Shown here one piece after another: positions 1 through 64,000 of a stretch of 64,000 nt of DNA (its first letter is position 1; the number at the start of each line of letters is the position of its first letter). The position numbers and the translations under genes are program-made. The notes beneath the pieces were generated by a model. The model made no database searches. It worked only from the letters and a program-made list of their open reading frames with translations, and was not told where the DNA came from. Origin of the DNA: an uncultured Pseudomonadota bacterium. GTDB lineage: Bacteria > Pseudomonadota > Alphaproteobacteria > UBA9219. The DNA lies in assembly GCA_903919315.1 (NCBI GenBank), contig CAIXHP010000032.1, forward strand, positions 44,977-108,976. Reading direction: 5' to 3'.

Positions 1-1062
1 AGGAATGCCGTTTTTGTTGCAGGTGATGCCCGCGTTTTCCAGACTCTTGCTGCTCGCCTTGCCTGTGAGATTTTTCGGGCGCAAATCGACCAGCATCAAA
101 TGAGTGTCCGTGCCGCCCGACACAATGTCGCAACCGTGTGACTTGAGCGTCGCGGCCAAAGCCTGCGCATTGGCCACCACATTCTGCGCGTAAAGCTTGA
201 AGTCAGGTCGCAGCGCCTCGCCCAACATGACCGCCTTGGCGGCGATCACATGCATCAAGGGGCCGCCCTGCAAGCCGGGGAAAACGGCGGAGTTGATTTT
301 CTTGCCGATGTCGAGATCGTTGGACAACACCATGCCGCCGCGCGGGCCGCGCAAGGTCTTGTGCGTCGTCGTCGTCACCACATGCGCATGCGGCAAAGGA
401 CTGGGGTGAACGCCGCCCGCCACCAGACCGGCAAAGTGCGCCATATCCACCATCAGATACGCGCCGACCTCGTCCGCGATTTTACGGAACGCCGCAAAGT
501 CGATGACGCGCGGATAGGCGGAGCCACCCGCGATGATCAACTTCGGCTTATGTTCACGCGCCAACCGCGCCACTTCGTCCATGTCGATCCGGTGATCGTC
601 CGCCCTGACGCCATAGGGAATGGCCTTAAACCACTTCCCCGACATATTCACCGAAGCGCCATGCGTCAAATGCCCGCCCGCCGCCAACGACATGCCCAAA
701 ATCGTGTCGCCGGGTTGCAGCAGCGCCAAAAAAACCGCCTGATTGGCCTGTGAACCCGAATTCGGCTGCACATTGGCAAAGGCGCATTCAAACAACTTGC
801 ACGCGCGGGCGATGGCGATGTTCTCCGCGATGTCCACATCCTCGCAGCCGCCGTAATAGCGTCGGCCCGGATACCCCTCAGCGTATTTGTTGGTGAGGAC
901 GGAGCCTTGCGCTTCCAACACCGCGCGCGAGACGATGTTTTCCGAAGCGATCAACTCGATGTTGTCCTGCTCCCGCGCCAACTCGCCGGTGATGGAACGA
1001 TACAACTCAGGATCAGCTTCGGCGACGGAAGCGGTGAAAAACGAGTTTTGTGGTGATGACAT
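1..1062 (-). CDS. glyA: Serine hydroxymethyltransferase (runs off the window at the 3' end)
   Basis: Manual translation: MSSPQNSFF...[50 protein letters not shown]; AGAGG RBS upstream of the ATG at 1062. Confidence 0.97.
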
Positions 1063-1122
1063 TGTGACAAGATCCTCTATCGTACATTCGAGCGTTTCTC
1101 TTAGAAAACGGTAGCCTAAAGG

Positions 1123-2001
1123 TCAAATGGGCGGCTGTCCTTTGTAAGGAACAGCAACACCATAAAGACCATCCGCTACGTCTCCATATTTTTTCAAGAT
1201 ATGCTCAATTTCGCCACTATACAGCATTTCCTGCGTAACTGTATTGACGGCGTTCACCAGCGATTCTTCATGCTTGCCGAAAGCAATCGTATTGCCCCAA
1301 ACGTTAACAGGCGGAACCCCCTCGACAAGCTTGAGCTTTCCAGGATTGCTTTTCAGAAATTCTCTCATGATGAGACGGTCAACAAACGTGACATCAGCCT
1401 TGTTCGACATGAGTTCCATAAAGGGAGCCGAGGCACCGGAAACGGCAGGTGTCTCGTCAAGCGTTGCTCGAGGAAAACGAGACTTGGCGATAACCGAGGC
1501 GATGGATGCTTCCATCGAAGCAACCCGAACAACCGAATCGTCGATCGCCATGAGGTTGCCATCAAACCGCACATCATCAGCCCGAACCACGGCAAACACG
1601 CTGTTGAAGCTGATCGGCGAGGTAAAATCTAATAGTTTTGCGAGCCCAGCCGTTGGCCAAATGCCAGAACAGAATGCATCAATACGACCGTCTCGAATTT
1701 CCTCATAGACATTGCCGTACAGAACTTCGGCAGTCCATTCGACTTTAATCCCCATGTGTCGCGCCAGCCCCTCAAGGTAGTCGTAGAAGAACCCCTCAAA
1801 AGCCTGAGTCTGCAGATTGCGCGACATATAAGGCGGCCATGAGAAATATCCACAACGCAGCACGTTTGTGCGCATAACGCGGTCGTACGCCGTTTCCTTA
1901 TTATTTTCTCGCTCACCCCCCATCACTGCTGGACGCAGAAACGAGGTGACCAAAGCTAAGGTCGCCACAACGAGAGCGATAACGGCGGTTTTGTTTTTCA
2001 C
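1123..2001 (-). CDS. Orphan family 3 (polar amino acid) periplasmic solute-binding protein
   Basis: N-terminal hydrophobic anchor; LRCGYFSWPPY, GRIDA, LDFTSP, KADV, ILKKYG motifs; no permease or ATPase nearby. Confidence 0.8.
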   Translation of the reverse strand: MKNKTAVIALVVATLALVTSFLRPAVMGGERENNKETAYDRVMRTNVLRCGYFSWPPYMSRNLQTQAFEGFFYDYLEGLARHMGIKVEWTAEVLYGNVYEEIRDGRIDAFCSGIWPTAGLAKLLDFTSPISFNSVFAVVRADDVRFDGNLMAIDDSVVRVASMEASIASVIAKSRFPRATLDETPAVSGASAPFMELMSNKADVTFVDRLIMREFLKSNPGKLKLVEGVPPVNVWGNTIAFGKHEESLVNAVNTVTQEMLYSGEIEHILKKYGDVADGLYGVAVPYKGQPPI

Positions 2002-2023
2002 AGTCTCACCCCCTCGACTTTAC

Positions 2024-2473
2024 TCAAAGACCACCCAGATCGGCCAAAAGCTGGTTACGCTCGGCATAACGCCCGCCCAGAAATTCGGTGTCGAGAAACA
2101 CGGCGAGGCTCTCCTGCGCCATGCCAACGCCGACGACATCCGCGCCCAGCGTCAGCACATTCGCGTCGTTGTGTTCACGCGCCATCCGCGCCATCGTCGC
2201 GTTCGAGCAAAGCGCGGCGCGGATGTGGCGGTAACGGTTGGCCGTCATCGTCATCGCCTGCCCTGTTCCGCAGATCAGAACGCCCCGTGCGCCCGTGTCC
2301 TTCCTGAGCGCCTCCGCCAGTTTGACGGCATAATCCAAAGCGTCGCAGCGGGCATCGCTGGACGGGCCGAGGTCAAACGGCTCGTACCCTTCCTGTCGCA
2401 GCCATGCGACCAACTGGGCTTTCAGGGCGAATCCTCGATGATCCGAGGCGATATAGACAGCGCGGTTGCTCAT
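2024..2473 (-). CDS. rpiB: Ribose-5-phosphate isomerase B
   Basis: IASDHRGFALK, GVLICGTG, AREHNDANVL, FLGGRY. Confidence 0.93.
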   Translation of the reverse strand: MSNRAVYIASDHRGFALKAQLVAWLRQEGYEPFDLGPSSDARCDALDYAVKLAEALRKDTGARGVLICGTGQAMTMTANRYRHIRAALCSNATMARMAREHNDANVLTLGADVVGVGMAQESLAVFLDTEFLGGRYAERNQLLADLGGL

Positions 2474-2548
2474 AGGCCCAATAGTAAAGCCCCAAGCTAC
2501 GAATGCAACCCCGAATTAACCAAAAAGAAACGTTTGTTCGGGGGAGCG

Positions 2549-4768
2549 TTACCGCCCCTTCGTCCGATCCACCGAGATGATGGCCGTGCTGGCGCGCAGC
2601 GCCGCGATGACATTCATAAGGTGAGCCGAGTCCTTGACCTCCACATCGACCAGAATATCAAAGAAATCCGTCGTGCGATTGGTGATTTTAAGATTAAGGA
2701 TATTGCCGCCGCCCTTGCCGATGATCGTCGTCAGAGAGCCGAGACTGTTCGGCTGGTTGGTGACGACGATGCTGAGCCGCCCGGCCATACTGGATTCTTT
2801 GCCGTAAGCATCGCCCCAACCGACATCCACCCAACGCTCCGGCTTGTCGCGGAACGAGCTGAGCGTTTCGCAATCCAGCGTATGGATCGTCACGCCCCGC
2901 CCCGTCGCGACGATGCCCACAATCGCGTCGCCCGGCAGCGGATGGCAACAGCGGGCGAAACGAATGGCCATGCCGGGAATAAGCCCTTTAAGTGCCAAAG
3001 GCGGATGCGCGTGAGCCTTGCCCTTCTGCGGCGCGACCATGCCCGCTTCGGAGAGCGGGATTGCCTTCTCGGCGGTTTTCGCCCGATGCTGCGGAAAAGC
3101 CGCGTTCAGCACATCGCGCGGCGACTGCAACGAAGCGCCGATGTTGGCCAGCAAATCCTCAAACGTCGCCGCCTGAAAAGTCTTCGCCACGGCCTCGAAC
3201 GGCTTTTCGCCGAAGTCCAAACCTTCCTGCTTGCACAGCTTGTCGAGGATGGCGCGGCCCAGCGTGACATATTCCGTGCGTTGCTGGGCGCGAACAAAAC
3301 GGCGTATGCGGGCGCGCGCCTTGCCGCTGACGACGAAACGCTCCCACGCGGGCGACGGCGTGCCGCCCTTTTGCGTCACGACCTCGACCTGATCGCCGTT
3401 GTGCAGCACCGTCCGCAACGGCACCATCCGCCCATTGACCTTGGCGCCGACACAACAGTCCCCGACTCCGCTATGCACGGCATAGGCGAAATCCACCGGA
3501 GTCGCGCCGCGCGGCAAGGCGATCAAATCGCCCTTGGGCGAAAAGCAAAAAACCTGATCCTGAAACAGCTCCAGCTTAGTGTGTTCCAGAAATTCTTCCG
3601 GCTTCTGCGCATGCTCCACAATGTCGAGCAACTCGCGGAGCCAGCGGTATTGCGTTCCGTCCGTGCGCTGCTCGCCCTGCTTGTAGCCCCAGTGCGCCGC
3701 GACACCCAACTCCGCCACTTCGTGCATGGCGTTCGTGCGGATCTGGATTTCAATGCGTTGACGATGCGGGCCGATGATGCCTGTGTGCAAACTTTGGTAT
3801 TTGTTCGGCTTTGGCGTTGAAATATAGTCCTTGAACCGGCCCGGCACGACCGGATAATGGCTGTGGATCACGCCCAAAGCCTGATAACACTGCTCCACCG
3901 AATCGACGAGAATGCGGAACGCCATAATGTCGGACAGTTGCTCGAAGGCGACGTTTTTGCGCTTCATCTTGCGCCAGATGGAATAAGGAGTCTTTTCGCG
4001 CCCCTCCACCGTGGCGACGATCCCCGTTGCGGCCAGAACTTTCCGCAATTCGTCCTGAACCTTGGTGGCCACGTCGCCGCCTTCGCTGCGCAGGAAATTC
4101 AGGCGGGCAATAATGCTGTTACGCGCGTCGGGGTTCAGCTCGGCGAACGACAAGTCCTGCAACTCGTCCTGCATCGTCTCGATGCCGATGCGCTCCGCCA
4201 ACGGAGCATAGATGTCCAGCGTCTCGCGCGCGATGCGGCGGCGCTTGTCCTGATTCTTCAGATGGTGAAGCGTCCGCATGTTGTGCAGACGATCCGCGAG
4301 CTTGACCAGCAGCACGCGAATGTCCTCCGACATCGCCAGCACCAGCTTGCGGAAATTTTCGGCCTGTTTGGCCTGATCGTTCTGGAATTCGATGCGCGAG
4401 AGCTTGGTAACGCCATCCACGAGTCGCGCGACGCTAGGGCCAAATTGTTTTTCAATGTCCGCCAGCGAAGCCAGCGTATCCTCGACCGTATCGTGCAGCA
4501 GCGCCGTGGCGATGGTGGTGCTGTCCATCTTCATCCCGGTCAGGATGCCCGCCACCTCCAACGGATGCGAAAAATAAGGATCGCCCGAAGCGCGCATCTG
4601 AGCGCCATGCGCCTGCATCGCGAACACATAGGCGCGGTTCAGCAGATCTTCGTTCGCGTCGGGATCATACGCCTTGACCCGCTCCACAAGCTCATATTGC
4701 CGCATCAGACGCGGCTTCACAGGAGCGGAAACGCCATCGGTCGGCGGTACATTCAAACCATCGGGCAT
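2549..4768 (-). CDS. spoT: Bifunctional (p)ppGpp synthetase/hydrolase Rel/SpoT
   Basis: HD motifs (HPLEVA, LLHDTVED, KLADRLHNMRTL); SYNTH motifs (GREK, DIMAFR, YQSLH, EIQIRT); TGS, ZFD (ARCCHP..H..DC) and ACT domains; start at ATG 4768 is my choice. Confidence 0.96.
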   Translation of the reverse strand: MPDGLNVPPTDGVSAPVKPRLMRQYELVERVKAYDPDANEDLLNRAYVFAMQAHGAQMRASGDPYFSHPLEVAGILTGMKMDSTTIATALLHDTVEDTLASLADIEKQFGPSVARLVDGVTKLSRIEFQNDQAKQAENFRKLVLAMSEDIRVLLVKLADRLHNMRTLHHLKNQDKRRRIARETLDIYAPLAERIGIETMQDELQDLSFAELNPDARNSIIARLNFLRSEGGDVATKVQDELRKVLAATGIVATVEGREKTPYSIWRKMKRKNVAFEQLSDIMAFRILVDSVEQCYQALGVIHSHYPVVPGRFKDYISTPKPNKYQSLHTGIIGPHRQRIEIQIRTNAMHEVAELGVAAHWGYKQGEQRTDGTQYRWLRELLDIVEHAQKPEEFLEHTKLELFQDQVFCFSPKGDLIALPRGATPVDFAYAVHSGVGDCCVGAKVNGRMVPLRTVLHNGDQVEVVTQKGGTPSPAWERFVVSGKARARIRRFVRAQQRTEYVTLGRAILDKLCKQEGLDFGEKPFEAVAKTFQAATFEDLLANIGASLQSPRDVLNAAFPQHRAKTAEKAIPLSEAGMVAPQKGKAHAHPPLALKGLIPGMAIRFARCCHPLPGDAIVGIVATGRGVTIHTLDCETLSSFRDKPERWVDVGWGDAYGKESSMAGRLSIVVTNQPNSLGSLTTIIGKGGGNILNLKITNRTTDFFDILVDVEVKDSAHLMNVIAALRASTAIISVDRTKGR

Positions 4769-4781
4769 AAGGAAGCCTAGT

Positions 4782-6803
4782 TCAGGCGGGCGTCGTTTGC
4801 AAGGGAGCGGGGATGGAGGCGGCACGCCGTAGTGCCAAAGCAAAGCCCCGCGGCGGCCTTGCCATCGGCTGTGGCTGAGATGCCATTGTGAACCGAACCG
4901 TAGCAGCGTGAGGCAGTGGCCTATTCAGTGCCTGGCGATAAGCATCATCGGTCAACCTCTGGCCATTGATTTCCGCAGCTTCAACGCCGGACCAAAAATC
5001 AATGCGAAGAGATCGGCCAAAGTCGCCAAGCGTCGGCGCACGCCCGTCAGTCTTTTCCAAGCGATGCAAGACACCGTCCGCCCCGCCCACCACGATATAA
5101 GGCCACTCCTGATGCTCCGGCAACTCGCGCCCATTCAAACGGGCCCCCATCCACATTTGCAAATGGGCCATCATGTTATGGCGCAGTTTGCCGCGCGTCG
5201 GCCCCGTAGTATCCGGATGCGGTCTTGTGTCCGTAAGGTCCTTACCCGCAGCCCGCATTGCCTTGTGCACGCCATGGTGCGCCTCGCCATGCCCATTCGC
5301 CTCGTGCATCGATTGGGTCACCATCTGAACTTCGACCTCAAGTCCTTGTTCAGTCCCAAGCTGCTTGATAATCAGCCCGTCATGTATCGCGGCATAACCA
5401 TTGGGTTTCGGCTTCGCGACATAGTCCTTGTGCCGGCGCGGCATAGGTTCAAAAGCGTGGATCAGCGCGTTCCTAAGCCCCTTCAATCGCGCATGATTCT
5501 GTCTAGCATTGATGTGCCCCTTCAATGTAAAACTATCGGGCAAAACAAAACGAAACGCATAGATGTCGTAAATGCCCGTGATTCTGGCGTCAGGCGACAA
5601 CCGATAAACCGGATAACACTTTTCATCGAAATCCTTCTGCAGCTGTCGCATGGCATCATTATACGCGCCCGCGTTAAGCTCGCCTCTGTCCAATTGTCCC
5701 GCCAAAGCCTCGCGCGCGGAATCAAAGGCTTTTTCGTCATCCTCTCTCGGCATAACCAGAAGCTTTTGTTGAATCGACCAAGGGGCTTTGACCCGACCAG
5801 TCACCGAAGCGATGGAATCTGTGCCGAACCCTTGCCGTTCGAGTCCTGCCAAGATTTTTTCCTGAATAACGGCAAGATTCGCTTGCGCACGCATGGCATC
5901 AAGCTGCACCCGAATAGAGCGCTCCGCGTCCGGATCGAGTTGATGCAGCAACAGATGCTGCATTTCCCGCTGAATGGGTCGGAGGGTTTCCATTTCACCC
6001 ACCAGCGGCAAATACATTTCCTGAATATGAAGCCTCAGCAGCGTTCGCGCAGCCTCGTCCCCTCGCCCTTTTCCCATAACCCGGAGCTTTTCCAAAGCAT
6101 CCGCGATCTTGATGAGCGCAACACGCGCCGGATTTCTGGTGCCGAGCACCAAATCCTGTCCCAACGCGTATTGCGTCTTGTTAAATAAAATGTCCCTTCG
6201 GCGGAGCATGCCTTGAGCGTCAGGAATACGGCTGGTAATCGGCTGGCGGGTGATGCGGCTAACCTCCTCGACCATCGCCACAATCGGCGGGTGCGCGGCA
6301 AAGGTTTCCTGCACACGGCTGATGGGAATGATGTCATAGGCCACATATTCCTGCAGCAACGCGGCTATGACAGAAATGACTCGTTGCGCTTTTTGCGTTG
6401 ACGCGCTGGACTGTGTTTTTCGACCGCCGCGTGACGGTTCTGCCACCGCCGCATCAGGCTGGACGCGATCAATATTCATGGCGGCCACCGTCATGGCCAC
6501 ACGGAGGTCGCTCTCGAAAGTTCGACCGTAGTCCAGTTCATGAGACTCAAGAGCCCGCGCCAATTTTCGAGGATGGTCGCTCTCTTCGATCAGATTGACA
6601 GCCTGCGTCACCAAGCCAACATCGCCGTCGATGCCGCGAATCAGATCATAAAGATCTTGCTTGCGAGGATGGAGCTTCTGACCAACGTCAATGACGAAAC
6701 TGCCGATTCGACGCGCCAAAGCCGCCTGACCGTCATCGCCGCCAGAAGGAAGCGTCAACACATCATAAGCTCTGGTCGTTGACCTGCGTCGAGGCATAAC
6801 CAC
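4782..6803 (-). CDS. Divergent RelA/SpoT homolog with degenerate HD, SYNTH and TGS-like domains, no ZFD/ACT
   Basis: GRVKAPWSIQQK, DIYAFR, KDYVAKPKPNGYAAIH, EVQMVT; AALLQEYV in place of ALLHDTV; LIKIADALEKLR in place of LVKLADRLHNMR. Confidence 0.85.
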   Translation of the reverse strand: MVMPRRRSTTRAYDVLTLPSGGDDGQAALARRIGSFVIDVGQKLHPRKQDLYDLIRGIDGDVGLVTQAVNLIEESDHPRKLARALESHELDYGRTFESDLRVAMTVAAMNIDRVQPDAAVAEPSRGGRKTQSSASTQKAQRVISVIAALLQEYVAYDIIPISRVQETFAAHPPIVAMVEEVSRITRQPITSRIPDAQGMLRRRDILFNKTQYALGQDLVLGTRNPARVALIKIADALEKLRVMGKGRGDEAARTLLRLHIQEMYLPLVGEMETLRPIQREMQHLLLHQLDPDAERSIRVQLDAMRAQANLAVIQEKILAGLERQGFGTDSIASVTGRVKAPWSIQQKLLVMPREDDEKAFDSAREALAGQLDRGELNAGAYNDAMRQLQKDFDEKCYPVYRLSPDARITGIYDIYAFRFVLPDSFTLKGHINARQNHARLKGLRNALIHAFEPMPRRHKDYVAKPKPNGYAAIHDGLIIKQLGTEQGLEVEVQMVTQSMHEANGHGEAHHGVHKAMRAAGKDLTDTRPHPDTTGPTRGKLRHNMMAHLQMWMGARLNGRELPEHQEWPYIVVGGADGVLHRLEKTDGRAPTLGDFGRSLRIDFWSGVEAAEINGQRLTDDAYRQALNRPLPHAATVRFTMASQPQPMARPPRGFALALRRAASIPAPLQTTPA

Positions 6804-6847
6804 AAACCCTTACCGCAATAGACCCAATTCCAAAAATACGGCTTCGC

Positions 6848-7255
6848 TTAATCCTTCACGTCAGCGTCTTCAAAGCTGGTCACAAGGCCGCTTTGGTCAG
6901 CATCGGATTCGACTTCTTCGGCATCCAAATCTTCGTCGCCTTCTTCCTCGCCGCCGAGATCGGCGTTGATCCAGCTCTGCTGTTCGCCCGCCATCAGTTC
7001 AACGACTTCTTCTTCCGGTTGGTCGGGTTCAACGCGCTTCTGCAAACCCTTGACCAAGGTTTCATGCAGGCTCGCCAAATCCAGACGCTCCTCGGCGATC
7101 TCGCGCAAGGCCACGACCGGGTTTTTGTCACGATCACGCTCCAGCTTCAGCTCGGCACCGGATGCCAACGCGCGCGCGCGATGCGCGGCCAGCATCACCA
7201 ACTCAAACCGATTGGGAATTTGCAGAACACAGTCTTCAACAGTCACGCGCGCCAT
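6848..7255 (-). CDS. rpoZ: RNA polymerase omega subunit
   Basis: [34 protein letters not shown] with acidic tail. Confidence 0.97.
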
Positions 7256-7632
7256 TTCCAAAAACCCCTGCCGATGAGAAGAAAATTCGCCTGCTTATCC
7301 GCATTACCTCTGATTGGAAGCAAATTACCCCAAAAAGATATGAACAACGAAACAAACCAGCTTACCGCGTCTATACTAACCGTTTTTGTGAGTGCATGTA
7401 AAGCGTCGCTGCGTTATAATCATGCCGAAAGGTGGGGAGAATTTGTCAATCCCTGCCTTGCGGCTTAATTTTTCTTGGACTAGTTTTGTTTGTGGCCCTG
7501 ATTCGGAGGCATTCTATATTCTCGGTTGCCTTTTTTTGGCAGCCTCGGTAGAATGAAAGCCTCGCCTTTGAGCCTTGCGAGTCAGGCCGTTAAGCATGGT
7601 TAATATCGAGCTTCACACTGTATGAGGGTAAG

Positions 7633-8265
7633 ATGATATTCTATAAAGAAGAGCGGATGGCGATGTTCATCGACGGGGCCAATCTGTACGCCGCCGCACG
7701 GGGGCTCGGTTTTGACATCGATTACAAGCGGCTTTTGGAACTCTTCGCCGGACGTGGTCGTCTGGTGCGGGCGTTCTATTACACCGCCCTCATCGAAAAC
7801 GAAGAATACTCGCCGATCCGGCCGTTGGTGGATTGGCTGGACTACAACGGCTACGCCATGGTCACCAAGCCGACCAAGGAATTCACGGATGCCTTTGGCC
7901 GCCGCAAGATCAAGGGCAATATGGACATCGAGCTGGCCATCGATGTCATGGAGATGTGCGAACACGTCGACCACATCATGATCTTCTCCGGCGACGGCGA
8001 TTTCCGTCGTCTGGTCGAAGCGGTGCAACGCAAGGGTGTGCGCGTCAGCGTCGCCAGCACGATGCGCTCCTCGCCCCCCATGGTGGCAGACGAACTGCGC
8101 CGTCAGGCCGACAACTTCATCGAACTGCAAGACCTGATGCCCCACATCGCGCGCGCGCGCGATCCGAACCAGCAACAGCAGCAGCCGGCAGGGAATCAAC
8201 CCAACATGAAGGAAGTCGCCCAAAGCCTAGCGGCAACCCAAGAAGCCATCCAAGAAGTCGCTTAA
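7633..8265 (+). CDS. NYN/LabA-DUF88 domain protein
   Basis: FIDGANLY, KGNMDIELAID, FSGDGDF, LRRQADNF; Gln-rich tail. Confidence 0.92.
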   Translation: MIFYKEERMAMFIDGANLYAAARGLGFDIDYKRLLELFAGRGRLVRAFYYTALIENEEYSPIRPLVDWLDYNGYAMVTKPTKEFTDAFGRRKIKGNMDIELAIDVMEMCEHVDHIMIFSGDGDFRRLVEAVQRKGVRVSVASTMRSSPPMVADELRRQADNFIELQDLMPHIARARDPNQQQQQPAGNQPNMKEVAQSLAATQEAIQEVA

Positions 8266-8282
8266 CCCGACCCACAAAAACC

Positions 8283-8319
8283 AAACGGCGAGCAACACCC
8301 CGTTGCTCGCCGTTTTTTT
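8283..8319. terminator. Intrinsic terminator, probably bidirectional
   Basis: AAACGGCGAGCAAC-N5-GTTGCTCGCCGTTT plus T tract, between convergent genes. Confidence 0.85.
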
Positions 8320-8339
8320 ATGCGCCACGACAACGAGCG

Positions 8340-9722
8340 TCAGGACGCATCCCCGCCTTTCGCCCGCTTCTGCCGCGCAGTCTTCAAATGATCCGCCACC
8401 AGAAAGGCCATTTCGAGGGCTTGCGAGGCGTTCAACCTTGGGTCGCAGTGGGTGTCGTAGCGGTCGGCGAGGGTTAGCTCCGTCACCGCCGAGCTGCCGC
8501 CCGTGCATTCCGTCACGTCGCGCCCCGTCATCTCCAGATGAATGCCGCCGGGCCACACGCCTTCGGCATCGCACACGTCAAAGAACGCGCGCGCCTCAGA
8601 CAGGACGCGGTTAAAGTCGCGCGTCTTATAGCCCGTGGCGGACATCTGCGTGTTGCCGTGCATAGGATCGGAACACCACACCACCGAACGCCCGGCTTGC
8701 TTCACCGCCCGCAGCAACGGCGGCAAGCACGACGCGACTTTGTCCGCCCCCATGCGTGTCACGAGCGTCAAACGCCCCGGCTCGTTGTCGGGATTCAACG
8801 CGTCGATCAAACGCAGCAGATCATCCGTCGCCAGCGACGGGCCGCATTTGAGGCCAAGCGGATTTTTCACGCCGCGCAAAAACTCGACATGCGCGCCGTC
8901 CGGCTCCCGCGTGCGGTCGCCGATCCACAGCATGTGCGCGGATACGTCGTACCAATCGCCGGTCGTGCTATCCACACGCGTCAAAGCTTCTTCATAGGGC
9001 AGCAACAAAGCTTCGTGCGACGTGAAAAGATCCGTCTCGCGCAACGCCGCCGAAGTGTCGCCGTTGATCCCGCAAGCGTCCATAAACTCCAACGCCTCGC
9101 CGATACGCCGCGCCAGATCTTGGTAGCGTTCGCCTTGCAAACTGCGCTCGACGAATCCCAAATTCCAGCGATGCACCTGATGCAAATCGGCATAGCCGCC
9201 CTGCGCAAAGGCGCGGAGCAGATTGAGCGTCGCGGCGGACTGGTTGTAAACCGAAATCATGCGCTCAGGGTCCGGCTGCCGCGCCTCCGACGTGAAATCC
9301 AGCCCGTTGATGATGTCACCGCGATAGCTGGGCAGCGTCACGCCGTCGCGCGTCTCGGAGTCGTCCGAGCGCGGCTTGGCGAACTGTCCCGCCATGCGCC
9401 CCACCTTGACCACCGGAGTCGCGCCGCCATAGGTCAACACCACCGCGATTTGCAAGATGACGCGAAAAGTATCGCGGATATTGTTGGCGCTGAACTCGGC
9501 GAAGCTTTCCGCGCAATCGCCGCCCTGAAACAGGAACGCGTTGCCCGCCGCGACATTCGCCAGCGCCCGCTTCAAGCGCCGCGCCTCGCCCGCGAACACC
9601 AGCGGCGGCAAACGCGCTAACCGCGCCTCGGCTTCCTGCAAACGAACGGCATCACTATATACAGGCTGCTGCTTCGCGGTTTTGGCGCGCCAGCTGTCGG
9701 GAGTCCAATTATGCTGTGTCAT
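8340..9722 (-). CDS. Class II DAHP synthase
   Basis: [51 protein letters not shown]. Confidence 0.96.
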
Positions 9723-9814
9723 GACAAATAACTTTCATCAGTGTCGCGGCGTTTCCTGCCGACGGTTGAAAAAATTTGGATGTGTGGGGAAGAGTGAGCG
9801 CGCTGTTTCCGGTA

Positions 9815-9904
9815 TTACCGGAACCAAAAAAAGCGCGCAAAGCCCCAACCACGCCCGACACAGGGGCGGCCAACACGCGAGGGGTTTGTCGCTTCAGTTC
9901 TCAT
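9815..9904 (-). CDS. Putative aromatic amino acid leader peptide, 29 aa: MRTEATNPSRVGRPCVGRGWGFARFFWFR
   Basis: ATG at 9904 to TAA at 9815; 2 Trp and 4 Phe in the last 10 codons; ends 92 nt upstream of the DAHP synthase start; overlaps a hairpin. Confidence 0.7.
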   Translation of the reverse strand: MRTEATNPSRVGRPCVGRGWGFARFFWFR

Positions 9905-9967
9905 GCCACGACCCTACCAAGGCGAAAGCCGAAAATCAAGCCGTTCTCCCGCACCGCAACATGCCCA

Positions 9968-11119
9968 TCAGTCCGGATAGCACACATAATACACCCAGCA
10001 CGAGGTGCAGGCGGCATACTCGTCCTCGACCAGCCACTTCCCCGACAGATCAATGGGCTTCACATCTTTATAGCCGCAACGGCGAAGCTGCGCGATCTGC
10101 TGTTCAATCGTGATGTAATACTGCGCAATGCGGAAACCATGGGTGCCGTCGTTCACGATGGCGTATTCTTCACAGGTGTGTTCGAACTGCGCGGCCTTCG
10201 CCTTGTTGGCTTCCTCCTCGGCGTTGCGCGGCTGGCGATCGACGGTCTTGAGGTAATTTCGGTTGTGGGACGAAAACACCATCACCCCATCGGGCGCGAC
10301 GACGCGGCGGAACTGCCTCCAAACGCTCAAGCGCTCCTCATGCAAAAGACTGTCGATGCCGTTGAAGCTAAAAATCAGAAAATCGACCGAGGCATCGGCG
10401 AAACGCGACATATCCCGCGCATCGCAAATCTGGAATTTGTATTCGGGAAATTTGACGGCGCAATTGCGCACCATCGCCTCGGAATAATCCACGCCGAGAT
10501 ACTGGCGGCTCAGTTTCGTCAACGACGGCGTCAACCGACCGGCACCAACGCCGATTTCCAAAATGCGCTTGCCCATGATGCTGGGTCCCATCTTCTCAAA
10601 CAAGCTGGCTTCCACAGGATACACGCCTTCCAAAACCGCATACTCCTGTGCGATCGTCGCGTCGCTCCAAAACGAACGATTGGTGGCATAAAAGCCCTCC
10701 GAAGCCGTCGCCGCCGTATCGTCTTGTCCCAGAAACGGTTCAGGATTCGCCAACGCTGCGTGAACGCGCGTGAGAACCTCCTGCCCCTCGGCGGTCAAAC
10801 CCACATGCACAGCCGCCTGCTCCATTACGCTCAAAGCATCGCTGGCACGGCCCGCCCCCAACAGCCTGTTCGCATACGACCAATAAAAAACGGCTTGGTT
10901 TGGCGCGACCTCGATGGCCTTGGCCATGAACGACAACCCCATAGCGGCGCGCCCCGTCTCGCAACACAGAACGCCGAGATTGTGATTGGCTTCGGGATGA
11001 TCGGGCAGCGCCTGCAGAATGGCGCGATACAGTTGATCGGCCTCCCCCAACCGTCGTCCGCGATGACTATCGACGGCGCGCAACAGGGCTTCGTCGGCGG
11101 TGAGTTGCTCTTCGGCCAT
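9968..11119 (-). CDS. TPR-repeat plus class I SAM-dependent methyltransferase fusion
   Basis: TPR (PDHPEANHNLGVL); ILEIGVGAGR, GVDYSEAMV, CDARD; AGGAG RBS before ATG 11119. Confidence 0.85.
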   Translation of the reverse strand: MAEEQLTADEALLRAVDSHRGRRLGEADQLYRAILQALPDHPEANHNLGVLCCETGRAAMGLSFMAKAIEVAPNQAVFYWSYANRLLGAGRASDALSVMEQAAVHVGLTAEGQEVLTRVHAALANPEPFLGQDDTAATASEGFYATNRSFWSDATIAQEYAVLEGVYPVEASLFEKMGPSIMGKRILEIGVGAGRLTPSLTKLSRQYLGVDYSEAMVRNCAVKFPEYKFQICDARDMSRFADASVDFLIFSFNGIDSLLHEERLSVWRQFRRVVAPDGVMVFSSHNRNYLKTVDRQPRNAEEEANKAKAAQFEHTCEEYAIVNDGTHGFRIAQYYITIEQQIAQLRRCGYKDVKPIDLSGKWLVEDEYAACTSCWVYYVCYPD

Positions 11120-11446
11120 GACACACATCTCCTGAACGTTGCAGTCCCGGTTATCCGGACTGAAAATAGAGCCACGCCGTTTGCCGCAATGCAGCATCGC
11201 ATGACGCAGTGCGAAGAAAGGTAGCGATAACCGGAACATCAATCAAGATAAGCGTTTTCTTGCATTTTTCTCATGATGAAAGTGCGTTCTGCACTTGACC
11301 TTTGGTGCGCGAATCGGGCCTACTGACCTCGCCGCAGCCCACTGTTTTTTTGCCCGGACTGATTCCTCGCAAACGACGCAGATGGGTATGTTTGAACCGT
11401 TCAAACCCAGTCTCCTAATCGGCATCAGATGGAAGGAAAAAGAAAC

Positions 11447-13705
11447 ATGACCGCCGTAATCAAAATTCCGGCCCCCGAAAAGTCATGGCGTGGTTTCGTT
11501 GGCGACGCATGGAAAATGTGCGTCGACGTGCGCGACTTCATTCAAAACAATTACACGCCCTATGACGGCGACGAAGCCTTTTTGGCCGGAGCGACAGCGC
11601 GCACCAAAAAGATGTGGGAAAAACTCGCGGCCCCGCTGAAAGAAGAACGCGCGAAAGGCGTCCTCGACATTTCCACCGACAAACCCGCGTCGATCACGGC
11701 GCATGATGCCGGTTACATCGACCAAGACAACGAAGTCATCGTCGGCCTGCAAACCGACGCGCCGCTGAAACGCGCCATCATGCCGAACGGCGGTCTGCGC
11801 ATGGTCGAAGCGGGCCTTGAAGCCTATGGCTACGACATGGATCCTGCGGTCAAGGAAACGTGGACAAAGCACAGAAAATCGCACAATCAAGGCGTGTTTG
11901 ACGTCTACAGCCCCGAAATCGTCGCGGCGCGCAAATCCGGCATCATCACCGGCCTGCCCGATGCCTATGGCCGTGGCCGCATCATCGGCGACTATCGCCG
12001 CGTCGCGCTTTACGGCACCGACTTTCTGCGTCAGGAAAAACAACGCTCCTATCGCGAACTGGAAGACCAGGTCTTCGACGACAAGGTCATCCGTCTGCGC
12101 GAAGAAATGTCAGAGCAATGGCGCGCGCTCGACGAACTGAGACAGATGGCCGCGAAATACGGCTTCGACATCAGCCGCCCCGCCGAGACCGCGAAAGAAG
12201 CCATTCAGTGGACGTATTTCGCCTATCTCGCCGCCGTCAAGGAACAGAACGGCGCGGCCATGTCGATCGGCCGCATCTCGACCTTCCTCGACATCTACAT
12301 CGAACGCGATCTGAAGGAAGGCATCCTGACCGAAGAAAAAGTTCAGGAGATGATCGACGATATGGTCATCAAGCTCCGCATCGTCCGCTTCCTGCGCACG
12401 CCCGAATACGACACGCTGTTCTCCGGCGACCCGACATGGGTGACGGAATCCATCGGCGGCATCGGCACGGACGGACGCTCGATGGTCACCAAGAGCAGCT
12501 TCCGCTTCCTGCACACGCTCTACAACCTCGGCCCGGCCCCCGAACCGAACCTGACGGTTCTGTGGAGCCCGCAGTTGCCACGCGCGTTCAAGGATTTCTG
12601 CGCCAAGGTATCGATCGACACCAGCGCGATCCAATACGAAAACGACGACGCGATGCGCCCGCATTGGGGCGACGATTACGGCATCGCCTGTTGCGTGTCA
12701 GCCATGCGCATCGGCAAGCAGATGCAGTTTTTTGGCGCGCGCGCCAATCTGGCCAAAGCGCTCCTCTACGCCATCAACGGCGGTGTCGACGAAAAGACGG
12801 GCAAAAAGGTCGCCGACGGTTTCGAGCCGATCAAGTCCGACGTTTTGACCTACGACGAAGTGATGCCGAAGTTCGGTCTGATGATGGATTGGCTCGCCAA
12901 GACCTACGTCAAGGCGCTCAACTGCATCCACTACATGCACGACAAATACGCCTACGAACGTATCGAAATGGCGCTGCACGACCGCGACATCCTGCGCACC
13001 ATGGCCTGTGGCATCGCGGGCTTGTCGGTGGCGGCGGACTCACTCTCGGCCATCAAGCACGCCAAGGTCAAAGTCGTCCGCAACGAGCAAGGTCTGGCAA
13101 CCGACTATGTGATCGAAGGCGACTATCCGGCCTATGGCAACAACGACGACCGGGCCGACGACATCGCGGTCTGGCTGGCCTCGAGCTTCATGGACAAGAT
13201 CAAGGCGCAACCCCACTTCTACCGCGACGCGATGCCGACGCAATCCGTCCTGACGATCACATCGAACGTCGTGTACGGGAAAAAGACCGGCAACACGCCG
13301 GACGGTCGCCGCGAAGGTGCGCCGTTCGCGCCGGGTGCCAACCCCATGAACGGACGTGATGTAAAGGGCTTTGTCGCGGCGGGCGCTTCCGTGGCGAAAA
13401 TCCCCTACAGCTGCTCGCTCGACGGCATCAGCTGGACGGCATCCGCAACGCCCGACACGCTGGGTCATACGGGCAACGAGCGCAAACGGAATCTGGCCAA
13501 CTGCCTCGACGGCTTCGCGGCGGCAGGCGGGTTTCATGTCAACGTCAACGTCTTCAACCGCGACACGCTGCTCGACGCGATGGAGCATCCGGAACTGTAT
13601 CCGCAACTGACGGTACGCGTCTCCGGCTACGCCGTGAACTTCGTGCGCCTGACCCGCGAACAGCAAATGGATGTGATCAGCCGCACTTTCCATCAAGCGA
13701 TGTAA
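11447..13705 (+). CDS. pflB: Pyruvate formate-lyase
   Basis: [23 protein letters not shown] active-site Cys pair, C-terminal RVSGY glycyl-radical motif. Confidence 0.98.
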
Positions 13706-13720
13706 GGCCACAGCTCATCC

Positions 13721-14521
13721 ATGTCTCAGAAATCCGATAAGAATCCTCCTCGTACCGCCTCGCGGCAGCACGAGGAGGACGATCTTGTCGGCTATCTCCA
13801 TTCGGTCGAAACCGGCGCGGCGGTGGACGGGCCGGGCATGCGCTTTGTGTTCTTTATGAACGGTTGCATGTTCCGCTGCCTGTACTGCCACAACCCGGAC
13901 ACATGGAAAATTCACGGCGGCCGCAAAATCACGCTCAATGAAGCGCTCGCCGAAGTCAAACCCTACAAGGATTTCCTGAAATTCGCGGGCGGCGTGACCG
14001 TCTCAGGTGGCGAACCGCTCGTCCAAGCGCCATTTGTTGGAGCCTTGCTGAAAAGGATCAAGGCCGACTTCGGCCTGCACACCGCGCTGGACACGCAAGG
14101 CTTCCTCCACGCCTCCGTCAGCGACGAATGGTTCGACGCGGTCGATCTCGTCCTGCTCGACATCAAACACTCCGACCCTGAGGTCTACCGCAAACTGACC
14201 GGCCAAGCGCTCCAACCGACGCTCGATTTCGCGCAACGTTTGGCGCGGCTGAACAAAAAAGTCTGGCTGCGTTATGTTTTGGTTCCTGGCCTAACCGACG
14301 GCGACGACGACATCCTGCGCCTCGCCGACTTCGCGGCCAGCCTCGGCACGACCGTCGAGCGCGTCGACGTTCTGCCTTTCCACCAGTTGGGCTCCTTCAA
14401 GTGGAAGGAACTGGGCATCCCCTACCAACTCGACCACACGCCGACACCCACGCCCGAATCCGTCACCCACGCCCGCAGCCTCTTCGCCTCGCGCGGCCTC
14501 AACCTGCAAGCCCAGGCGTAA
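13721..14521 (+). CDS. pflA: PFL-activating enzyme (radical SAM)
   Basis: VDGPGMRFVFF, CMFRCLYCHNPD (CxxxCxxC), GGVTVSGGEP. Confidence 0.97.
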   Translation: MSQKSDKNPPRTASRQHEEDDLVGYLHSVETGAAVDGPGMRFVFFMNGCMFRCLYCHNPDTWKIHGGRKITLNEALAEVKPYKDFLKFAGGVTVSGGEPLVQAPFVGALLKRIKADFGLHTALDTQGFLHASVSDEWFDAVDLVLLDIKHSDPEVYRKLTGQALQPTLDFAQRLARLNKKVWLRYVLVPGLTDGDDDILRLADFAASLGTTVERVDVLPFHQLGSFKWKELGIPYQLDHTPTPTPESVTHARSLFASRGLNLQAQA

Positions 14522-14582
14522 GGGCAAAAAGCCTCCCCCCCACCCGAGTCACGCCCGCGCAGGCACACCTTTGTTGGCTTTC

Positions 14583-16451
14583 TCAAACCCCCAAAATAAC
14601 GCGAAGGAACGCGTCCCCATATCGCGCCAACTTGCTCGCCCCCACGCCGGGCGTACGCGCTAAGTCCTGCAAAGTCTGTGGCCGCGAACGCGCCATCGCG
14701 AGAAGCGTGGTATCGTGAAAAATGACATAGGGCGGCACATTCTGTTCCTTCGCCAGCGCAAGCCGCAATTCCCGCAAGGCCTGAAACAACCGCTCGTCGC
14801 CCTCGTCGACCAGTTCCTCGCGCGCGGCCCGCGCCGCAGGTCGTTTCTTGCCGACCTCGGCCCTCATCGCCCGTGTTGTCTCGCTCTGGCGGCTTTCGCG
14901 CAACAGAACGGATCGCTCGCCGCGCAACACCGGACGGCACAACGCCTCCGCGCCGAGGCGCAACCCGCCATGCCCCTCCATATCCGTCACCAACAAACCA
15001 TGCGCCACGAGTTGCCGAAAAATATCGCGCCACTGATCGCGGCTGAACTCTTTGCCCACGCCATAGGTCGGCAGAGCGTCATGTTGAAACTGACGAATGC
15101 GCTCCGTGTTCGCGCCCACCAGAACATCCGTCAAATGCGCCGCCCCAAACCTCTGCCCGGTGCGGATAACGCACGACAACGCCTTTTGCGCCGCCACCGT
15201 TCCATCCACGCTGGCGACGGGATGCATGCAAGTGTCACAGTTTCCGCAAGGCTCCGGACGGCTCTCTTCGAAATACTCCAGCAACATCTGGCGGCGGCAA
15301 CGCGAACTCGCGCAAAACCCGACCAACGCATCCAATTTGCCATGCTCAAGCTGCTTGCGCCGTTCGCCGCCGTCACCGCTCTCGATCATCGAATGCAGCT
15401 TGGCGGCATCCTCGATCCCGAACAGCAGCAAAGCTTCGGACGGCAGCCCGTCACGTCCGGCGCGGCCCGTTTCCTGATAATAGGATTCGACGCTCTTCGG
15501 CAAATCCATATGCGCGACGAAGCGCACGTCCGGCTTGTCGATCCCCATACCGAACGCGATGGTCGCCACCATGACGACACCGTCGTCTTTTAAAAAACGA
15601 TCCTGATTGCGGGCGCGAACATCGGCGGCCAAACCGGCGTGATACGGCAGAGCCGTGATTCCCTTTTGCGACAACCACGCCGCCGTCTCCTCGACGCGCG
15701 CGCGCGACAAGCAATAGACGATGCCCGCCTCGCCCGCATGATCGTCCTGGATAAAGCGCAACAGCTGATCGCGCGGCTTCGCCTTGGGCGTGATGTGATA
15801 GCGGATGTTGGGCCGATCAAAGCTGGTGAGGAAAATGCGCCCCTGCTCCAGCTTCAACTGGCGCACGATCTCGTTGCGCGTCGGCGTGTCCGCCGTGGCG
15901 GTCAACGCGATGCGCGGCACGTCGGGAAAGCGTTCATGCAGGACGGCCAGTTTCAAATATTCGGGCCGAAAGTCATGCCCCCACTGCGACACGCAGTGCG
16001 CCTCGTCGATAGCGAAAAGCGAAAGCGGGCATTGCGCCAACAGCGCCAACGTCCCCTCCAACAACAGCCGCTCCGGCGCGACATAAAGCAAATCGATGTT
16101 CCCTGCCCGCATGTCGCCGATCAAGCGTGAAGCCTCCGCGCTCTCCAGCGTCGAGTTGAGCGCGGCCGCGCGAACACCGAGCTGCCGCAACGCCTCCACC
16201 TGATCACGCATCAGGGCGATGAGCGGCGAAATCACAACGCCCATCCCCCTGCGGCACAGAGCCGGAATCTGATAACACAGCGACTTGCCGCCGCCCGTCG
16301 GCATCAGCACCAGAGCGTCGCCACCCTCCACCACATGCTTGATGATCGCCGCCTGATGCCCGCGAAAGTCGTGAAAACCGAACACATCGGTCAACAACCG
16401 CCGCGCCTCCGCCATCGCGTCGGACGGCAAAGCTTCGAGAGGATCGCGCAT
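14583..16451 (-). CDS. recQ: DNA helicase RecQ
   Basis: [39 protein letters not shown], Zn (CGNCDTC), RQC and HRDC domains. Confidence 0.97.
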
Positions 16452-16635
16452 GGAAAGGCTGCTGTGAGGCATAAGAACGGCTGGCATAAGGAATCGGACC
16501 GCCAATCTACCCCATCCGCGCGTCCGGTCATGGTTTATTTACCGTCCCGACGTTTCGCCCCACACGCATCAACAAGCTTGCCAGCGCCCCCCGCGCCCTC
16601 TACCCTGCCCTGTTTTCCAAAGGGGATGCCGCACC

Positions 16636-19600
16636 GTGCCGCTATTGTTCAACGCCCAAGATGTCATTCGCAACTTCGACGACCCGGATTACCGGCGGGG
16701 GCGCGTGTATCAAAGTCAAGGCCACGTCCTTTCCGTGCATGTCGAAGACTCAGGCACCCGCGTCGTAGCCGAAGTTCAAGGCACGGAAAGCCGCCCCTAC
16801 GATGTCGAAGTCGCTCTGCGTCGCAAACCACGCGGCATCGAAATTCACGCCGAATGCACCTGTCCTGTAGGCTATATGTGCAAGCACGGAGTGGCCGCGC
16901 TGCTGGAAGCCATCGCGCAGGCCGACCGCAAGCGCGAAAAAATCGCCGCGCCCGGCCTACGCGGCGGCGGCCACGGCAAGACGGCTGCGACCCTAAGTCC
17001 GGCGCTGACTTCATGGCTCGATAAGATCGAAGACCACGCCGCGCCGCATTTGGGCCCCGATGAAGAACAGCGGCTCGTGTATCTTCTGGGCACGACGGCA
17101 TCGGGCCGCAAAACGGAACTCATCGTCACGCCGGGCGTAATCTACCGCCTGAAAAACGGAATCTGGAGCAAGCCGCGCATCCAGAGTTTCCAAAACATGC
17201 TCTTTCAATACCAACACGCCTCGTTTCTGGAAGAAAGCGACCGCGCCGTGTTCCGCCTCGCCAGCGCCAGTTCGGGCTACGGCTATGGTGTCGGCGGCGG
17301 ATGGCAACCGCCCGCCGATCCCGAACTGGTCGATGTGTTTCTGCGCCGCGTGATGGCGACGGGACGCGCCTATGATGCCGACGACACGCGCTTCCCTCTG
17401 TTACAGGGCGCGGATCTGGAAGGCCGCCTGACGTGGGAGCTGATGCCCGACGGTCGGCAGAGGCCGACTCTGACCGCGCCGCAAGCCGGACTAACGCTCT
17501 TGATGTCGCACAGCCCGTGGTACATCGACCCCGTCGCGCATGTCTGCGGCCGCTTGCGCAGCCCCCTGACCTTTGACCAAACCCAAAGCTTCCTCGACGC
17601 GCCGCCAGTGAGCGAAGGCGAAGCGGCGATCCTCCGCGCGCAAATGGAAGGCAAAAAACTTGCCGTACCCGCGCCCTACCGCGTCACGCATGAAAACGCG
17701 GCGGCGGCCAAACCCCAACCGCGTTTGCGTCTGTCGCGCACGGATGACGGCAAGGGTTTTGCCGCGCTGTCCTTCGATTACGAAGGCACGACGGTTCATC
17801 CCGGCGATCCCACGCCGCGCTACGCCGTCACGCAGGGCGACAGCATCGTCCTGCGCCAACGCAACCGCAAAGCTGAAGCCGAAGCCCTGAAAACGCTCGA
17901 AGCGGCGCAGCTCGTCGCGCCGGAGGAGTCGCCCATCGGAGCCACGGGCCTTCGCCTCGCGCCCGCAGGCTCAGCTCCCCCATGGTTCTGGCTCGACTTC
18001 CTGCATCAACAGGCAGAAGCGCTGGAGCAAAAGGGCATCGCAATCACGCCGGAAGAAAACTTCGGCGGCGACATCGTCACGCCCGACACCGACGACATCG
18101 ACGCCGCCTTTACCCAAAACGGCGAATGGTGGTTCGCGCTCGACCTCGGCATCGCCGTCAACGGCCAGCGCCTCGCGCTTTTGCCTGTTCTGGTGGCCTT
18201 GCTGCGCGACGTGCACACGCCCGCCGATGTCGACCGCCTCACCTCCGGCCCGCGCTGCTACGCGCCGCTGCCCGATGGCCGCCACGTCGCGCTGCCTTCC
18301 GAACGGGTGCGGACCATCCTGCAAACCCTGATCGAACTGTTCGGCGACAAGCCGCTGGATGCCGACGGCAACCTGCGCGTCTCGATGGATCTCGCGGCAG
18401 CGCTGCTAAAGATTCAGGCGGTCACGCGCCATCGCTGGCTGGGCGAAGGCAAACTGCGGAAACTGGTCGAAAAGCTGGGCGACTTCGACGGCATCGCCGA
18501 AGCGCCCCTGCCGCGCGGTCTCCAAGCCGAGCTGCGCCACTATCAGAAGGAAGGCTACGACTGGCTGCACTTTCTCGGAACCTATGGCTTGGGCGGCATT
18601 CTGGCCGACGACATGGGCCTCGGCAAAACGGTTCAGGCGCTGGCCTATATTCTCGCGCTCAAGGAAAAGAAAAAGCTTGAGCATCCCTGCCTCGTCGTCA
18701 TGCCGACCAGCCTCGTCGGCAACTGGCAAGCCGAAGCCGCGCGCTTCACGCCGACCCTGCGCATCCTGACTTTGCACGGCAAAGATCGGTTCGGAAAATT
18801 CGAGGACGTGACCAAGGCCGACGTGGTGTTGAGCACCTATCCGCTGTTGGTGCGCGACATCGACACCATGCGCGAATGGCCGTGGGGACTCGTCATCCTC
18901 GACGAAGCGCAAGCGATCAAGAATCCGACGGCCAAAATCACGCAAGCCGTCTGCGCGCTGCAAGCGAAACAGCGCCTCTGCCTGACCGGAACGCCGGTGG
19001 AAAACCATCTGGGCGAAGTATGGTCGCTGTTCGCGTTTCTCATGCCAGGCCTGCTGGGCGACCACCGCAGCTTCACGCGCAGCTTCCGCAACCCCATCGA
19101 AAAGAACGGCGACATCGAACGGCAAAACTTGCTGACACGCCGCCTCAAGCCCTTCATCCTCCGCCGCCTGAAAGGCAACGTGGCCAAGGAACTCCCGCCC
19201 AAGACCGAAATGGTGCGACGGGTGACCTTGTCCGACGACCAGCGCGATCTCTACGAAACCGTACGCCACACGATGAACGAAAAGGTGCGTGCCGAAGTCG
19301 CCGCCAAGGGTTTCGCCCGCAGCCAGATCGTCATCCTCGACGCGCTGCTCAAGCTGCGGCAAGTCTGCTGCGATCCGCGCTTGGTCAAAATCACGGCGGC
19401 CAGCAAAGTCAAATCCTGCGCCAAGCTGACGGAACTCATGGAGATGCTGCCGACCTTGATCGAAGACGGACGGCGCATCCTCCTGTTCTCGCAATTCACC
19501 AGCATGCTCGACCTCATCAAGCCGGAGTTAGACAAAGCCGAAATCGCCTACGTCGAACTGCGCGGCACAACCAAGGATCGCACCACGCCCGTGGCGCAGT

Positions 19601-19926
19601 TCCAACGCGGCGACGTGCCCCTGTTTCTCATCAGCCTCAAGGCGGGCGGCACCGGCCTGAATCTCACGGCGGCGGACACGGTGATCCACTATGACCCGTG
19701 GTGGAATCCCTCGGTGGAAAACCAAGCAACCGACCGCGCCCACCGCATCGGGCAGGACAAACCGGTGTTCGTTTACAAACTCATCGCCGAAGGCACCGTC
19801 GAAGAACGCATCCTCGACCTTCAGGCCCGCAAAGCCCATCTGGCCGGAGCCCTCTTCGGCGACAACCCCGCCGCAGCCGCCGCCCTGACGCAAGACGATC
19901 TGCGCTGGCTTTTGGACGAAACATAA
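16636..19926 (+). CDS. SWIM zinc finger plus SNF2-family helicase/ATPase
   Basis: CTCPVGYMCKH; LADDMGLGKT, DEAQ, LTGTPVEN, FSQF, DRAHRIGQ. Confidence 0.93.
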   Translation: MPLLFNAQDVIRNFDDPDYRRGRVYQSQGHVLSVHVEDSGTRVVAEVQGTESRPYDVEVALRRKPRGIEIHAECTCPVGYMCKHGVAALLEAIAQADRKREKIAAPGLRGGGHGKTAATLSPALTSWLDKIEDHAAPHLGPDEEQRLVYLLGTTASGRKTELIVTPGVIYRLKNGIWSKPRIQSFQNMLFQYQHASFLEESDRAVFRLASASSGYGYGVGGGWQPPADPELVDVFLRRVMATGRAYDADDTRFPLLQGADLEGRLTWELMPDGRQRPTLTAPQAGLTLLMSHSPWYIDPVAHVCGRLRSPLTFDQTQSFLDAPPVSEGEAAILRAQMEGKKLAVPAPYRVTHENAAAAKPQPRLRLSRTDDGKGFAALSFDYEGTTVHPGDPTPRYAVTQGDSIVLRQRNRKAEAEALKTLEAAQLVAPEESPIGATGLRLAPAGSAPPWFWLDFLHQQAEALEQKGIAITPEENFGGDIVTPDTDDIDAAFTQNGEWWFALDLGIAVNGQRLALLPVLVALLRDVHTPADVDRLTSGPRCYAPLPDGRHVALPSERVRTILQTLIELFGDKPLDADGNLRVSMDLAAALLKIQAVTRHRWLGEGKLRKLVEKLGDFDGIAEAPLPRGLQAELRHYQKEGYDWLHFLGTYGLGGILADDMGLGKTVQALAYILALKEKKKLEHPCLVVMPTSLVGNWQAEAARFTPTLRILTLHGKDRFGKFEDVTKADVVLSTYPLLVRDIDTMREWPWGLVILDEAQAIKNPTAKITQAVCALQAKQRLCLTGTPVENHLGEVWSLFAFLMPGLLGDHRSFTRSFRNPIEKNGDIERQNLLTRRLKPFILRRLKGNVAKELPPKTEMVRRVTLSDDQRDLYETVRHTMNEKVRAEVAAKGFARSQIVILDALLKLRQVCCDPRLVKITAASKVKSCAKLTELMEMLPTLIEDGRRILLFSQFTSMLDLIKPELDKAEIAYVELRGTTKDRTTPVAQFQRGDVPLFLISLKAGGTGLNLTAADTVIHYDPWWNPSVENQATDRAHRIGQDKPVFVYKLIAEGTVEERILDLQARKAHLAGALFGDNPAAAAALTQDDLRWLLDET

Positions 19927-20023
19927 GGCTTTCCGCCGTCTTTTCCCTATTGCGCCGCTGCGGGCCTCCCCGCTACCATCGGCGCGCTGCCCCGCAACTT
20001 TTTTGCTGACAGGCCCTTGTTCG

Positions 20024-22420
20024 ATGACAAGCCCGAAAATTCTATTGACCCTCAGCATCACGATGCTTTGCCTTTTCTTCACGGCTTGCGACAGCCAGCA
20101 AGAGAGAGAAGCCAAATACATCGAGCGCGGCGACAAGTTCTTTGAGCAGGGCAGCTACGCCAAAGCCCGCGTCGAATACAAAAACGCGGCGCGCATCAAC
20201 CCCACAGACCCCAAAGTGCGTTACAGCCTCGGCCTCGTCGACGAGATCGAAGGCAATCTTCAAAACGCGATGACGAATTTCCTCACGGCGGAAAGACAAG
20301 ACGGCCATTTCGAACCCGCCGTTTTCAAGCTGGCGCAATATTTTCTGGCGGCAGGGCAGATGGAGGAATCGCGCAAACGCCTCAACCTGTTGCTCATCGA
20401 CAACCCCAACAACGCCCAAGCCCACGCGCTGCTCGGCTCGGCCTTCCTGCACGACAAAGACTTCGCCATGGCGGAAAAAGAAGTGCGCCGCGCCTTCGAC
20501 ATCGACCCCGACAACATCATCGGCTTCTCGGTTCTGACGGGACTCTACGCCAACCAGAACGAGCCAGAAAAGGCTCTGGCGACCATCGAAGACGGCATCC
20601 GACGCAACCCAAAGGAACTCGCCCTCCTCCTGCTCAAAGCGACGCTCCACGCGGAAAAGAACGACTGGGCGCAAATCAAGGCGACCTATCAGAAAATTTT
20701 CGTGCTGCGCCCCAACGATGTCAGCTATCGCCTCGATCTGGCCGAGATTTTCACAAAGGCCGAACAGGATGCCGAAGCGGAAATCATCCTGCGCGAAGCC
20801 GTAGCGGCCTTTCCCGACCGACTGGATGTCAAAGGCAAACTGATCGCGTTCCTAAGCCAACACCGCGATCTGGCAACGGCGGAGGCGGAAATTCGCGCCT
20901 ACATCAAGACCGACGCGACGCAGAGCGAACTCTACCTCTGGCTGGCCGACCTTTATGTGCAACACGACGCCATGGATCGCGCTGTGGCGTTGCTGGAAGA
21001 CCTCGCCGGAAAAGACAAATTGGACGATATGGGGCTGAACGCCCGCACATCGCTGGCGCGGCTCCGCCTCATGCAAGGCGACCGCCGCGCTACGCAAAAA
21101 CTGGTGGACTTCGTCCTCGCCAAAGCGCCCGACAACAACGAAGCGCTCTTTGTCCGCGCCCGCCTCGCCTATGACGACGGCGATTATCAAAAAGCTGTGT
21201 CAGATCTTCGCACCATTCTCAGGAACAGCCCCCGCGCGGCCAAACCGCTCTTGGTTCTGGCGGAAACCTTTGTGGCGCAAGGCCGCGTCGAGTTGGCCAT
21301 CGACACGCTCAATCAACTGCAGGACATCGACCCGCAGGATCTCAAGGCGCGCACGCGTCTGGCGCAACTGTACGCCGTTCAGGGCGACAACCGCCGTGCG
21401 CAGGAACTGCTCAACCTCGTCACCCAAATGGACGCGACCTATCCCGTCGCTTGGGAAAGCTTGGCGCGCACCGCCATCAGCGGCAAGGACTGGGATGCCG
21501 CCCGTCAAGCCATCGAAAAACTCAAAACCATCGAAGGCCAAACCCTGACCGCCGCATTCCTGCAAGGACAAGTGCAGACCGAAACCGGCCACAAGGCCGA
21601 GGCCGTCGCCCTTTACAAACATGTGATCGAAGCCGACCCCTCCGCTCCCTTGGCCGAGCACGCCTTGGCCGCGTTGATCGCGCAGGCGAAGGCGGACAGC
21701 CAGCTAGAGGACATCGCGGCGTACATCCCCACGCTGAAGACGGACAGCGTTTTCTTCATCTCGGCCTACGGTGAAGTCCTGCTGGAACTGGGGAAAACGG
21801 ACGAAGCCGAAGCGGCGCTCGACAAGGCAATCCGGAACAACACGCCGCTTCAAGCGCCCTACCTCAACCTCGCGCGGCTCCAATTGAACAAAAAGCAAGT
21901 CGACACGGCGCTCGCGACACTTCGGCAAGCCGCGCAAGCCATCCCCTCCGATCCTCGCGCCGCCCTGATGGAGGCGGACATTTTGATCACCGAAAAACGG
22001 CATGGCGAAGCCATCGCCGCCTACGATGCCCTGCTGACGCGCAACCCGGATCTCGACGTGGCCGCCAACAACATGGCGCAACTCGTCGCCGATCACCAAA
22101 GCAACGACGCGGCAGCCTTGGACAAAGCGCGCGTCCTCGCCGAGCGTTTCGCCAAAGCCCAAAATCCTTATTTCCTCGACACGCTGGGATGGATCTATGT
22201 ACGTCAGGGCCAATTGGCCCAAGCCCTGCCCATTTACGAACGCGTCTTTACTCTGATGAACAACGCCGCCATTCCGCAGATGGAATACCACTACGGCAGC
22301 CTGCTGTTCAAAATGGGCCAACCCGAGGGCGCGAAAGCCCACCTCGTCAAAGCCGTCGGCGACGTCGCCCCCTACGTCGGAATCGACGAAGCGCGCGCCC
22401 TGTTGGAACAGACGAAATAA
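20024..22420 (+). CDS. Large TPR-repeat lipoprotein (PrsT/PEP-CTERM-system-like)
   Basis: Lipobox FFTAC; tandem TPRs (ARVEYKNA, ANNMA, DTLGWIY). Confidence 0.8.
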   Translation: MTSPKILLTLSITMLCLFFTACDSQQEREAKYIERGDKFFEQGSYAKARVEYKNAARINPTDPKVRYSLGLVDEIEGNLQNAMTNFLTAERQDGHFEPAVFKLAQYFLAAGQMEESRKRLNLLLIDNPNNAQAHALLGSAFLHDKDFAMAEKEVRRAFDIDPDNIIGFSVLTGLYANQNEPEKALATIEDGIRRNPKELALLLLKATLHAEKNDWAQIKATYQKIFVLRPNDVSYRLDLAEIFTKAEQDAEAEIILREAVAAFPDRLDVKGKLIAFLSQHRDLATAEAEIRAYIKTDATQSELYLWLADLYVQHDAMDRAVALLEDLAGKDKLDDMGLNARTSLARLRLMQGDRRATQKLVDFVLAKAPDNNEALFVRARLAYDDGDYQKAVSDLRTILRNSPRAAKPLLVLAETFVAQGRVELAIDTLNQLQDIDPQDLKARTRLAQLYAVQGDNRRAQELLNLVTQMDATYPVAWESLARTAISGKDWDAARQAIEKLKTIEGQTLTAAFLQGQVQTETGHKAEAVALYKHVIEADPSAPLAEHALAALIAQAKADSQLEDIAAYIPTLKTDSVFFISAYGEVLLELGKTDEAEAALDKAIRNNTPLQAPYLNLARLQLNKKQVDTALATLRQAAQAIPSDPRAALMEADILITEKRHGEAIAAYDALLTRNPDLDVAANNMAQLVADHQSNDAAALDKARVLAERFAKAQNPYFLDTLGWIYVRQGQLAQALPIYERVFTLMNNAAIPQMEYHYGSLLFKMGQPEGAKAHLVKAVGDVAPYVGIDEARALLEQTK

Positions 22421-22439
22421 GCGGGGAAAACCTTCGGGC

Positions 22440-22949
22440 TTAACGGCGGCGAAGCGCGGTCAGAATGCCCTCGAGCAACTGAAGCGGTGTCGGCGGGCAG
22501 CCGGGAACGACCGCGTCCACAGGAATGACGTTGGAGACAGCCCCGCAACTGGCATACGACACGCCGAACTCGCCCCCGCAAGCGGCGCAGTCGCCCATGG
22601 CGATAACCAGCTTGGGCGACGGAGTCGCGTCATAGGTGCGCTTGAGCGCGGCCTGCATGTGCCGCGACACCGGCCCGGTCACAAGCAACATATCCGCATG
22701 ACGCGGCGACGCGACGAAGTGAATACCGAAGCGCTCGATGTCGTAAAAGCCGTTGTTCACCGCGTGCATTTCCAGTTCGCACCCGTTGCATGATCCGGCA
22801 TCGACCATGCGGACGGCCATGCTCTTGCCGAACACCCGCGCGATTTCCTTCTGGCAAGCCGTCCCGGCCTTGCTCACCGCCTCGTCACGGACGGGCAGTT
22901 TTTCCGTCAAACATCCGGTCTTGAGGCTTTTGCGAAGAACGTCAAACAT
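22440..22949 (-). CDS. hyfI: HyfI/NuoB-like FeS small subunit (Ehr small subunit)
   Basis: GSCNGCELE, SPRHAD, GDCA, VPGCPP. Confidence 0.9.
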   Translation of the reverse strand: MFDVLRKSLKTGCLTEKLPVRDEAVSKAGTACQKEIARVFGKSMAVRMVDAGSCNGCELEMHAVNNGFYDIERFGIHFVASPRHADMLLVTGPVSRHMQAALKRTYDATPSPKLVIAMGDCAACGGEFGVSYASCGAVSNVIPVDAVVPGCPPTPLQLLEGILTALRRR

Positions 22950-22984
22950 GGCAGCTACCCAAAAAGTCAAAAGTTGAAGTCGAA

Positions 22985-24607
22985 TTACAGATCATGTCCT
23001 GAGTACGACCCGTTGACCGATTTGTTGCAAAGCGGGAAATCGGGAACAATAACGCCGCCGATCAACGCTTCGAGCGCAGGCCACGTCAGCCAGCTGGGAT
23101 CGCGCGGGAAATACCGGGAAACCTTCCCGTGGGCATCCAGCGCGACATAGCTGACGATCTCGCCGCGCCATCCTTCGACAAGCCCGATGCCGCTGCACGC
23201 GGCCTTAACGGGGTGGAAATCCGTCTTGATCGCTCCGGTCGGCAACTGCAACAGGAAACTATCCAGCAGATCGAGCGAAACATAAATCTCCTCGCCGCGC
23301 ACATGCACACGCCCCGCCACGTCGCCTTCGACGCTGTGAGGAACCTTGACCGTGACCTTGTCATAAGGCGCGTAAGGCGCGTCGCGGCGCAGATCCCAGC
23401 ACTCGCCGCTGGCGCGCGCGACATACCCGACTGCGCCGATACGCCGCGCAGTCTCAAGCGACAGAATGCCGGTCGTGCGCAAACGATCTTGCAGCGACGG
23501 GTATTCGAACAACAAGGGCAACAGCTCGTCCAGCTCGCGGCGCAACTGCGCAATGCCGTCGCGCAGCAAGGTGACATGCTCCGGCGAAATGTCGCGCGTC
23601 ACGCCGCCCGGTGTCACGACATCCATCATAAAGCGATGGCCAAAGACGGTCGCGTTCTGGCGCTGCCACAGCTCACGCAAGCGGCCGAACTGCACGAGCG
23701 CGAACGGAAAGCCCACATCGTTGCAGCACGCGCCAATGTCGCCGAGATGATTGGCGATACGTTCTCTTTCCGCGAGAATGGCGCGAATCGCCAAGCCCCG
23801 CTTGGGCACAGTCACGTCGGCCGCGTTCTCGCAAGCCTGACAGGCAGCCCAAGAATGCGCCACCGTGCTGTCGCCCGAAACGCGCGCGGCAAGCCGCGCG
23901 AGGCCGTGAACATCGCGTCCCTCAGCCAGCTTCTCGATGCCTTTGTGGACATAGCCCAAATGCTGTTCGAGGCTGAGAATGTCCTCGCCCATGGCGTTGA
24001 AACGGAAATGGCCCGGCTCGATGATGCCCGCATGGACCGGGCCGACGGGAATCTCGTAAACGCCCTCGCCTTCGGCCGGAACGAACACATATTCGCAGTC
24101 CGGCGGCGTCTCGTCCAACGGCTTGCCCGCCACGGGAAAACTCTTCAGCAACGGATGCTGATCGGCTTTCCACGCCTGATGGCGCATCCAGCGACGCTCG
24201 TCGAGAAAAACGTCCGGCTGATCCGTAAAACGGCGAACCCCGAACATATCATGCAGATAACGCTCAGGACGATTGGCCGCCGGATAATACGGTGTCTGCG
24301 ACGGAAGCTCGCCGCCCACATCCGGAACGGTCGTACGAAGCAGCAAATGCCCGTTCACGCCCGCCAAAGCGGCGGTGACATAAATCTCCGGCGGACGATG
24401 CTCGCCCCACACGGCGCTCCAGCGCACATGGTGGCGGGATGCCACGGCGGCGGCCTTGCCCCAGAGTTTCGACTCGATCGCCACGGTGCGCGCGCGCCCC
24501 TTGATCTCGGTCACATCGGTCGTGGGCACGCCGCTCCGGTTGAGCAGATCGACGAGAGCATCGACGGTCGGGGCTTCGAGTTGTCCTTGGTTCACAATCT
24601 TGTTCAT
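22985..24607 (-). CDS. hyfG: HyfG/NuoCD-like large subunit lacking NiFe cysteines (Ehr large subunit)
   Basis: GPVHAGIIEPGHF; RVSGDSTVAH instead of RxCGxC; ends DFPLCNKSVNGSYSGHDL instead of DPCxxC. Confidence 0.9.
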   Translation of the reverse strand: MNKIVNQGQLEAPTVDALVDLLNRSGVPTTDVTEIKGRARTVAIESKLWGKAAAVASRHHVRWSAVWGEHRPPEIYVTAALAGVNGHLLLRTTVPDVGGELPSQTPYYPAANRPERYLHDMFGVRRFTDQPDVFLDERRWMRHQAWKADQHPLLKSFPVAGKPLDETPPDCEYVFVPAEGEGVYEIPVGPVHAGIIEPGHFRFNAMGEDILSLEQHLGYVHKGIEKLAEGRDVHGLARLAARVSGDSTVAHSWAACQACENAADVTVPKRGLAIRAILAERERIANHLGDIGACCNDVGFPFALVQFGRLRELWQRQNATVFGHRFMMDVVTPGGVTRDISPEHVTLLRDGIAQLRRELDELLPLLFEYPSLQDRLRTTGILSLETARRIGAVGYVARASGECWDLRRDAPYAPYDKVTVKVPHSVEGDVAGRVHVRGEEIYVSLDLLDSFLLQLPTGAIKTDFHPVKAACSGIGLVEGWRGEIVSYVALDAHGKVSRYFPRDPSWLTWPALEALIGGVIVPDFPLCNKSVNGSYSGHDL

Positions 24608-26070
24608 AGCACGCCCTGCCCGACGATCATGATCGTCGCCTGATTAAGCCACTGCGCCAAAAACGTCGGGATAGAAATACCCAGCAGCAGCACCAAAGCC
24701 AGATGGATCACCACCGGCCACATGTTCGCGTCCACTTTATGCTGTCCCTCCGGCGGCTCGCCGAAAACCATCGGCTGAACATTCCGGAACAACCCCGCAA
24801 AAGCGACGGCCAGCCCCATGAGCAGCGGCAGCACAAACCACGGATAGGCCTTGATCGTCGCCGTAAAGAGCAGGAACTCGCTGGTAAAGACACCGAACGG
24901 CGGAAAGCCCGCGATAGCGCACGTCCCGATCAAAAGCCCCCATCCGACAGGCGGATTGGAACGGATCAGACCGCGAATTTTCCCGATCACCTGTGTGCCC
25001 GCAACGTGCGAAGCATGGCCAACGGTAACGAAGATCGCCGATTTTGTGAGCGAATGAACGATCATATGCAGCAACCCGCCAAACGTGGCCAGCGGCCCGC
25101 CCATCCCAAAGGCGAAGGTCATCAAGCCCATGTGTTCAATGGAGGAATAGCTGAACATGCGCTTAACGTCATATTGACGATGCAACAGGATTCCCGCGAC
25201 CACGAACGACAGCAAAGCGAACCCCATCATCAGGCTTCCGGCCAAATGATTGCCGAGGGCCGGATCGACCAGCATCTTCAACCGAACGAGCGCATAGAGC
25301 GCGACATTGAGAAGCAAGCCGGACAAAATGGCCGACATCGGCGTCGGGCCTTCGGAATGCGCGTCCGGCAGCCAGTTGTGCAACGGCACCAAACCGACCT
25401 TTGTGCCATACCCCACGAGGAGAAAGACAAAGGCCAAGGCGAGCACACCCGCGTCCATGTGCGCGGCGTTCGCCTGAAGCACCGTCCACAGCAACCCATC
25501 GCCATGGCCGGGCACCGTCTTGGCGGCGGCGAAATACACAAGGATGGTGCCGAACAAAGCCTGCGAAATGCCGACGCCGCAGATGATGAAATATTTCCAA
25601 CCCGCTTCAATCGACTCATGCGTGCGATACAAGCTGACCAGCAAAACCGTCGCCAACGTGGCGGCCTCGATGGCGACCCACAGAATGCCCAGATTGTTCG
25701 TCGACAAAGCGATCAGCATCGTGAGCAGAAAGCATTGGAACATCGAATGATAAAGGCGCATCCGCTTGTTGCCGACGCGGCCCAGCTCCCGCTCGTGCGC
25801 CATGTACGGCCCGGAGAAAATCGATGTCGTCATGCCGACGAAGGCATTGAGCAGAATGAGATAGACGTTAAAGGCATCGACGTAGAACAGCTTGTTGTCG
25901 GACAGAATGGGGCCATGTTCGAAAACGCCAACCGCCAAAAACAGGGCCGCCCCAAAAGTCACCACATTGATGCCCAGATTGATGCGGGAAGCCGACCGCC
26001 AATGCCCGATCACCGACATAAGGAGAACGCCGAAGGCCGAGGAAAGAAGGGCGCAAGCAAGAGCAGTCAT
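24604..26070 (-). CDS. hyfF: HyfF-like antiporter-type membrane subunit
   Basis: WVAIEAATL, EAGWKY, GYGTKVGLVPLHNWLPDAHSEGP. Confidence 0.9.
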   Translation of the reverse strand: MTALACALLSSAFGVLLMSVIGHWRSASRINLGINVVTFGAALFLAVGVFEHGPILSDNKLFYVDAFNVYLILLNAFVGMTTSIFSGPYMAHERELGRVGNKRMRLYHSMFQCFLLTMLIALSTNNLGILWVAIEAATLATVLLVSLYRTHESIEAGWKYFIICGVGISQALFGTILVYFAAAKTVPGHGDGLLWTVLQANAAHMDAGVLALAFVFLLVGYGTKVGLVPLHNWLPDAHSEGPTPMSAILSGLLLNVALYALVRLKMLVDPALGNHLAGSLMMGFALLSFVVAGILLHRQYDVKRMFSYSSIEHMGLMTFAFGMGGPLATFGGLLHMIVHSLTKSAIFVTVGHASHVAGTQVIGKIRGLIRSNPPVGWGLLIGTCAIAGFPPFGVFTSEFLLFTATIKAYPWFVLPLLMGLAVAFAGLFRNVQPMVFGEPPEGQHKVDANMWPVVIHLALVLLLGISIPTFLAQWLNQATIMIVGQGVL

Positions 26071-26744
26071 TTCTCAACCTCTGTCAAACGATTCATGCGG
26101 TCCGTGTCCAGGCTGCCGATTTCCGTGCGGATTTGGAAGAAGAAGACGCCAAACAGGAACACCGCCACCAGCACGTCAAACGCGATTCCCAACTCGACGA
26201 CCATCGGCATGCCGAACGTGGAAACGACCGCCGCAAAGAACAGGCCGTTCTCCATCGACATAAAGCCGACGACCTGCGCGACCGCCTTGCGGCGCGAAAT
26301 GATGATCAGCATGCCGATCAGAACGACGGCCAGAGAAATCGCGATCGTGTTGCGCGTGGTCAACAGCGACAATTCGCGGATCGGCAGCGCGACGTAATAG
26401 CTGAAAAGCACAAGCCCGCCTGCGAAAAGCATGATCAAAGATGGCTTGCCGATGACCTCAATCTCGCGCCGGATGTCCAGCCGGACCACGAGACGCCGTA
26501 GCTGCCCCGGGATGAAGATGACTTTGAGCGCGAGCGTCAAAAAAGCCGAAATCAAAAGATCATACTTGCCGGAGATAAAGGCGATGATCACCGTGGCGAA
26601 AAACAGCAACACGCCCTGCAACGCAAAGGTGTTGATCAAGCTGTCGATGCGCGTCTGCGCCAACATGAGGAACGAGGACAGCAGGATCAGCGCGGACAGC
26701 GTCAACGCCACCTGCTCCGGCAGGGACAAAGCGGTTATAAGCAT
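26067..26744 (-). CDS. hyfE: HyfE-like membrane subunit
   Basis: Multi-TM; MENG, ELGIAFDVL. Confidence 0.88.
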   Translation of the reverse strand: MLITALSLPEQVALTLSALILLSSFLMLAQTRIDSLINTFALQGVLLFFATVIIAFISGKYDLLISAFLTLALKVIFIPGQLRRLVVRLDIRREIEVIGKPSLIMLFAGGLVLFSYYVALPIRELSLLTTRNTIAISLAVVLIGMLIIISRRKAVAQVVGFMSMENGLFFAAVVSTFGMPMVVELGIAFDVLVAVFLFGVFFFQIRTEIGSLDTDRMNRLTEVEK

Positions 26745-26745
26745 G

Positions 26746-27690
26746 TCATTGCACCTCTAGGATAATATGGCTCATCATGCCAAGCAGGGCCAAGATGAAG
26801 GCCACGCCGAGATATTGCGGAGCGCGAAACAGCCGCATCTTCGCCTGCACCGTCTCGGCAATGGCCAGCAAAAGGCCAAGAACCATCACCTTGCCCAGCA
26901 CCGTCAGCGCCGCGAACGCCATATCATGCGGATCAAGCGTCAGGGACACGCCCCACGGAACGATCAGATTGACGATCAGGATCGAATAAAGGGTGAGCTT
27001 GAGCATCGAGGCCCATTCGATCAACAGCAGATGCCGTCCGCTGTATTCCAGAATCATGGCTTCGTGAATCATCGTTAGTTCAAGATGCGTCGCGGGATTG
27101 TCGATCGGAATCCGGCCCGTCTCCGCCACGGCGACGAGAATAAGCGCCATGAAGGAAAAGATCAGCGACGGAGCCAGCGTGAAATGCGCCGCCGATAAAA
27201 ACGCCACGGCCGACGACAGATTGGTGCTGGACACATACATCGACAACGTGAAGAACGTCATCAGCATCGCAGGCTCGGCGAGCGACGAAATCGTGACTTC
27301 GCGCGAGGACCCCATGCCGCCGAAAGCCGTTCCGACATCCATGCCCGCCAAAGCCAGAAAGAAACGAGCGAGCGCGAAAAACCCGACGAGCACGATAACG
27401 TCGGCCAGAGACGATGTCGGCAGTTGCGTCGAAATCGTCGGCAAAACAGAAGCCGCAAGAACGGTCACGCCGAACACCACATAGGGCGCCGCGCGAAAGA
27501 TCGGCGAAGCCGTGTTGGCCAAAACCACCTGCTTGCGCGAAAGCCGCAGCAGATCGCGATAGGGTTGCCACGGAGCCGGCCCCTGCCGGTTCTGAAGCTT
27601 GCACTTCACCCACTTGACCCAGCCGACCAGAAACGGCGCGAACAGGACGACGAAGAGCGTTTGAACAAGCGCTAAAATCCAGCCCGTCAT
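26746..27690 (-). CDS. hyfC: HyfC/NuoH-like membrane subunit
   Basis: QNRQGP..QPYRDL, GSSRE, ETGRIPID, EYSG; start overlaps the hyfB stop. Confidence 0.9.
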   Translation of the reverse strand: MTGWILALVQTLFVVLFAPFLVGWVKWVKCKLQNRQGPAPWQPYRDLLRLSRKQVVLANTASPIFRAAPYVVFGVTVLAASVLPTISTQLPTSSLADVIVLVGFFALARFFLALAGMDVGTAFGGMGSSREVTISSLAEPAMLMTFFTLSMYVSSTNLSSAVAFLSAAHFTLAPSLIFSFMALILVAVAETGRIPIDNPATHLELTMIHEAMILEYSGRHLLLIEWASMLKLTLYSILIVNLIVPWGVSLTLDPHDMAFAALTVLGKVMVLGLLLAIAETVQAKMRLFRAPQYLGVAFILALLGMMSHIILEVQ

Positions 27691-29708
27691 ACGACCACCC
27701 ACAGCAAAAAGAGCAAGGTAAAGAAGGAATAGCAGAGATAGACCCGAAGGTTGCCGCCCTGAATGCGCGCCGTCCGCTCGGCCGTCTTGTGAATGATCGT
27801 CGCGACAGGCAAATAACACTTGAGCCAGATCCAGTCATTCACCTGCAAGGAGTAATGCGGCCCCCTGTCCGGCTGCGCGGGCTTGACCCGTTCCGAGACA
27901 TGCCAGGCGAACGAAAAGACGCGGCGGATCGGCATGGCAAAGGACGACGTCGTGTACTGCATGCGCGGCGACAAAGGCCCGAACCCGCAATCCCACGGAA
28001 TCGAAATGCGCGTACGGTTGCTGCGCCGCAAAGGATGGAGCAACAGATACGCCACCGTCCAGCTCAGCAGCAAACCGATGAGAACGGCGGGCGCACCGTA
28101 CGAAGCGGTCTTCTCGCTGATCGGAGCCAGCCACAGCCATGTGCTGCTTTCGATTCCCGCCATACCCTCGCCCAAAAACTTCTGGGGAATGACGTTGAGA
28201 GCCGTCGCCGTCCACGTCGACATCAGACCGAAACCGAGGCAAAGAACAGCCAGAACGACTTGGGAAACCTGCATGCCAAAGGGAACCTCGCGGGCTTCCT
28301 CGATTTGCTTGCTGCGCGGCAGCCCCAAAAAGACAACGCCGTAGACTTTGACAAAACAGGCAATCGCGAGCGCGCCGGTCAGGGCCAGCATCGCCGCCGT
28401 GATCGGAATCACCGCGCCCAGAATGCCGCCGTGCAAAGCCGTAGCCTGCAACGCGGCCTGAAAAGTCAGCCACTCCGACACAAAACCGTTGAAGGGCGGG
28501 AGAGCGCAAATACTGACGCAGCCGACCAAAAAGCAAGCGGCGGTCACCGGCATCTTTTTGATAAGCCCGCCCATTTGATCCATGTCGTGCTGACGACTCT
28601 GTTCCAGAACCGCGCCCGCGCCAAAGAAGAGCAGACTCTTGAACAGCGCGTGGTTCAAGCAGTGATAAAGCGCCGCGACAAGCGCCACGGCGGCAATCGC
28701 CGGATGCCCCGTCGCCGCAAAGATCATCGAAAGGCCAAGACCAATGTAGATGATCCCCAGATTTTCAACGCTGTGATAGGCCAACAGACGCTTCAGATCA
28801 TGCTGCATCAGGGCGTACAACACGCCCATGAGCGCCGAAAACGCCCCCACCAGCAGAACCAGAACGCCCCACTGCCACTGAATCCCGCCCAAAAGGTCGT
28901 ACACAAAGCGAATAAAGCCATAAACGGCGACCTTCAGCATCACGCCCGACATCATGGCCGAAATATGCGAAGGCGCGACCGGATGCGCCTGCGGCAGCCA
29001 GACGTGCAACGGCACGACACCGGCCTTCAAGCCGAAACCGACAAAGGCCAACAGGAAAGCAATGGTCGCCCACGTCGAATTCAGCTTGGCATCCGCCATA
29101 GCCGCGAAACTGAAGCCATCGCCAAATCCGGCCAACACGCCATAGCCGAGCAAAATAAAGGCGCCGCCGACAACGGCCATCAACAGGTAAACGAAGGCAG
29201 CGCTTCGGTTCTCGGCGCGGTCATGCTGGTAGGCGACGAGGAAATAACTCGCGACCGACATGAGTTCCCAAGCGATCATAAACGAGAAGGCATCGGCGGA
29301 CAGCAGCACAAGGTACATGCCGCTCACGAACAACCCCGTAAAGAACGTCAACGTCGCCACGGGATGCAACCCGTCCTCGACATGGCGGCGAATATAGGTC
29401 GGGCCATAGAACGAAGCCGCGATCGTGATCAACCCGACAACCGCGAGGAAAAAGCCGGACAATGCGTCAAGATGCAGAATGACGTGCAGCCAGGGAAGCC
29501 CAATGGGCAAAACGACCTCGTCGATCTGATTCGACAAGAGCGCCGTCACGCCCGACCAAACAGCGGCCACGCCTGACGCGCCCAGCAGCAAAAAGGAGAG
29601 CCGAACCATAAGGCGCGGTTGCTTTGCGAGAACCAAAGCCACAAGCGAAGACAGGAGGGTCGCAAGAACCGCCAGCTGAGCTACCGTTAAAGACATGCTA
29701 GAATCCAT
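27687..29708 (-). CDS. hyfB: HyfB-like antiporter-type membrane subunit
   Basis: WELMS, PLHVWLPQAHPVAPS, KRLLAYHSVEN, LPPFNGFVSEW. Confidence 0.92.
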   Translation of the reverse strand: MDSSMSLTVAQLAVLATLLSSLVALVLAKQPRLMVRLSFLLLGASGVAAVWSGVTALLSNQIDEVVLPIGLPWLHVILHLDALSGFFLAVVGLITIAASFYGPTYIRRHVEDGLHPVATLTFFTGLFVSGMYLVLLSADAFSFMIAWELMSVASYFLVAYQHDRAENRSAAFVYLLMAVVGGAFILLGYGVLAGFGDGFSFAAMADAKLNSTWATIAFLLAFVGFGLKAGVVPLHVWLPQAHPVAPSHISAMMSGVMLKVAVYGFIRFVYDLLGGIQWQWGVLVLLVGAFSALMGVLYALMQHDLKRLLAYHSVENLGIIYIGLGLSMIFAATGHPAIAAVALVAALYHCLNHALFKSLLFFGAGAVLEQSRQHDMDQMGGLIKKMPVTAACFLVGCVSICALPPFNGFVSEWLTFQAALQATALHGGILGAVIPITAAMLALTGALAIACFVKVYGVVFLGLPRSKQIEEAREVPFGMQVSQVVLAVLCLGFGLMSTWTATALNVIPQKFLGEGMAGIESSTWLWLAPISEKTASYGAPAVLIGLLLSWTVAYLLLHPLRRSNRTRISIPWDCGFGPLSPRMQYTTSSFAMPIRRVFSFAWHVSERVKPAQPDRGPHYSLQVNDWIWLKCYLPVATIIHKTAERTARIQGGNLRVYLCYSFFTLLFLLWVVV

Positions 29709-29813
29709 GATATTTGATGAACAAGCTGAGTTTTGGGCGCACCTGACCGAACACAACAAAAGAGGCCTTCAGCAAAGGCCCCCGTCAACGTTTAACAACC
29801 TCGCGTGGCGCAG

Positions 29814-29842
29814 GGTATAGCCCCAACGGAATTGACCGTCAA
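29814..29842 (-). promoter_or_regulatory. Putative sigma70 promoter of the hyf/ehr operon
   Basis: TTGACG-N17-TATACC; the -35 lies in palindrome ATTGAC-C-GTCAAT (29831-29843). Confidence 0.5.
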
Positions 29843-30118
29843 TGCCCCCAATGTGGTATTTTTATAGCGCGATTCTTGGCAATGCCGTGTCCACGCCGTT
29901 CTGAAATCAGGACAAAAGCCAACCCAATTGCTGCGCCGCACCAACGTCGTCAGCAGCAAAAACCCCATCCGCCCTATTTCCCCACGCCCTTTCCGCAAGA
30001 TCAAACAACCACAACCATTGCTATGCCATTGAATAAGATGATATTTAAGCCATAGCAGACCGGCCACCAGCGGGGATTTTCATTGCGTCTTCTGCAAAAA
30101 ATGCCTTAGGATGCCGCT

Positions 30119-30880
30119 ATGTCGATCATCGCGCCAGGCCTGAGCCGCCTGCTGCAATTCTATCTGTCGGGCCCTATGCCCTGCCCCTATCTCCCCGACC
30201 GTGTGGAGCGCAAACTGTTTGCGCGCCTGAACGGCGAGGATGCGCCGGATCGTGAAGTCAACGCCACGCTGACAAGAGCCGGATTCCGCCGCAGCCACGA
30301 CATCGTCTATCGCCCCGCCTGCCCGTCGTGCAAAGCCTGCCTGCCGGTGCGCATTCCCGTGGCCGCCTTTCGGCCCTCGCGCTCGCTGCGCCGCATCGCC
30401 GCCCGCAACCGCGACCTGACGCTCCACATCGCCGACACGGCGCTGACGGACGAAACCTACGAACTTTTCATGGCGTACCAGACAGGCCGCCACCCCGACA
30501 GCGACATGGCCCAAATGACTCGCGCCGACATCGCCGCCATGTTGCAGGAAGGAGCCGTCGACACGCGGGTCTATCAACTGCGCGGCCCCGCGCCGGACGA
30601 CGCGCTCGGCCCTCTGATGGGTGGCATCATCGCGGATCAGGTCAAGGACGGCCTCTCCGCCGTCTACAGCTTCTTCCGCCCCGACGCGCCACGCCGCAGC
30701 CTCGGCGCGCAACTCATCCTGACGCTGATCGCCGAAGCGGCGCGGCAAGAGCTGCCCTACGTCTATCTCGGCTATTGGATCCGCGAAGCCCGCAAAATGT
30801 CCTACAAAATCCGCTTCCACCCCCTCCAATCCCTCGGCCCCCAAGGCTGGGACTGGCTGGAGCCGCCAGCGGGAGCCTAA
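30119..30880 (+). CDS. ate: Arginyl-tRNA-protein transferase family (Bpt/Ate)
   Basis: CPYLP, GFRRSH..YRPAC..C, LSAVYSFF, YLGYWI..KMSYK. Confidence 0.93.
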   Translation: MSIIAPGLSRLLQFYLSGPMPCPYLPDRVERKLFARLNGEDAPDREVNATLTRAGFRRSHDIVYRPACPSCKACLPVRIPVAAFRPSRSLRRIAARNRDLTLHIADTALTDETYELFMAYQTGRHPDSDMAQMTRADIAAMLQEGAVDTRVYQLRGPAPDDALGPLMGGIIADQVKDGLSAVYSFFRPDAPRRSLGAQLILTLIAEAARQELPYVYLGYWIREARKMSYKIRFHPLQSLGPQGWDWLEPPAGA

Positions 30881-30893
30881 AAACCAACCCGCG

Positions 30894-31868
30894 TTACCGC
30901 ACCAACGCCCGCAACGGCACAAACTCAAAGCCCAGCCGCTCCATTTCCGGAATCCACGCCTCTAGCGCCGCCAGAGTCGCGGGATGAGGATGACCGATGG
31001 CAATGACAAAGCCTTTGCGCCGCGCGATGCGCTCGGTCTGCGCAAGCTGGACCCTAACGGCGGCGGCGCTCATGTCGTCGTCGAGAAACACATCGCGGCT
31101 GGCCGCCAGCAACCCGCGTTCACGCGCGACCTTTTCGCCGAGCGACGACAGGGTGGTGCGCGAATCGAGAAAGAACAGCCGCCGTTCCCGCAACGCGTCC
31201 GCCACCTGCTCCATGGCCGCTTGGTCGGTGGTAAATCGGCTGCCCATGTGATTGTTGACGCCATCAAAGCCGGTGAAACTATCGAGCGCCTTTTGCAGCC
31301 GTGTGCGCAGTTCGTCCGGTGCTAAGCCGACCAGCAATGCCCCCGGCCCCGGCGACTCGCGCCCCACCGGTTCCATCGGCAAATGCAGCAACACCTCGTG
31401 CCCGGCCTCGATGGCGCGATCAGCCTGACTCTGCAAACGCGGCGCGTAGGGGATAAACGCCAACGTGACAAAGGACGGCAAACGAACGGCGCGTTCCGAA
31501 CCCGTCGCGTTCAGCCCCATATCGTCAATCACAATAGCAATGCGCGGATGCCCCGAAACGGGAGGACGAATTGTCTCAGGCTTCGGAATCACGGGCGCGA
31601 CCATGGCCATCATATCGGCGGGCGACGGCAACGGCTCCGGCGCCGGATAATCCTCTTCCAACGTCGGCGGCGAAGGCGGAATCGGCGACGGCAAGACCGG
31701 AGTTTCTTCCGCCTCGCGAACGGCTTCGCGCACCGGAGCGCTCCACGACGGCGGCGCGGAGACCGCCACAGGACGCGACGGCTTGGACGTCATAAAAACA
31801 AGCCCCGCGCTCCCGACAAGGAGCAGCAGGGCGAGAAAACCGAGACCCGCTTTGTTTTTCCGCCGCAT
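30894..31868 (-). CDS. Divergent polysaccharide deacetylase
   Basis: IAIVIDDMG, LHLPMEP, NNHMGS, FLDSRT, AIGHP. Confidence 0.92.
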   Translation of the reverse strand: MRRKNKAGLGFLALLLLVGSAGLVFMTSKPSRPVAVSAPPSWSAPVREAVREAEETPVLPSPIPPSPPTLEEDYPAPEPLPSPADMMAMVAPVIPKPETIRPPVSGHPRIAIVIDDMGLNATGSERAVRLPSFVTLAFIPYAPRLQSQADRAIEAGHEVLLHLPMEPVGRESPGPGALLVGLAPDELRTRLQKALDSFTGFDGVNNHMGSRFTTDQAAMEQVADALRERRLFFLDSRTTLSSLGEKVARERGLLAASRDVFLDDDMSAAAVRVQLAQTERIARRKGFVIAIGHPHPATLAALEAWIPEMERLGFEFVPLRALVR

Positions 31869-31940
31869 CGCCGCACGCTAAAGCCGATTCCCCGAAAAGG
31901 GAACCGGCTTTAGGACCATAGGCTCCACGATCCCGAAAAA

Positions 31941-32297
31941 TCAGTGAGGCCGACGATTGTAATAGTTCCAATACAAGGGAACAGGCGGTGTCGGGCTCAA
32001 CACCACGGACACGCCGGGCGGATAAGGATAAATCATAGTCGGATAGGCGGGAAACCAGCGCCAAACGCCACCCGAGACAACCCAACGCCCCCGCTGATCG
32101 TGCCGATCATGATCCCACCCGCGATCCCGGTCGTTGTACCAGCGATTATGATCCCACCGACGGTTGTTATCGTCGCGACGATCATCAAAACGCTCATGAT
32201 CACGCCCTCGCCCACGGTCATTGTCGGCAAAAGCCTGACTTGCCATCGTCGGAACCAGCAGAGCCGCCACAACGAACAGCGCGACCAACTTTTTCAT
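31941..32297 (-). CDS. Secreted low-complexity (D/R/H/W-rich) hypothetical protein
   Basis: Signal peptide MKKLVAL..AFA; GGAGG RBS. Confidence 0.7.
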   Translation of the reverse strand: MKKLVALFVVAALLVPTMASQAFADNDRGRGRDHERFDDRRDDNNRRWDHNRWYNDRDRGWDHDRHDQRGRWVVSGGVWRWFPAYPTMIYPYPPGVSVVLSPTPPVPLYWNYYNRRPH

Positions 32298-32461
32298 GTT
32301 TCCCTCCGTGTAAGCGCGAACCCAATCGCCGCGCCGGAGCCTCATGAGGCGCTGCAACAGCGACAAAATCATGGCGATTTGCGTTCTTTTTCGAGATTTC
32401 ACAAACCGTGACTTCCTATGCCCGCATCAATAGGATGGACAATGAGAAGGAGCCTCTGGCC

Positions 32462-33646
32462 ATGAAGAACTATGACGTCATCATACTGGGGGCCGGAGCC
32501 GCCGGGCTTATGTGCGCCCTGCGCGCGGGGCAGCGGGGCCGCAAAGTCCTTCTTCTCGACCACGCGGCAGAGGCTGGATCAAAGATTCTCATCTCCGGCG
32601 GCGGACGTTGCAACTTCACCAACCGGCACATCGCGGCGGATCGCTATATCTCGGACAATCCGCATTTCTGCCTGTCGGCGCTAAAAACCTACACGCAGCA
32701 TGACTTCGTCGCGATGGTGGAAAAACACCACATCGCCTATCACGAAAAAACGCTGGGGCAATTGTTCTGCGACACGCCGGCCCGCGCCATCGTCGACATG
32801 CTGCTGGCCGAAGGCCAAGCCGCCCACGTCGACCTTCGCCTGGGGCAACGTGTCGAAAATGTCAGCAAGTCCGATGTTTTCCGCGTGCAAACCCATCAAA
32901 CGACCTTCGAAGCCCCCGCGCTCGTCCTCGCGACCGGCGGCCTGTCCATACCGAAAATGGGGGCGACGGATTTTTCCCACCGGATAGCCAAGCAGTTCGG
33001 CCTTCCGGTCACGGCGACGCGTCCGGCGCTGGTGCCGTTGCGCTTTGACGGCGAAGCCCTCGCCTTTTTCAGCGCGCTAAGCGGCGTCGCGTTGGAAGTC
33101 ACCGCGTCGTGCGGTAAACAGTCATTCCGCGAAAACATGATCTTCACGCACCGAGGCCTTTCCGGCCCGGCGATTTTGCAAATTTCGTCCTATTGGCGCG
33201 AAGGCCAGCCGCTCACGATCAACCTGATGCCGGATCGCGACGCGGAAGCCTTCTTGCTCGACCGCAAAAAGGAACGCCCCAAAGCCGGGTTAAAAACCAT
33301 ACTGAGCGAAGCTCTCCCCCAACGTCTGGCGCAGAGCCTAAGCGACGGATTTTTCCCAACCGCGCCCATCAGTGAAATTTCCCACAAAGATTTAAAGGAT
33401 GTCGCCAACACACTGAAGGCATGGGAACTAACCCCAACCGGCACCGAAGGCTACGGCAAAGCGGAAGTGACCGCAGGCGGCATCGCCACCCAGTCCCTCT
33501 CCTCAAAAACCATGGAATCCACCACCGTCCCCAACCTTTATGTCATTGGCGAAGCCATCGACGTAACCGGCTGGCTCGGCGGCTATAACTTCCAATGGGC
33601 TTGGTCAAGCGGCTGGGCGGCAGGGTCGGCGATAGGGGGCGGGTAA
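32462..33646 (+). CDS. HI0933/BaiN-family NAD(P)/FAD oxidoreductase
   Basis: GAGAAG, KILISGGGRCNFTN, FTHRGLSGP, GGYNFQWAWSSG. Confidence 0.93.
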   Translation: MKNYDVIILGAGAAGLMCALRAGQRGRKVLLLDHAAEAGSKILISGGGRCNFTNRHIAADRYISDNPHFCLSALKTYTQHDFVAMVEKHHIAYHEKTLGQLFCDTPARAIVDMLLAEGQAAHVDLRLGQRVENVSKSDVFRVQTHQTTFEAPALVLATGGLSIPKMGATDFSHRIAKQFGLPVTATRPALVPLRFDGEALAFFSALSGVALEVTASCGKQSFRENMIFTHRGLSGPAILQISSYWREGQPLTINLMPDRDAEAFLLDRKKERPKAGLKTILSEALPQRLAQSLSDGFFPTAPISEISHKDLKDVANTLKAWELTPTGTEGYGKAEVTAGGIATQSLSSKTMESTTVPNLYVIGEAIDVTGWLGGYNFQWAWSSGWAAGSAIGGG

Positions 33647-33768
33647 CACAAGAGCCACAAGGGCACACAGCATAATCCGCTGCCCCCATCCACCTCTACC
33701 CCCCGCCAAAAACGGGGAAAAAAGCCCTACCGCTATCCATGCCTAATTCAAACGGAATCGGCTTTTCG

Positions 33769-34209
33769 CTACTTTTTAGAGATAACCTGCTTACCTGACT
33801 TCACCCCGGCGGAAGACTCCGACACGACCGCAGGAGACATCGCAAAACTCAGGTTAACTGGGCTATCATATTTGTTGTCAGCGCCAGATGCCGAATCGAT
33901 CCCCCACCCGATCAAGCCACCTGCCACGATGTTGCCAAAGGTAGCCCCCGCAGAGCCTGAGTGGTTGAGATAAACAGCATCAATATACCCTTCCTTTTTA
34001 CAGAGGATTTTGATGTCATATTTCGTCTTTTTGACCGTAACACCGCCGGGTGTGGACGGGATATTGGCGATGACGTTTTCTTGTCGCACGAAATCACAAG
34101 AGGCCCCAGGAGGGTTTGTATTCACAAGAATTTCCTGTGACGTGCCCTCAATGATGGATGAGCAGGCCGTAAGCAGGAGCAGCGACGACGCGACCACAAT
34201 CTTCTTCAT
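33769..34209 (-). CDS. Lipoprotein, hypothetical
   Basis: Lipobox LLTAC; TNPPGA; GNIVAGGLIGWGID. Confidence 0.75.
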   Translation of the reverse strand: MKKIVVASSLLLLTACSSIIEGTSQEILVNTNPPGASCDFVRQENVIANIPSTPGGVTVKKTKYDIKILCKKEGYIDAVYLNHSGSAGATFGNIVAGGLIGWGIDSASGADNKYDSPVNLSFAMSPAVVSESSAGVKSGKQVISKK

Positions 34210-34435
34210 TGATGGATCCCTTTCTGGGAATGTTCATGACACTGGGAAACGTCCGCAATCCTAGATTGCAAACCATAGGCTGTCCATTCCGTATTTCATG
34301 GACAATCCCCGCCCCACACCATCCGACCGAAAACCCTGCGCGGCGATGACGCTCTAGGTCAGGGGTTGTGTGTTACAAACAGGAACGCCGACAAAGCCGC
34401 AATCCGGCCGCAGCAACATCTCGAACAGGAAAAAA

Positions 34436-34481
34436 TGGCGCACCCGAAGAGATTCGAACTCCTAGCCTTCTGATTCGTAGT
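34436..34481 (-). pseudogene. 3' half of tRNA-Arg(ACG), interpreted as the prophage att site
   Basis: Minus strand ACTACGAATCAGAAGGCTAGGAGTTCGAATCTCTTCGGGTGCGCCA: anticodon loop, T arm and CCA present; 5' half absent. Confidence 0.88.
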
Positions 34482-34574
34482 TTCACGACTGTTGTTGTAT
34501 ATCAACCAAGTTGTACAAACTTATGGTCTTAAGAACACCTCAAAAAACCAATGCTTTTTGGGCGGTGTACAACT

Positions 34575-35390
34575 TTATGGGCTTGAAATGATCAGCTCTG
34601 TGACCTCCTTCGTATGCTCACCGCCACCGACTGAATAGGTCAAGGCAACGGTCTCCACCGTTGCCCACGCGAACAGTTTTCTCAGTTCCGGAACGTCGTT
34701 AACCGAGAGTAGGAACTTTCCCTGAATCGCCTGCAGGCAATCCCCCATCCGGGCGAAGTCGGCGCGGGAAAAAACCTCTTTGCCGTAATCGTCCTCGCAG
34801 CCCCAATAGGGCGGGTCGAGGTAGAAAAGGGTCTCAGGGCGATCATAGCGTGTTATGAAATCCTGCCACGGAAGACGCTCGATTACGATGCCAGACAGAC
34901 GATCATGAAGCTCCTCCAGCATCGGCTCCAACCGCCTGACGTTGAACGATCCCGGCTCATATACGCTGACCCCGAAGTTACGCCCCCTCACCTTTCCTCC
35001 AAACGCGCAACGCTGGAGGTACAGGAAACGGGCGGCGCGTTCGAGATCCGTCAGCGTTGCAGGATCAACCGCGATCAAGCGCTCAAATTCAGCCCTGCTG
35101 GTGAGCTGAAAGCGCAGCATATCCATAAATGGCGTGTAATGGCGCTGAAGGATGCGGAAAAACGTCGCCACGTCGCTGGAGATATCGTTAATAACCTCGA
35201 CAGGCGCGGATTCCGTGCGGCGCAGGAAGACGCCGCCCATGCCGACAAAGGGCTCTGCATAGACTTTGTGGGGTATTTTAGAGATACGGACAGCCAGATC
35301 GCGCGAAAGCTGGCGTTTTCCGCCAATATAGGCGGCGACAGGCGAAACCGGACGCACAAGACGGCGTCCGTCGTGAGTTAACGGCAACAT
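34575..35390 (-). CDS. D12-class (Dam-like) N6-adenine DNA methyltransferase
   Basis: YIGGKR, YAEPFVGMG, INDI, YLDPPY. Confidence 0.93.
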   Translation of the reverse strand: MLPLTHDGRRLVRPVSPVAAYIGGKRQLSRDLAVRISKIPHKVYAEPFVGMGGVFLRRTESAPVEVINDISSDVATFFRILQRHYTPFMDMLRFQLTSRAEFERLIAVDPATLTDLERAARFLYLQRCAFGGKVRGRNFGVSVYEPGSFNVRRLEPMLEELHDRLSGIVIERLPWQDFITRYDRPETLFYLDPPYWGCEDDYGKEVFSRADFARMGDCLQAIQGKFLLSVNDVPELRKLFAWATVETVALTYSVGGGEHTKEVTELIISSP

Positions 35391-35412
35391 AACCTACCCC
35401 TGATAGAATGAT

Positions 35413-35532
35413 GCCCGCCGGTGATCCGGTGGCGGGCTGGCCCTGATGCGGCCGGTTTGGGTCAGGTGTGGTTCCTTCACACGATTTGGGCTGCTGATAC
35501 AGCCCCAATCCCCGCCCCTTATCGGGAGCGGG
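35413..35532 (+). ncRNA. Candidate structured RNA divergent from the methylase gene
   Basis: Five consecutive hairpins just after an extended -10 TGATAGAAT (35401-35409); strand inferred from that promoter. Confidence 0.5.
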
Positions 35533-35534
35533 CC

Positions 35535-35585
35535 TTCTCTGCTAGAGAATTTTAGCTTGACAAAATATTCTCCATCAGAGAATAT
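35535..35585 (+). promoter_or_regulatory. TA promoter with two palindromic operators
   Basis: TTCTC-N5-GAGAA at 35535-35549 and 35568-35582 flanking TTGACA (35557-35562). Confidence 0.7.
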
Positions 35586-35591
35586 ACGGGT

Positions 35592-35843
35592 ATGCCTATC
35601 GTGTACGAGAAACAAGCCGTCAAGACTCTGGCAAAAATGCCAGTCAAAACGGCGTTGCAGATCAAGGAAAAAATCGCCGCCTTCGCCTCGCGCAGCGGCA
35701 GACCAAATCTGGATATCGAAACGCTGAAAGGCATCGAGGGAGGCTACAGGCTCCGTCAAGGCGATTGGCGAGCCTTAATGATCATCGACGGCACGACGCT
35801 CCGCGTTGTCGCCATCAAACCAAGGGGGGACGCTTACAAATGA
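35592..35843 (+). CDS. RelE/HigB-family toxin
   Basis: 83 aa; LKG..GYRLRQGDWR, IKPRGDAYK. Confidence 0.88.
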   Translation: MPIVYEKQAVKTLAKMPVKTALQIKEKIAAFASRSGRPNLDIETLKGIEGGYRLRQGDWRALMIIDGTTLRVVAIKPRGDAYK

Positions 35844-36223
35844 GAACCCAAAACACGGAAACCCGCCCGCGTGGTCGTCACGAAAGCGCAACGGTAACCC
35901 GCGCCGAGTATAATGCCCTACTGGCCCGCATGGAGGATATTGAGGATAGCCTTGACCTTCTGCGCGCGCAGGAGGACGGCCAGAGCGACGATGCTTGGTC
36001 AGAGAAGCTGGTCGAACGCATGCTGGCGGGCGAACATCCCTTGCGCCTGTGGCGCGAGCATCGCAGCATGACGCTTGATGCCCTCAGCCGGGCAACCGGC
36101 GTGGCGGCTGGCTATCTCAGCGAGATCGAGTCGGGAAAGAAACCTGGCTCCGCCGTCTCGCTAAAAAAATGCGCGGCGGCCCTCAATGTTCACATGGAGG
36201 ACTTGGTCAACGCGAAGAGATGA
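35840..36223 (+). CDS. HigA-like XRE-HTH antitoxin
   Basis: ATGA overlap with the toxin; HPLRLWREHRSMT..LS..GYLSEIESGKK. Confidence 0.88.
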   Translation: MRTQNTETRPRGRHESATVTRAEYNALLARMEDIEDSLDLLRAQEDGQSDDAWSEKLVERMLAGEHPLRLWREHRSMTLDALSRATGVAAGYLSEIESGKKPGSAVSLKKCAAALNVHMEDLVNAKR

Positions 36224-36363
36224 TTCTCACAGCCAGCAGGTCGGTATCCCCGGTGAAATTTCACCAGCCGTCGCGGATTGCGTATGCGCTGATTTTGCTG
36301 GCGTTTTTTGCGTATGGTGGGTTCTGGGTGAATTTTCACCGGAGCGGAAGACCCTTTTCCTGA
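36220..36363 (+). CDS. 47-aa small membrane protein coupled to the antitoxin
   Basis: ATGA overlap with antitoxin stop; hydrophobic IAYALILLAFFAYGGFWV. Confidence 0.45.
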   Translation: MILTASRSVSPVKFHQPSRIAYALILLAFFAYGGFWVNFHRSGRPFS

Positions 36364-36382
36364 CATCAAGCAACTGATCAGC

Positions 36383-36820
36383 TCACTTTCCGAGCTTTGC
36401 CTTCAAGTCGAGGTGCTTTTCCCAAGTCCGAGAGCCAGTATAGCCAAGATAGCCAACGCCAAAAAGTTGCAGAAATGGGTCAGGGATGGCGGCCAGCCAG
36501 TTGTGGAAGCCCTGTATAACACCGTTCGCCGTGTCGGGCCGGAATGCGAACAGAACCCCCATGGGCAGGCTGGCGAGAATCAGGACGTAAATGACATACA
36601 GGAACGTCGGACGTGCGCGGCTTGTCCATGGGTCGGCGCTTTGCTCCTCCGCCAGCATGACAGCCTGAGAGGCCTTTAATTGCGTGACATAGGCATCAGC
36701 CTGCGCCTGAACGATCTTTGCCTCGGCGCTGGCCTTTGCCTCCGGAGACGGGAAAGCCGTGTTCATAATATCGTCCACAAGCTTGATTCCGCTTGAGATC
36801 ATGTCGTCGATGCCAAGCAT
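36383..36820 (-). CDS. Holin (GTA-type 3TM family)
   Basis: DPWTSRARP, TM segments, GYLGYTGSRTWEK. Confidence 0.8.
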   Translation of the reverse strand: MLGIDDMISSGIKLVDDIMNTAFPSPEAKASAEAKIVQAQADAYVTQLKASQAVMLAEEQSADPWTSRARPTFLYVIYVLILASLPMGVLFAFRPDTANGVIQGFHNWLAAIPDPFLQLFGVGYLGYTGSRTWEKHLDLKAKLGK

Positions 36821-36874
36821 TTTTCCTCCATAGGTTTAATGCGCAATTGGGCCTGTGCGTGGCGCAGCGGAAGG

Positions 36875-37891
36875 TTATCGTTTGCTTTCTGTATAGACCC
36901 TGTTCATCCGCACATTACGAGCGACGGCATCGACTGACAGGATGTGGAAGCCGCCGCGCATAGCCGTTGCCGGATCAGGAAGATATGTGCTGGTGCTACC
37001 TTCGTTCGAAGTTCCAGCCGTCTTGTCATCAACACGCCATGAAATCACGCCACCAAGCGGCGGACAGAAGATATAAAAGTCATAAACGTGCTGCGCGACA
37101 AACGGCATTCCTGTGTCGACAAGGGACTGCGATACGCCGTTTGTGGTGGTGAACTGCCAATTGGTATCCGTTCGCGCACCGTTTGTATGGCACCGCTGAA
37201 ACCCGGCGTTGTGGCCCGCAAGGGTATCAACCGATACTGAGGCAAGCATGGTGCCGGATGTAAGCCCGACAAAGAATCGTGACCCTGTGCTTGCCCCCGC
37301 TTGGTCGTAGGTTGAGTCCGGAAAACCGAGGCGACAGAAAAAGAAAAACCCGTTGCTGCCGCCGGGAACACTGCCACGGAAGAGATGCGCATTTGTACCT
37401 CCCGTCCCCGCCGGCGCGGAAGCAGTGCCCGCCGTCACAAAATTCGCTGCATAACCGTAGATTTCAGAAACACCCGGGTGTGATATCGTCCCAGCTGAAG
37501 AGTTACCCATTCCCAGAATACTCACTGTGGTCGAGGAGCTGGGAAAGATCGCCGTTATAAAATTTTGCGCGATGCTGGTTTGCACCCATGTTTCAACGCC
37601 ATCTGGCCCCTTGAGTTGCGGCAGCATTCTACCGCCCGTAAGCTTGGCATAGAACTCAAGATGCCCGTCAGCGGGAGTGGATGGCGTGCTTTGCGATAAC
37701 ATATCCGCCATCGTCAAGGATGTAACGTTGCGCACCGTGGCATAGGACAAATTAGTCCAATGAGTTACGCCGTCGCCGATCTTGTAAAACATGGTGTCGA
37801 GTTCGACACCCATTTCGCCTTCGGCAAGCACCGGATTCGCGGATGTCCACTCAGACGATGCCCCGCGCCGCAACTGAATCTGTGTTGGCAT
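36875..37891 (-). CDS. Fibre or receptor-binding protein with Mtd_N-like N-terminus
   Basis: MPTQIQLRRG..WTSANPVLAEGEMGVELDT..KIGDG. Confidence 0.75.
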   Translation of the reverse strand: MPTQIQLRRGASSEWTSANPVLAEGEMGVELDTMFYKIGDGVTHWTNLSYATVRNVTSLTMADMLSQSTPSTPADGHLEFYAKLTGGRMLPQLKGPDGVETWVQTSIAQNFITAIFPSSSTTVSILGMGNSSAGTISHPGVSEIYGYAANFVTAGTASAPAGTGGTNAHLFRGSVPGGSNGFFFFCRLGFPDSTYDQAGASTGSRFFVGLTSGTMLASVSVDTLAGHNAGFQRCHTNGARTDTNWQFTTTNGVSQSLVDTGMPFVAQHVYDFYIFCPPLGGVISWRVDDKTAGTSNEGSTSTYLPDPATAMRGGFHILSVDAVARNVRMNRVYTESKR

Positions 37892-38367
37892 TATACTGAT
37901 CCTCCATCTAGGGCGGGGATTCCCCCGTATTGGCTATCCGGCTCGCCGCCGTCCAGGTTGAGAAAAGCCGATTCTTCGATCATTTCGCGGATGACGTCAT
38001 ACAGCGGGTCAGACGATGGCGCCGCCGTTGCCCCAGCCGTCCGCAGTGTTGAAAGGCTGATAGAACTGCCGTCACCCGGCGCGAGGTGGAACCTAAAGTC
38101 TGTTTTGTCGGGGAGCGTGCAAAGGTATTGAACCGCGACAAACCCCTCGTCTTCGCACCAAAGCGATACACCCGGTTCTTCGCTGACAGAACCCGACAAT
38201 CCGCGAATTTCCCCATCGGCACCCAGCGTCACCTTTACGGCGGCGGCAGCAAACTGAGCGTCCCCCGTATAGGAGGACGCGTTCAGACGGAAGGTAATGA
38301 CCCCGCCGCTCCAACCTACGCCACTGGGATACAAGACCCGCCCTGTCACTCTACGATATAGTGCCAT
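37891..38367 (-). CDS. Hypothetical virion or adaptor protein
   Basis: Coupled to the Mtd_N gene; two C-terminal LDGG motifs. Confidence 0.6.
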   Translation of the reverse strand: MALYRRVTGRVLYPSGVGWSGGVITFRLNASSYTGDAQFAAAAVKVTLGADGEIRGLSGSVSEEPGVSLWCEDEGFVAVQYLCTLPDKTDFRFHLAPGDGSSISLSTLRTAGATAAPSSDPLYDVIREMIEESAFLNLDGGEPDSQYGGIPALDGGSV

Positions 38368-38373
38368 CAGCCT

Positions 38374-38820
38374 CTAAGCCTCCGTTTTCTTGTTCCAAAG
38401 CGCGACCTCGGCCGCGCGCCGGCGGGACAGGCCGCCCATGACCTCGCCGCCCGCACGGTTCCATCGTACAAGTTGCAGCGGCACGAACTCGTAACAGCCT
38501 TGGTTGAGGATAATAAGCAGCGAAGAGCGCAGAAAATTTCCCACGCCGACATTGAAGGTAAAGCAAATCAGCGCCGCGAATTCATTGTCGGTCAGAGGAA
38601 CCGTCACGGCTTTCTCTATCGCTATCCCCACACGCCCCGCATCCTGCAACAAGAGCGTTTCGGCAACGTCAGGAAGGATCGTCTGCCCATCGCAGACATC
38701 AGGCCCGGTGTGGCCATAGCCAATGGTCAACTTGCCAGCCGGACAACGATAAGCCTGCAGACTCCTGCCCTCAAATCTTTTGATCAAAGTAAGAGCTGCC
38801 GGTGGTATGGCGCGCGGCAT
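38374..38820 (-). CDS. Phage lysozyme (GH24)
   Basis: IKRFEG..AYRCPAGKLTIGYGHT, FTFNVG, GLSRRRAAE. Confidence 0.93.
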   Translation of the reverse strand: MPRAIPPAALTLIKRFEGRSLQAYRCPAGKLTIGYGHTGPDVCDGQTILPDVAETLLLQDAGRVGIAIEKAVTVPLTDNEFAALICFTFNVGVGNFLRSSLLIILNQGCYEFVPLQLVRWNRAGGEVMGGLSRRRAAEVALWNKKTEA

Positions 38821-39387
38821 TTAGAGCGACCCCAGCAATCCGATGCCCGCCCCAAAAGCGAAGCCCGTCAGAACCTCGCCCCATTCGCTGCCACCCACGG
38901 CGAATTTGCCGGGACTGACCTGCAACCCAAAGAGCGTGAACCCGGCCGTATGAAGGCCGCTATCGACACCATGGAGAAAACGCCAACCGATCCAGTATCC
39001 CGCCCCCGACAGCGCACCAAAAAGCGGCAACAGGCCCATCATGGGGACATGCGTCATAATCGGCAGGGCGATCAGGGCGCAACGAACGCCTCCGATCAGC
39101 GACATGTGCCCCATATCGTCATAGACGGGGTTGTTGTCCATGTACTGCCCATGCGGCAGCATCAAGCCCAAAAAAGCCGTCACGCCACACACAGACCCGA
39201 CCTCAATCGCCGACAAAAAACAGGAACCGTGCGCGAGAGAAACGCCCGTCATGGCAACGGAAGTCGGAATGGCCCACCAGATCAGCCGCGCAAGCTGTGG
39301 GAAGCTCATGCCAAGAAAGCCGCCGCGACAACGATAAAAAAAGGCGCCCAAGGCGCCCGCGACAAAAGTGATGAGAAAGACGATCAT
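38821..39387 (-). CDS. Multi-TM membrane protein
   Basis: Several hydrophobic segments; abuts the lysozyme start. Confidence 0.65.
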   Translation of the reverse strand: MIVFLITFVAGALGAFFYRCRGGFLGMSFPQLARLIWWAIPTSVAMTGVSLAHGSCFLSAIEVGSVCGVTAFLGLMLPHGQYMDNNPVYDDMGHMSLIGGVRCALIALPIMTHVPMMGLLPLFGALSGAGYWIGWRFLHGVDSGLHTAGFTLFGLQVSPGKFAVGGSEWGEVLTGFAFGAGIGLLGSL

Positions 39388-39695
39388 CTGCGCGTCCCCA
39401 TATTGGTATGATCGCGCACCAAGGCTTCGATGCGTTCCGAAGCGGAAAGCTGTGCGCCCAACTTTTCCTCAACGCGAGCAAGGCGCTGGCAAAGATCGGC
39501 GGTCGACGACGAATAACGATCGTCAAGCATTTCGCCGCGAAGCATGCGCCGATCAAGATCTTCCAGCTTAAACTGCGTGCGCTCTTCGAACCGCGCGGCC
39601 CAACTCACAAGCCCGACCGTTTGCAAAAAAACGGCCAATAAAAACGTAATGGGAATTTTTTTGTACCATGCTACTTTATCCCCATTATCAACCAT
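39384..39695 (-). CDS. Hypothetical protein with single TM and coiled coil
   Basis: GGAG RBS; IPITFLLAVFLQTVGLVSW..RLARVEEKL. Confidence 0.65.
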   Translation of the reverse strand: MVDNGDKVAWYKKIPITFLLAVFLQTVGLVSWAARFEERTQFKLEDLDRRMLRGEMLDDRYSSSTADLCQRLARVEEKLGAQLSASERIEALVRDHTNMGTRR

Positions 39696-39735
39696 TGCTA
39701 AACTCCCCCAGACGTTCTTGTGTAAAACGAATATT

Positions 39736-40032
39736 TTACGCGTTCAGTTGCGCGCGAAGGGCTTGAATTTTATCGTCGACAGACTTCACCCAAGCCTTGC
39801 CGCCGTCCGAAATCAGGGCTTCGCGCCGCCGCCTCTCCGTCACGGATTGCTCGAGCCACTCGATGCGAAGAAGAATAAGGTCGTCGGGCGCGATGCTGGT
39901 GACAACGCCTCCGCGTGAAAGAAAGGCAACATAGCCCTCATCGTCTTCACCGATGAACGCATCCTGTTGGCTCGAATAAATTTCTTCCTTGGCATCTTTG
40001 AGCTGCCAATACCAGTCGCCTTGATTATACAT
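39736..40032 (-). CDS. Tail-fibre-associated protein or chaperone
   Basis: Overlaps the tail fibre stop; DWYW..YSS motif. Confidence 0.6.
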   Translation of the reverse strand: MYNQGDWYWQLKDAKEEIYSSQQDAFIGEDDEGYVAFLSRGGVVTSIAPDDLILLRIEWLEQSVTERRRREALISDGGKAWVKSVDDKIQALRAQLNA

Positions 40033-41044
40033 ACAAACCTCCTGTCGCCGTCGTTCCTACTGCGTTCCCCGGCAGGTAAGACGCGCCGCCTCCGCTCGTG
40101 TTGATGACGCTGTTGACGCTGCTGCTGTACCGCGATCCTGTGGCCGCTCCCGAGAATGTATTCCCCGTCAATGACATGAATGCCAACGATGAGGCTTGAG
40201 CAAAACAAGACGAAAAGGCCGGCGTGCCCGTCAGCGTGACGGTCACGGCAGCGATTGTAATGGAGCCCATGCCGTTGGCCTGCGCGTGGATCGGAGCGTT
40301 GCCCGCGATGCTGTAATTGCCCGTCGCATAGACCTGTCCGTACTCTGTGCAGCTGAGGTGCTGCCCCGTGCAGGTGCCGAAGACGATATTGCTGAAGGAA
40401 ATAAATCCGCCGTAGGAAGCGGAAAGACCCGTATTTCCGGTTAACTTCATATCCTTCACAGTTATAGAGCACCCCACGGTAGCGTTAAAACACACGCCAG
40501 CCGCCTCGTTGACGATGACGTTAGCCGGCGTTGCGGTGTTTCCCTTCCAAACAACATTCCCATACCCGGAGCTTCCGACGGCGACACCGCCGCAAGTGAC
40601 ACCGGCATTGTACGTCCCATCAGCAAGCTGCACCGTGATCTGATAACCATTGAGGTCATACGCTTTTATGACAGACCAGGCCTTGGAGAGCGTAAGAAAC
40701 GGAGAGCCGACGGTTCCATCATTGCTATCATTGCCCGTTGTCGCAACGTACAAGATCATATTGGCGGTGAGTTTTGTCCGGACATTGACAAGCCTCAAAT
40801 AACGCCCATCACCGATGCCAGTAATAAGGCTACAAATGGAGTCATAGAGTTGCGTCAAACTCGCCGGATTAAGCGCGGAACCGACGGCTTCAACAACGTG
40901 TGCGATCTCTTCCTGCAACGTGTTAAACCATGAGGCGTTCAGCTGCGTTGCCGGAACGCCGGAGCCCGGATTTCCGTCCGTAAATCCGTCTTTGCCGGCG
41001 CCATAAAGATCGATGGATTTGGTCGACGTGTCGATGCGTTTCAT
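40025..41044 (-). CDS. Tail fibre protein
   Basis: Mu-like N-terminus (GFTDGNP..ATQLNASWFNTLQEEI); YVATTGNDSNDG..PFLT beta-helix-like C-terminus. Confidence 0.85.
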   Translation of the reverse strand: MKRIDTSTKSIDLYGAGKDGFTDGNPGSGVPATQLNASWFNTLQEEIAHVVEAVGSALNPASLTQLYDSICSLITGIGDGRYLRLVNVRTKLTANMILYVATTGNDSNDGTVGSPFLTLSKAWSVIKAYDLNGYQITVQLADGTYNAGVTCGGVAVGSSGYGNVVWKGNTATPANVIVNEAAGVCFNATVGCSITVKDMKLTGNTGLSASYGGFISFSNIVFGTCTGQHLSCTEYGQVYATGNYSIAGNAPIHAQANGMGSITIAAVTVTLTGTPAFSSCFAQASSLAFMSLTGNTFSGAATGSRYSSSVNSVINTSGGGASYLPGNAVGTTATGGLYV

Positions 41045-41047
41045 GTG

Positions 41048-41647
41048 TCAGGCTCCATAAGAAAAAAGAACGGTTGTGTGCGCAGGCCGCAGCTTGCGAA
41101 TTACGCATTCCAGAATGTCGTCGCCCCAGTCGCGCAGGCTATCGGTACAGGCTCCGTTGCAAGGCATAACGGCGATGCGGTCTATCGGCAGGCTAAGTGT
41201 CCATGTAAAGGGCCACCCGACGGATGCTGTGTTCAATGACGCGTTGCAGGACGATGCGCACGTCATGGGCGTATATTCGGTTACGCTGACATCTGTGTAG
41301 CCCAACATGACCGCGAGCGTGGCGAAGTACCCCGGACTTTGCCCGCCCAGTCCCGTCAGGCGCATCAGAAGAGCGTCACGGCGCGAAGCCACGCTGTTGC
41401 TGTAAAACGTCATCCAACAACGGTCAGGCAAACCGGCCACGCGCTCCCAATCGGACAGCGTTTCATAAGCGAGGCGCGGATCGGATTCATTCAAAAGATC
41501 ATCGCCGCTCGCATCCACGCGCGCCAGTTCCTGCGCAAGACCGTCAAGTAGCTTTGTCAGCGGCGCATCGTCGGCCCGGGGCCACGCCGGCCCCTGCGGC
41601 AACAACCCCTGCATCTGTTCACGATAATCGTTCGCGCTTAAAGCCAC
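41048..41647 (-). CDS. Mu gp48/YmfQ-like baseplate protein
   Basis: LLPQGPAW, WERVAGLPD, LECVI..PAHT. Confidence 0.9.
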   Translation of the reverse strand: MALSANDYREQMQGLLPQGPAWPRADDAPLTKLLDGLAQELARVDASGDDLLNESDPRLAYETLSDWERVAGLPDRCWMTFYSNSVASRRDALLMRLTGLGGQSPGYFATLAVMLGYTDVSVTEYTPMTCASSCNASLNTASVGWPFTWTLSLPIDRIAVMPCNGACTDSLRDWGDDILECVIRKLRPAHTTVLFSYGA

Positions 41648-42678
41648 GTGATGCTCCCAAAGGTCGCCATATGGCCGGTCGTCTGCGTCACGTTCGCCGA
41701 CGGACTGACAAGAACGTGATCGTATTCGTCCGAAGCCAAGGAAATCGCCTCGCGGATATGCGATATCAAGAGCGGCTCTCCGGGCTCAGATTCCTGCCGC
41801 AAAAGCGCGCGCAACGAGGATTCAATCGCCGCCTGCACCGCAGCCGTGCTTGGGCTAAGCGCCTGAATTTGGAAAACGATAGGCACGGCAATCGGCGCGG
41901 CAACCGTCACTTGTGACGTTACGGGACGTAGCGCGTTGATATGCGTCGCCACCGTCGCGACCTCGGACGAATCCGGTATCGGGCCGGCATCATCGTCGCG
42001 CACAAAGCGCACCGTGACCGTTCCGGGGCCTAATTCTTCGGGATAGCACCACGCGCGGGTTACGCCTTCGATCTGAAGAGCCCAGGCCTCGTAGTCGTAG
42101 GACGAACCGCCCTGCGGCGTTTTGCGTATACGCGTCAGTATCCGCGCGCGATAGACTTCATCGCTCTCGCGGTCGGCGCCGCCGGAAATCTCGTCCGCAT
42201 TCGCCGCCGTTTGCACACCGACAACCGGGCTAACCAGCGAAAGGGGCGCGCCGGACGCTAGATTGCCCGCCGCGCCCGCGTCAACAGCTTGCAGAGAGAC
42301 GACAAGGCTCGCGCCTGCGGCCGTCGCCTCTACCGTCGTTTCGTACTGCGCGTTATTCGAATCGCGTAAAAGCGTTCCCGCAGGCACTGTTGTTCCGGGG
42401 GTCACCGCCAGCGTGGCCGCTCCCGTCGCGCGGGCTGCGGGTTTGCGAACAATGCCCCACAAACTGCCGTGGCGATCAAGATAATCCGTCGCGGTATCCG
42501 GAAAAAGCTGCAACGCCAGATAGTCAAGATAGCCGTAAAGCCCATGAACGGCTCCCGCCTCGGCGCGCGCCAGAACTTCAGCGTCCGAATGGCGCAAAAC
42601 ATCGTCCGTCGTCAGGCGCGTGAGGACATCGGCGCGGGTGCGCGTAACCAGCGTGTCGAGCGAAGGGCGGTCAAACAT
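41638..42678 (-). CDS. Baseplate J / Mu gp47
   Basis: QLFPDTA, GAAGN, GGADRESD, GGSSYDYEAWA. Confidence 0.92.
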   Translation of the reverse strand: MFDRPSLDTLVTRTRADVLTRLTTDDVLRHSDAEVLARAEAGAVHGLYGYLDYLALQLFPDTATDYLDRHGSLWGIVRKPAARATGAATLAVTPGTTVPAGTLLRDSNNAQYETTVEATAAGASLVVSLQAVDAGAAGNLASGAPLSLVSPVVGVQTAANADEISGGADRESDEVYRARILTRIRKTPQGGSSYDYEAWALQIEGVTRAWCYPEELGPGTVTVRFVRDDDAGPIPDSSEVATVATHINALRPVTSQVTVAAPIAVPIVFQIQALSPSTAAVQAAIESSLRALLRQESEPGEPLLISHIREAISLASDEYDHVLVSPSANVTQTTGHMATFGSITWL

Positions 42679-43108
42679 GCAAATGGCTCCACAAATCGGT
42701 AAATCGTAGATCGAGTTTCGATCCGTCCTCGCGTGTCAAAACGATCATGAGTTCAAGGCGGTCTATGCCGTTGCGCTCCGCCGTCACGTTGACGGCGCTG
42801 ACAACGCCGTCGTCGATCAGCCATTGCAAAGACTCCGTCGCGTAATCCTTGGCGCGGGCGAACGTCTCTTTCGTCATTTTCTCGCGCGCCAGAAGCCACA
42901 GGCGCGAACCTATGCGGCTTCCCTTCTGCTCGGCATAGGTGTCACCCCACCAACCGAAGCGCGGTTCACCCGGCAGCGTATCGCCGGGCAGTCCGCGCCG
43001 CCACGTGAACAGGCTGATCATGACCGAACGTACCAAGGTGTCGACTGGAGTCATGTCGGCATTGACGAGCCGCCCATCGATGATGACCTGCGCGTCGTTC
43101 CCCAACAT
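42671..43108 (-). CDS. Mu gp46-like baseplate protein
   Basis: ISLFTWRR, GWWGD, GSRLWLL.REK, LQWLIDDG. Confidence 0.92.
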   Translation of the reverse strand: MLGNDAQVIIDGRLVNADMTPVDTLVRSVMISLFTWRRGLPGDTLPGEPRFGWWGDTYAEQKGSRIGSRLWLLAREKMTKETFARAKDYATESLQWLIDDGVVSAVNVTAERNGIDRLELMIVLTREDGSKLDLRFTDLWSHLHV

Positions 43109-43117
43109 TATTCGGCC

Positions 43118-43582
43118 TCATAGATCGCAATGCGCTTGGATGTCGCCCGTCACTTCAAGCAACGGCGTTTCGAACCTGACGATGGGCGCGTTCGTAATTT
43201 TGAGCGTGTGCCCGCCTCCGTCAATCTCGATACCTGTCCGCCCCAATTTCACGACGTGGTCAAGGTCATCGTAGAGCGCGACCTCGCCAGCTTGCAGTCC
43301 TTTGAGCCGATAGCGCCGGTCGGGGGTTGCCAGAACGATGCCGTGGCTACGATCGCCTCCGAGAAACAGCACAATGGCCTCAGCTCCAGCATGAGGATGC
43401 GCCGTAAAGCCATACGGTTCAAAGTGTTCAAGTCCGTCCTTAACCTCGCCAGCAAGCAATCGGACTTGAAGTCCCTGCATGCGAAGCGCTGCGTTAATGA
43501 CGCTCACAACGCCGCGCGATGCCATGTTCGCGATGCGCCGTGACAGCGGTGCCAAGGCCCTTGATAATGGACGGTCAGACAT
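43118..43582 (-). CDS. Baseplate spike, Mu gp45 / gpV
   Basis: EHFEPYGF, GGDRSHG, DRRYR..GEVALYD. Confidence 0.9.
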   Translation of the reverse strand: MSDRPLSRALAPLSRRIANMASRGVVSVINAALRMQGLQVRLLAGEVKDGLEHFEPYGFTAHPHAGAEAIVLFLGGDRSHGIVLATPDRRYRLKGLQAGEVALYDDLDHVVKLGRTGIEIDGGGHTLKITNAPIVRFETPLLEVTGDIQAHCDL

Positions 43583-44633
43583 ATTTCTTCTTTTTCGTTT
43601 TGCGTCGGCGCTCGACACCGAGATGCGCTTCGGGCGGCATGACGGCGAGCGTTGCGAGCGTGCCGGATTGATCGAGGGTGTAGGTGACTTCCGTAATCAG
43701 CATCGCGAGGTCAAGCCCCAAGAGAGCATCCGTGACGCGCACAATCATATTCGGCTGCCATAAGGAGCCGTCAGCCTGACGCCAGCCCTGAACCGTGTAC
43801 GTTACGGCTTGCGAACGGGCGGCGCGCAGATCGCGCTCATAAGCCGCGCGATCGTCGCAAGAAATGGTGTCGGCTTGTCCGGATTGCTGGACGATTAAAA
43901 GACGGTGCCGCGTCACGGCCGTATCCGTAGCCGTGCCCTCAGCCTCCGAGACATCCGCGCCGAAGGCATCGTCCGTCCCGCTCCCCTGCCCTTTGCAGGT
44001 ATAGGTCGAATAGCGGTCTTTCCAATCATTCGGATAATCCGCCGTTAGAATATTTTGCCCCAACACAAGCGCCGTTGTGGCGCTGCGCGTGCCGGGTTTA
44101 ATGAAAACAAGAGCGCCGTCGGAATCGTCCGTGGCCAACAATTGGCGTTGTTTTAGCAACCGATCGATGCTTTCAAACGCCGTTTCGCCCTGTTGCACCT
44201 GATGATCGGAAATCGTCGCGCCGGTATCCGCTTCCGAGCGCACGGAAATGCCATAAGGCGCGGCAAGAGCTGAGGCAATCTGTTCGACGCTTTGCCCCAG
44301 CCATTGCCCCGGCGACGAAGGGGCGCTGCAATCGATAAGATCAGCCGTTTTGCTGCGCCCGGATAGGCCAAGCGTAATCCGCCCCGAATCGTATTGAACC
44401 GGAACCGCGTCGATGTACCCCGTAAGGATGCGATCATCGCCGATCATCAGCACGCAAGAATCTCCGGGACGGCAGTTGTGCTGCATCCCTTCATCGCCGG
44501 GCCATTGCCGTGTAATGTCAAACCTGAAGTCCCGCGCGGCGCGTTCGATGCCCGCCGTAACGCTCACGCGCGTCCAGCCTTGATAAACCGTCCCCGCGAC
44601 GCGTAAGGACACGATGTTCGAAGGCGCTATCAT
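43575..44633 (-). CDS. Baseplate hub, Mu gp44/gpP
   Basis: TGYID, GRSKTADLIDCS, VQGWRQ.DG.LW.PN. Confidence 0.9.
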   Translation of the reverse strand: MIAPSNIVSLRVAGTVYQGWTRVSVTAGIERAARDFRFDITRQWPGDEGMQHNCRPGDSCVLMIGDDRILTGYIDAVPVQYDSGRITLGLSGRSKTADLIDCSAPSSPGQWLGQSVEQIASALAAPYGISVRSEADTGATISDHQVQQGETAFESIDRLLKQRQLLATDDSDGALVFIKPGTRSATTALVLGQNILTADYPNDWKDRYSTYTCKGQGSGTDDAFGADVSEAEGTATDTAVTRHRLLIVQQSGQADTISCDDRAAYERDLRAARSQAVTYTVQGWRQADGSLWQPNMIVRVTDALLGLDLAMLITEVTYTLDQSGTLATLAVMPPEAHLGVERRRKTKKKKYV

Positions 44634-45832
44634 GTGTTCAACACCAACAACGGCTCTGCCGGAACGAAGCCCGGATGACGGATGGCGTTGCGCGTCACAA
44701 TTTCATCGTCACGTCCCGCATTTTCATACAAATCATAGGCCAGCGCGACCGCTGGCGTTGTTTCTCCCGGAGTCATCGTCTTGAGCCGAGCGGCGTTTTT
44801 TGCGCGAAGCGTCAAATCCGTGTGTAAAGCCGAACGAAGATCCGCCCAGGCTTGATAAACATCATCCGACGCGGAGAGGCTCATTTCGGCGTCGATCGCT
44901 CTTGTCAATGCGGCGCGCGCGTTCATCGCGTCCTGATAAACCGTCACGTCCGTTTGGCTCGCGGCAAACGCGCCTTGGGTCAAAAAGCCGCCGCGCACAA
45001 GATCGCGGAGCGCGGCGGCATTTTGAGCCGCTTGCGTGCTCACAGGATCGACCGCCGATGATACAACTGGGGAGGCCAGCGCGGCATTGTATGATGCCGC
45101 CCAGCGCGTGATCGGGCCAAGAGCGTCGCCTTTGCTGCCAATTTTTGCTACCGTTGAAGTTTCCGGCGGCGTTAAAGCGGCGGAAACCGTGCTGGCGAGC
45201 GCCATCGAATTGTTTGTCTGCGTCGAAGCCACGGACGCTTTCTCATCGAACTGCGCAAGCCACGATCCGCCCGTGTCCGCCTGCGCGACGAGCCCGCGCG
45301 CCTCAGACAACACATTGCTGACATCGTCGCCAGCCACGCGCCGCGCCCAATCCGGCAGATTTTTCAATGAATAGCGGCTTGTGAACAAACCGGAGAGCTT
45401 GCTCATCACGTTCGCCGAAGCGGATTCAATTTTCTGTCCCGTGGCGATTGAGGACGAGGGGAAAACAAGCTTGCCCGCTTCGACAAAAGCCAGATCAAAC
45501 CGCGCCATGCCGCCTTCGTCCCGGCTTTGCGCGACGCGGCAGCGCGTTATGACGACCTGTAGCGTTCCATAAAAGGGATGGATCAGTTCCCCGGCCCCTG
45601 CCTTTTCCACCGCCGCCAGTAACGCGTCATGCGCGAGCATATAATTTTCGCCGATGACGAAGGCCGAAAACGTCATTTCCCGCGCCGCGCGGCCCATGTC
45701 TTCGGGATAAGGATCGTCACGCTGCGGATATTCATGCACGACGACGCGGCGGCCCGCCGACAGGTCAACGCTTTCCACCTCAAACGGGACACCGCGAAAC
45801 GTAGCGGCACGTAAGGTTTCACGCCAACTCAT
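44630..45832 (-). CDS. DNA circularization protein, Mu gp43/N-like
   Basis: ATFRGVPF, GRR..HEYP.RD..EDMG, G.LIHP, IRHPGFVP. Confidence 0.9.
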   Translation of the reverse strand: MSWRETLRAATFRGVPFEVESVDLSAGRRVVVHEYPQRDDPYPEDMGRAAREMTFSAFVIGENYMLAHDALLAAVEKAGAGELIHPFYGTLQVVITRCRVAQSRDEGGMARFDLAFVEAGKLVFPSSSIATGQKIESASANVMSKLSGLFTSRYSLKNLPDWARRVAGDDVSNVLSEARGLVAQADTGGSWLAQFDEKASVASTQTNNSMALASTVSAALTPPETSTVAKIGSKGDALGPITRWAASYNAALASPVVSSAVDPVSTQAAQNAAALRDLVRGGFLTQGAFAASQTDVTVYQDAMNARAALTRAIDAEMSLSASDDVYQAWADLRSALHTDLTLRAKNAARLKTMTPGETTPAVALAYDLYENAGRDDEIVTRNAIRHPGFVPAEPLLVLNT

Positions 45833-47541
45833 CAGGGCGTTCCCAGAGCAAACGAACTGTACCCGACATCGGGATTAAGCGCGACGCCGGATTGATTGGT
45901 GCCTGAATTCGAAACACGCATTCCTTGCGGCGCATTATCGAAACGCACAGCAATAGCCCCGTTAAGACGCTGGCCGCGTGAGGTCATGGAAGGCAGCGAC
46001 GGCGAAGCGGCTTGCGTCGATGAGGCCTGTGAAGCGCCGCCGCCAAGGAGGCCACCTGCTTTTTGCCCGATCCATCGCATGCCGGATAACAGAGGCTCGA
46101 TAAAGGCCATCATTTCCGAAAGGATGTATTTGATACCCTTCCAACCATCGACAAAGAAGGATGTAATTCCGTCCCAAAGATTTTTGAAGAAACCGGAAAT
46201 CGGCTCCCAATAGGCAATAACAAGACCGGCTCCAAGAACCAGACCACGAATAGCCAAACCGATAATGCTCATCCCCATAACGGCAGTCATGACGGCAAGC
46301 GCGCCGGCCACGCCAAGCGCGGCCAGTTTAATCGCGACAAAGCCCGTGGCTATGTACAAAATAGCGCGAATCAACTCGGGGTTGTTGCGCGAGAATTCCT
46401 GCCCCCACGCCGAAAGTGCCCCCAACCTTTCGACAAGCATTTTTATTTGCGGCGAAAACGCTTCGCCGATCGATGCCATAAGATTTTGCGCATTGCCAAT
46501 TGCCGCGTCGAAGAGACTTTTAAGCGTACCAAGCTGCTGTTCGACGCGCATTTGCAGACTGGCTTGCGCTTCCAGCTTTTGCTTCATCGCGTCGTAGCCC
46601 GCCATGCCGTTGCTGATCATGAGCTGGACGATTTGAAGGGTCTCGGCGTCGTCGCCAAAAAGTTTTTTAAGGATCGGCACACGCTCAGCCGTCGTCAGGT
46701 CACGAAGCTTCTGCAGCTGCGTGAACATTTTTTCAACGCCGCCAAATTCGCCTTTCCCGTTCGTAAAGTCGAGCGCGACGCCCTTTCCGGACAAAACTTT
46801 ATTGACCGACGCTAGCTTCTTCGCGTCGAAAAAGGCCGTGAACATCTTACGATAAGCGTTGCCGGCGCTTTCGCCTTGCATGCCTGTGCGGATCGCCATC
46901 GCCAACAGCGGCGCCATGGCTTGCCCGGCCGCAAGCCCTTTGATCCGCATCATGTCTAGCGCGGGCGTAAGCTTGGAAAAGCCCTGCAGCATGTCGTCGC
47001 TGCGCACGCCGAGGTTCGCCGTGCGTTGAATGACATCCATCAGCGCCATCATGTCCTGCGCGGTCGTGCCCGTGGCCGTGCGCATCTTTGCCGCGAATTC
47101 AGCCGCCTGTTCCGGAGCAAGCTTGAGTTGAACGCCAAGATAAGCCGCAGCTTGGCCAAGGCCTGACAGAATTTCCTGCGGCGCGATGCCTTGCTGAACG
47201 AGCGCCGTCATCATGTTCTGAAAATCCGCCGTGTTGCCCGGCAAACGATTGCCGAGTTCCATGGCGAGATCGTTGATCTTGGCAAATTCCGGCGCTACCG
47301 CACCGGTCATGCCCATCATGGCACCCTTGAGGCGAACGCCGGCATCTTCGAAGTCCGCAAAGGCTTTTGACGTCAACCCAACCGCCGCCCCCAACCCCAC
47401 GGCCATAGGCACAGCCCCGTCGCCGAACGACTTGATAGAACGCCTAAAACTGGAAATGTTTCTTTTGATCTGATTCAGCGCCGGCGACAGCTTATCGATA
47501 GCCGTGATGAGGGCTTTCAACTGAAACTGTTGCTGCGCCAT
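45832..47541 (-). CDS. Tail tape measure protein
   Basis: LGNRLPG.TADF, helical Ala-rich, aromatic repeats; position. Confidence 0.9.
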   Translation of the reverse strand: MAQQQFQLKALITAIDKLSPALNQIKRNISSFRRSIKSFGDGAVPMAVGLGAAVGLTSKAFADFEDAGVRLKGAMMGMTGAVAPEFAKINDLAMELGNRLPGNTADFQNMMTALVQQGIAPQEILSGLGQAAAYLGVQLKLAPEQAAEFAAKMRTATGTTAQDMMALMDVIQRTANLGVRSDDMLQGFSKLTPALDMMRIKGLAAGQAMAPLLAMAIRTGMQGESAGNAYRKMFTAFFDAKKLASVNKVLSGKGVALDFTNGKGEFGGVEKMFTQLQKLRDLTTAERVPILKKLFGDDAETLQIVQLMISNGMAGYDAMKQKLEAQASLQMRVEQQLGTLKSLFDAAIGNAQNLMASIGEAFSPQIKMLVERLGALSAWGQEFSRNNPELIRAILYIATGFVAIKLAALGVAGALAVMTAVMGMSIIGLAIRGLVLGAGLVIAYWEPISGFFKNLWDGITSFFVDGWKGIKYILSEMMAFIEPLLSGMRWIGQKAGGLLGGGASQASSTQAASPSLPSMTSRGQRLNGAIAVRFDNAPQGMRVSNSGTNQSGVALNPDVGYSSFALGTP

Positions 47542-47542
47542 G

Positions 47543-47710
47543 TCAGGTTTCTTTCATGCTTTTGGCGATGCGAAGCGCCTGCTGTTCAAAATCAAGCGCT
47601 TCCGCAAGGGGTATGTTCAAAACAACATCGGGCGCAAGCCGCCAGAAATAGGCGATGTCGAAAAGGCGGTCGACTAGTTTTTCGGGCTCGCCGCCGAGCC
47701 CAGAAAAAAA
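47543..47710 (-). CDS. -1 frameshift extension of the tail assembly chaperone (GpE'-like)
   Basis: T-TTT-TTT at 47704-47710; -1 frame FSGLGGEPEKLVDRLFDIAYFWR...MKET ends next to the tape measure start. Confidence 0.65.
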   Translation of the reverse strand, partial: FFSGLGGEPEKLVDRLFDIAYFWRLAPDVVLNIPLAEALDFEQQALRIAKSMKET

Positions 47711-47967
47711 CCTGCGACGGCCCATGCAGCCGCGTTCAGATCAACCGGGTCCATTTGATCGACAGAGGAACGCGGAATGGCGGCAAGGCGCTCAATGTAC
47801 CGGGCAATCACGTCGGCTTGCAGCGAGACGGATTCATCGGCGCTGATTTTGTACGGATAACCAAGCTCCCGCACGTCCTTTCCTGTTGGGCGGCGCAAGG
47901 TGAGACTTTCAACCGTCTCATCGTGCGCCTTAATCGGTTGCGTTAAGGCAATCATGGGATCGCTCAT
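47674..47967 (-). CDS. Tail assembly chaperone, Mu gp41-like
   Basis: LTQPIKAH, LRRPTGKD, IPRSSVDQM..D; between tube and tape measure. Confidence 0.85.
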   Translation of the reverse strand: MSDPMIALTQPIKAHDETVESLTLRRPTGKDVRELGYPYKISADESVSLQADVIARYIERLAAIPRSSVDQMDPVDLNAAAWAVAGFFLGSAASPKN

Positions 47968-48320
47968 TGGAACTCTCCACGCATGCCGCCAAAGTTCAGC
48001 TCGACCTCGCCCTCATCGGCCTTAATCGCCGGCGCGTCGGTCAAATAGGCCCCCGCGAGCGTGTAAATCTTCCCGTTTGCCAGCTCAGCGGTGACGGTCA
48101 TATTTGTCCCGTTTTTAAGCGTGTCCAAGGGAAACCCCGGAACGAACACAGCCGTCAATTTGACATAAGCCGCTTCCGCTGTTTCCTTGTAGCCTGCCGC
48201 TCCGGTAAGGCCCATAACGGTTTCCCGTTTGATGTCCGAAAGCGGAACTTCGACCGATCCCTTGACTTCAAGCTGATCGCCGTCGACCTTGATATAGCAT
48301 ACACCTGCAACGCGTGGCAT
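47964..48320 (-). CDS. Tail tube protein (Mu gpM-like)
   Basis: AGVCYIKVDG, TAELANGK; follows sheath. Confidence 0.88.
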   Translation of the reverse strand: MPRVAGVCYIKVDGDQLEVKGSVEVPLSDIKRETVMGLTGAAGYKETAEAAYVKLTAVFVPGFPLDTLKNGTNMTVTAELANGKIYTLAGAYLTDAPAIKADEGEVELNFGGMRGEFQ

Positions 48321-48345
48321 CGTCGGTCTCCTTTATGATAGGGGG

Positions 48346-49830
48346 TTAGAATTGCAGCCGGAACTGCGCCAGAACCGCGAAGATGCGAAGCTGGTTGATG
48401 TAATCCGGCGCGAACAGGACATCGAGCCTGTTCGGATCGGTCGTCGGACGCTCGACGATCAACGCCGCCTTAAAGGCGTTCGCATTCTCGACGATGCCGT
48501 TCTCCTCAAGATCGCGGTAAGCGGCGATCAACTCGCCCTTGACGATCGACGGCGTGACAATCGCCGATCCCTCGCCGAAGCGCGTTCCGTCGTTTGCCAG
48601 CTTATGTCGCGCATATTTGCTTGTGATGCGTTGGCGCAGATAACGAAGCACATATGTACTTGTGTGCAACGTTTCGCTGTCAAGATACGATGGATCGGAT
48701 TGGCCCCATGTGTTTTTCTGGTACGTCGTGACCGCGCGCTCAATCCGCACGGCGCCGCCGCCGAAGTAGCTGGTCGCCACGCCGTAATTTAACAGCGATT
48801 GACGTTCCGTGAGAGTAAAGCGTTGTCCGGCCAGGGCAGGCAACACATTTGTGAGTTCGCCCGTTTGCGTCGGACGCGCCGGATCGGCCTTGATATATAC
48901 CGCGTTCCGCGCGCCGTAGGCGGCGGCGTACTCCCAGCACGGCGTGGGCACGTTGGCTTCGATCGCCGCCACGGTGGCATGCTGATCATTGCGAGCGCCC
49001 CCGAACGTCGTCAGCGCCGACAATATCCCGCGCTTGGCGCTGTACACATGGCCGTAAACTTGCCGCGCGTACGACCAGCGCCCGGCCGTGTCGTTCATTT
49101 CCGTCTTAAGCGCGTCAAGGCTCGTCGTGTCGGTGAAGGGCATAACGACAAAATCATATTCATCGTCGCCCATCGCCGCGATGGCCGTAGTGAGAACCGG
49201 AGCGCCCGTGCCGCTGGCCATAGCGGTAATGGTGGGCGTAATGCCCGCCGGCGTGATTTCATTGCCTGCAGCGCCGCGATAATTGGAAATGATCGTGATA
49301 TCGTTGCCGGTATCGCCTTTCCACCGGCACGTCAAGGTGACGGTCGATGTGGCAACGGAAGCCGTAACCGGTAAATCGAGCGCCGCATTGACGGCGGCGG
49401 CGACAGCCGTCGCCACGGCTGTGGACGCATCGCCTGAGGCGACCGCCGTTTGCACGCGCTGGCCGGCAATCCATAGTGATAGCGTTCCTGCCGCCGTGGC
49501 CGTTCCGGCGAACGCAATGGTTCCGGTGGCGACCACGCCAGCGGGGGGTTCATCGAGCGGCATCAGCCAGATTTCGCCAAGAAGATCGTTCGCGCGATAA
49601 AAATTGAACATACGCGCCAGCATGGAGCCGCGACCGCAAAGCGCAATCGCGTTGCTTTCGCTCGCCACGATGACGGGCTTGTTGGCGATTCCTGTCCCCG
49701 CAGCCAATTTCTGGCCGACCAACAACGCGCGTTGCGAGACCTGAAAATAGCCTGCCGCGCTATTGTCCATTTCGGCGTAAAAGAGCGGGACGCGAAGATT
49801 CTGCGGGATGTTGTTAAACGGAACGGTCAT
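48346..49830 (-). CDS. Tail sheath protein (Mu gpL-like)
   Basis: IP.NLRVPLFYAEMDNS, GRGSMLARM, DPARP, NQLRIFA. Confidence 0.95.
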   Translation of the reverse strand: MTVPFNNIPQNLRVPLFYAEMDNSAAGYFQVSQRALLVGQKLAAGTGIANKPVIVASESNAIALCGRGSMLARMFNFYRANDLLGEIWLMPLDEPPAGVVATGTIAFAGTATAAGTLSLWIAGQRVQTAVASGDASTAVATAVAAAVNAALDLPVTASVATSTVTLTCRWKGDTGNDITIISNYRGAAGNEITPAGITPTITAMASGTGAPVLTTAIAAMGDDEYDFVVMPFTDTTSLDALKTEMNDTAGRWSYARQVYGHVYSAKRGILSALTTFGGARNDQHATVAAIEANVPTPCWEYAAAYGARNAVYIKADPARPTQTGELTNVLPALAGQRFTLTERQSLLNYGVATSYFGGGAVRIERAVTTYQKNTWGQSDPSYLDSETLHTSTYVLRYLRQRITSKYARHKLANDGTRFGEGSAIVTPSIVKGELIAAYRDLEENGIVENANAFKAALIVERPTTDPNRLDVLFAPDYINQLRIFAVLAQFRLQF

Positions 49831-49833
49831 GGC

Positions 49834-50040
49834 TTAGGCCTCCTCTTGACGGCTGCGACGGGTTGCGGGAGCGGGTTCGACTGAAGGTTCCGCGCTTTCG
49901 ACGGTAACCTCGACCACATCGCCATCAGCCAGACGGCGTAGCCAATAATTTGTCGGCTCGACGTTACGGCCTTCGGGCGGAAAAAGTCCGCCGCGTTCGG
50001 GATCGGGAACGTCACGTCCTTCGACAGGTTTGATTTTCAT
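49834..50040 (-). CDS. DUF2635 (Mu gp38-like) protein
   Basis: GRDVPDP..YWLRRLADGDV. Confidence 0.85.
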   Translation of the reverse strand: MKIKPVEGRDVPDPERGGLFPPEGRNVEPTNYWLRRLADGDVVEVTVESAEPSVEPAPATRRSRQEEA

Positions 50041-50051
50041 CGTTTTGCCTT

Positions 50052-50669
50052 TCAGGTTGTTGGAATGATGAGGCTCGCTTCATGCTCAATCCGCCCGTCC
50101 GGCCCAGGAGCGCCGCCCGCATAGCCTCCGTTCTCAGGATCGGTCACGGGCGGCGTGTTCGGATCGGCAGCGGGATCAATCATGTCGATGCGCACGTCGA
50201 TTTTCTCGAGGTTCGGCAACGCGGCAAGATCAAGACCTTGACGGCACACTGCCGTTTCGATGGAGGTTTTGGTTGAAAACTCAAAGCGATAGAACAACCG
50301 CGCGCGATCAAGTTTTATGGGCTCGCCGCCTTCGTAGTTGATGGGGTCGTAATCGCTCGAAGGCTGCCAGCCCAAAATCGCGCTCCACACGGCGGCGCGA
50401 AGGGCGTAAACATCGGTTTGCGCCGCTTGGCCGCGCTCATCGGCGCTGTTATCGACGACAACAAAGACGGCGAAGCGTTCCGTGAGCGTAAACCTAGATC
50501 CGGTCATGGTTTGATCGGACGCATCATCGCCCAAAGGCACGACCCAAGCCGCCGGCGCTGTGACGGAATCCTTCTCAAGCGCCTGGCCAAACTCGGCGGC
50601 GCCAGACACACGATTGCCGAATGCCGTCGCGCGGGCGCGCAACGCAGCGATGATAATGTTTGTATCCAT
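50052..50669 (-). CDS. Tail terminator or completion protein
   Basis: FGNRVSGAAEF, PAAWVVP, DERGQ, ILGWQP; position. Confidence 0.75.
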   Translation of the reverse strand: MDTNIIIAALRARATAFGNRVSGAAEFGQALEKDSVTAPAAWVVPLGDDASDQTMTGSRFTLTERFAVFVVVDNSADERGQAAQTDVYALRAAVWSAILGWQPSSDYDPINYEGGEPIKLDRARLFYRFEFSTKTSIETAVCRQGLDLAALPNLEKIDVRIDMIDPAADPNTPPVTDPENGGYAGGAPGPDGRIEHEASLIIPTT

Positions 50670-51151
50670 TAGGCCCCCAGAGCGTCTTTAACCGCCGCCG
50701 TTATCACGGCGCGGACGCGGGCGCTTTTGTTTTCTAGTGCGTCCGACATATAGTTACGGCGTGGAGCGACACGAAAAGCCGTATCAGCGGCGTGTTTCTT
50801 ATGGCTTTTCTTGCGCGACGCGGTGTGCACGCCGTAATGCAAAAAGTACGGATAAAATTCCTTACCGCCGAATGCGGAAGGTCGTTGCGGCCGCACGACA
50901 ACAAGAAAGCCCGGTTTGCTGACTTTGTAGGCGATTGATCTCGATAAAAAGCCCGAAACTGTCCCCGGATATTCGCCCGGATGGCTGCCGCCGCCATGCG
51001 CAACGAGCCCACGCGCCTCCTTTTGAACTTCCCTCCCAACGATGCCCATCGCCTTGCGGACGATTTTCTTTTCGAAAATGATTCCATCAGGGCTTGTAAC
51101 GCGTATGTTAACGTCTACAGACGCTTGATTTCCGGAAAGAGGAGAGCTCAT
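50669..51151 (-). CDS. HK97 gp10-like neck protein
   Basis: PGEYP..SG.L.RSI, FLHYG, APRRNYM. Confidence 0.7.
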   Translation of the reverse strand: MSSPLSGNQASVDVNIRVTSPDGIIFEKKIVRKAMGIVGREVQKEARGLVAHGGGSHPGEYPGTVSGFLSRSIAYKVSKPGFLVVVRPQRPSAFGGKEFYPYFLHYGVHTASRKKSHKKHAADTAFRVAPRRNYMSDALENKSARVRAVITAAVKDALGA

Positions 51152-51486
51152 GGCTGAATTTTCCCCAATTCTTCGACTTCGATGACCGTAAAGTGAAGCG
51201 CTTCGGCCATTTTATTGACGCGACGGATGCGAAACCGTTTATCGTCCCATTCGATGATATGCTGCGCCGTCACGTCCGCGCCCGTCCGGACGATAAAACG
51301 GTGCGTAACGGCCTCTCCGATTTGCTGCGCACCGTAATAAATCGCTCCGCCAACAGGATGGACGCAGGCCCAAACGAAAAGCGGTGCGCCATATTGAACG
51401 TCGCTTCCCATTTGGGCATTCGGCACGTCCTGCCATGTGCGAATGGCAATGCGCTTATTCAGGTCGCCTGCGCCGGGAACATTCAT
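51148..51486 (-). CDS. Head closure (head-tail adaptor) protein
   Basis: AGDLNKRI, VWA, VTHRFIVR. Confidence 0.82.
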   Translation of the reverse strand: MNVPGAGDLNKRIAIRTWQDVPNAQMGSDVQYGAPLFVWACVHPVGGAIYYGAQQIGEAVTHRFIVRTGADVTAQHIIEWDDKRFRIRRVNKMAEALHFTVIEVEELGKIQP

Positions 51487-52076
51487 GCGACCGCCGGAAC
51501 GATATAAGGATCGAGCAAACCATCGCTAAACCCGCGTGGGACAAACGACGCGACGCTTTTTTGCCCTATGACCCCAATTTCACGATGCGCGTAGAGCGTT
51601 CCGATCATGATTTTCATCCATGCCTTAATCGGCTCAGGCACCACTGACGCGCCAGCATACCCCGCCTGAAACGTAACGCAGACCGCGTTATCGACAACGC
51701 GGGTCGTGGGCCATAAAGTGCCGAAAGCAGGACGCATCGCCGTGAAAAAGCGGTCTCTTACAAGCGTATAAGCACCCTCATCCATTGTTTGCTGAACGCC
51801 CGTCGTATCGGCGTAAACGATGGACGTAAGGCTGATAAATGGCGGACGCGGCAAGCGGAGCGCGGCATCGTCGAGGGGAAAGCTTGGCAAAAACAATTGC
51901 CACGTTTGCGGCATCAGCGCTCGCGCCGTCCGCGCTTCCGCCGCTTGTCGCGCGGCAATGATCAAGGCGCTTAGCAACTCATCCTCATCCGATTCATCCA
52001 CGCGAAGATGCAGCTTCGCCTCGGCAATCGTAAGCGGTTCCGACGCAGGCGGAGCGCTGAGAACAAGCGTTGTCAT
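51483..52076 (-). CDS. Head-tail connector (gp6-like)
   Basis: EPLTIAEAKLHLRVD, AARQAAE..T.R, LYAHRE. Confidence 0.88.
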   Translation of the reverse strand: MTTLVLSAPPASEPLTIAEAKLHLRVDESDEDELLSALIIAARQAAEARTARALMPQTWQLFLPSFPLDDAALRLPRPPFISLTSIVYADTTGVQQTMDEGAYTLVRDRFFTAMRPAFGTLWPTTRVVDNAVCVTFQAGYAGASVVPEPIKAWMKIMIGTLYAHREIGVIGQKSVASFVPRGFSDGLLDPYIVPAVA

Positions 52077-52084
52077 GGCTCGCC

Positions 52085-52324
52085 TTATTGGTCGACGCTG
52101 GGGTCAGCGGTGATCGCGTCCTGCGTGGCTTTCAATTTGACAGCGATAGCTCCGCCCTTCTTTTTGAATTCGACGGCATCAGAATTGTCGTCAGCCAAGC
52201 CTGCCTCGACGAGCGCGGCAATAACCGACGCTTCGCCCTCGACAAGATCATCGCATTTTCCAACATACGAATCGACCAGCAAGCGCGCCGTGACGAGCGT
52301 GGCATCATTCTTTGCTTTCGCCAT
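52085..52324 (-). CDS. Small hypothetical protein after the capsid gene
   Basis: AGGAG RBS before ATG 52324. Confidence 0.6.
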   Translation of the reverse strand: MAKAKNDATLVTARLLVDSYVGKCDDLVEGEASVIAALVEAGLADDNSDAVEFKKKGGAIAVKLKATQDAITADPSVDQ

Positions 52325-52356
52325 GATCTTCTCCTTGTAAAAAAGTTTGGAAGTGA

Positions 52357-52390
52357 AAAGGGGCGAGGCCATTTCTTGCCCCGCCCCTTC
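52357..52390 (-). terminator. Hairpin or terminator after the major capsid gene
   Basis: AAGGGGCG...CGCCCCTT followed by TT on the minus strand. Confidence 0.55.
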
Positions 52391-52417
52391 CATTCTCAGG
52401 GGGATAAGACGCTGAGA

Positions 52418-53641
52418 TTAGGTAGCGGAGTTCTGGTAGTATTTGACGCCACCGCCGACATCGACGTAATTGCCGCCATTGCGCGAGAACATCAGGAAAC
52501 CGACCTGACCGTTCTTTGCATAAGCGGAATCCGTGAAGCGGAAGAAGCTGTACGCCAGAGCGTCGCGGATCATGTAGAAGCTGAAATCGCCAAACAGGAT
52601 CGACTTTGCGTTCGCGGCCATCACGGCGACATCCTGATTGATCGCAACCGGGAAGCCGAGAATCGTGTTGGCCATCGGCCCCACAATCCCGTCATAGCCC
52701 GGCAGGAAGACCGGACGGCCCGCCGTGTCTTTCAGCTTACGGACGACCTTCAGCGATGCGTCGTTCATCATAAACCGGCACCGATTAAGGGCGCGGTAGG
52801 CTGGATCAACGGAATGGACGAGGTCGATCAAATCGTCAAAGATGACCGTGGTCGTTTGGCCCGTCGTGCCGACTTTGCCGGACGCGGCCGCCGTCACGAT
52901 GCCGCGCGGTTCGCTTGTGCCGGTGCCAACCGTAAACTTTGTGTTGGTAATACGACCCAAGCGTTGCACAAGACGATTGCGAATGAACGCTTCGATATCG
53001 ACGGACGAATCCTGCAACAATTCAAAAGGCACGGTAACCGGCTTTGAGCTGTATTTGTAGGTATTCAACGCAACGGAACCAAAAACGATGTCGGCGGACG
53101 CGGCGACAGCCGTGTTTTCCGCGACCTGTTCGCCGGTTTCCGAAGTACCGTCCGAGGTCGGATAGTTCATCGGGTTTCCGGCCTCGGTTTGCAGCACGGT
53201 TGATACCTCGCGCATTCCGCCGAACGTCTTGAGCGCATCGGCAATGGCCTTCGCGACTTCCGTTTGCACGGTGAAACCGCCTTCGGAACCTGTCGTCGTG
53301 CTCATCGTGTTGCGGATCTGCGCCCAATCATCATTGGTCATCACCTGATCGCCGCCCCGCAGCCATTTAGCAAAAAGCTTCGCCGCCGGCGCTTTGCCGT
53401 CACGCTCCATGCGATTTGCCGCTTCTGTGACATGGGATTCCAGCTTTTCGTCCGCCATGCGCTCATGCAAAGCCTGAATGCGGCCGATTTGAGACGAAAG
53501 ATCGTCAAGAGCCTTCATGCCCTCGTCGTATTGGGCCTGAAGGGCGTTGTTCCACGTCTCTTTGCCTTGTTCGTTCAAAAGCTCGTGAAGCTTTTTTGCC
53601 TGGGCGGCATGCCGCTCGCGCAGCGCCTGAATGCTTTTCAT
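52418..53641 (-). CDS. HK97-family major capsid protein
   Basis: Coiled-coil delta domain, EGGFTV, ELLQDS, GTG..PRGI, FGDFS. Confidence 0.95.
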   Translation of the reverse strand: MKSIQALRERHAAQAKKLHELLNEQGKETWNNALQAQYDEGMKALDDLSSQIGRIQALHERMADEKLESHVTEAANRMERDGKAPAAKLFAKWLRGGDQVMTNDDWAQIRNTMSTTTGSEGGFTVQTEVAKAIADALKTFGGMREVSTVLQTEAGNPMNYPTSDGTSETGEQVAENTAVAASADIVFGSVALNTYKYSSKPVTVPFELLQDSSVDIEAFIRNRLVQRLGRITNTKFTVGTGTSEPRGIVTAAASGKVGTTGQTTTVIFDDLIDLVHSVDPAYRALNRCRFMMNDASLKVVRKLKDTAGRPVFLPGYDGIVGPMANTILGFPVAINQDVAVMAANAKSILFGDFSFYMIRDALAYSFFRFTDSAYAKNGQVGFLMFSRNGGNYVDVGGGVKYYQNSAT

Positions 53642-53699
53642 GGTAACTCCGTTTTTTAGGGTTATGCCGCGTTCGCGGGGGTTCTGCTGGCGCTGACGC

Positions 53700-54443
53700 T
53701 CAGGCAGCTTTTTCGACGATCCGCAGTTTCCGGCGGAGAGCGTCAATATCGGGAAGTGCTTTTTCTTCAGTCGTTGCGGCCACAGGCGCGGCTTCCGGCG
53801 CTACGCTTTCCGGCGCGTGTGCGTATGCGCTCATATCCCAGTTTGCCTTATTCTTTGGCGCGTCCTCGGCGATTTTGTCGGCGAAACCGTTGTCAACGGA
53901 TTCTTGTGCCGAAAACCACGTTTCCTCCGCCATCCAATCCGCAATAAGCGCGGGCGCTTTTCCCGTGCGGTAAGCGTAAGTTTGCACCAGCGTGCCATCA
54001 AGCTTTTCAAGGAGCGAAGCGACGCTCAAAAGATCATCGGCATTGCCTACAGCGATTGTCCACGCCTTGTGGATCATGAAAAAACCGCCCTTGGCGATCA
54101 CGATTTCATCCGCTGACATCGCCAGAAAGCTCGCGGCGCTAGCCGCATAGCCGTCGATATGCGCAATAACCTTTCCGGAATACTCGCGCAAAGCCTGTTC
54201 CATCGCGCGCGCGGCGAAAACATCGCCACCGGGGCTATTGATGCGCAAATGAAGAACGGGCGCGGTCGTGGTCTTGATCGTTTTAACGAAGGATTCCGCC
54301 GAAACGCCGCCCCATATCTCCGCGTCGAGATCGGTTGCCACGATCATGTCATAAATGTAGAGCGTATCCGCCGCGTCATTTTTTTCGGCGCGAAAGAAGC
54401 CGGAGCGACGGTTATCCGCCAGAAGCTTGAGCATTGGGCGCAT
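53700..54443 (-). CDS. ClpP-type prohead protease
   Basis: RINSPGGDVF, DGYAASAAS, FMIH, ETWF.A. Confidence 0.92.
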   Translation of the reverse strand: MRPMLKLLADNRRSGFFRAEKNDAADTLYIYDMIVATDLDAEIWGGVSAESFVKTIKTTTAPVLHLRINSPGGDVFAARAMEQALREYSGKVIAHIDGYAASAASFLAMSADEIVIAKGGFFMIHKAWTIAVGNADDLLSVASLLEKLDGTLVQTYAYRTGKAPALIADWMAEETWFSAQESVDNGFADKIAEDAPKNKANWDMSAYAHAPESVAPEAAPVAATTEEKALPDIDALRRKLRIVEKAA

Positions 54444-55677
54444 TGTTGTCCCCTTTGTTGAGAATGTCGCCGCCATCGATCGGCGGAAGGTTTTCAAGTT
54501 TCCGAACCTCGTTCACCGTCATAAATCCGGGCTCTCCCGCACGTCCGATCGACATGCGATGCGCTTCATAACGACTTTTGAGGTCGCCGCGCTCGATGCC
54601 TGCGGTCGTGAATTCGGCGAAGATGTCTTTGTCGCGAAGCGCTTTTCGGTTGATTTCCTGCTCAAACTTTCGCAAATGGCGCATGATCGTATATTTGACA
54701 AAACCGATGGACATATTTTCGACGCCGCTTCCAAAGCTCGTCGTTTTTTCGGTCATGCCGATCATAAACGGCGGGACACCAAAAATGCGCGCTATGTCCT
54801 CGATCTGAAATTGCCGCGTCGCGATAAGCTGCGCATCTTCGGCTTTCATCGTCAGTTCTTTCAGATTAAGCCCTCCTGTCAACAGAGCGGGCTTGTGCGA
54901 GTTCGACGCGCCGCCATGGATTTGGCTCCACAACTCGCGTATTTCCTCTTTCTGTTCCATGGTCATCTCGGCGGCATCGGGCGCCGTCAGGACAAAATCA
55001 GGGCGCGCTCCGTTGGCGAAGAAATGCGACGTGTGATCGTCAGCAGCCAGGGCGATTCCTGCCGAATTACGCAGCGCGTGTTGCAATGGTGTTCTTCCGC
55101 GCAAGCCGTTGAAACCGAGACCGGGGATGTGCAGCACGTCATCCTGATCAAGCACAAAGCGTTGGTCGCTCAGTGGATCGTTAAAAAGATATTTCATCCG
55201 CCCGTTTTCGCGCCGAACCTCGACGTTGGAGGGATGCCATGGCTCAAAGCCAATGATTTTCGGGCTCATCGAACTTTGACGCACGATGCGCGCGAAGGCG
55301 TCGCCTTGCAGCAACAGCGATGTCGTCAGATATTCCCAAAATGTCGCCGCCGTGCAAGCCGGCGAAGGCTCTCGGTTCAAAAGCCACCACAAGTCGTGAT
55401 CGGTCGCTTCGCGTCCTGTTGTTGTTTGACGAAAAATCGGCAACGGCATGCAAGAAACCGCGCCTGAGATCAGACCGACGCAGGCATAAACGGCCGAAAC
55501 GCACATTGCCGTGCGTTCGTTCACGACATAACCGCTTGGCGCTGTTGTTGCAAAACTGAAAACGTCCGCGAGAGATTGCGAAATGACGGCCTGATTTTTC
55601 ACGTCTGGAACGTCATGCGCAGGCTTCTCCCCGCGCGTTCCAAAAATTCCGCGCATTTTGTTGAGCATGTTGGCCAT
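54412..55677 (-). CDS. HK97-type portal protein
   Basis: SAVYACV, VLHI.G..FNGL.G, FFANGA.P, IARIFGVPP, NEVR..ENLPP. Confidence 0.95.
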   Translation of the reverse strand: MANMLNKMRGIFGTRGEKPAHDVPDVKNQAVISQSLADVFSFATTAPSGYVVNERTAMCVSAVYACVGLISGAVSCMPLPIFRQTTTGREATDHDLWWLLNREPSPACTAATFWEYLTTSLLLQGDAFARIVRQSSMSPKIIGFEPWHPSNVEVRRENGRMKYLFNDPLSDQRFVLDQDDVLHIPGLGFNGLRGRTPLQHALRNSAGIALAADDHTSHFFANGARPDFVLTAPDAAEMTMEQKEEIRELWSQIHGGASNSHKPALLTGGLNLKELTMKAEDAQLIATRQFQIEDIARIFGVPPFMIGMTEKTTSFGSGVENMSIGFVKYTIMRHLRKFEQEINRKALRDKDIFAEFTTAGIERGDLKSRYEAHRMSIGRAGEPGFMTVNEVRKLENLPPIDGGDILNKGDNNAPNAQASGG

Positions 55678-57317
55678 CACAGGATCACAATCCCCGGTAC
55701 GGGTTTCGGTTTTGGCGAGTCGCCTGCGGTCGCGCGCCCTAGCGCCATAATCAGCGCCACGATCCCATCGATACGATCCGGCGACCTCGCTTTGTCCGGC
55801 TTGATGTTACCGCCCTCATCATTTTTTTTGGCCACGTTAGCCGCATTCCAACGCGCGATTGGATGGCCGCCGTGATACAGTTTGTTGCCGGCTATCACCA
55901 TGCGTTCAAGTTCCGCCGAGGGCGAAGCCATTGACAAAAAGCCCTGCCCAAACTGGGTAAGGTGGATGCCTTCTTCCATCAGGTTGTTGACAATCTCGCC
56001 TGCAAAAGTCCTGTCGTAGGCGAGTTCGATAAGATCATACTGGCTGGCGACGTTGAGAATTTCTTTCTCAACATATTTGAAATCCGTCGTATCGCCCGGC
56101 GTGGCCGTAATGAAGCCGTGGTCGCGCCAAATGTTGTAAGGCACGCGATCACGTTTTGAGCGTTCGCGGATGTTTTCTTCGGGACACCAAAACCAAAACA
56201 GGACAATCCATTTTTCGTCGTCGTTAAGCGGGGGGAACAACAACGCGAGCGCCGTGAGGTCGGACACGCGCGCCAGATCAAGGCCACCGAAACAACGCCG
56301 TCCGCGAAGTTTTTCTTTTAGTTCTTCAAGACCCCCTTTGACTTCTTCAAGCGGCGTATCGCGGTGCGGGCCTCCAAGGTTCCATTTTTCAATCGGTAGC
56401 CACCGCTTCACACTTTCAACCCAGACATTCAAATGCAGACGCAAAAACGTATCCAAATAGCTCGGCTGGCTCTTGCACTTTTCGACCTGCTTTTGCATAT
56501 AGTCGATATTGATCGACTTCCCAAGGTTCGGATTTGCTTTTTCCCAGACGCGAGGGTCTTTGTGGTCGTCTTCTTTATCGGCGGCGTAGATGACGGGAAG
56601 GAATTCATCATCAGGAATAACTTTGTCGCGCACTTGCTCGGCGTGACGGTGCTGGTCATAACAAATTGAATGCTTATCCGTTCCTGCCGTCGTGATGATG
56701 ACTTCAAGTGGCTGCGACCGCGCCCCGGTCGACGTGTGCATGACGTCAAAGAGCATTCGATCTCTGAACGCGTGGAACTCATCATAAATGATCCCGCTCG
56801 CGCTCAACCCATCCTTGTTGCCGTAATCAGAGGAAAGAACCTTGTAACTCTGACCGTATTTTTGATTGAAGATGCTTAACTTACTTGCCAGCGTGCGATC
56901 GACCAGTGATGGCGAAAGTTTGCGCATCCGCACCGCTTCATTAAAGCAGATGCCAGCTTGATCCTTTCCATTTGCAACAGAATAAACTTCGGCGCCAGCC
57001 TCGCAGTCGCAGAAGGTCAGATAAAGGGCAATTCCGGCCGCAAGCTGCGTTTTTCCGTTCTTGCGGGGAATCTCAATGTAGACGATGCGAAATCTTCGCG
57101 TTCCGTCACTTCTTCTTTTCCATCCGAATATGGCTCGCACAAGGCTTTGCTGCCATGGCTCTAGGGAAAACGGCTGTCCGCTCCATTTTCCTTTTGTGTG
57201 TTTAAGGTAGCGTGGGAAAAACGCGCAGGCACGCGCGGCGGCAGACTCATCGAAATAGTGTTCATCGGTCGCCGTTTCACGCGCCCATACTTCGGCATCG
57301 AAAATTGATTCCGTCAT
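55677..57317 (-). CDS. Terminase large subunit
   Basis: LEPWQ, IPRKNGKT, DEFH, ITTAG, GGLDL, IDGIVA. Confidence 0.96.
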   Translation of the reverse strand: MTESIFDAEVWARETATDEHYFDESAAARACAFFPRYLKHTKGKWSGQPFSLEPWQQSLVRAIFGWKRRSDGTRRFRIVYIEIPRKNGKTQLAAGIALYLTFCDCEAGAEVYSVANGKDQAGICFNEAVRMRKLSPSLVDRTLASKLSIFNQKYGQSYKVLSSDYGNKDGLSASGIIYDEFHAFRDRMLFDVMHTSTGARSQPLEVIITTAGTDKHSICYDQHRHAEQVRDKVIPDDEFLPVIYAADKEDDHKDPRVWEKANPNLGKSINIDYMQKQVEKCKSQPSYLDTFLRLHLNVWVESVKRWLPIEKWNLGGPHRDTPLEEVKGGLEELKEKLRGRRCFGGLDLARVSDLTALALLFPPLNDDEKWIVLFWFWCPEENIRERSKRDRVPYNIWRDHGFITATPGDTTDFKYVEKEILNVASQYDLIELAYDRTFAGEIVNNLMEEGIHLTQFGQGFLSMASPSAELERMVIAGNKLYHGGHPIARWNAANVAKKNDEGGNIKPDKARSPDRIDGIVALIMALGRATAGDSPKPKPVPGIVIL

Positions 57318-57322
57318 GGCGA

Positions 57323-57856
57323 TTAGTGGCGAACGGCGAAATCAAAGTAACTTTCATCCGAGAACGGCCCCTCAGGCATCTTCGGCTTATTCGGATCGAC
57401 CGATTCTTTATCAGTGCCAGGCAAAACAAGTTGACGCGGATCGGATGACATTTGCGAAGCGACGCGCGTTCGCGCCGACGGCGTAAGTCCGAACTCGATT
57501 AGATACTGGCGCATAAGGCGCAGGCTGTCGTTTTTCATCTGCACAGACGGGTTTTTCTTAAACAGACCGTTGACCTTTTGCACGCGCCCGTACTTTTTGA
57601 TGTGCTCTTGCGCCGCATAATAGTCGGACAGACATTCGCAGTAGGCGATGAACGCTGTCCGGTCGATTTTCGTCAACAGCCCGATCTTGTCGAGCTGGGG
57701 CGCAAGTCGATCCCATTCATCGCTCGCGATTTTCGTAAGTCCTTTCGGCTTTTCCGGAAGGCCGATATCGGGACGCGGCTCGTCTTTAGGTAAAGCTCTT
57801 TTTCCCGGATTTCCTGCAAGCTCTTTAAGCGCCGTTGGCTTTGCTTTTCTACCCAT
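57323..57856 (-). CDS. Terminase small subunit (P27 family)
   Basis: KPTALK.L.GNPGKR, EW.R, KNP, EFGLTPSAR. Confidence 0.92.
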   Translation of the reverse strand: MGRKAKPTALKELAGNPGKRALPKDEPRPDIGLPEKPKGLTKIASDEWDRLAPQLDKIGLLTKIDRTAFIAYCECLSDYYAAQEHIKKYGRVQKVNGLFKKNPSVQMKNDSLRLMRQYLIEFGLTPSARTRVASQMSSDPRQLVLPGTDKESVDPNKPKMPEGPFSDESYFDFAVRH

Positions 57857-57894
57857 ACGTCACAAACATCATTGTCTGATGTCCAAAAAAAGTT

Positions 57895-57975
57895 TTCTCG
57901 ATTTCGCGGCGATGCGCGTGGTACTGGACACGCGGTCTAGAAGACGAAGGCGCCAGACTTTTTGCCCCCCCCCTA
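57895..57975 (-). other. Probable cos packaging region
   Basis: Between HNH and terS; G-run then CAAAAAGTCTGG...AGACCG...CGCGAAAT, resembling HK97-type cos regions; cut site not determined. Confidence 0.45.
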
Positions 57976-58383
57976 CCCTTCGATGGGGTAGCCTTCGGGC
58001 GTACACCCAAGGCTTGCGCGTCCTGATTTTTCGAGCCTCTGTTTGTACGAGTTGTGGCAGTTCGCGCAAAGCGACTGCCAGTTTTTACTATCCCAAAAGA
58101 GTTTCATGTCTCCGCGATGCGGTGCGATGTGATCGACAACATGCGCTTCGGCAACGCGCCCACGCTTTTGGCAAGGCAAGCAGAGCGGATGCTTGCGCAA
58201 GAAAGCGGCGCGGGCCTTTTGCCAGGCATAACCATAACCGCGATCGATAGGTGATCCGCGCTTACTATCGCTCTCCTTCCGCCGTGCCCGCTCTGCATCA
58301 ACAGCATGACGCTCACAATACCGACCGTCCGCCAGATCGCCGCAGCCGGGATGGCGGCAAGGTCTCTTAGGTTTCCACGGCAT
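57973..58383 (-). CDS. HNH endonuclease (packaging-associated)
   Basis: PCRHPGC, HPLC..C, VVDHIAPH.GD, NWQSLC..CHN. Confidence 0.9.
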   Translation of the reverse strand: MPWKPKRPCRHPGCGDLADGRYCERHAVDAERARRKESDSKRGSPIDRGYGYAWQKARAAFLRKHPLCLPCQKRGRVAEAHVVDHIAPHRGDMKLFWDSKNWQSLCANCHNSYKQRLEKSGRASLGCTPEGYPIEG

Positions 58384-58406
58384 GGCGCGATCATCTTCTG
58401 GATTTG

Positions 58407-58446
58407 AAAAACAAAAAGCCGCGCAGAACGTATCTGTGCGGCTTTC
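58407..58446 (-). terminator. Intrinsic terminator ahead of the late operon
   Basis: AAAGCCGCACAGA-N5-TCTGCGCGGCTTT then TTGTTTTT on the minus strand. Confidence 0.65.
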
Positions 58447-58514
58447 TTGATGATCTAAAACCGCTCTTGACGCGGCTTCGCTTAGCATGACGTTTCTAGG
58501 TTAAAAAACGTGAC

Positions 58515-59084
58515 CTAGTCAAGCTGAATTTTGAAGTCGTCTTCCAATGTGGTTCGCCAGCGCTTTGCCATGGCTTCAAGGCCGCGCCGTAATGTCCGGA
58601 TTCGCGCGGCTGACCCAAGCGCTTCGTCGTTGCCACAGACCGCAATAACGGCAAGCTTTTGCAAAGCGGAAAGAGCCTGAAGCCCCTGCTTAACACGACG
58701 ATCTGCCCATTTGTGACGATCCAAACGCTCTTCAAGCGACATCGGATCAAAGCAGTCGATGCGTTGCGCCGACAAATCCTTTGTAACGACCGACATGCCA
58801 TAGGCCGCCGACAGCCACGCTGTGCGGAACACCAGCCCGGCCTTGTACGCGGCCTCGCCGATGTGGCCTTTGACATGATAGCGATCCAGCCAGCATTCGC
58901 ACACGGCGCGATCAACACGCACGATGGTGGCGTGCAGTTCGTTGAGCGGATCAGCTACGCTCACCCCAGCCACAAACATGCCGCCGTTCTGGCGTTCGCG
59001 CTCCGGTATGGCGACTTGGCGCGGCAATGACGGTGAGGGCTTCAGGCGTTGGTATCTGGATCGCGTCTTCGACTTGGACGGCAT
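58515..59084 (-). CDS. Putative late-gene regulator (antiterminator position)
   Basis: LDRY..G.I....Y.AG, C-terminal LRRGL..L; directly precedes the late terminator; function inferred from position. Confidence 0.55.
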   Translation of the reverse strand: MPSKSKTRSRYQRLKPSPSLPRQVAIPERERQNGGMFVAGVSVADPLNELHATIVRVDRAVCECWLDRYHVKGHIGEAAYKAGLVFRTAWLSAAYGMSVVTKDLSAQRIDCFDPMSLEERLDRHKWADRRVKQGLQALSALQKLAVIAVCGNDEALGSAARIRTLRRGLEAMAKRWRTTLEDDFKIQLD

Positions 59085-59137
59085 CGGTAACTCCCTGCGA
59101 GGCTGGACGGTGGCGGCGGTGGCGGTGTGGCTGAAAC

Positions 59138-59902
59138 TCATGGCGCATACCCGAACTCGCGCTGGACGTGCTCCGGCACCCTGCACCCGGCCATCCCCGG
59201 CCTGCTCGCGCCGTAAACATCATCGATCCAGACGTTGTGCGCGACGAATCCCCTCATCCGCGCCCGCCACAGGATGTCGTCCTCGCTGGGATCGAAGCCG
59301 TAGTCGCCCCCGCCCCCTCGCGCCGCCCGAGAGACCCCCCTCCAATCTTTCTGTTTTCTGTCTGAATCTTCCTTCGCTGATCTCTTTAATGGTTCTATTA
59401 CAGTTCTGGGTGCAGGAGATTCACCCATAAACGCCGTGGTTTGCACCCTTGAAGGCACGTCTATCCCCTTGTCAGGCCTTGCAAATTCGGCCTCAGGAGC
59501 ATCGTCGCGCCGAGCCGCGTCCGCATAGTCCAAATCCATGCCCATCGCGAGCCTCCACTGGCGGGTGTATTCCCTCTGGCAGGCAAGCGGACGCACCCCC
59601 TTCGCGTCGAGTTGCCGGATGCGTTTTTCGGTCAGCTGGGTCAGATGTGGGATGTTGGTTAAGATATACAGCGACGATTGCTTACGCCGCGTCTGGGTGT
59701 CGAGATAGCCCATCACCTCGAGCTTGCGGATGACGAGCTGCACCGTACGCTCCGACAGGCTGCACAGCTTGGCGATATAGGCCACCGAAGGCCAGCAATA
59801 GCCATAGTCGTTGGCGTTGTCCGCCAGCTTGTTCAAAACGATCTTGACCGTGTGGCCGAGGCCCTCAATCGTCCAGACCGCGTTTGTGTAGCGTATTGCC
59901 AT
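59138..59902 (-). CDS. Phage replication protein with N-terminal HTH
   Basis: KIVL..LADNAND.GYCWPSV..IA..CSLSERTV. Confidence 0.8.
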   Translation of the reverse strand: MAIRYTNAVWTIEGLGHTVKIVLNKLADNANDYGYCWPSVAYIAKLCSLSERTVQLVIRKLEVMGYLDTQTRRKQSSLYILTNIPHLTQLTEKRIRQLDAKGVRPLACQREYTRQWRLAMGMDLDYADAARRDDAPEAEFARPDKGIDVPSRVQTTAFMGESPAPRTVIEPLKRSAKEDSDRKQKDWRGVSRAARGGGGDYGFDPSEDDILWRARMRGFVAHNVWIDDVYGASRPGMAGCRVPEHVQREFGYAP

Positions 59903-59972
59903 ATGTCCCCCTGTCGTTTTCCCAAAATGTTCCCACGGCGGCGCGGACCGCCTTGACCCGCGCCGCCCCGCC

Positions 59973-60317
59973 TCAGTTGATGCTGCTGTGCGCCGCATGC
60001 ATTGGCATCGGCTCGTCGTCCGGCAGCGGATCGTCGTTGAGCTGCCAACAATGCCCGCCGGGCCGCAGCCGGATGTTGTCCGGGTCAGCGTCCATCGTGA
60101 TCATGTAGACCCCCGCCATATCCTCAAGGATCTTCACGACTTTCTTTTCCTTGATCTCGGTGCCAAAAGCGACGCGCTTGAGCGTCGTGCAGAGCCGCTC
60201 ACCGTTGGCGCGCGCCAGATCGATGTCGTGACAAATTTTCAGCAGCACCAACCGCTCTTCCGCCGAAAAACTGAATGTGTTCCATGCCAAATCGGTGTGA
60301 TAACGCTCATACCCCAT
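59973..60317 (-). CDS. Hypothetical wHTH-like protein
   Basis: GGAG RBS; ERLVLLKIC resembles the neighbouring replication HTH. Confidence 0.55.
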   Translation of the reverse strand: MGYERYHTDLAWNTFSFSAEERLVLLKICHDIDLARANGERLCTTLKRVAFGTEIKEKKVVKILEDMAGVYMITMDADPDNIRLRPGGHCWQLNDDPLPDDEPMPMHAAHSSIN

Positions 60318-60368
60318 GGTCTTTATCTCCCTACACAGGCTTCCCACCACGCCGGAAGCGTCGGCGCA

Positions 60369-61832
60369 TTACAGCTCCGTTGCCTCATCCAGTTGCGGCG
60401 ACGGTTCATAAAAATGGCACCGCCACCCCTCAAACCGGGCGCGGACGGTTCCGGTGTTTCCAGTGCGATTTTTGGCGACGATGATCTCGCCGAGATGGCG
60501 CGATTTTTCCAACTCCGCCGACCACCGCGCGTGGCGGTCGTTGAATTTCTCTTCACTCTCTCCGTCTTTGCGGCGCGGATCGGAACGAACGAGGTAATAT
60601 TCTGGGCGGTAAACGAACATGATCACATCGGCATCCTGCTCGATGGAGCCGCTGTCGCGCAGATCGGACATCATGGGCCGCTTGTCCTCGCGGCTTTCCA
60701 CCGCGCGGTTGAGCTGCGACAACAGCAGCACAGGGATATTCAGCTCCTTGGCCAGACTTTTTAACGCAGCGGTAATTTGTCCGACCTGCACCGCCTGATT
60801 GGCCCTCAGGTCTTCCGAGCGAATAAAGCCCAAGTAATCGATCACAAGTATACTGAGGCCATAACGGCGCTTATGGCGTTTGGCGCGACCGCGAATTTGC
60901 GCGACGGTGAGGCCGCAGCTGTCGTCAATCGCCAGAGGCCATGAGGCAATTTCGGTCTTGGCTTTAAAAATCTTGCCGAATTCGTCCTGCGTCAGGCCCG
61001 CCCGCTGGCGATCCGTGGGGATTCCGGTTTGCCGCGCGATCAGACGACCCATGATTTGGCTGCGCGACATCTCCATGGATTGCACCAACGCTTTCGCGCC
61101 GGTCTGGGCGACATTGACCGCCATGGTGAGGCACAAAGCGGTCTTGCCCATGCTAGGCCGACCGGAAAGGACATACAGGTTTCCGCCTTCGAACCCGCCC
61201 AGCATTTTATCAAGCGTCGGCAGGCCGCAGGGCACGCCGCTGAGGCCGTTGCCGCGCCGCATCGCGTCCTCAATCGTGGCCATGGTTTCGTCATAGGCCG
61301 TGGCCATGTTGACCGCGCCGCCGCCCTCGCGAACCTCAGCCAGAGCGTACAGGCGCGTTTCCGCCGCGCCGATCAAATCATCGGCGTTTTCCGGCGGAGC
61401 GCTCTCGTTCCGCGCCATCGCCGCGACCTCGTCGGCATAGTCCAGCAAGCGCCGCCGCACCGCCAAATGGTGGATCAGCCGCGCGTAATCCACCACGCCG
61501 TCGAGCGTGATGACGCTGGCCACCAGATCGGCCAAATACCTACCGCCGCCTAGTTTTACCAGCGCCGCGTCCGCGTCGAACATCCCGCGCAGCGTGTGCG
61601 CGTCGGCGGTGCGTCCGGCATCGATGGTCTTGGCTATCGCGTCATACAGCCGCGCATGCAGCGGGTTGTAAAAATCGTCCGCCGTAACGATTTCAAATGT
61701 TTTAAAGTATTGTTGGTTGCTGTGAAGTAATGCTCCAAGGAAATATTGTTCCACCTCTTCGTTGTGCGGCGGCGGCAACGCCGCAGCGTCCTTCCCGCCT
61801 TGCACGACTGTAAAGGCAGGCGTTAAGGTCAT
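60369..61832 (-). CDS. dnaB: Phage DnaB-like replicative helicase
   Basis: PPHN.E.EQ, GRPSMGKT, SMEM, IDYL, LSQLNR, SDLRDSGSIEQDAD. Confidence 0.95.
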   Translation of the reverse strand: MTLTPAFTVVQGGKDAAALPPPHNEEVEQYFLGALLHSNQQYFKTFEIVTADDFYNPLHARLYDAIAKTIDAGRTADAHTLRGMFDADAALVKLGGGRYLADLVASVITLDGVVDYARLIHHLAVRRRLLDYADEVAAMARNESAPPENADDLIGAAETRLYALAEVREGGGAVNMATAYDETMATIEDAMRRGNGLSGVPCGLPTLDKMLGGFEGGNLYVLSGRPSMGKTALCLTMAVNVAQTGAKALVQSMEMSRSQIMGRLIARQTGIPTDRQRAGLTQDEFGKIFKAKTEIASWPLAIDDSCGLTVAQIRGRAKRHKRRYGLSILVIDYLGFIRSEDLRANQAVQVGQITAALKSLAKELNIPVLLLSQLNRAVESREDKRPMMSDLRDSGSIEQDADVIMFVYRPEYYLVRSDPRRKDGESEEKFNDRHARWSAELEKSRHLGEIIVAKNRTGNTGTVRARFEGWRCHFYEPSPQLDEATEL

Positions 61833-62638
61833 TCGGGAATCCTTGATCCGTCGCGCAGCCGGTTGTTGTAGGCGCGAATGACCACGACGCGCAGAGCCTC
61901 GGCGCGTGTGCCGCCAAAGGATTGTTGGTAAACCCGCGCGCGGTCGATTTCGTCGTCAAAATCCATGGCGGCCAAAACATCGATCATGCGCTTGTCATCG
62001 ATGACGACAGAGCCCGCGCGGTCGAGAACGGCGATCAGCGCAGCGACCGTCGCGTCACGAAACGCATTTTCCGTTTCCGGATGCGCGGCGGCGATCAGAC
62101 GCAACGCCCGCGCGACCACGGCCTCGCCGCAACGCCGCCCGTTCATGATCGCGCGTGTCGCAATCGTCGTCAGGCATGGTTGCCGCCCTGTGCCGATGCG
62201 CCCGATTTTCACGCCAGCGGAATCGCAAATCCTTTTGACCCACGTCGCGTCCGGCGATCCCGCGACGACATCGGCCCAGAAAACATTGATCTTGGTCATT
62301 TTGACGCGGCATTTGTTGGTGCCGACAAATGCTTTCGCCTGGTCGGCCAAATGCGGCGAGGCCACGACCCAGCACGGCACTTCGGTCAGGCCGATCTTGC
62401 GGCAGGCCAACAGCCGATGTTGGCCGTCAATCACAGGGTAATCGTCGCTCTTGTCTTTGCAGGCGACTGTCAGCGGCTGAAACCGCGACCAGTGAAATTC
62501 GTTGACGATCTTTTCGATCATGCTGTTGCCGGTGCGCGTCACGCGCCGTTGATAGCGTTCGTCGACCACGATGCTGTCGATGGGAATCCATAAAAATTCA
62601 GGCCTTGCGCCCAAGTCCTTGGTTTTGACGTTGCTCAT
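61829..62638 (-). CDS. ParB-like / DGQHR-motif protein
   Basis: VDERYQR, VIDGQHRL. Confidence 0.75.
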   Translation of the reverse strand: MSNVKTKDLGARPEFLWIPIDSIVVDERYQRRVTRTGNSMIEKIVNEFHWSRFQPLTVACKDKSDDYPVIDGQHRLLACRKIGLTEVPCWVVASPHLADQAKAFVGTNKCRVKMTKINVFWADVVAGSPDATWVKRICDSAGVKIGRIGTGRQPCLTTIATRAIMNGRRCGEAVVARALRLIAAAHPETENAFRDATVAALIAVLDRAGSVVIDDKRMIDVLAAMDFDDEIDRARVYQQSFGGTRAEALRVVVIRAYNNRLRDGSRIPE

Positions 62639-63231
62639 TCTCCTTCAGCCTCCCCCTGCAGGCGCGGGCGCAGATACGCCACGCGCATGTGATCGGCGCA
62701 GTAGGAACGATCCGCCACCACCCGCGCGCCGCAGCAGGTGTGGTTGGCGCGGCGGCCATCGCCGAGCGGCCAGCGGCAGGCGTAAGGCCCGGCCTCCAGC
62801 AGATGGGTGCCGGTGCCGTTAAACGCCTGCGGATCGACAAAGGAGCGCGTCGTCGCGACAACGGCGGGCGCAGGCAAATGCACGGGCTTGCGCCACGAGG
62901 TCGCGTCGCGCGTCGCGGCCAAGGCGCGGATACGCGCTTTTTCCTTGGCTTTGGCGCGTTTGGCCTCAGTGGACGCGGCGATCCGCGCGGCCTTGTCGCC
63001 GTGCGATCCGGGCAACGCGAGGCCGAGTTCGCGGCATTTGCGGACGATGAACTTGCGGTTTGTGCCAAATCGCGCGGCGATGTCGTTGGTCTTAACGCCC
63101 TCGGCGATTAACTGGCGCAGCCGCGCGTTACGGTCGTCGTCCCAACGGGCTTTGTGCGGGCAAAGGCCTGTGATCGCCGCTTTCCGCCGCAATTCCCACG
63201 CCGGGCGCGGCGCGTCAGACAACCGCGCCAT
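62635..63231 (-). CDS. gcrA: GcrA-family cell cycle regulator homolog
   Basis: W...R...LRQL..EG....IA HTH; C-terminal CRWPLGD..CG....YC..H..AY. Confidence 0.85.
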   Translation of the reverse strand: MARLSDAPRPAWELRRKAAITGLCPHKARWDDDRNARLRQLIAEGVKTNDIAARFGTNRKFIVRKCRELGLALPGSHGDKAARIAASTEAKRAKAKEKARIRALAATRDATSWRKPVHLPAPAVVATTRSFVDPQAFNGTGTHLLEAGPYACRWPLGDGRRANHTCCGARVVADRSYCADHMRVAYLRPRLQGEAEGE

Positions 63232-63565
63232 GCTGGCCTCCCTGCGGCTGGCTCCACGCCACCGGATGGCGATGGATGTTTTGGGTGATGGCAGTTTGCA
63301 CCGCGTCGAACGGTATCCAGCCTTGGATATTTTTGGGATAAACCCAGCCGTTGGGCAGGTTGGCAAAATGGCGCAGCGTCTCAAAAGACGACGTGAGATC
63401 AAACACGCCCTGCGCGGCGAACCACCGAAACACGGTCGGAACCACCTCGCCGTTGATCAGCAACAGCACGAGTTCCCCGCCACGCGGAGCCTCATGCGGC
63501 GGGCAAATTGGCAATGTGGCGGATTTTTGACGCGATCGGGATGGTGGTTTTGTGGCGTTGATCAT
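63215..63565 (-). CDS. Hypothetical phage protein
   Basis: 116-aa ORF overlapping the gcrA start. Confidence 0.5.
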   Translation of the reverse strand: MINATKPPSRSRQKSATLPICPPHEAPRGGELVLLLINGEVVPTVFRWFAAQGVFDLTSSFETLRHFANLPNGWVYPKNIQGWIPFDAVQTAITQNIHRHPVAWSQPQGGQHGAVV

Positions 63566-63769
63566 GGTGCTGACAACGTGTGCTGAAACGAGAGGGGAAA
63601 ACGACGAGGAGGAGAAAATCAGGCGGGGTCGTGAGGCAGAAAGTCGTGGATTGGTTGATGTCTAAGTCGGAGGAGGCCGTGCGGCGGCCACACCGAGGAG
63701 AATGTGGCCGCCGCCCTCCGTCTCCGCTAAACTGGAAGATGCAACGCCACCAGCCGCAGGAGATTCCCT

Positions 63770-64000
63770 ATGTCCCGTCTGTACTTTCTCGCCGTAACGA
63801 TGTTCGTCGAGGAGACCGTCACAAAAACCGAACGTGTCAGAACGGTGAGCAAAGAAGGTGCCGCTTATATCGGCAAACACCTGCATGAGGCCTTCCGGGC
63901 TCTCCACGCCGAGACAACCATTCTCTACAAACACCCGGATTGGTCCGAGATCGGCTATCTGCTTTCGTGTGATCGTGATGTCAAAACGATCTGGAATTTT
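63770..64000 (+). CDS. Hypothetical protein, partial, opposite to the phage lytic genes
   Basis: AGGAG RBS; MSRLYFLAVTMFVEE... open to the window end. Confidence 0.5.
   Translation, partial: MSRLYFLAVTMFVEETVTKTERVRTVSKEGAAYIGKHLHEAFRALHAETTILYKHPDWSEIGYLLSCDRDVKTIWNF

Follow-up and report, generated by a model that had tools for sequence, protein, structure and literature searches.

The rpoZ-rel locus and its second RSH gene

The window, which is the 64,000-nucleotide stretch of DNA that was analysed, originated from an uncultured pond alphaproteobacterium and contained, next to rpoZ and a canonical bifunctional rel, a second long gene of the RelA/SpoT homologue (RSH) superfamily, here termed the paralog (Table 1). 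The ORF list placed this gene at 4782..6803 of the minus strand, encoding 673 aa from a GTG start at 6803. The ATG at 6797 is the likelier start because it is preceded by AAGGG 9 nt upstream and because its 671-aa product is identical to the database protein P0001. The spacing between rpoZ and the paralog is 44-50 nt, depending on whether GTG 6803 or ATG 6797 is used, and a 13-nt gap separates the paralog stop codon from the ATG of rel at 4768. An earlier note had proposed a second, hydrolase-degenerate RSH between rpoZ and an intact rel. The uninterrupted, co-directional ORF and the spacings of 44 and 13 nt were reproduced, and all the motifs that the note had quoted were present in the translation, namely GRVKAPWSIQQK, YDIYAFR, HKDYVAKPKPNGYAAIH, EVEVQMVT, LLQEYVAY (for LLHDTVED), and IADALEK (for LADRLHN). 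The neighboring Rel was likewise found to be intact, with five Pfam domains and a TIGR00691 score of 706 bits against a cut-off of 499.

Table 1. Features of the paralog and of the adjacent genes, in coordinates of the window.
Feature	Residues	Position	Strand	Remarks
Sigma-70-like promoter match		7373..7402	-	Upstream of rpoZ; consensus scan
rpoZ (RNA polymerase omega)		6848..7261	-	Pfam RNA_pol_Rpb6 6.2e-16; immediately upstream of the paralog, co-directional
Paralog, whole gene		4782..6797	-	671 aa from ATG 6797; TGA 4782-4784; GTG 6803 alternative
N-terminal tail	1-42	6672..6797	-	Variable, partly disordered; Rel structure alignments start at ~43
Pseudo-HD domain	43-290	5928..6671	-	Loop insertions ~108-131 and 185-203
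SYNTH (nucleotide pyrophosphokinase) domain	291-515	5253..5927	-	Pfam RelA_SpoT 5.3e-11
SYNTH insert	~349-404	5586..5753	-	Helical hairpin extending the triphosphate-binding helix
Linker helix (516-560) and degenerate TGS-like beta-rich domain (561-640)	516-640	4878..5252	-	Invariant G575
Disordered Pro/Ala-rich C-terminal tail	641-671	4785..4877	-	pLDDT 36-44
Canonical bifunctional Rel		2549..4768	-	HD_4, RelA_SpoT, TGS, AH_RIS, ACT_4

The promoter consensus scan of positions 2300-7700 returned four promoter-like sites against 2.3 expected by chance. On the minus strand of the same region, no terminator-like site was detected between rpoZ and the paralog, and the sole terminator match (4787-4775, with a weak 5-pair stem and a T-poor tail) spans the junction of the paralog and rel. 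A single rpoZ-paralog-rel transcript would fit both scans, the promoter support being weak. Window positions 4000-7300 were matched by five DNA runs (pond and lake metagenomes from two studies) and by no RNA run; two of the five, one per study, may be the source of the DNA itself. Three further runs (X3, X4, and X5) yielded contigs that did not differ from the paralog by a single letter in the pieces covering it, and the gene is therefore not an assembly artefact. The variants and "joints" that appeared in the same comparison were located in rel and came from short contigs of other organisms. The genome was 100% complete by markers, and a six-frame search identified Rel and the paralog as its only RSH-superfamily genes and detected no small alarmone hydrolase in it.

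Domain architecture and fold model

The paralog is a truncated long RelA/SpoT homologue that consists of an N-terminal tail, a pseudo-hydrolase (pseudo-HD) domain, a SYNTH domain with an insert, and a putative degenerate TGS domain. As to the class features of long RSHs, SYNTH and an HD fold ahead of it are present, and AH, RIS/ZFD, and ACT/RRM are absent. The AlphaFold2 model (pLDDT 86.6, pTM 0.87) had its best Foldseek match in 6yxa (E 5e-14). It was aligned with the N-terminal domains of Bacillus subtilis Rel (8acu_B) at Z 20.1 and rmsd 5.0 over 328 of 331 residues (model residues 43-556), and with full-length SpoT (7qpr_D) at Z 13.7 over 408 residues (model residues 43-643). RelA in ribosome complexes (5iqr and 5kpv) gave partial matches only.

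The structural alignments to Rel begin at approximately residue 43, so that the "novel N-terminal extension" of the earlier note shrinks to a tail of only ~40 residues, with a pLDDT of 43-65 over residues 1-30 and a mean consensus fraction of 0.23 across the family; the other extra length belongs to the two insertions in the HD fold. At the opposite end, the TGS-like part is followed by no more than ~30 residues, which are disordered. Pfam TGS, AH_RIS (PF19296), and ACT (PF13291) did not match the paralog, whereas the neighboring Rel has all three, in agreement with the reported loss of ZFD and ACT. A degenerate TGS, as described in the earlier note, is probable: the C-termini of the family matched the linker and TGS region of Rel in a profile comparison (hhalign probability 90.6%, E 1.3e-6, 100 columns), and among the 24 proteins scanned with Pfam TGS, two of the 20 members of family A had a match, namely the syntenic ortholog P0074 (1.6e-6) and P0095 (4.6e-3).

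The paralog does not show the set of HD catalytic residues of bifunctional Rel/SpoT (His-Asp, Glu-Asp, and the Asp of ADRLHN). The His-Asp dyad is replaced by Q149 and E150, the Glu-Asp pair by A153 and Y154, and ADRLHN by A232, D233, A234, L235, E236, and K237, as the earlier note had read from LLQE and ADALEK. The HD_4 model scored 25.1 bits on the protein, below its cut-off of 27.2, but reached 29.5 bits when the genome was searched in six frames; this domain is borderline in the paralog rather than absent. The fold itself is retained, and small alarmone hydrolase and Mesh1 structures aligned with the model across residues 52-296 at Z 10-11. QE replaces the HD dyad in the paralog and in 13 of the 19 family members with sequence at this position; HD is retained in one of the 19. 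Residues 132-290 form the best-conserved block of the family, with 19 of 159 positions identical in at least 16 of the 20 members, vs. 11 of 111 in residues 405-515 of SYNTH. This block includes a pocket with the family-wide sequence LLQE(F/Y)VA.

The SYNTH domain and its insert

The SYNTH domain was recognized by PF04607 (RelA_SpoT) at 43.2 bits (cut-off 27), compared with 145 bits in the neighboring Rel, and RelP/RelQ structures aligned with residues 289-513 of the model at Z 10-11. Its ligand residues are R335, K337, S341, K345, D411, R416, R455, K457, D458, K464, Y468, H472, E489, Q491, H508, and K512. In SaRelP, R78 and R112 stack on the adenine, K80, S84, and K88 are further ligands, D107 and E174 bind Mg2+, H190 contacts the ribose, and Tyr151 lies in the G-loop (PMC5794853); equivalents in RelSeq are R241, R269, D264, E323, and Y308 (PMC7983052), and further SYNTH ligand roles are named for FaRel2 in the available text of PMC11782079. 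The ATP, Mg2+, and guanine ligands of SaRelP/RelSeq are all matched in the paralog, by R335, R416, K337, S341, K345, D411, E489, H508, and Y468. K337, D411, Y468, E489, H508, and K512 are invariant in all 20 family members at a mean column identity of ~24%. The basic residues on the acceptor side (R455, K457, and K464) are also retained (16 of 20 members have R455, and 16 have K464), as is the KPNGY sequence of the G-loop.

Several positions around the donor site differ from those of known synthetases. The translation confirmed both the retained synthetase motifs and the change of EIQIRT to EVQMVT that had been noted earlier: the Arg of ExQxRT is V493 in the paralog and is found in none of the 20 family members, and the available passages of the literature on RelP, RelSeq, and FaRel2 state no role for it. 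The triphosphate-binding helix has a third basic residue in SaRelP (R91; PMC5794853) and in FaRel2 (R77; PMC11782079). The corresponding position is V348 in the paralog, and the hairpin insert starts exactly there, so that the donor might bind differently or not at all. This insert of ~51-56 aa, which agrees with the 50-60 aa proposed earlier, appears as a gap in the BLASTP alignment with the neighboring Rel; the distance from the SxxxK lysine to the catalytic Asp is 65 residues, vs. 14 in that enzyme. It was modeled as two helices (339-370 and 376-392) with a pLDDT above 90, and within the family both its length and its sequence vary (occupancy 0.60, consensus fraction 0.20). The adenine-stacking Arg is present in 13 of the 20 members and is replaced by Gly in five, Ser in one, and Phe in one, and the Gln of ExQ is present in 14 and replaced by His in five and Glu in one. 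One subclade combines ExH with Gly for the stacking Arg. On these substitutions, at least one subclade may use ATP in a non-canonical manner.

Distribution, synteny, and selection

A search of 1.84 billion representatives recovered a divergent family that, clustered at 50% identity, comprises ~20 representatives with intact ORFs of 538-783 aa; of these, only P0003 carries an NCBI name, "hypothetical protein". The nearest sequences outside the family were canonical Rel-type proteins at approximately E 1e-13, which leaves the family without any close neighbor group in the public data. In the alphaproteobacterial order to which the host belongs, a second RSH ORF was found in 22 of 70 genomes and was not found in the other 48. 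A hydrolase-degenerate second RSH located directly after rpoZ was identified in 13 genomes that represent all three families of this order. The genes rpoZ, paralog, and rel are adjacent in G000, G002, G012, G014, G017, G059, G025, G037, G033, and G027; one gene separates the paralog from rel in G024 and G030, and the contig of G039 stops after rpoZ and the paralog. All 13 syntenic copies have a recognizable SYNTH domain and no ACT, and HD_4 is below threshold or missing in them, except in G024 (41.2 bits). The HD dyad was lost in every syntenic copy compared, a set that leaves out G012, G017, and G059. The conserved housekeeping order of an NYN gene, rpoZ, the paralog, and rel extends throughout the order.

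Alphaproteobacteria mainly possess a single long RSH (Ronneau and Hallez, 2019, in the part available), and rel directly follows rpoZ in all 10 loci, related or alphaproteobacterial, that lack the paralog, as the earlier note had assumed. Its phrase "inserted between rpoZ and rel" is right about the position. However, the gene did not enter this genome recently, as the same position is occupied in all three families. The paralog is old, fast-evolving, and absent from many genera of the order. Relaxed selection or frameshifts, which the earlier note had listed as evidence against its reading, were not encountered in the relatives examined. Every copy examined was an uninterrupted ORF of 538-797 aa without internal stops in its matches. 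In one congeneric pair (G012 and G059), which belongs to another genus than the window and has a dS of ~1.5, near saturation, the paralog had a dN/dS of 0.109, compared with 0.050 in Rel and 0.128 in rpoZ, in line with purifying selection.

Origin of the paralog

The paralog shares 25% identity with the neighboring Rel (BLASTP, E 3e-20). In both phylogenetic trees (75 rows under a mixture model and 51 rows under LG+G4), the family sat on a long branch that lay outside every canonical long RSH sampled, and its origin was placed by neither tree. The outgroups were named Rel-type genes from the 80 loci kept in a genome-collection scan, 73 of which gave a Rel ORF. None of these 80 loci contained a family member; the scan patterns included canonical Rel and were thus general. 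An AU test (51 rows, LG+G4, quick search) did not reject the grouping of 17 second copies with eight Rel proteins of the same alphaproteobacterial clade (p-AU 0.516), six of the eight coming from genomes of the order itself; the quick LG+G4 analysis is less resistant to long-branch attraction than the mixture model. The paralog probably arose by tandem duplication of rel.

Comparison with known RSH systems

The RelA/SpoT split of Beta- and Gammaproteobacteria is the textbook example of how one bifunctional alarmone enzyme can give rise to a separate synthetase and hydrolase. RelA, which has an inactive HD domain and an active SYNTH domain, resembles the paralog in combining a dead HD fold with a SYNTH that retains its catalytic residues, in coexisting with a hydrolase-competent long RSH, and in its probable origin from a rel duplication. 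However, the paralog is not an ortholog of RelA (38.5 bits with NF008124, for which the cut-off is 728). RelA carries AH, RIS/ZFD, and ACT in ribosome complexes, whereas the paralog is devoid of all three, and the His of AYAVHS is absent from the corresponding GRSLRID in its degenerate TGS-like part. Unlike RelA, the paralog also has the SYNTH insert and a tandem position with rel after rpoZ. RelA has an ExDD motif; the paralog instead has the RxKD type (R455-H-K-D458), the significance of which in bifunctional Rel was reportedly described by Sajish and colleagues in 2007.

The paralog shares with the neighboring bifunctional Rel the fold of the N-terminal domains and, with its putative TGS, the order HD-SYNTH-TGS. 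On the other hand, it lacks the hydrolase ligands and AH/RIS/ACT, has gained the inserts in HD and SYNTH, and scores far below the cut-offs of the models for bifunctional Rel/SpoT (TIGR00691, 73 bits vs. 499; NF008303, 59 bits vs. 947). With RelP/RelQ, CapRel, FaRel, and Tas1 it has the SYNTH fold in common (Z 9-11; CapRel, Z 9.6 over residues 280-519) and, presumably, independence of the ribosome. In contrast to small alarmone synthetases and toxSAS, it is a multidomain protein that includes an HD fold and a putative remnant of TGS, and it is without the oligomerisation helix bundle. In contrast to toxSAS and CapRel modules, which have a single SYNTH domain, in some cases joined to a pseudo-ZFD, it has neither an antitoxin-like partner nor a defence island, and the 13 genomes examined place it with rpoZ and rel. 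PADLOC returned a weak, SYNTH-only match to the candidate family PDC-S33 (3.5e-7, residues 406-498).

Lineage-restricted second long RSHs have been described as RshA, RshB, RshC, and RshD (Atkinson et al., 2011, PMC3153485). According to the available parts of that paper, RshB shows a RelA-like divergence of HD, some RshC members are without ACT, and the hosts of RshA-D are Actinobacteria, Bacteroidetes, Bacilli, and Deltaproteobacteria. These proteins and the paralog family are instances of the same phenomenon, lineage-specific second copies of Rel, in host groups that differ as far as the paper's available text lists them. The typical alphaproteobacterial sets in its tables are Rel alone, Rel with Mesh1, and Rel with capRel. 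A supposed pair of RSHs in Methylobacterium extorquens ("RSHMex1/2") was considered and rejected, as "RSHMex1-352" denotes a truncation of one enzyme in the portion of PMC6491832 concerned. The family motifs LLQEFVA, LLQEYVA, and MYLPL had no occurrence in supplement file 2 of Jimmy et al. (2020), a labelled representative alignment from which long gap runs were cut. The protein atlas contained generic RSH clusters only, including HD-SYNTH-TGS proteins of 466-600 aa from other phyla, and no closer relative. By sequence searches and motifs, the family is apparently an undescribed subfamily of long RSHs, which may be distinct from RshA-D and from the 13 long-RSH subfamilies of Jimmy et al. (2020).

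Proposed function

The paralog is, with slightly better than even confidence, a functional synthetase-only and ribosome-independent (p)ppGpp enzyme, the product of which is degraded by the neighboring Rel; its activity, its product, and its independence of the ribosome are predictions from sequence and model. In this scheme, the paralog would have given up ppGpp hydrolysis together with the C-terminal half that binds the ribosome (AH, RIS/ZFD, and ACT), and its SYNTH domain would have remained competent. SYNTH would transfer pyrophosphate from ATP to GDP or GTP, giving (p)ppGpp, and synthesis would proceed without the stalled-ribosome/tRNA trigger of full-length Rel and RelA. Control could be exerted through co-transcription with rpoZ and rel, through the helical insert near the ATP site, and/or through the pseudo-HD domain as an allosteric module. 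The neighboring bifunctional Rel, the only hydrolase-competent RSH of the genome, would remove the product. Together, the two genes would mean that synthesis and hydrolysis separated a second time, in the style of RelA/SpoT but independently of it, within an order of uncultured Alphaproteobacteria. Of the three inferences offered in the earlier note, such a division of labor fits best, because the SYNTH residues are invariant, the HD ligands are lost, and Rel is the sole other RSH in a complete genome; the altered-substrate and pseudoenzyme alternatives were weakened in part. V493, V348 with the adjoining hairpin, and the weak Pfam score of SYNTH speak against a synthetase, and the conservation of the pseudo-HD domain above that of SYNTH fits binding or regulation as well as catalysis.

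That last pattern is what a pseudoenzyme or sensor would be expected to show, one that binds (p)ppGpp, ATP, or GTP and regulates Rel or another partner by heterodimer formation or alarmone titration. The family-wide loss of the ExQxRT Arg, the loss of the helix Arg, the loss of the donor-site Arg in seven of 20 members, and the large insert beside the ATP site point in the same direction, as does the tight linkage to rel; this gene adjacency is the sole hint that the paralog might bind Rel. [quoted passage not shown] A non-catalytic role is accordingly considered doubtful. A decaying duplicate, that is, a functionless pseudogene in the making, might account for the very fast divergence from Rel, the patchy occurrence in the order, and the lost domains, but it is close to refuted by the intact ORFs in all copies, the low dN/dS of the one pair, the invariant catalytic residues, and the confident fold model.

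The changed surroundings of donor and acceptor (V493, V348, and ExH with Gly in one subclade) would also suit a pyrophosphokinase with an altered substrate, which makes (pp)pApp or pGpp or modifies an RNA 3' end and whose product is kept in check by Rel or another enzyme in a toxSAS-like manner. SYNTH-fold enzymes with other acceptors are known, including, besides the fold match to CapRel, FaRel and Tas1, which make (pp)pApp, and FaRel2, which modifies tRNA (PMC11782079, in the part available); a fragment of an alphaproteobacterial long RSH made pppApp in vitro (PMC6491832, likewise); and the weak PDC-S33 match adds to these. Nevertheless, the locus has a conserved housekeeping setting across the order and is neither a defence island nor a two-gene toxin-antitoxin pair, no small alarmone hydrolase was found in the genome, and basic residues on the acceptor side are retained together with the G-loop. 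The RxKD-type motif, which is said to matter in bifunctional Rel, is retained as well. An altered substrate is thus judged rather unlikely. A further idea, likewise judged rather unlikely, is that the pseudo-HD domain has become a ligand sensor that gates a SYNTH domain with a remodeled donor site, the remodeling being the missing Arg of ExQxRT, the lost helix Arg, the hairpin where ATP enters, and, in one subclade, ExH with Gly in place of the stacking Arg, so that the paralog would yield a product other than (p)ppGpp or serve as an alarmone-activated feed-forward amplifier.

Implications

If the ligand-sensor idea applied, the locus would represent a two-enzyme alarmone circuit in an alphaproteobacterial order that is ribosome-free and of an origin independent of RelA/SpoT. 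On the favored reading of the paralog as a (p)ppGpp synthetase, the division between it and Rel in this pond bacterium resembles that of RelA and SpoT in Escherichia coli, and the family may serve as a second natural experiment beside RelA/SpoT, in which the ribosome-sensing half was shed, an insert was acquired at the ATP site, and the gene remained in tandem with its parent. Because the family models miss such paralogs, with NCBIfam scores far below the cut-offs, these genes will be undercounted when RSHs are surveyed in metagenome-assembled genomes. If the paralog is active, it would bear on the reasons for which pseudo-HD domains are kept, on the ribosome-free control of long RSHs, and on basal vs. 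induced (p)ppGpp in freshwater Alphaproteobacteria with small genomes.

Gene organization of the second RSH

The second RelA/SpoT homologue (RSH) of the window is located between rpoZ and a long rel gene, in the order rpoZ, second RSH, rel. Its GTG start lies 44 nt after the rpoZ stop. The ATG at 6797, which has AAGGG 9 nt upstream, yields a protein that is identical to the database protein P0001, and residues are numbered from this ATG. The stop codon (TGA, 4782-4784) is followed 13 nt downstream by the ATG of Rel (4768). The neighboring Rel was entire, with HD_4, RelA_SpoT, TGS, AH_RIS, and ACT_4 in Pfam and 706 bits against TIGR00691 (cut-off 499); the spacing and the intact Rel that the earlier note had claimed were thus borne out. 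Consensus scans detected a single promoter-like match upstream of rpoZ, no terminator-like site in the gap between rpoZ and the second RSH, and one minus-strand terminator-like match, a weak stem at the junction with rel. The gene was identical in contigs of three further sequencing runs (in the pieces covering it), and an assembly artefact was therefore ruled out.

The NYN-domain gene next to rpoZ was paired with it in every related locus read (G012, G030, G014, G017, G002, G024, G025, G037, G033, G027, and G039); therefore, it is a conserved neighbor of the rpoZ-(RSH2)-rel block. The two genes beyond it are ordinary-looking, and the two ORFs antisense to rel most likely reflect high G+C rather than genes.

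Coordinates of the second RSH, its neighbors, and variant copies in related genomes (G) and loci (L)
Feature	Location	Strand	Remarks
rpoZ	window 6848..7261	-	upstream of second RSH, same direction
Second RSH ORF	window 4782..6803	-	GTG start 6803; 671 aa from ATG 6797
Terminator-like stem	window 4787-4775	-	5 pairs, weak; spans second RSH-rel junction
NYN-domain gene	window 7633..8265	+	Pfam NYN 7e-39; divergent from rpoZ
Class-II DAHP synthase	window 8340..9722	-	Pfam 8.8e-212
TPR + SAM-methyltransferase protein	window 9968..11242	-
ORF antisense to rel	window 1868..3820	+	650 aa
ORF antisense to rel	window 3857..4780	+	307 aa
Gene between second RSH and rel, G030	L010 2702..4099	-	466-aa ORF without Pfam match
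Gene between second RSH and rel, G024	L095 2994..3626	-	MarC-family membrane protein, 1.6e-51
Second RSH, not next to rpoZ or rel, G011	L011 1817..3499	+	561 aa, divergent
Second RSH, not next to rpoZ or rel, G009	L102 815..2932	+	706 aa, divergent; very long insert before G-loop
Second RSH, G033	L099 1724..3940	+	family f3

Distribution and synteny

The window belongs to contig C32 of a 2.4-Mb genome that is 100% complete by markers. A word-indexed search found only two relatives of its second RSH (33% and 29% identity); the relative P0003 is an NCBI MAG protein labelled 'hypothetical protein'. An exhaustive search of 1.84 billion representatives (E<=1e-3) returned 1358 matches, of which only about 20 (538-783 aa) formed the family of the window protein, and the next matches (E~1e-13 and worse) were ordinary Rel-type proteins. 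Across 70 genomes of the order, the family profile cleanly separated family members (500-655 bits) from canonical Rel (77-167 bits), and members were present in six genomes (G000, G002, G012, G059, G014, and G017) from five genera of the window's family. When matches to PF04607 in the same genomes were added, a second RSH ORF was found in 22/70 genomes (10/54, 5/8, and 7/8 in families f1, f2, and f3, respectively), or in 21/69 when the unpublished genome G022 is excluded. Two genomes were left out of the count, namely G004, which is 74% complete and gave one 344-aa fragment, and G026, in which two matches resemble one rel split across two contigs.

The second RSH directly followed rpoZ in 13 of the 15 copies whose DNA was read, so the gene order recurs, as the earlier note had proposed to check. 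Rel adjoined this pair in G000, G002, G012, G014, G017, G059, G025, G037, G033, and G027, one gene intervened in two f2 genomes (G024 and G030), and the contig of G039 stopped after the pair. The copies of G011 and G009, both from the window's family, adjoined neither rpoZ nor rel and may have been relocated. Among loci lacking the paralog (related or alphaproteobacterial), 10 of 10 had rel directly after rpoZ, in agreement with the arrangement claimed to be usual in Alphaproteobacteria.

All scanned second copies had a recognizable synthetase domain (SYNTH) and lacked ACT. HD_4 was sub-threshold or missing in all of them but G024 (41.2 bits), and the dyad of the hydrolase domain (HD) was lost in every copy whose residues were printed. 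The f3 copies (L099, L097, L101, L096, and L100) keep the Arg of ExQxR(T/D/S); the G-loop is shortened (SKP-YESLH) in four of them, and PNGY is kept in G027. They may be the same paralog in a less derived form.

Domain architecture and catalytic residues

The Pfam matches of the window protein were limited to RelA_SpoT (43 bits) and, at the borderline, HD_4 (25.1 bits, cut-off 27.2; 29.5 bits by six-frame genome search); AH, RIS/ZFD, and ACT were all missing, as had been claimed for ZFD and ACT. The protein shared 25% identity with the neighboring Rel (BLASTP, E 3e-20), with a big gap within SYNTH. An AlphaFold2 model built from a 40-sequence alignment was confident (pLDDT 86.6, pTM 0.87) and matched the B. 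subtilis Rel NTD (8acu_B; Z 20.1, rmsd 5.0, 328/331 residues, model 43-556) as well as full-length SpoT (7qpr_D; Z 13.7, 408 residues, model 43-643). Residues 52-296 aligned to small alarmone hydrolases (Z ~10) and residues 289-513 to RelP/RelQ structures (Z 10-11). Because the matches to Rel and SpoT begin at residue 43, the novel N-terminal extension of the earlier note is present but comprises only ~40 residues. Further extra length lies in two loop insertions of the HD fold (~108-131 and ~185-203) and in a helical hairpin (339-370 and 376-392), which together with the BLASTP gap confirms the insertion described inside SYNTH. Downstream of SYNTH, the model has a long helix, a beta-rich module (561-640), and a disordered tail. 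Family C-termini aligned to the Rel linker and TGS (probability 90.6%, E 1.3e-6), and Pfam TGS matches occurred in two members, P0074 (a syntenic ortholog, 1.6e-6) and P0095 (4.6e-3); residues 561-640 are accordingly read, tentatively, as the degenerate TGS suggested earlier.

The HD dyad is replaced by Q149 E150, the ED pair by A153 Y154, and ADRLHN by A-D-A-L-E-K, and from these replacements, the first and third of which match the earlier description, the hydrolase is predicted to be dead. In SaRelP, adenine is stacked by R78 and R112, phosphates are bound by K80, S84, K88, and R91, Mg2+ by D107 and E174, and ribose by H190, and the G-loop Tyr151 stacks guanine (PMC5794853). The RelSeq equivalents include R241, R269, D264, E323, and Y308 (PMC7983052), and FaRel2 contacts adenine through R64, R95, and Q147, with E145, K66, S70, K74, R77, and D90 as further ligands (PMC11782079). 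The window protein has matching ligands (R335, R416, K337, S341, K345, D411, E489, Q491, H508, and Y468), which supports the claimed retention of synthetase motifs, as well as the acceptor-side residues R455, K457, K464, and H472. SYNTH departs at two positions: the phosphate helix has V348, where the hairpin starts, in place of its third basic residue, and the Arg of ExQxRT is V493, the change from EIQIRT to EVQMVT noted before.

Across the alignment of 20 family sequences, which averages 24% column identity, K337, D411, Y468, E489, H508, K512, and G575 were invariant. Of the 19 members covering the dyad, 13 had QE and one had HD. The Arg of ExQxRT was missing in 20/20, the stacking Arg was present in 13/20, and the Gln of ExQ in 14/20. 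The pseudo-HD (132-290) was the best-conserved region, with the same residue in 16 or more of the 20 sequences at 19/159 positions, compared with 11/111 in SYNTH (405-515); the SYNTH insert and both tails were variable.

Origin and selection

In both trees, the second copies had long branches and fell outside every canonical long RSH sampled, a placement that may be due to long-branch attraction. The 20-member family formed one clade (SH-aLRT 98), and all 17 sampled second copies fell on the same side of one split (support 99) in the 51-row tree. An AU test (51 rows, LG+G4, quick search) did not reject (p-AU 0.516) a topology uniting the second copies with eight Rel sequences from this clade of Alphaproteobacteria, six of which come from genomes of the order. 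Given this result and the position after rpoZ, the simplest reading would be that rel was duplicated in tandem long ago and that the extra copy then diverged fast and was lost repeatedly.

In the congeneric pair G012/G059, whose dS of ~1.5 is close to saturation, the paralog had a dN/dS of 0.109 at 74.5% amino-acid identity; the values for Rel and rpoZ were 0.050 and 0.128, respectively. No internal stops occurred in any second-RSH match examined. In this pair and these matches, neither the relaxed selection nor the frameshifts named by the earlier note as counter-evidence were seen, and a decaying copy is highly improbable.

Proposed function and novelty

The genome of the window contains only two RSH-superfamily genes, and Rel alone has hydrolase residues. 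Because the Mg2+, phosphate, ribose, and base-stacking residues are invariant, the HD is dead, and the ribosome-binding half is absent, we favor with moderate confidence a synthetase-only enzyme. Its SYNTH would make an alarmone without the ribosome, and the neighboring Rel would remove the product. Because the pseudo-HD is so strongly conserved and an insert sits at the entrance for ATP, the enzyme may be under allosteric control. A non-catalytic sensor or regulator would also be compatible with a pseudo-HD conserved beyond SYNTH, and with the synthetase ligands retained it is unlikely. The two departures in SYNTH could point to a changed substrate; the acceptor-side basic residues are kept, which fits a nucleotide acceptor, and such a change is quite unlikely.

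Lineage-specific second long RSHs (RshA to RshD) have been described, among which the HD of RshB has diverged in a RelA-like manner and ACT is missing from some RshC (Atkinson et al., 2011, PMC3153485), and truncated long RSHs without ACT or HD have been mentioned (Ronneau and Hallez, 2019); therefore, the kind is already known. The tables of 2011 list Alphaproteobacteria with Rel alone or with small RSHs (Atkinson et al., 2011). A literature search found no second long RSH in Alphaproteobacteria, and none of the family motifs (LLQEFVA, LLQEYVA, and MYLPL) occurred in the labelled supplementary alignment of Jimmy et al. (2020), who distinguish 13 long-RSH subfamilies. As far as this literature and this alignment show, the second RSH is a real, selected long-RSH subfamily that is apparently undescribed. 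It is of moderate interest because it would repeat the RelA/SpoT split independently.

Follow-up and report, generated by a model that had tools for sequence, protein, structure and literature searches.

Genes around the DAHP synthase locus

The window, that is, the whole stretch of 64,000 nt that was analysed in this study, carries on its minus strand a gene for a class II DAHP synthase, which is located downstream of a TPR/methyltransferase gene transcribed in the same direction (Table 1). The class of the enzyme had been proposed in an earlier, sequence-only reading of this DNA and was confirmed by a match to the Pfam family DAHP_synth_2. DAHP synthase is the entry step of Trp, Phe, and Tyr synthesis, and in well-studied Proteobacteria it is known to be subject to feedback inhibition and to repression by regulators that include TyrR and TrpR.

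A gene for a NYN-domain protein (7633-8265) converges on the DAHP synthase gene, and a perfect intrinsic terminator sits between the two. Because this terminator ends the DAHP synthase transcript, the gene is monocistronic. At the other end of the transcript, no terminator was found between the upstream gene and the leader described below; therefore, read-through transcripts into the leader are possible. Farther away, the region 4782-7261 (minus strand) contains rpoZ (RNA_pol_Rpb6), followed by a gene whose product is RelA/SpoT-like and divergent, matching HD and RelA_SpoT weakly, and the region 11429-14521 (plus strand) contains a pyruvate formate-lyase gene followed by a radical-SAM gene, presumably coding for its activating enzyme.

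Table 1. Genes and candidate regulatory features of the DAHP synthase locus, with positions in the window. L001 is the closest relative in the comparison set (see text).
Feature	Position	Strand	Remarks
TPR/methyltransferase gene	11242-9968	-	Upstream of and co-directional with the DAHP synthase gene; 245-nt spacer between the two
-35-like hexamer TTGATT	9934-9939	-	Equivalent in L001: TTGATA (423-428)
-10-like hexamer TAGGGT	9911-9916	-	17-nt spacer to the -35-like hexamer; ends 6 nt before the uORF ATG
Leader ORF, 29 codons	9815-9904	-	ATG to TAA; TAA at 9817-9815
Candidate regulatory codon block W20-F28	9821-9847	-	TGG, TTT, TTT, TTT, TGG, TTC; all six aromatic in L001
Single codons of the block	W20 9847-9845; F22 9841-9839; F25 9832-9830; F26 9829-9827; W27 9826-9824; F28 9823-9821	-	
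Extended hairpin	9778-9856	-	Window only; codons 17-21 pair with part of the C-rich tract (CCCCACAC-type sequence)
Core hairpin	9798-9838	-	5' arm formed by codons 23-28 (including F25-F28); stop codon in the loop
G-free, C-rich tract, 35 nt	9764-9798	-	Candidate Rho loading site
AAATTTTTT	9769-9777	-	Candidate non-canonical terminator or pause, directly after the extended hairpin; absent in L001
Small GC hairpin	9745-9764	-	Precedes the DAHP synthase start by about 20-40 nt; -8.1 kcal/mol, z -0.9, alone not significant
Weak Shine-Dalgarno-like GAAAG	9732-9736	-	9 nt before the DAHP synthase ATG
Class II DAHP synthase gene, 460 aa	8340-9722	-	Pfam PF01474 (DAHP_synth_2), E 8.8e-212
Perfect bidirectional intrinsic terminator	8283-8315	.	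Ends the DAHP synthase transcript

A short ORF rich in aromatic codons

The spacer upstream of the DAHP synthase gene contains a short ORF (9904-9815) that encodes the 29-aa peptide MRTEATNPSRVGRPCVGRGWGFARFFWFR and ends 92 nt before the DAHP synthase start (-182 to -92). Translation and the positions of the codons confirmed the claim that 6 of its last 10 codons specify Trp or Phe (4 Phe and 2 Trp), and a codon count agreed with the further claim that Tyr codons are absent from the window's ORF (n = 0). Leader-peptide attenuators are characterised by a short ORF with codons for the end product, adjoining a biosynthetic gene; ORF 9904-9815 was found to have this arrangement.

When the 245-nt spacer was subjected to dinucleotide shuffling and forward sORFs of 8 aa or more were counted, a sORF with at least 6 W/F/Y in 10 residues was obtained in 86 of 20,000 shuffles. 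In the whole window, both strands included, 2 of 968 sORFs (8-60 aa) reached 6 aromatics in 10. The other high scorer (28808-28921) sits within ORFs of about 600-690 aa and was rejected as an alternative-frame artefact; thus, ORF 9904-9815 is the only intergenic one of the 968 sORFs to reach 6 in 10. Among the 120 intergenic ATG sORFs of the window, a search for other leader-like sORFs with runs of a single amino acid gave nothing convincing.

Two TTT codons and the T of a TGG codon form a run of seven T residues (T7) at 9826-9832 (minus strand), which is preceded by a weak hairpin (9854-9835) and is not kept in the closest relative. Runs of this type are prone to ribosomal or transcriptional slippage.

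Conservation of the ORF in the closest relative

For comparison, 80 loci were collected by a genome scan with the DAHP synthase as the query, giving a set of 81 together with the window. The closest relative, L001, is an alphaproteobacterial MAG contig, the DAHP synthase of which is 76% identical to that of the window; this was the best value of the 80, all others being 73% or lower. In a quick maximum-likelihood tree of the 81 sequences, the two enzymes were sisters (SH-aLRT 96) and formed a small and deep clade, the members of which are 0.65 changes per site apart.

L001 also has a uORF of 29 codons, starting with ATG and ending with TAA, at -184 to -94 from the DAHP synthase start (peptide MDSRSNIKHIAQIAIPGGAFAYGYFYWFR). 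In an ungapped alignment with the window's ORF, 19 of 57 nt were identical over codons 1-19, as were 2 of the 19 aa, which is near-random. Over codons 20-30, the identity was 20 of 33 nt. All six positions that are aromatic in the window (20, 22, 25, 26, 27, and 28) were aromatic in L001, with an extra one at position 24, and the end of the peptide, WFR followed by TAA, was the same in both. The aromatic codons of L001 comprise 3 Tyr, 3 Phe, and 1 Trp, with W to F and F to Y interchanges relative to the window. The score of L001 (7 W/F/Y in 10) was reached in 3 of 20,000 shuffles.

In a leader peptide gene, the regulatory codons and the position of the ORF are kept while the rest drifts, and this was the pattern observed in one relative, L001. 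The reading of ORF 9904-9815 as a leader peptide gene, as proposed earlier, has thereby received strong comparative support from a uORF with identical length, near-identical offset, and the same aromatic register, the rest of the peptide having diverged. The accompanying proposal of dual Trp and Phe sensing was too narrow and specific to the window's lineage. Since L001 carries Tyr, Phe, and Trp codons at the same positions, the conserved property is that of being an aromatic codon. In addition, the gene upstream in L001 is divergent (3-344, minus strand) and that in the window is co-directional, indicating that the uORF travels with the DAHP synthase gene, not with the upstream gene.

A chance ORF without function, present in both loci by shared ancestry, would be in keeping with its occurrence in just two sequences, and an open frame of 29 codons is not rare in itself. 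Such an origin is extremely improbable, given that the start, the stop, the length, and six aromatic positions were kept against 19 of 57 nt in the remaining codons, and that the shuffle rates were as low as 0.4% (window) and 0.015% (L001). As judged from the sequences of the two loci, ORF 9904-9815 is likely to be a ribosome-mediated aromatic sensor of some kind.

Survey of the upstream regions of other loci

As much as 400 nt of the sequence preceding each DAHP synthase start was taken, and the sORFs in it were scored by the highest number of W/F/Y in any 10 residues. Scores of at least 6 were obtained for 4 of the 319 forward sORFs, those of L001 (7), the window (6), L055 (6), and L051 (6), and the maximum in the reverse-strand control was 5 among 351 sORFs. 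The element described above was present in 2 of the 81 upstream regions (window and L001). Similarly, nhmmer searches of the window and all loci with a leader profile and a 12-nt stop-codon motif matched only the window and L001. The check that had been suggested earlier, a search for conserved W/F-rich uORFs upstream of orthologous genes, was thus positive for L001, and the element was absent from the other 79 loci.

Inspection by eye of the near relatives L002-L006, L012, L068, L020, and L021 showed no aromatic uORF; they include L002, which is the next branch in the DAHP synthase tree. In the region L002:2320-2440, a 13-aa sORF (one Trp codon) is followed by C/A-rich, G-poor sequence and by a GC hairpin in front of the DAHP synthase gene, an arrangement loosely similar to that of the window with no aromatic block.

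Several sORFs of Marinomonas (L051, L036, and L041; scores of 3-6), located about 250-140 nt upstream of the DAHP synthase gene, were rejected as leaders. They are artefacts because they are out-of-frame readings of a 79-aa ORF (MVPFKT...) that is conserved upstream; this ORF is intact in L036 and is also found in the Marinomonas loci L035, L025, and L040. This case is a warning for uORF scans that are blind to upstream coding genes. The sORFs of L070 and L063 with at least 5 W/F/Y in 10 have TTG starts and lie in AT-rich DNA.

In a Thalassospira MAG (L055:2230-2420; about -267 to -84), there is a 60-aa ORF with a YFWWF run and 6 aromatics in 10. This ORF could be another aromatic leader, independent of that in the window, with no clear promoter or Shine-Dalgarno sequence and no relative to compare. 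Six Rhodospirillales-type loci (L004, L005, L006, L012, L021, and L068) have a GTATAG/GTATAC -10-like motif and a uORF-free 5' region. The motif precedes the DAHP synthase start by about 175 nt in L005 and by about 50-80 nt in the other five. In these relatives, a plain promoter seems to drive DAHP synthase expression.

Promoter-like sites and start of the leader

The promoter-like site of the window, TTGATT-17-TAGGGT, had 7 of 12 matches, with the -10-like hexamer being weak. The equivalent site of L001, TTGATA-17-TATATT (-10 at 446-451), had 10 of 12 and ended 7 nt before the uORF ATG. No promoter-like candidate was found between the uORF and the DAHP synthase gene in the window or in L001. 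The worry that the transcription start might lie downstream of the uORF is thus weakened, because the only promoter-like sites have their ends 6-7 nt ahead of the uORF ATG. No Shine-Dalgarno sequence precedes the uORF of L001. Given how close the promoter-like sites are to the ATG, the leader ORF is probably leaderless or near-leaderless. The DAHP synthase gene itself is preceded by an AAAG-type ribosome-binding motif common to the window and L001.

RNA folds around the stop codon

The core hairpin (9838-9798) had a folding energy of -21.4 kcal/mol (z -3.8), and none of 200 shuffles folded as well. Its inner part can be drawn as a 6-bp stem closing a 5-nt loop or in a shifted 8-bp register, both inside an outer 7-bp GC stem, and the inner stem (9823-9807) is a perfect DNA palindrome. 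The hairpin described at this position in the sequence-only reading is therefore real, but the 1-nt loop assigned to it is sterically impossible. Trp and Phe codons had been placed in its 5' arm; this holds for F25-F28, whereas W20 and F22 are included only in an extended form. The extended hairpin (9856-9778; -34.5 kcal/mol, z -3.8 to -4.1, 0 of 200 shuffles) contains all six aromatic codons in its 5' arm. It is not conserved, as region 515-600 of L001 gave a z of -0.5.

A smaller stop-codon hairpin was found in L001 at 530-565 (-8.8 kcal/mol, z -3.4, 0 of 200 shuffles). The loop-closing pair is G:C in the window and C:G in L001, one side being a synonymous change of an Arg codon and the other being non-coding, which amounts to one compensatory change. 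Since only 2 of the 81 upstream regions carry the element, covariation support consists of this single pair change.

Several explanations other than a starvation sensor are conceivable for these features: the ORF could encode a small hydrophobic protein or a TnaC-like arrest peptide responding to a free ligand at the stop codon, palindrome 9823-9807 could be an operator for a protein, or the hairpin could stabilise the mRNA. The WFR-stop end that is conserved, together with the hairpin surrounding the stop codon, would also suit an arrest peptide; with the N-terminal 19 residues unconstrained (2 of 19 identical) and W, F, and Y interchanging freely, codon sensing fits better than a folded or tunnel-binding peptide. 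The perfect palindrome would be suitable for an operator, but the compensatory swap alters a half-site, which suits RNA pairing. The peptide had no match in Pfam. As a group, these explanations are considered very unlikely.

At the same offset as the small GC hairpin of the window (9745-9764), L001 has a stronger GC hairpin (602-621; -13.4 kcal/mol, z -2.7), which was the only significant one of the two. The spacer folded as a whole was unremarkable (z +0.52). Perfect complementarity over 7 nt was observed between 9856-9862 and 9714-9720 (minus strand), connecting the middle of the uORF with the DAHP synthase start region, and this pairing is part of the MFE fold. As a regulatory pairing, the match of 9862-9856 was rejected, being absent in L001.

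G-free tract and search for a terminator

The C-rich, G-poor tract noticed earlier after the hairpin was found to be a run of 35 nt without G (9798-9764), the longest such run in the 64 kb, both strands considered. The C/G ratio at the tract is about 2 over 78 nt, and a ratio of at least 1.8 occurs in just 0.7% of minus-strand windows. In L001, the longest G-free run of the locus (568-592) also lies right after the hairpin, inside a 37-nt stretch with a single G, where C/G is again about 2 and rises to 2.5. Attenuators in which Rho acts depending on a uORF have C-rich, G-poor, unstructured RNA by the uORF end, and the tract agrees with them in composition. Folding was also modelled with 30 nt of the RNA masked as the footprint of a ribosome located at the stop codon or at each of the aromatic codons. 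The tract was predicted to be mostly unpaired in every modelled ribosome state; thus, no RNA switch gating Rho is visible. Rho, one of the two outputs offered in the sequence-only reading, is favoured because the conserved G-free, C-rich tract by the uORF end matches the geometry of uORF-dependent Rho attenuators; as the main output of the sensor it is put forward tentatively, at less than even odds.

No canonical hairpin-plus-U terminator after the uORF was reported by a terminator scan, in accordance with the earlier observation that a classical terminator is absent beyond the hairpin. What the scan flagged was the weak, GU-rich hairpin 9854-9835 with the T7 run from the Phe codons behind it, which is non-canonical; this candidate within the uORF was rejected, since it is absent in L001. 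Constrained folds showed no pairing of the freed 3' arm common to the window and L001 that would give a mutually exclusive 2:3 antiterminator and 3:4 terminator. Without a conserved alternative of this kind, the classical four-segment attenuator fails its defining tests. Searches with all 4227 Rfam models gave no match at E up to 10 in the region 9000-10600 and none at the gathering score in the whole window. The leader families in Rfam include Trp_leader and Phe_leader.

The same sensor might have an intrinsic output. The extended hairpin together with AAATTTTTT would then be a terminator or a hairpin-stabilised pause, formed when codons 17-28 are free of ribosomes, and no antiterminator would be needed because a stalled ribosome blocks the extended hairpin directly. 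The stability of this hairpin, the six aromatic codons in its 5' arm, and the U6 run that begins 3 nt beyond its base (A3U6) are in favour of such an output. The structure is non-canonical, with three A residues between stem and U run, and was unreported by the scan; a ribosome paused at the stop codon would also block it, giving poor discrimination between stalled and terminating ribosomes. Since L001 lacks both the extended hairpin and the U run, an intrinsic output cannot be the shared mechanism, and it is considered unlikely.

Translational control had also been suggested in the sequence-only reading. In translational attenuation, a stalled ribosome would remodel the leader and free the DAHP synthase gene's ribosome-binding site, for which the leaderless-looking geometry and the lack of a terminator would be suitable; such a mechanism is described for leaderless Cys sORFs of mycobacteria in the accessible part of 10.1101/834739. 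In the masking models, the predicted accessibility of the ribosome-binding site was nearly unchanged, the unpaired probability under ribosome masks being 0.36-0.45 versus 0.37 in the window and 0.55-0.59 versus 0.49 in L001. There is also no conserved anti-Shine-Dalgarno pairing, as the 7-bp match mentioned above is confined to the window. Translational control thus found no support in these models and appears quite unlikely.

Proposed mechanism

Based on the features of the two loci, we propose that the leader peptide gene would report the charging of aromatic tRNAs and thereby set the amount of transcript that reaches the class II DAHP synthase gene. For this reading as a whole, a sensor combined with premature termination, we estimate a probability of roughly 0.6. 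Transcription would start at or next to the uORF ATG from the site 9939-9911, and the leader would be translated without a 5' untranslated region. With plentiful Trp and Phe, and in L001 also Tyr, the ribosome would reach the TAA in the hairpin loop and depart. Once it is gone, the hairpin would re-form and the naked G-free, C-rich spacer would be exposed. The transcript would then be truncated before or early in the DAHP synthase gene, with Rho loading on 9798-9764 as the most likely agent; in the window genome, the extended hairpin and A3U6 may contribute intrinsic termination or pausing.

Under a shortage of charged tRNA-Trp or tRNA-Phe, the ribosome would stall on codons 20-28, where it would keep the 5' arm of the hairpin open and stand at the edge of the spacer. 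Termination would be hindered as at tnaC, speFL, and cruR, and expression of DAHP synthase would go up. Two features of the window count against this scheme. With an assumed footprint of +/-15 nt, the edge of a ribosome stalled at F28 would be roughly 10 nt short of the G-free run, and the extended hairpin formed in the ribosome-free state pairs part of the C-rich tract, which goes against the simplest Rho logic. In its most specific form, in which a leaderless ORF of 29 codons would pool the charging of all three aromatic tRNAs and gate Rho loading on the G-free tract, with no terminator/antiterminator switch, the scheme is possible but doubtful.

A conserved leader of mixed aromatic codons would mean that the pathway's common entry step has recruited ribosome-based sensing, with the codons of several end products in one sensor. 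In this layout, the putative regulatory codons finish one codon ahead of the stop codon, which lies in a hairpin loop, and a G-free spacer follows, with no terminator. Such an arrangement would provide a compact natural test case for a stalled ribosome controlling the completion of a transcript without a four-segment RNA switch and could serve in engineering as a part responsive to aromatic amino acids.

Comparison with known systems

In trpL of E. coli, a hairpin has the regulatory codons in its 5' arm and the stop codon in its loop, and the leader 9904-9815 matches this layout. The trpL and pheL leaders of Proteobacteria, including trpL of Sinorhizobium trpE(G), are likewise short ORFs with codons for the end product. 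This is different from the present locus in four respects: here there is no 2:3 and 3:4 alternative with a U tract, the amino acids are mixed, the ORF is probably leaderless, and no Rfam model matches.

The aroF gene of C. glutamicum presumably codes for a class I enzyme. It is preceded by aroR, a leader with the motif Phe-Tyr-Phe (accessible part of PMC11802643). As described there (Neshat et al. 2014), aroR-aroF likewise has a leader with aromatic codons before a DAHP synthase gene, and stalling raises expression. That system is actinobacterial and is described in the same part of the article as transcription attenuation of an operon, whereas the present locus is alphaproteobacterial and monocistronic and has no canonical terminator. 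Compared with the Phe-Tyr-Phe of aroR (PMC11802643), the two loci have six to seven aromatic codons including Trp.

In tnaC, speFL, and cruR, a ribosome held at the end of the uORF shields the Rut site, and the uORF end likewise abuts a C-rich stretch (available sections of PMC12360218). According to these sections, what they detect at the stop codon, by way of the nascent peptide, is a free ligand, unlike the present leader, where the putative signal would be uncharged tRNA at sense codons before the stop.

Leaderless leader peptides without U-tract terminators are described for leuL1, metL, and thrL of Streptomyces (PMC8079986, in part). Such actinobacterial leaders, including the mycobacterial Cys sORFs, resemble the present one in being leaderless and rich in cognate codons, often with no U-tract terminator, as far as the accessible parts of PMC8079986 and 10.1101/834739 describe them. 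They differ in phylum and in the amino acids, and the unmasking of the ribosome-binding site described for mycobacteria is without support here.

Among the best matches listed in searches of the open-access full-text literature, no report of a leader peptide before a DAHP synthase gene was found for Proteobacteria, and aroF, aroG, aroH, and aroA do not occur in Naville and Gautheret 2010 (PMC2965389). Among these matches, leader-peptide control of DAHP synthase was found only for aroR of Corynebacterium (PMC11802643, accessible part). The sensing principle is thus a familiar one, and what is not textbook is the target gene in this phylum, the mixture of aromatic codons, the probable leaderless start, and an output without a terminator. 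If the reading with Rho gating is true, the locus would represent a starvation-sensing counterpart of tnaC and the first case in Proteobacteria in which a leader peptide controls the shikimate entry enzyme.
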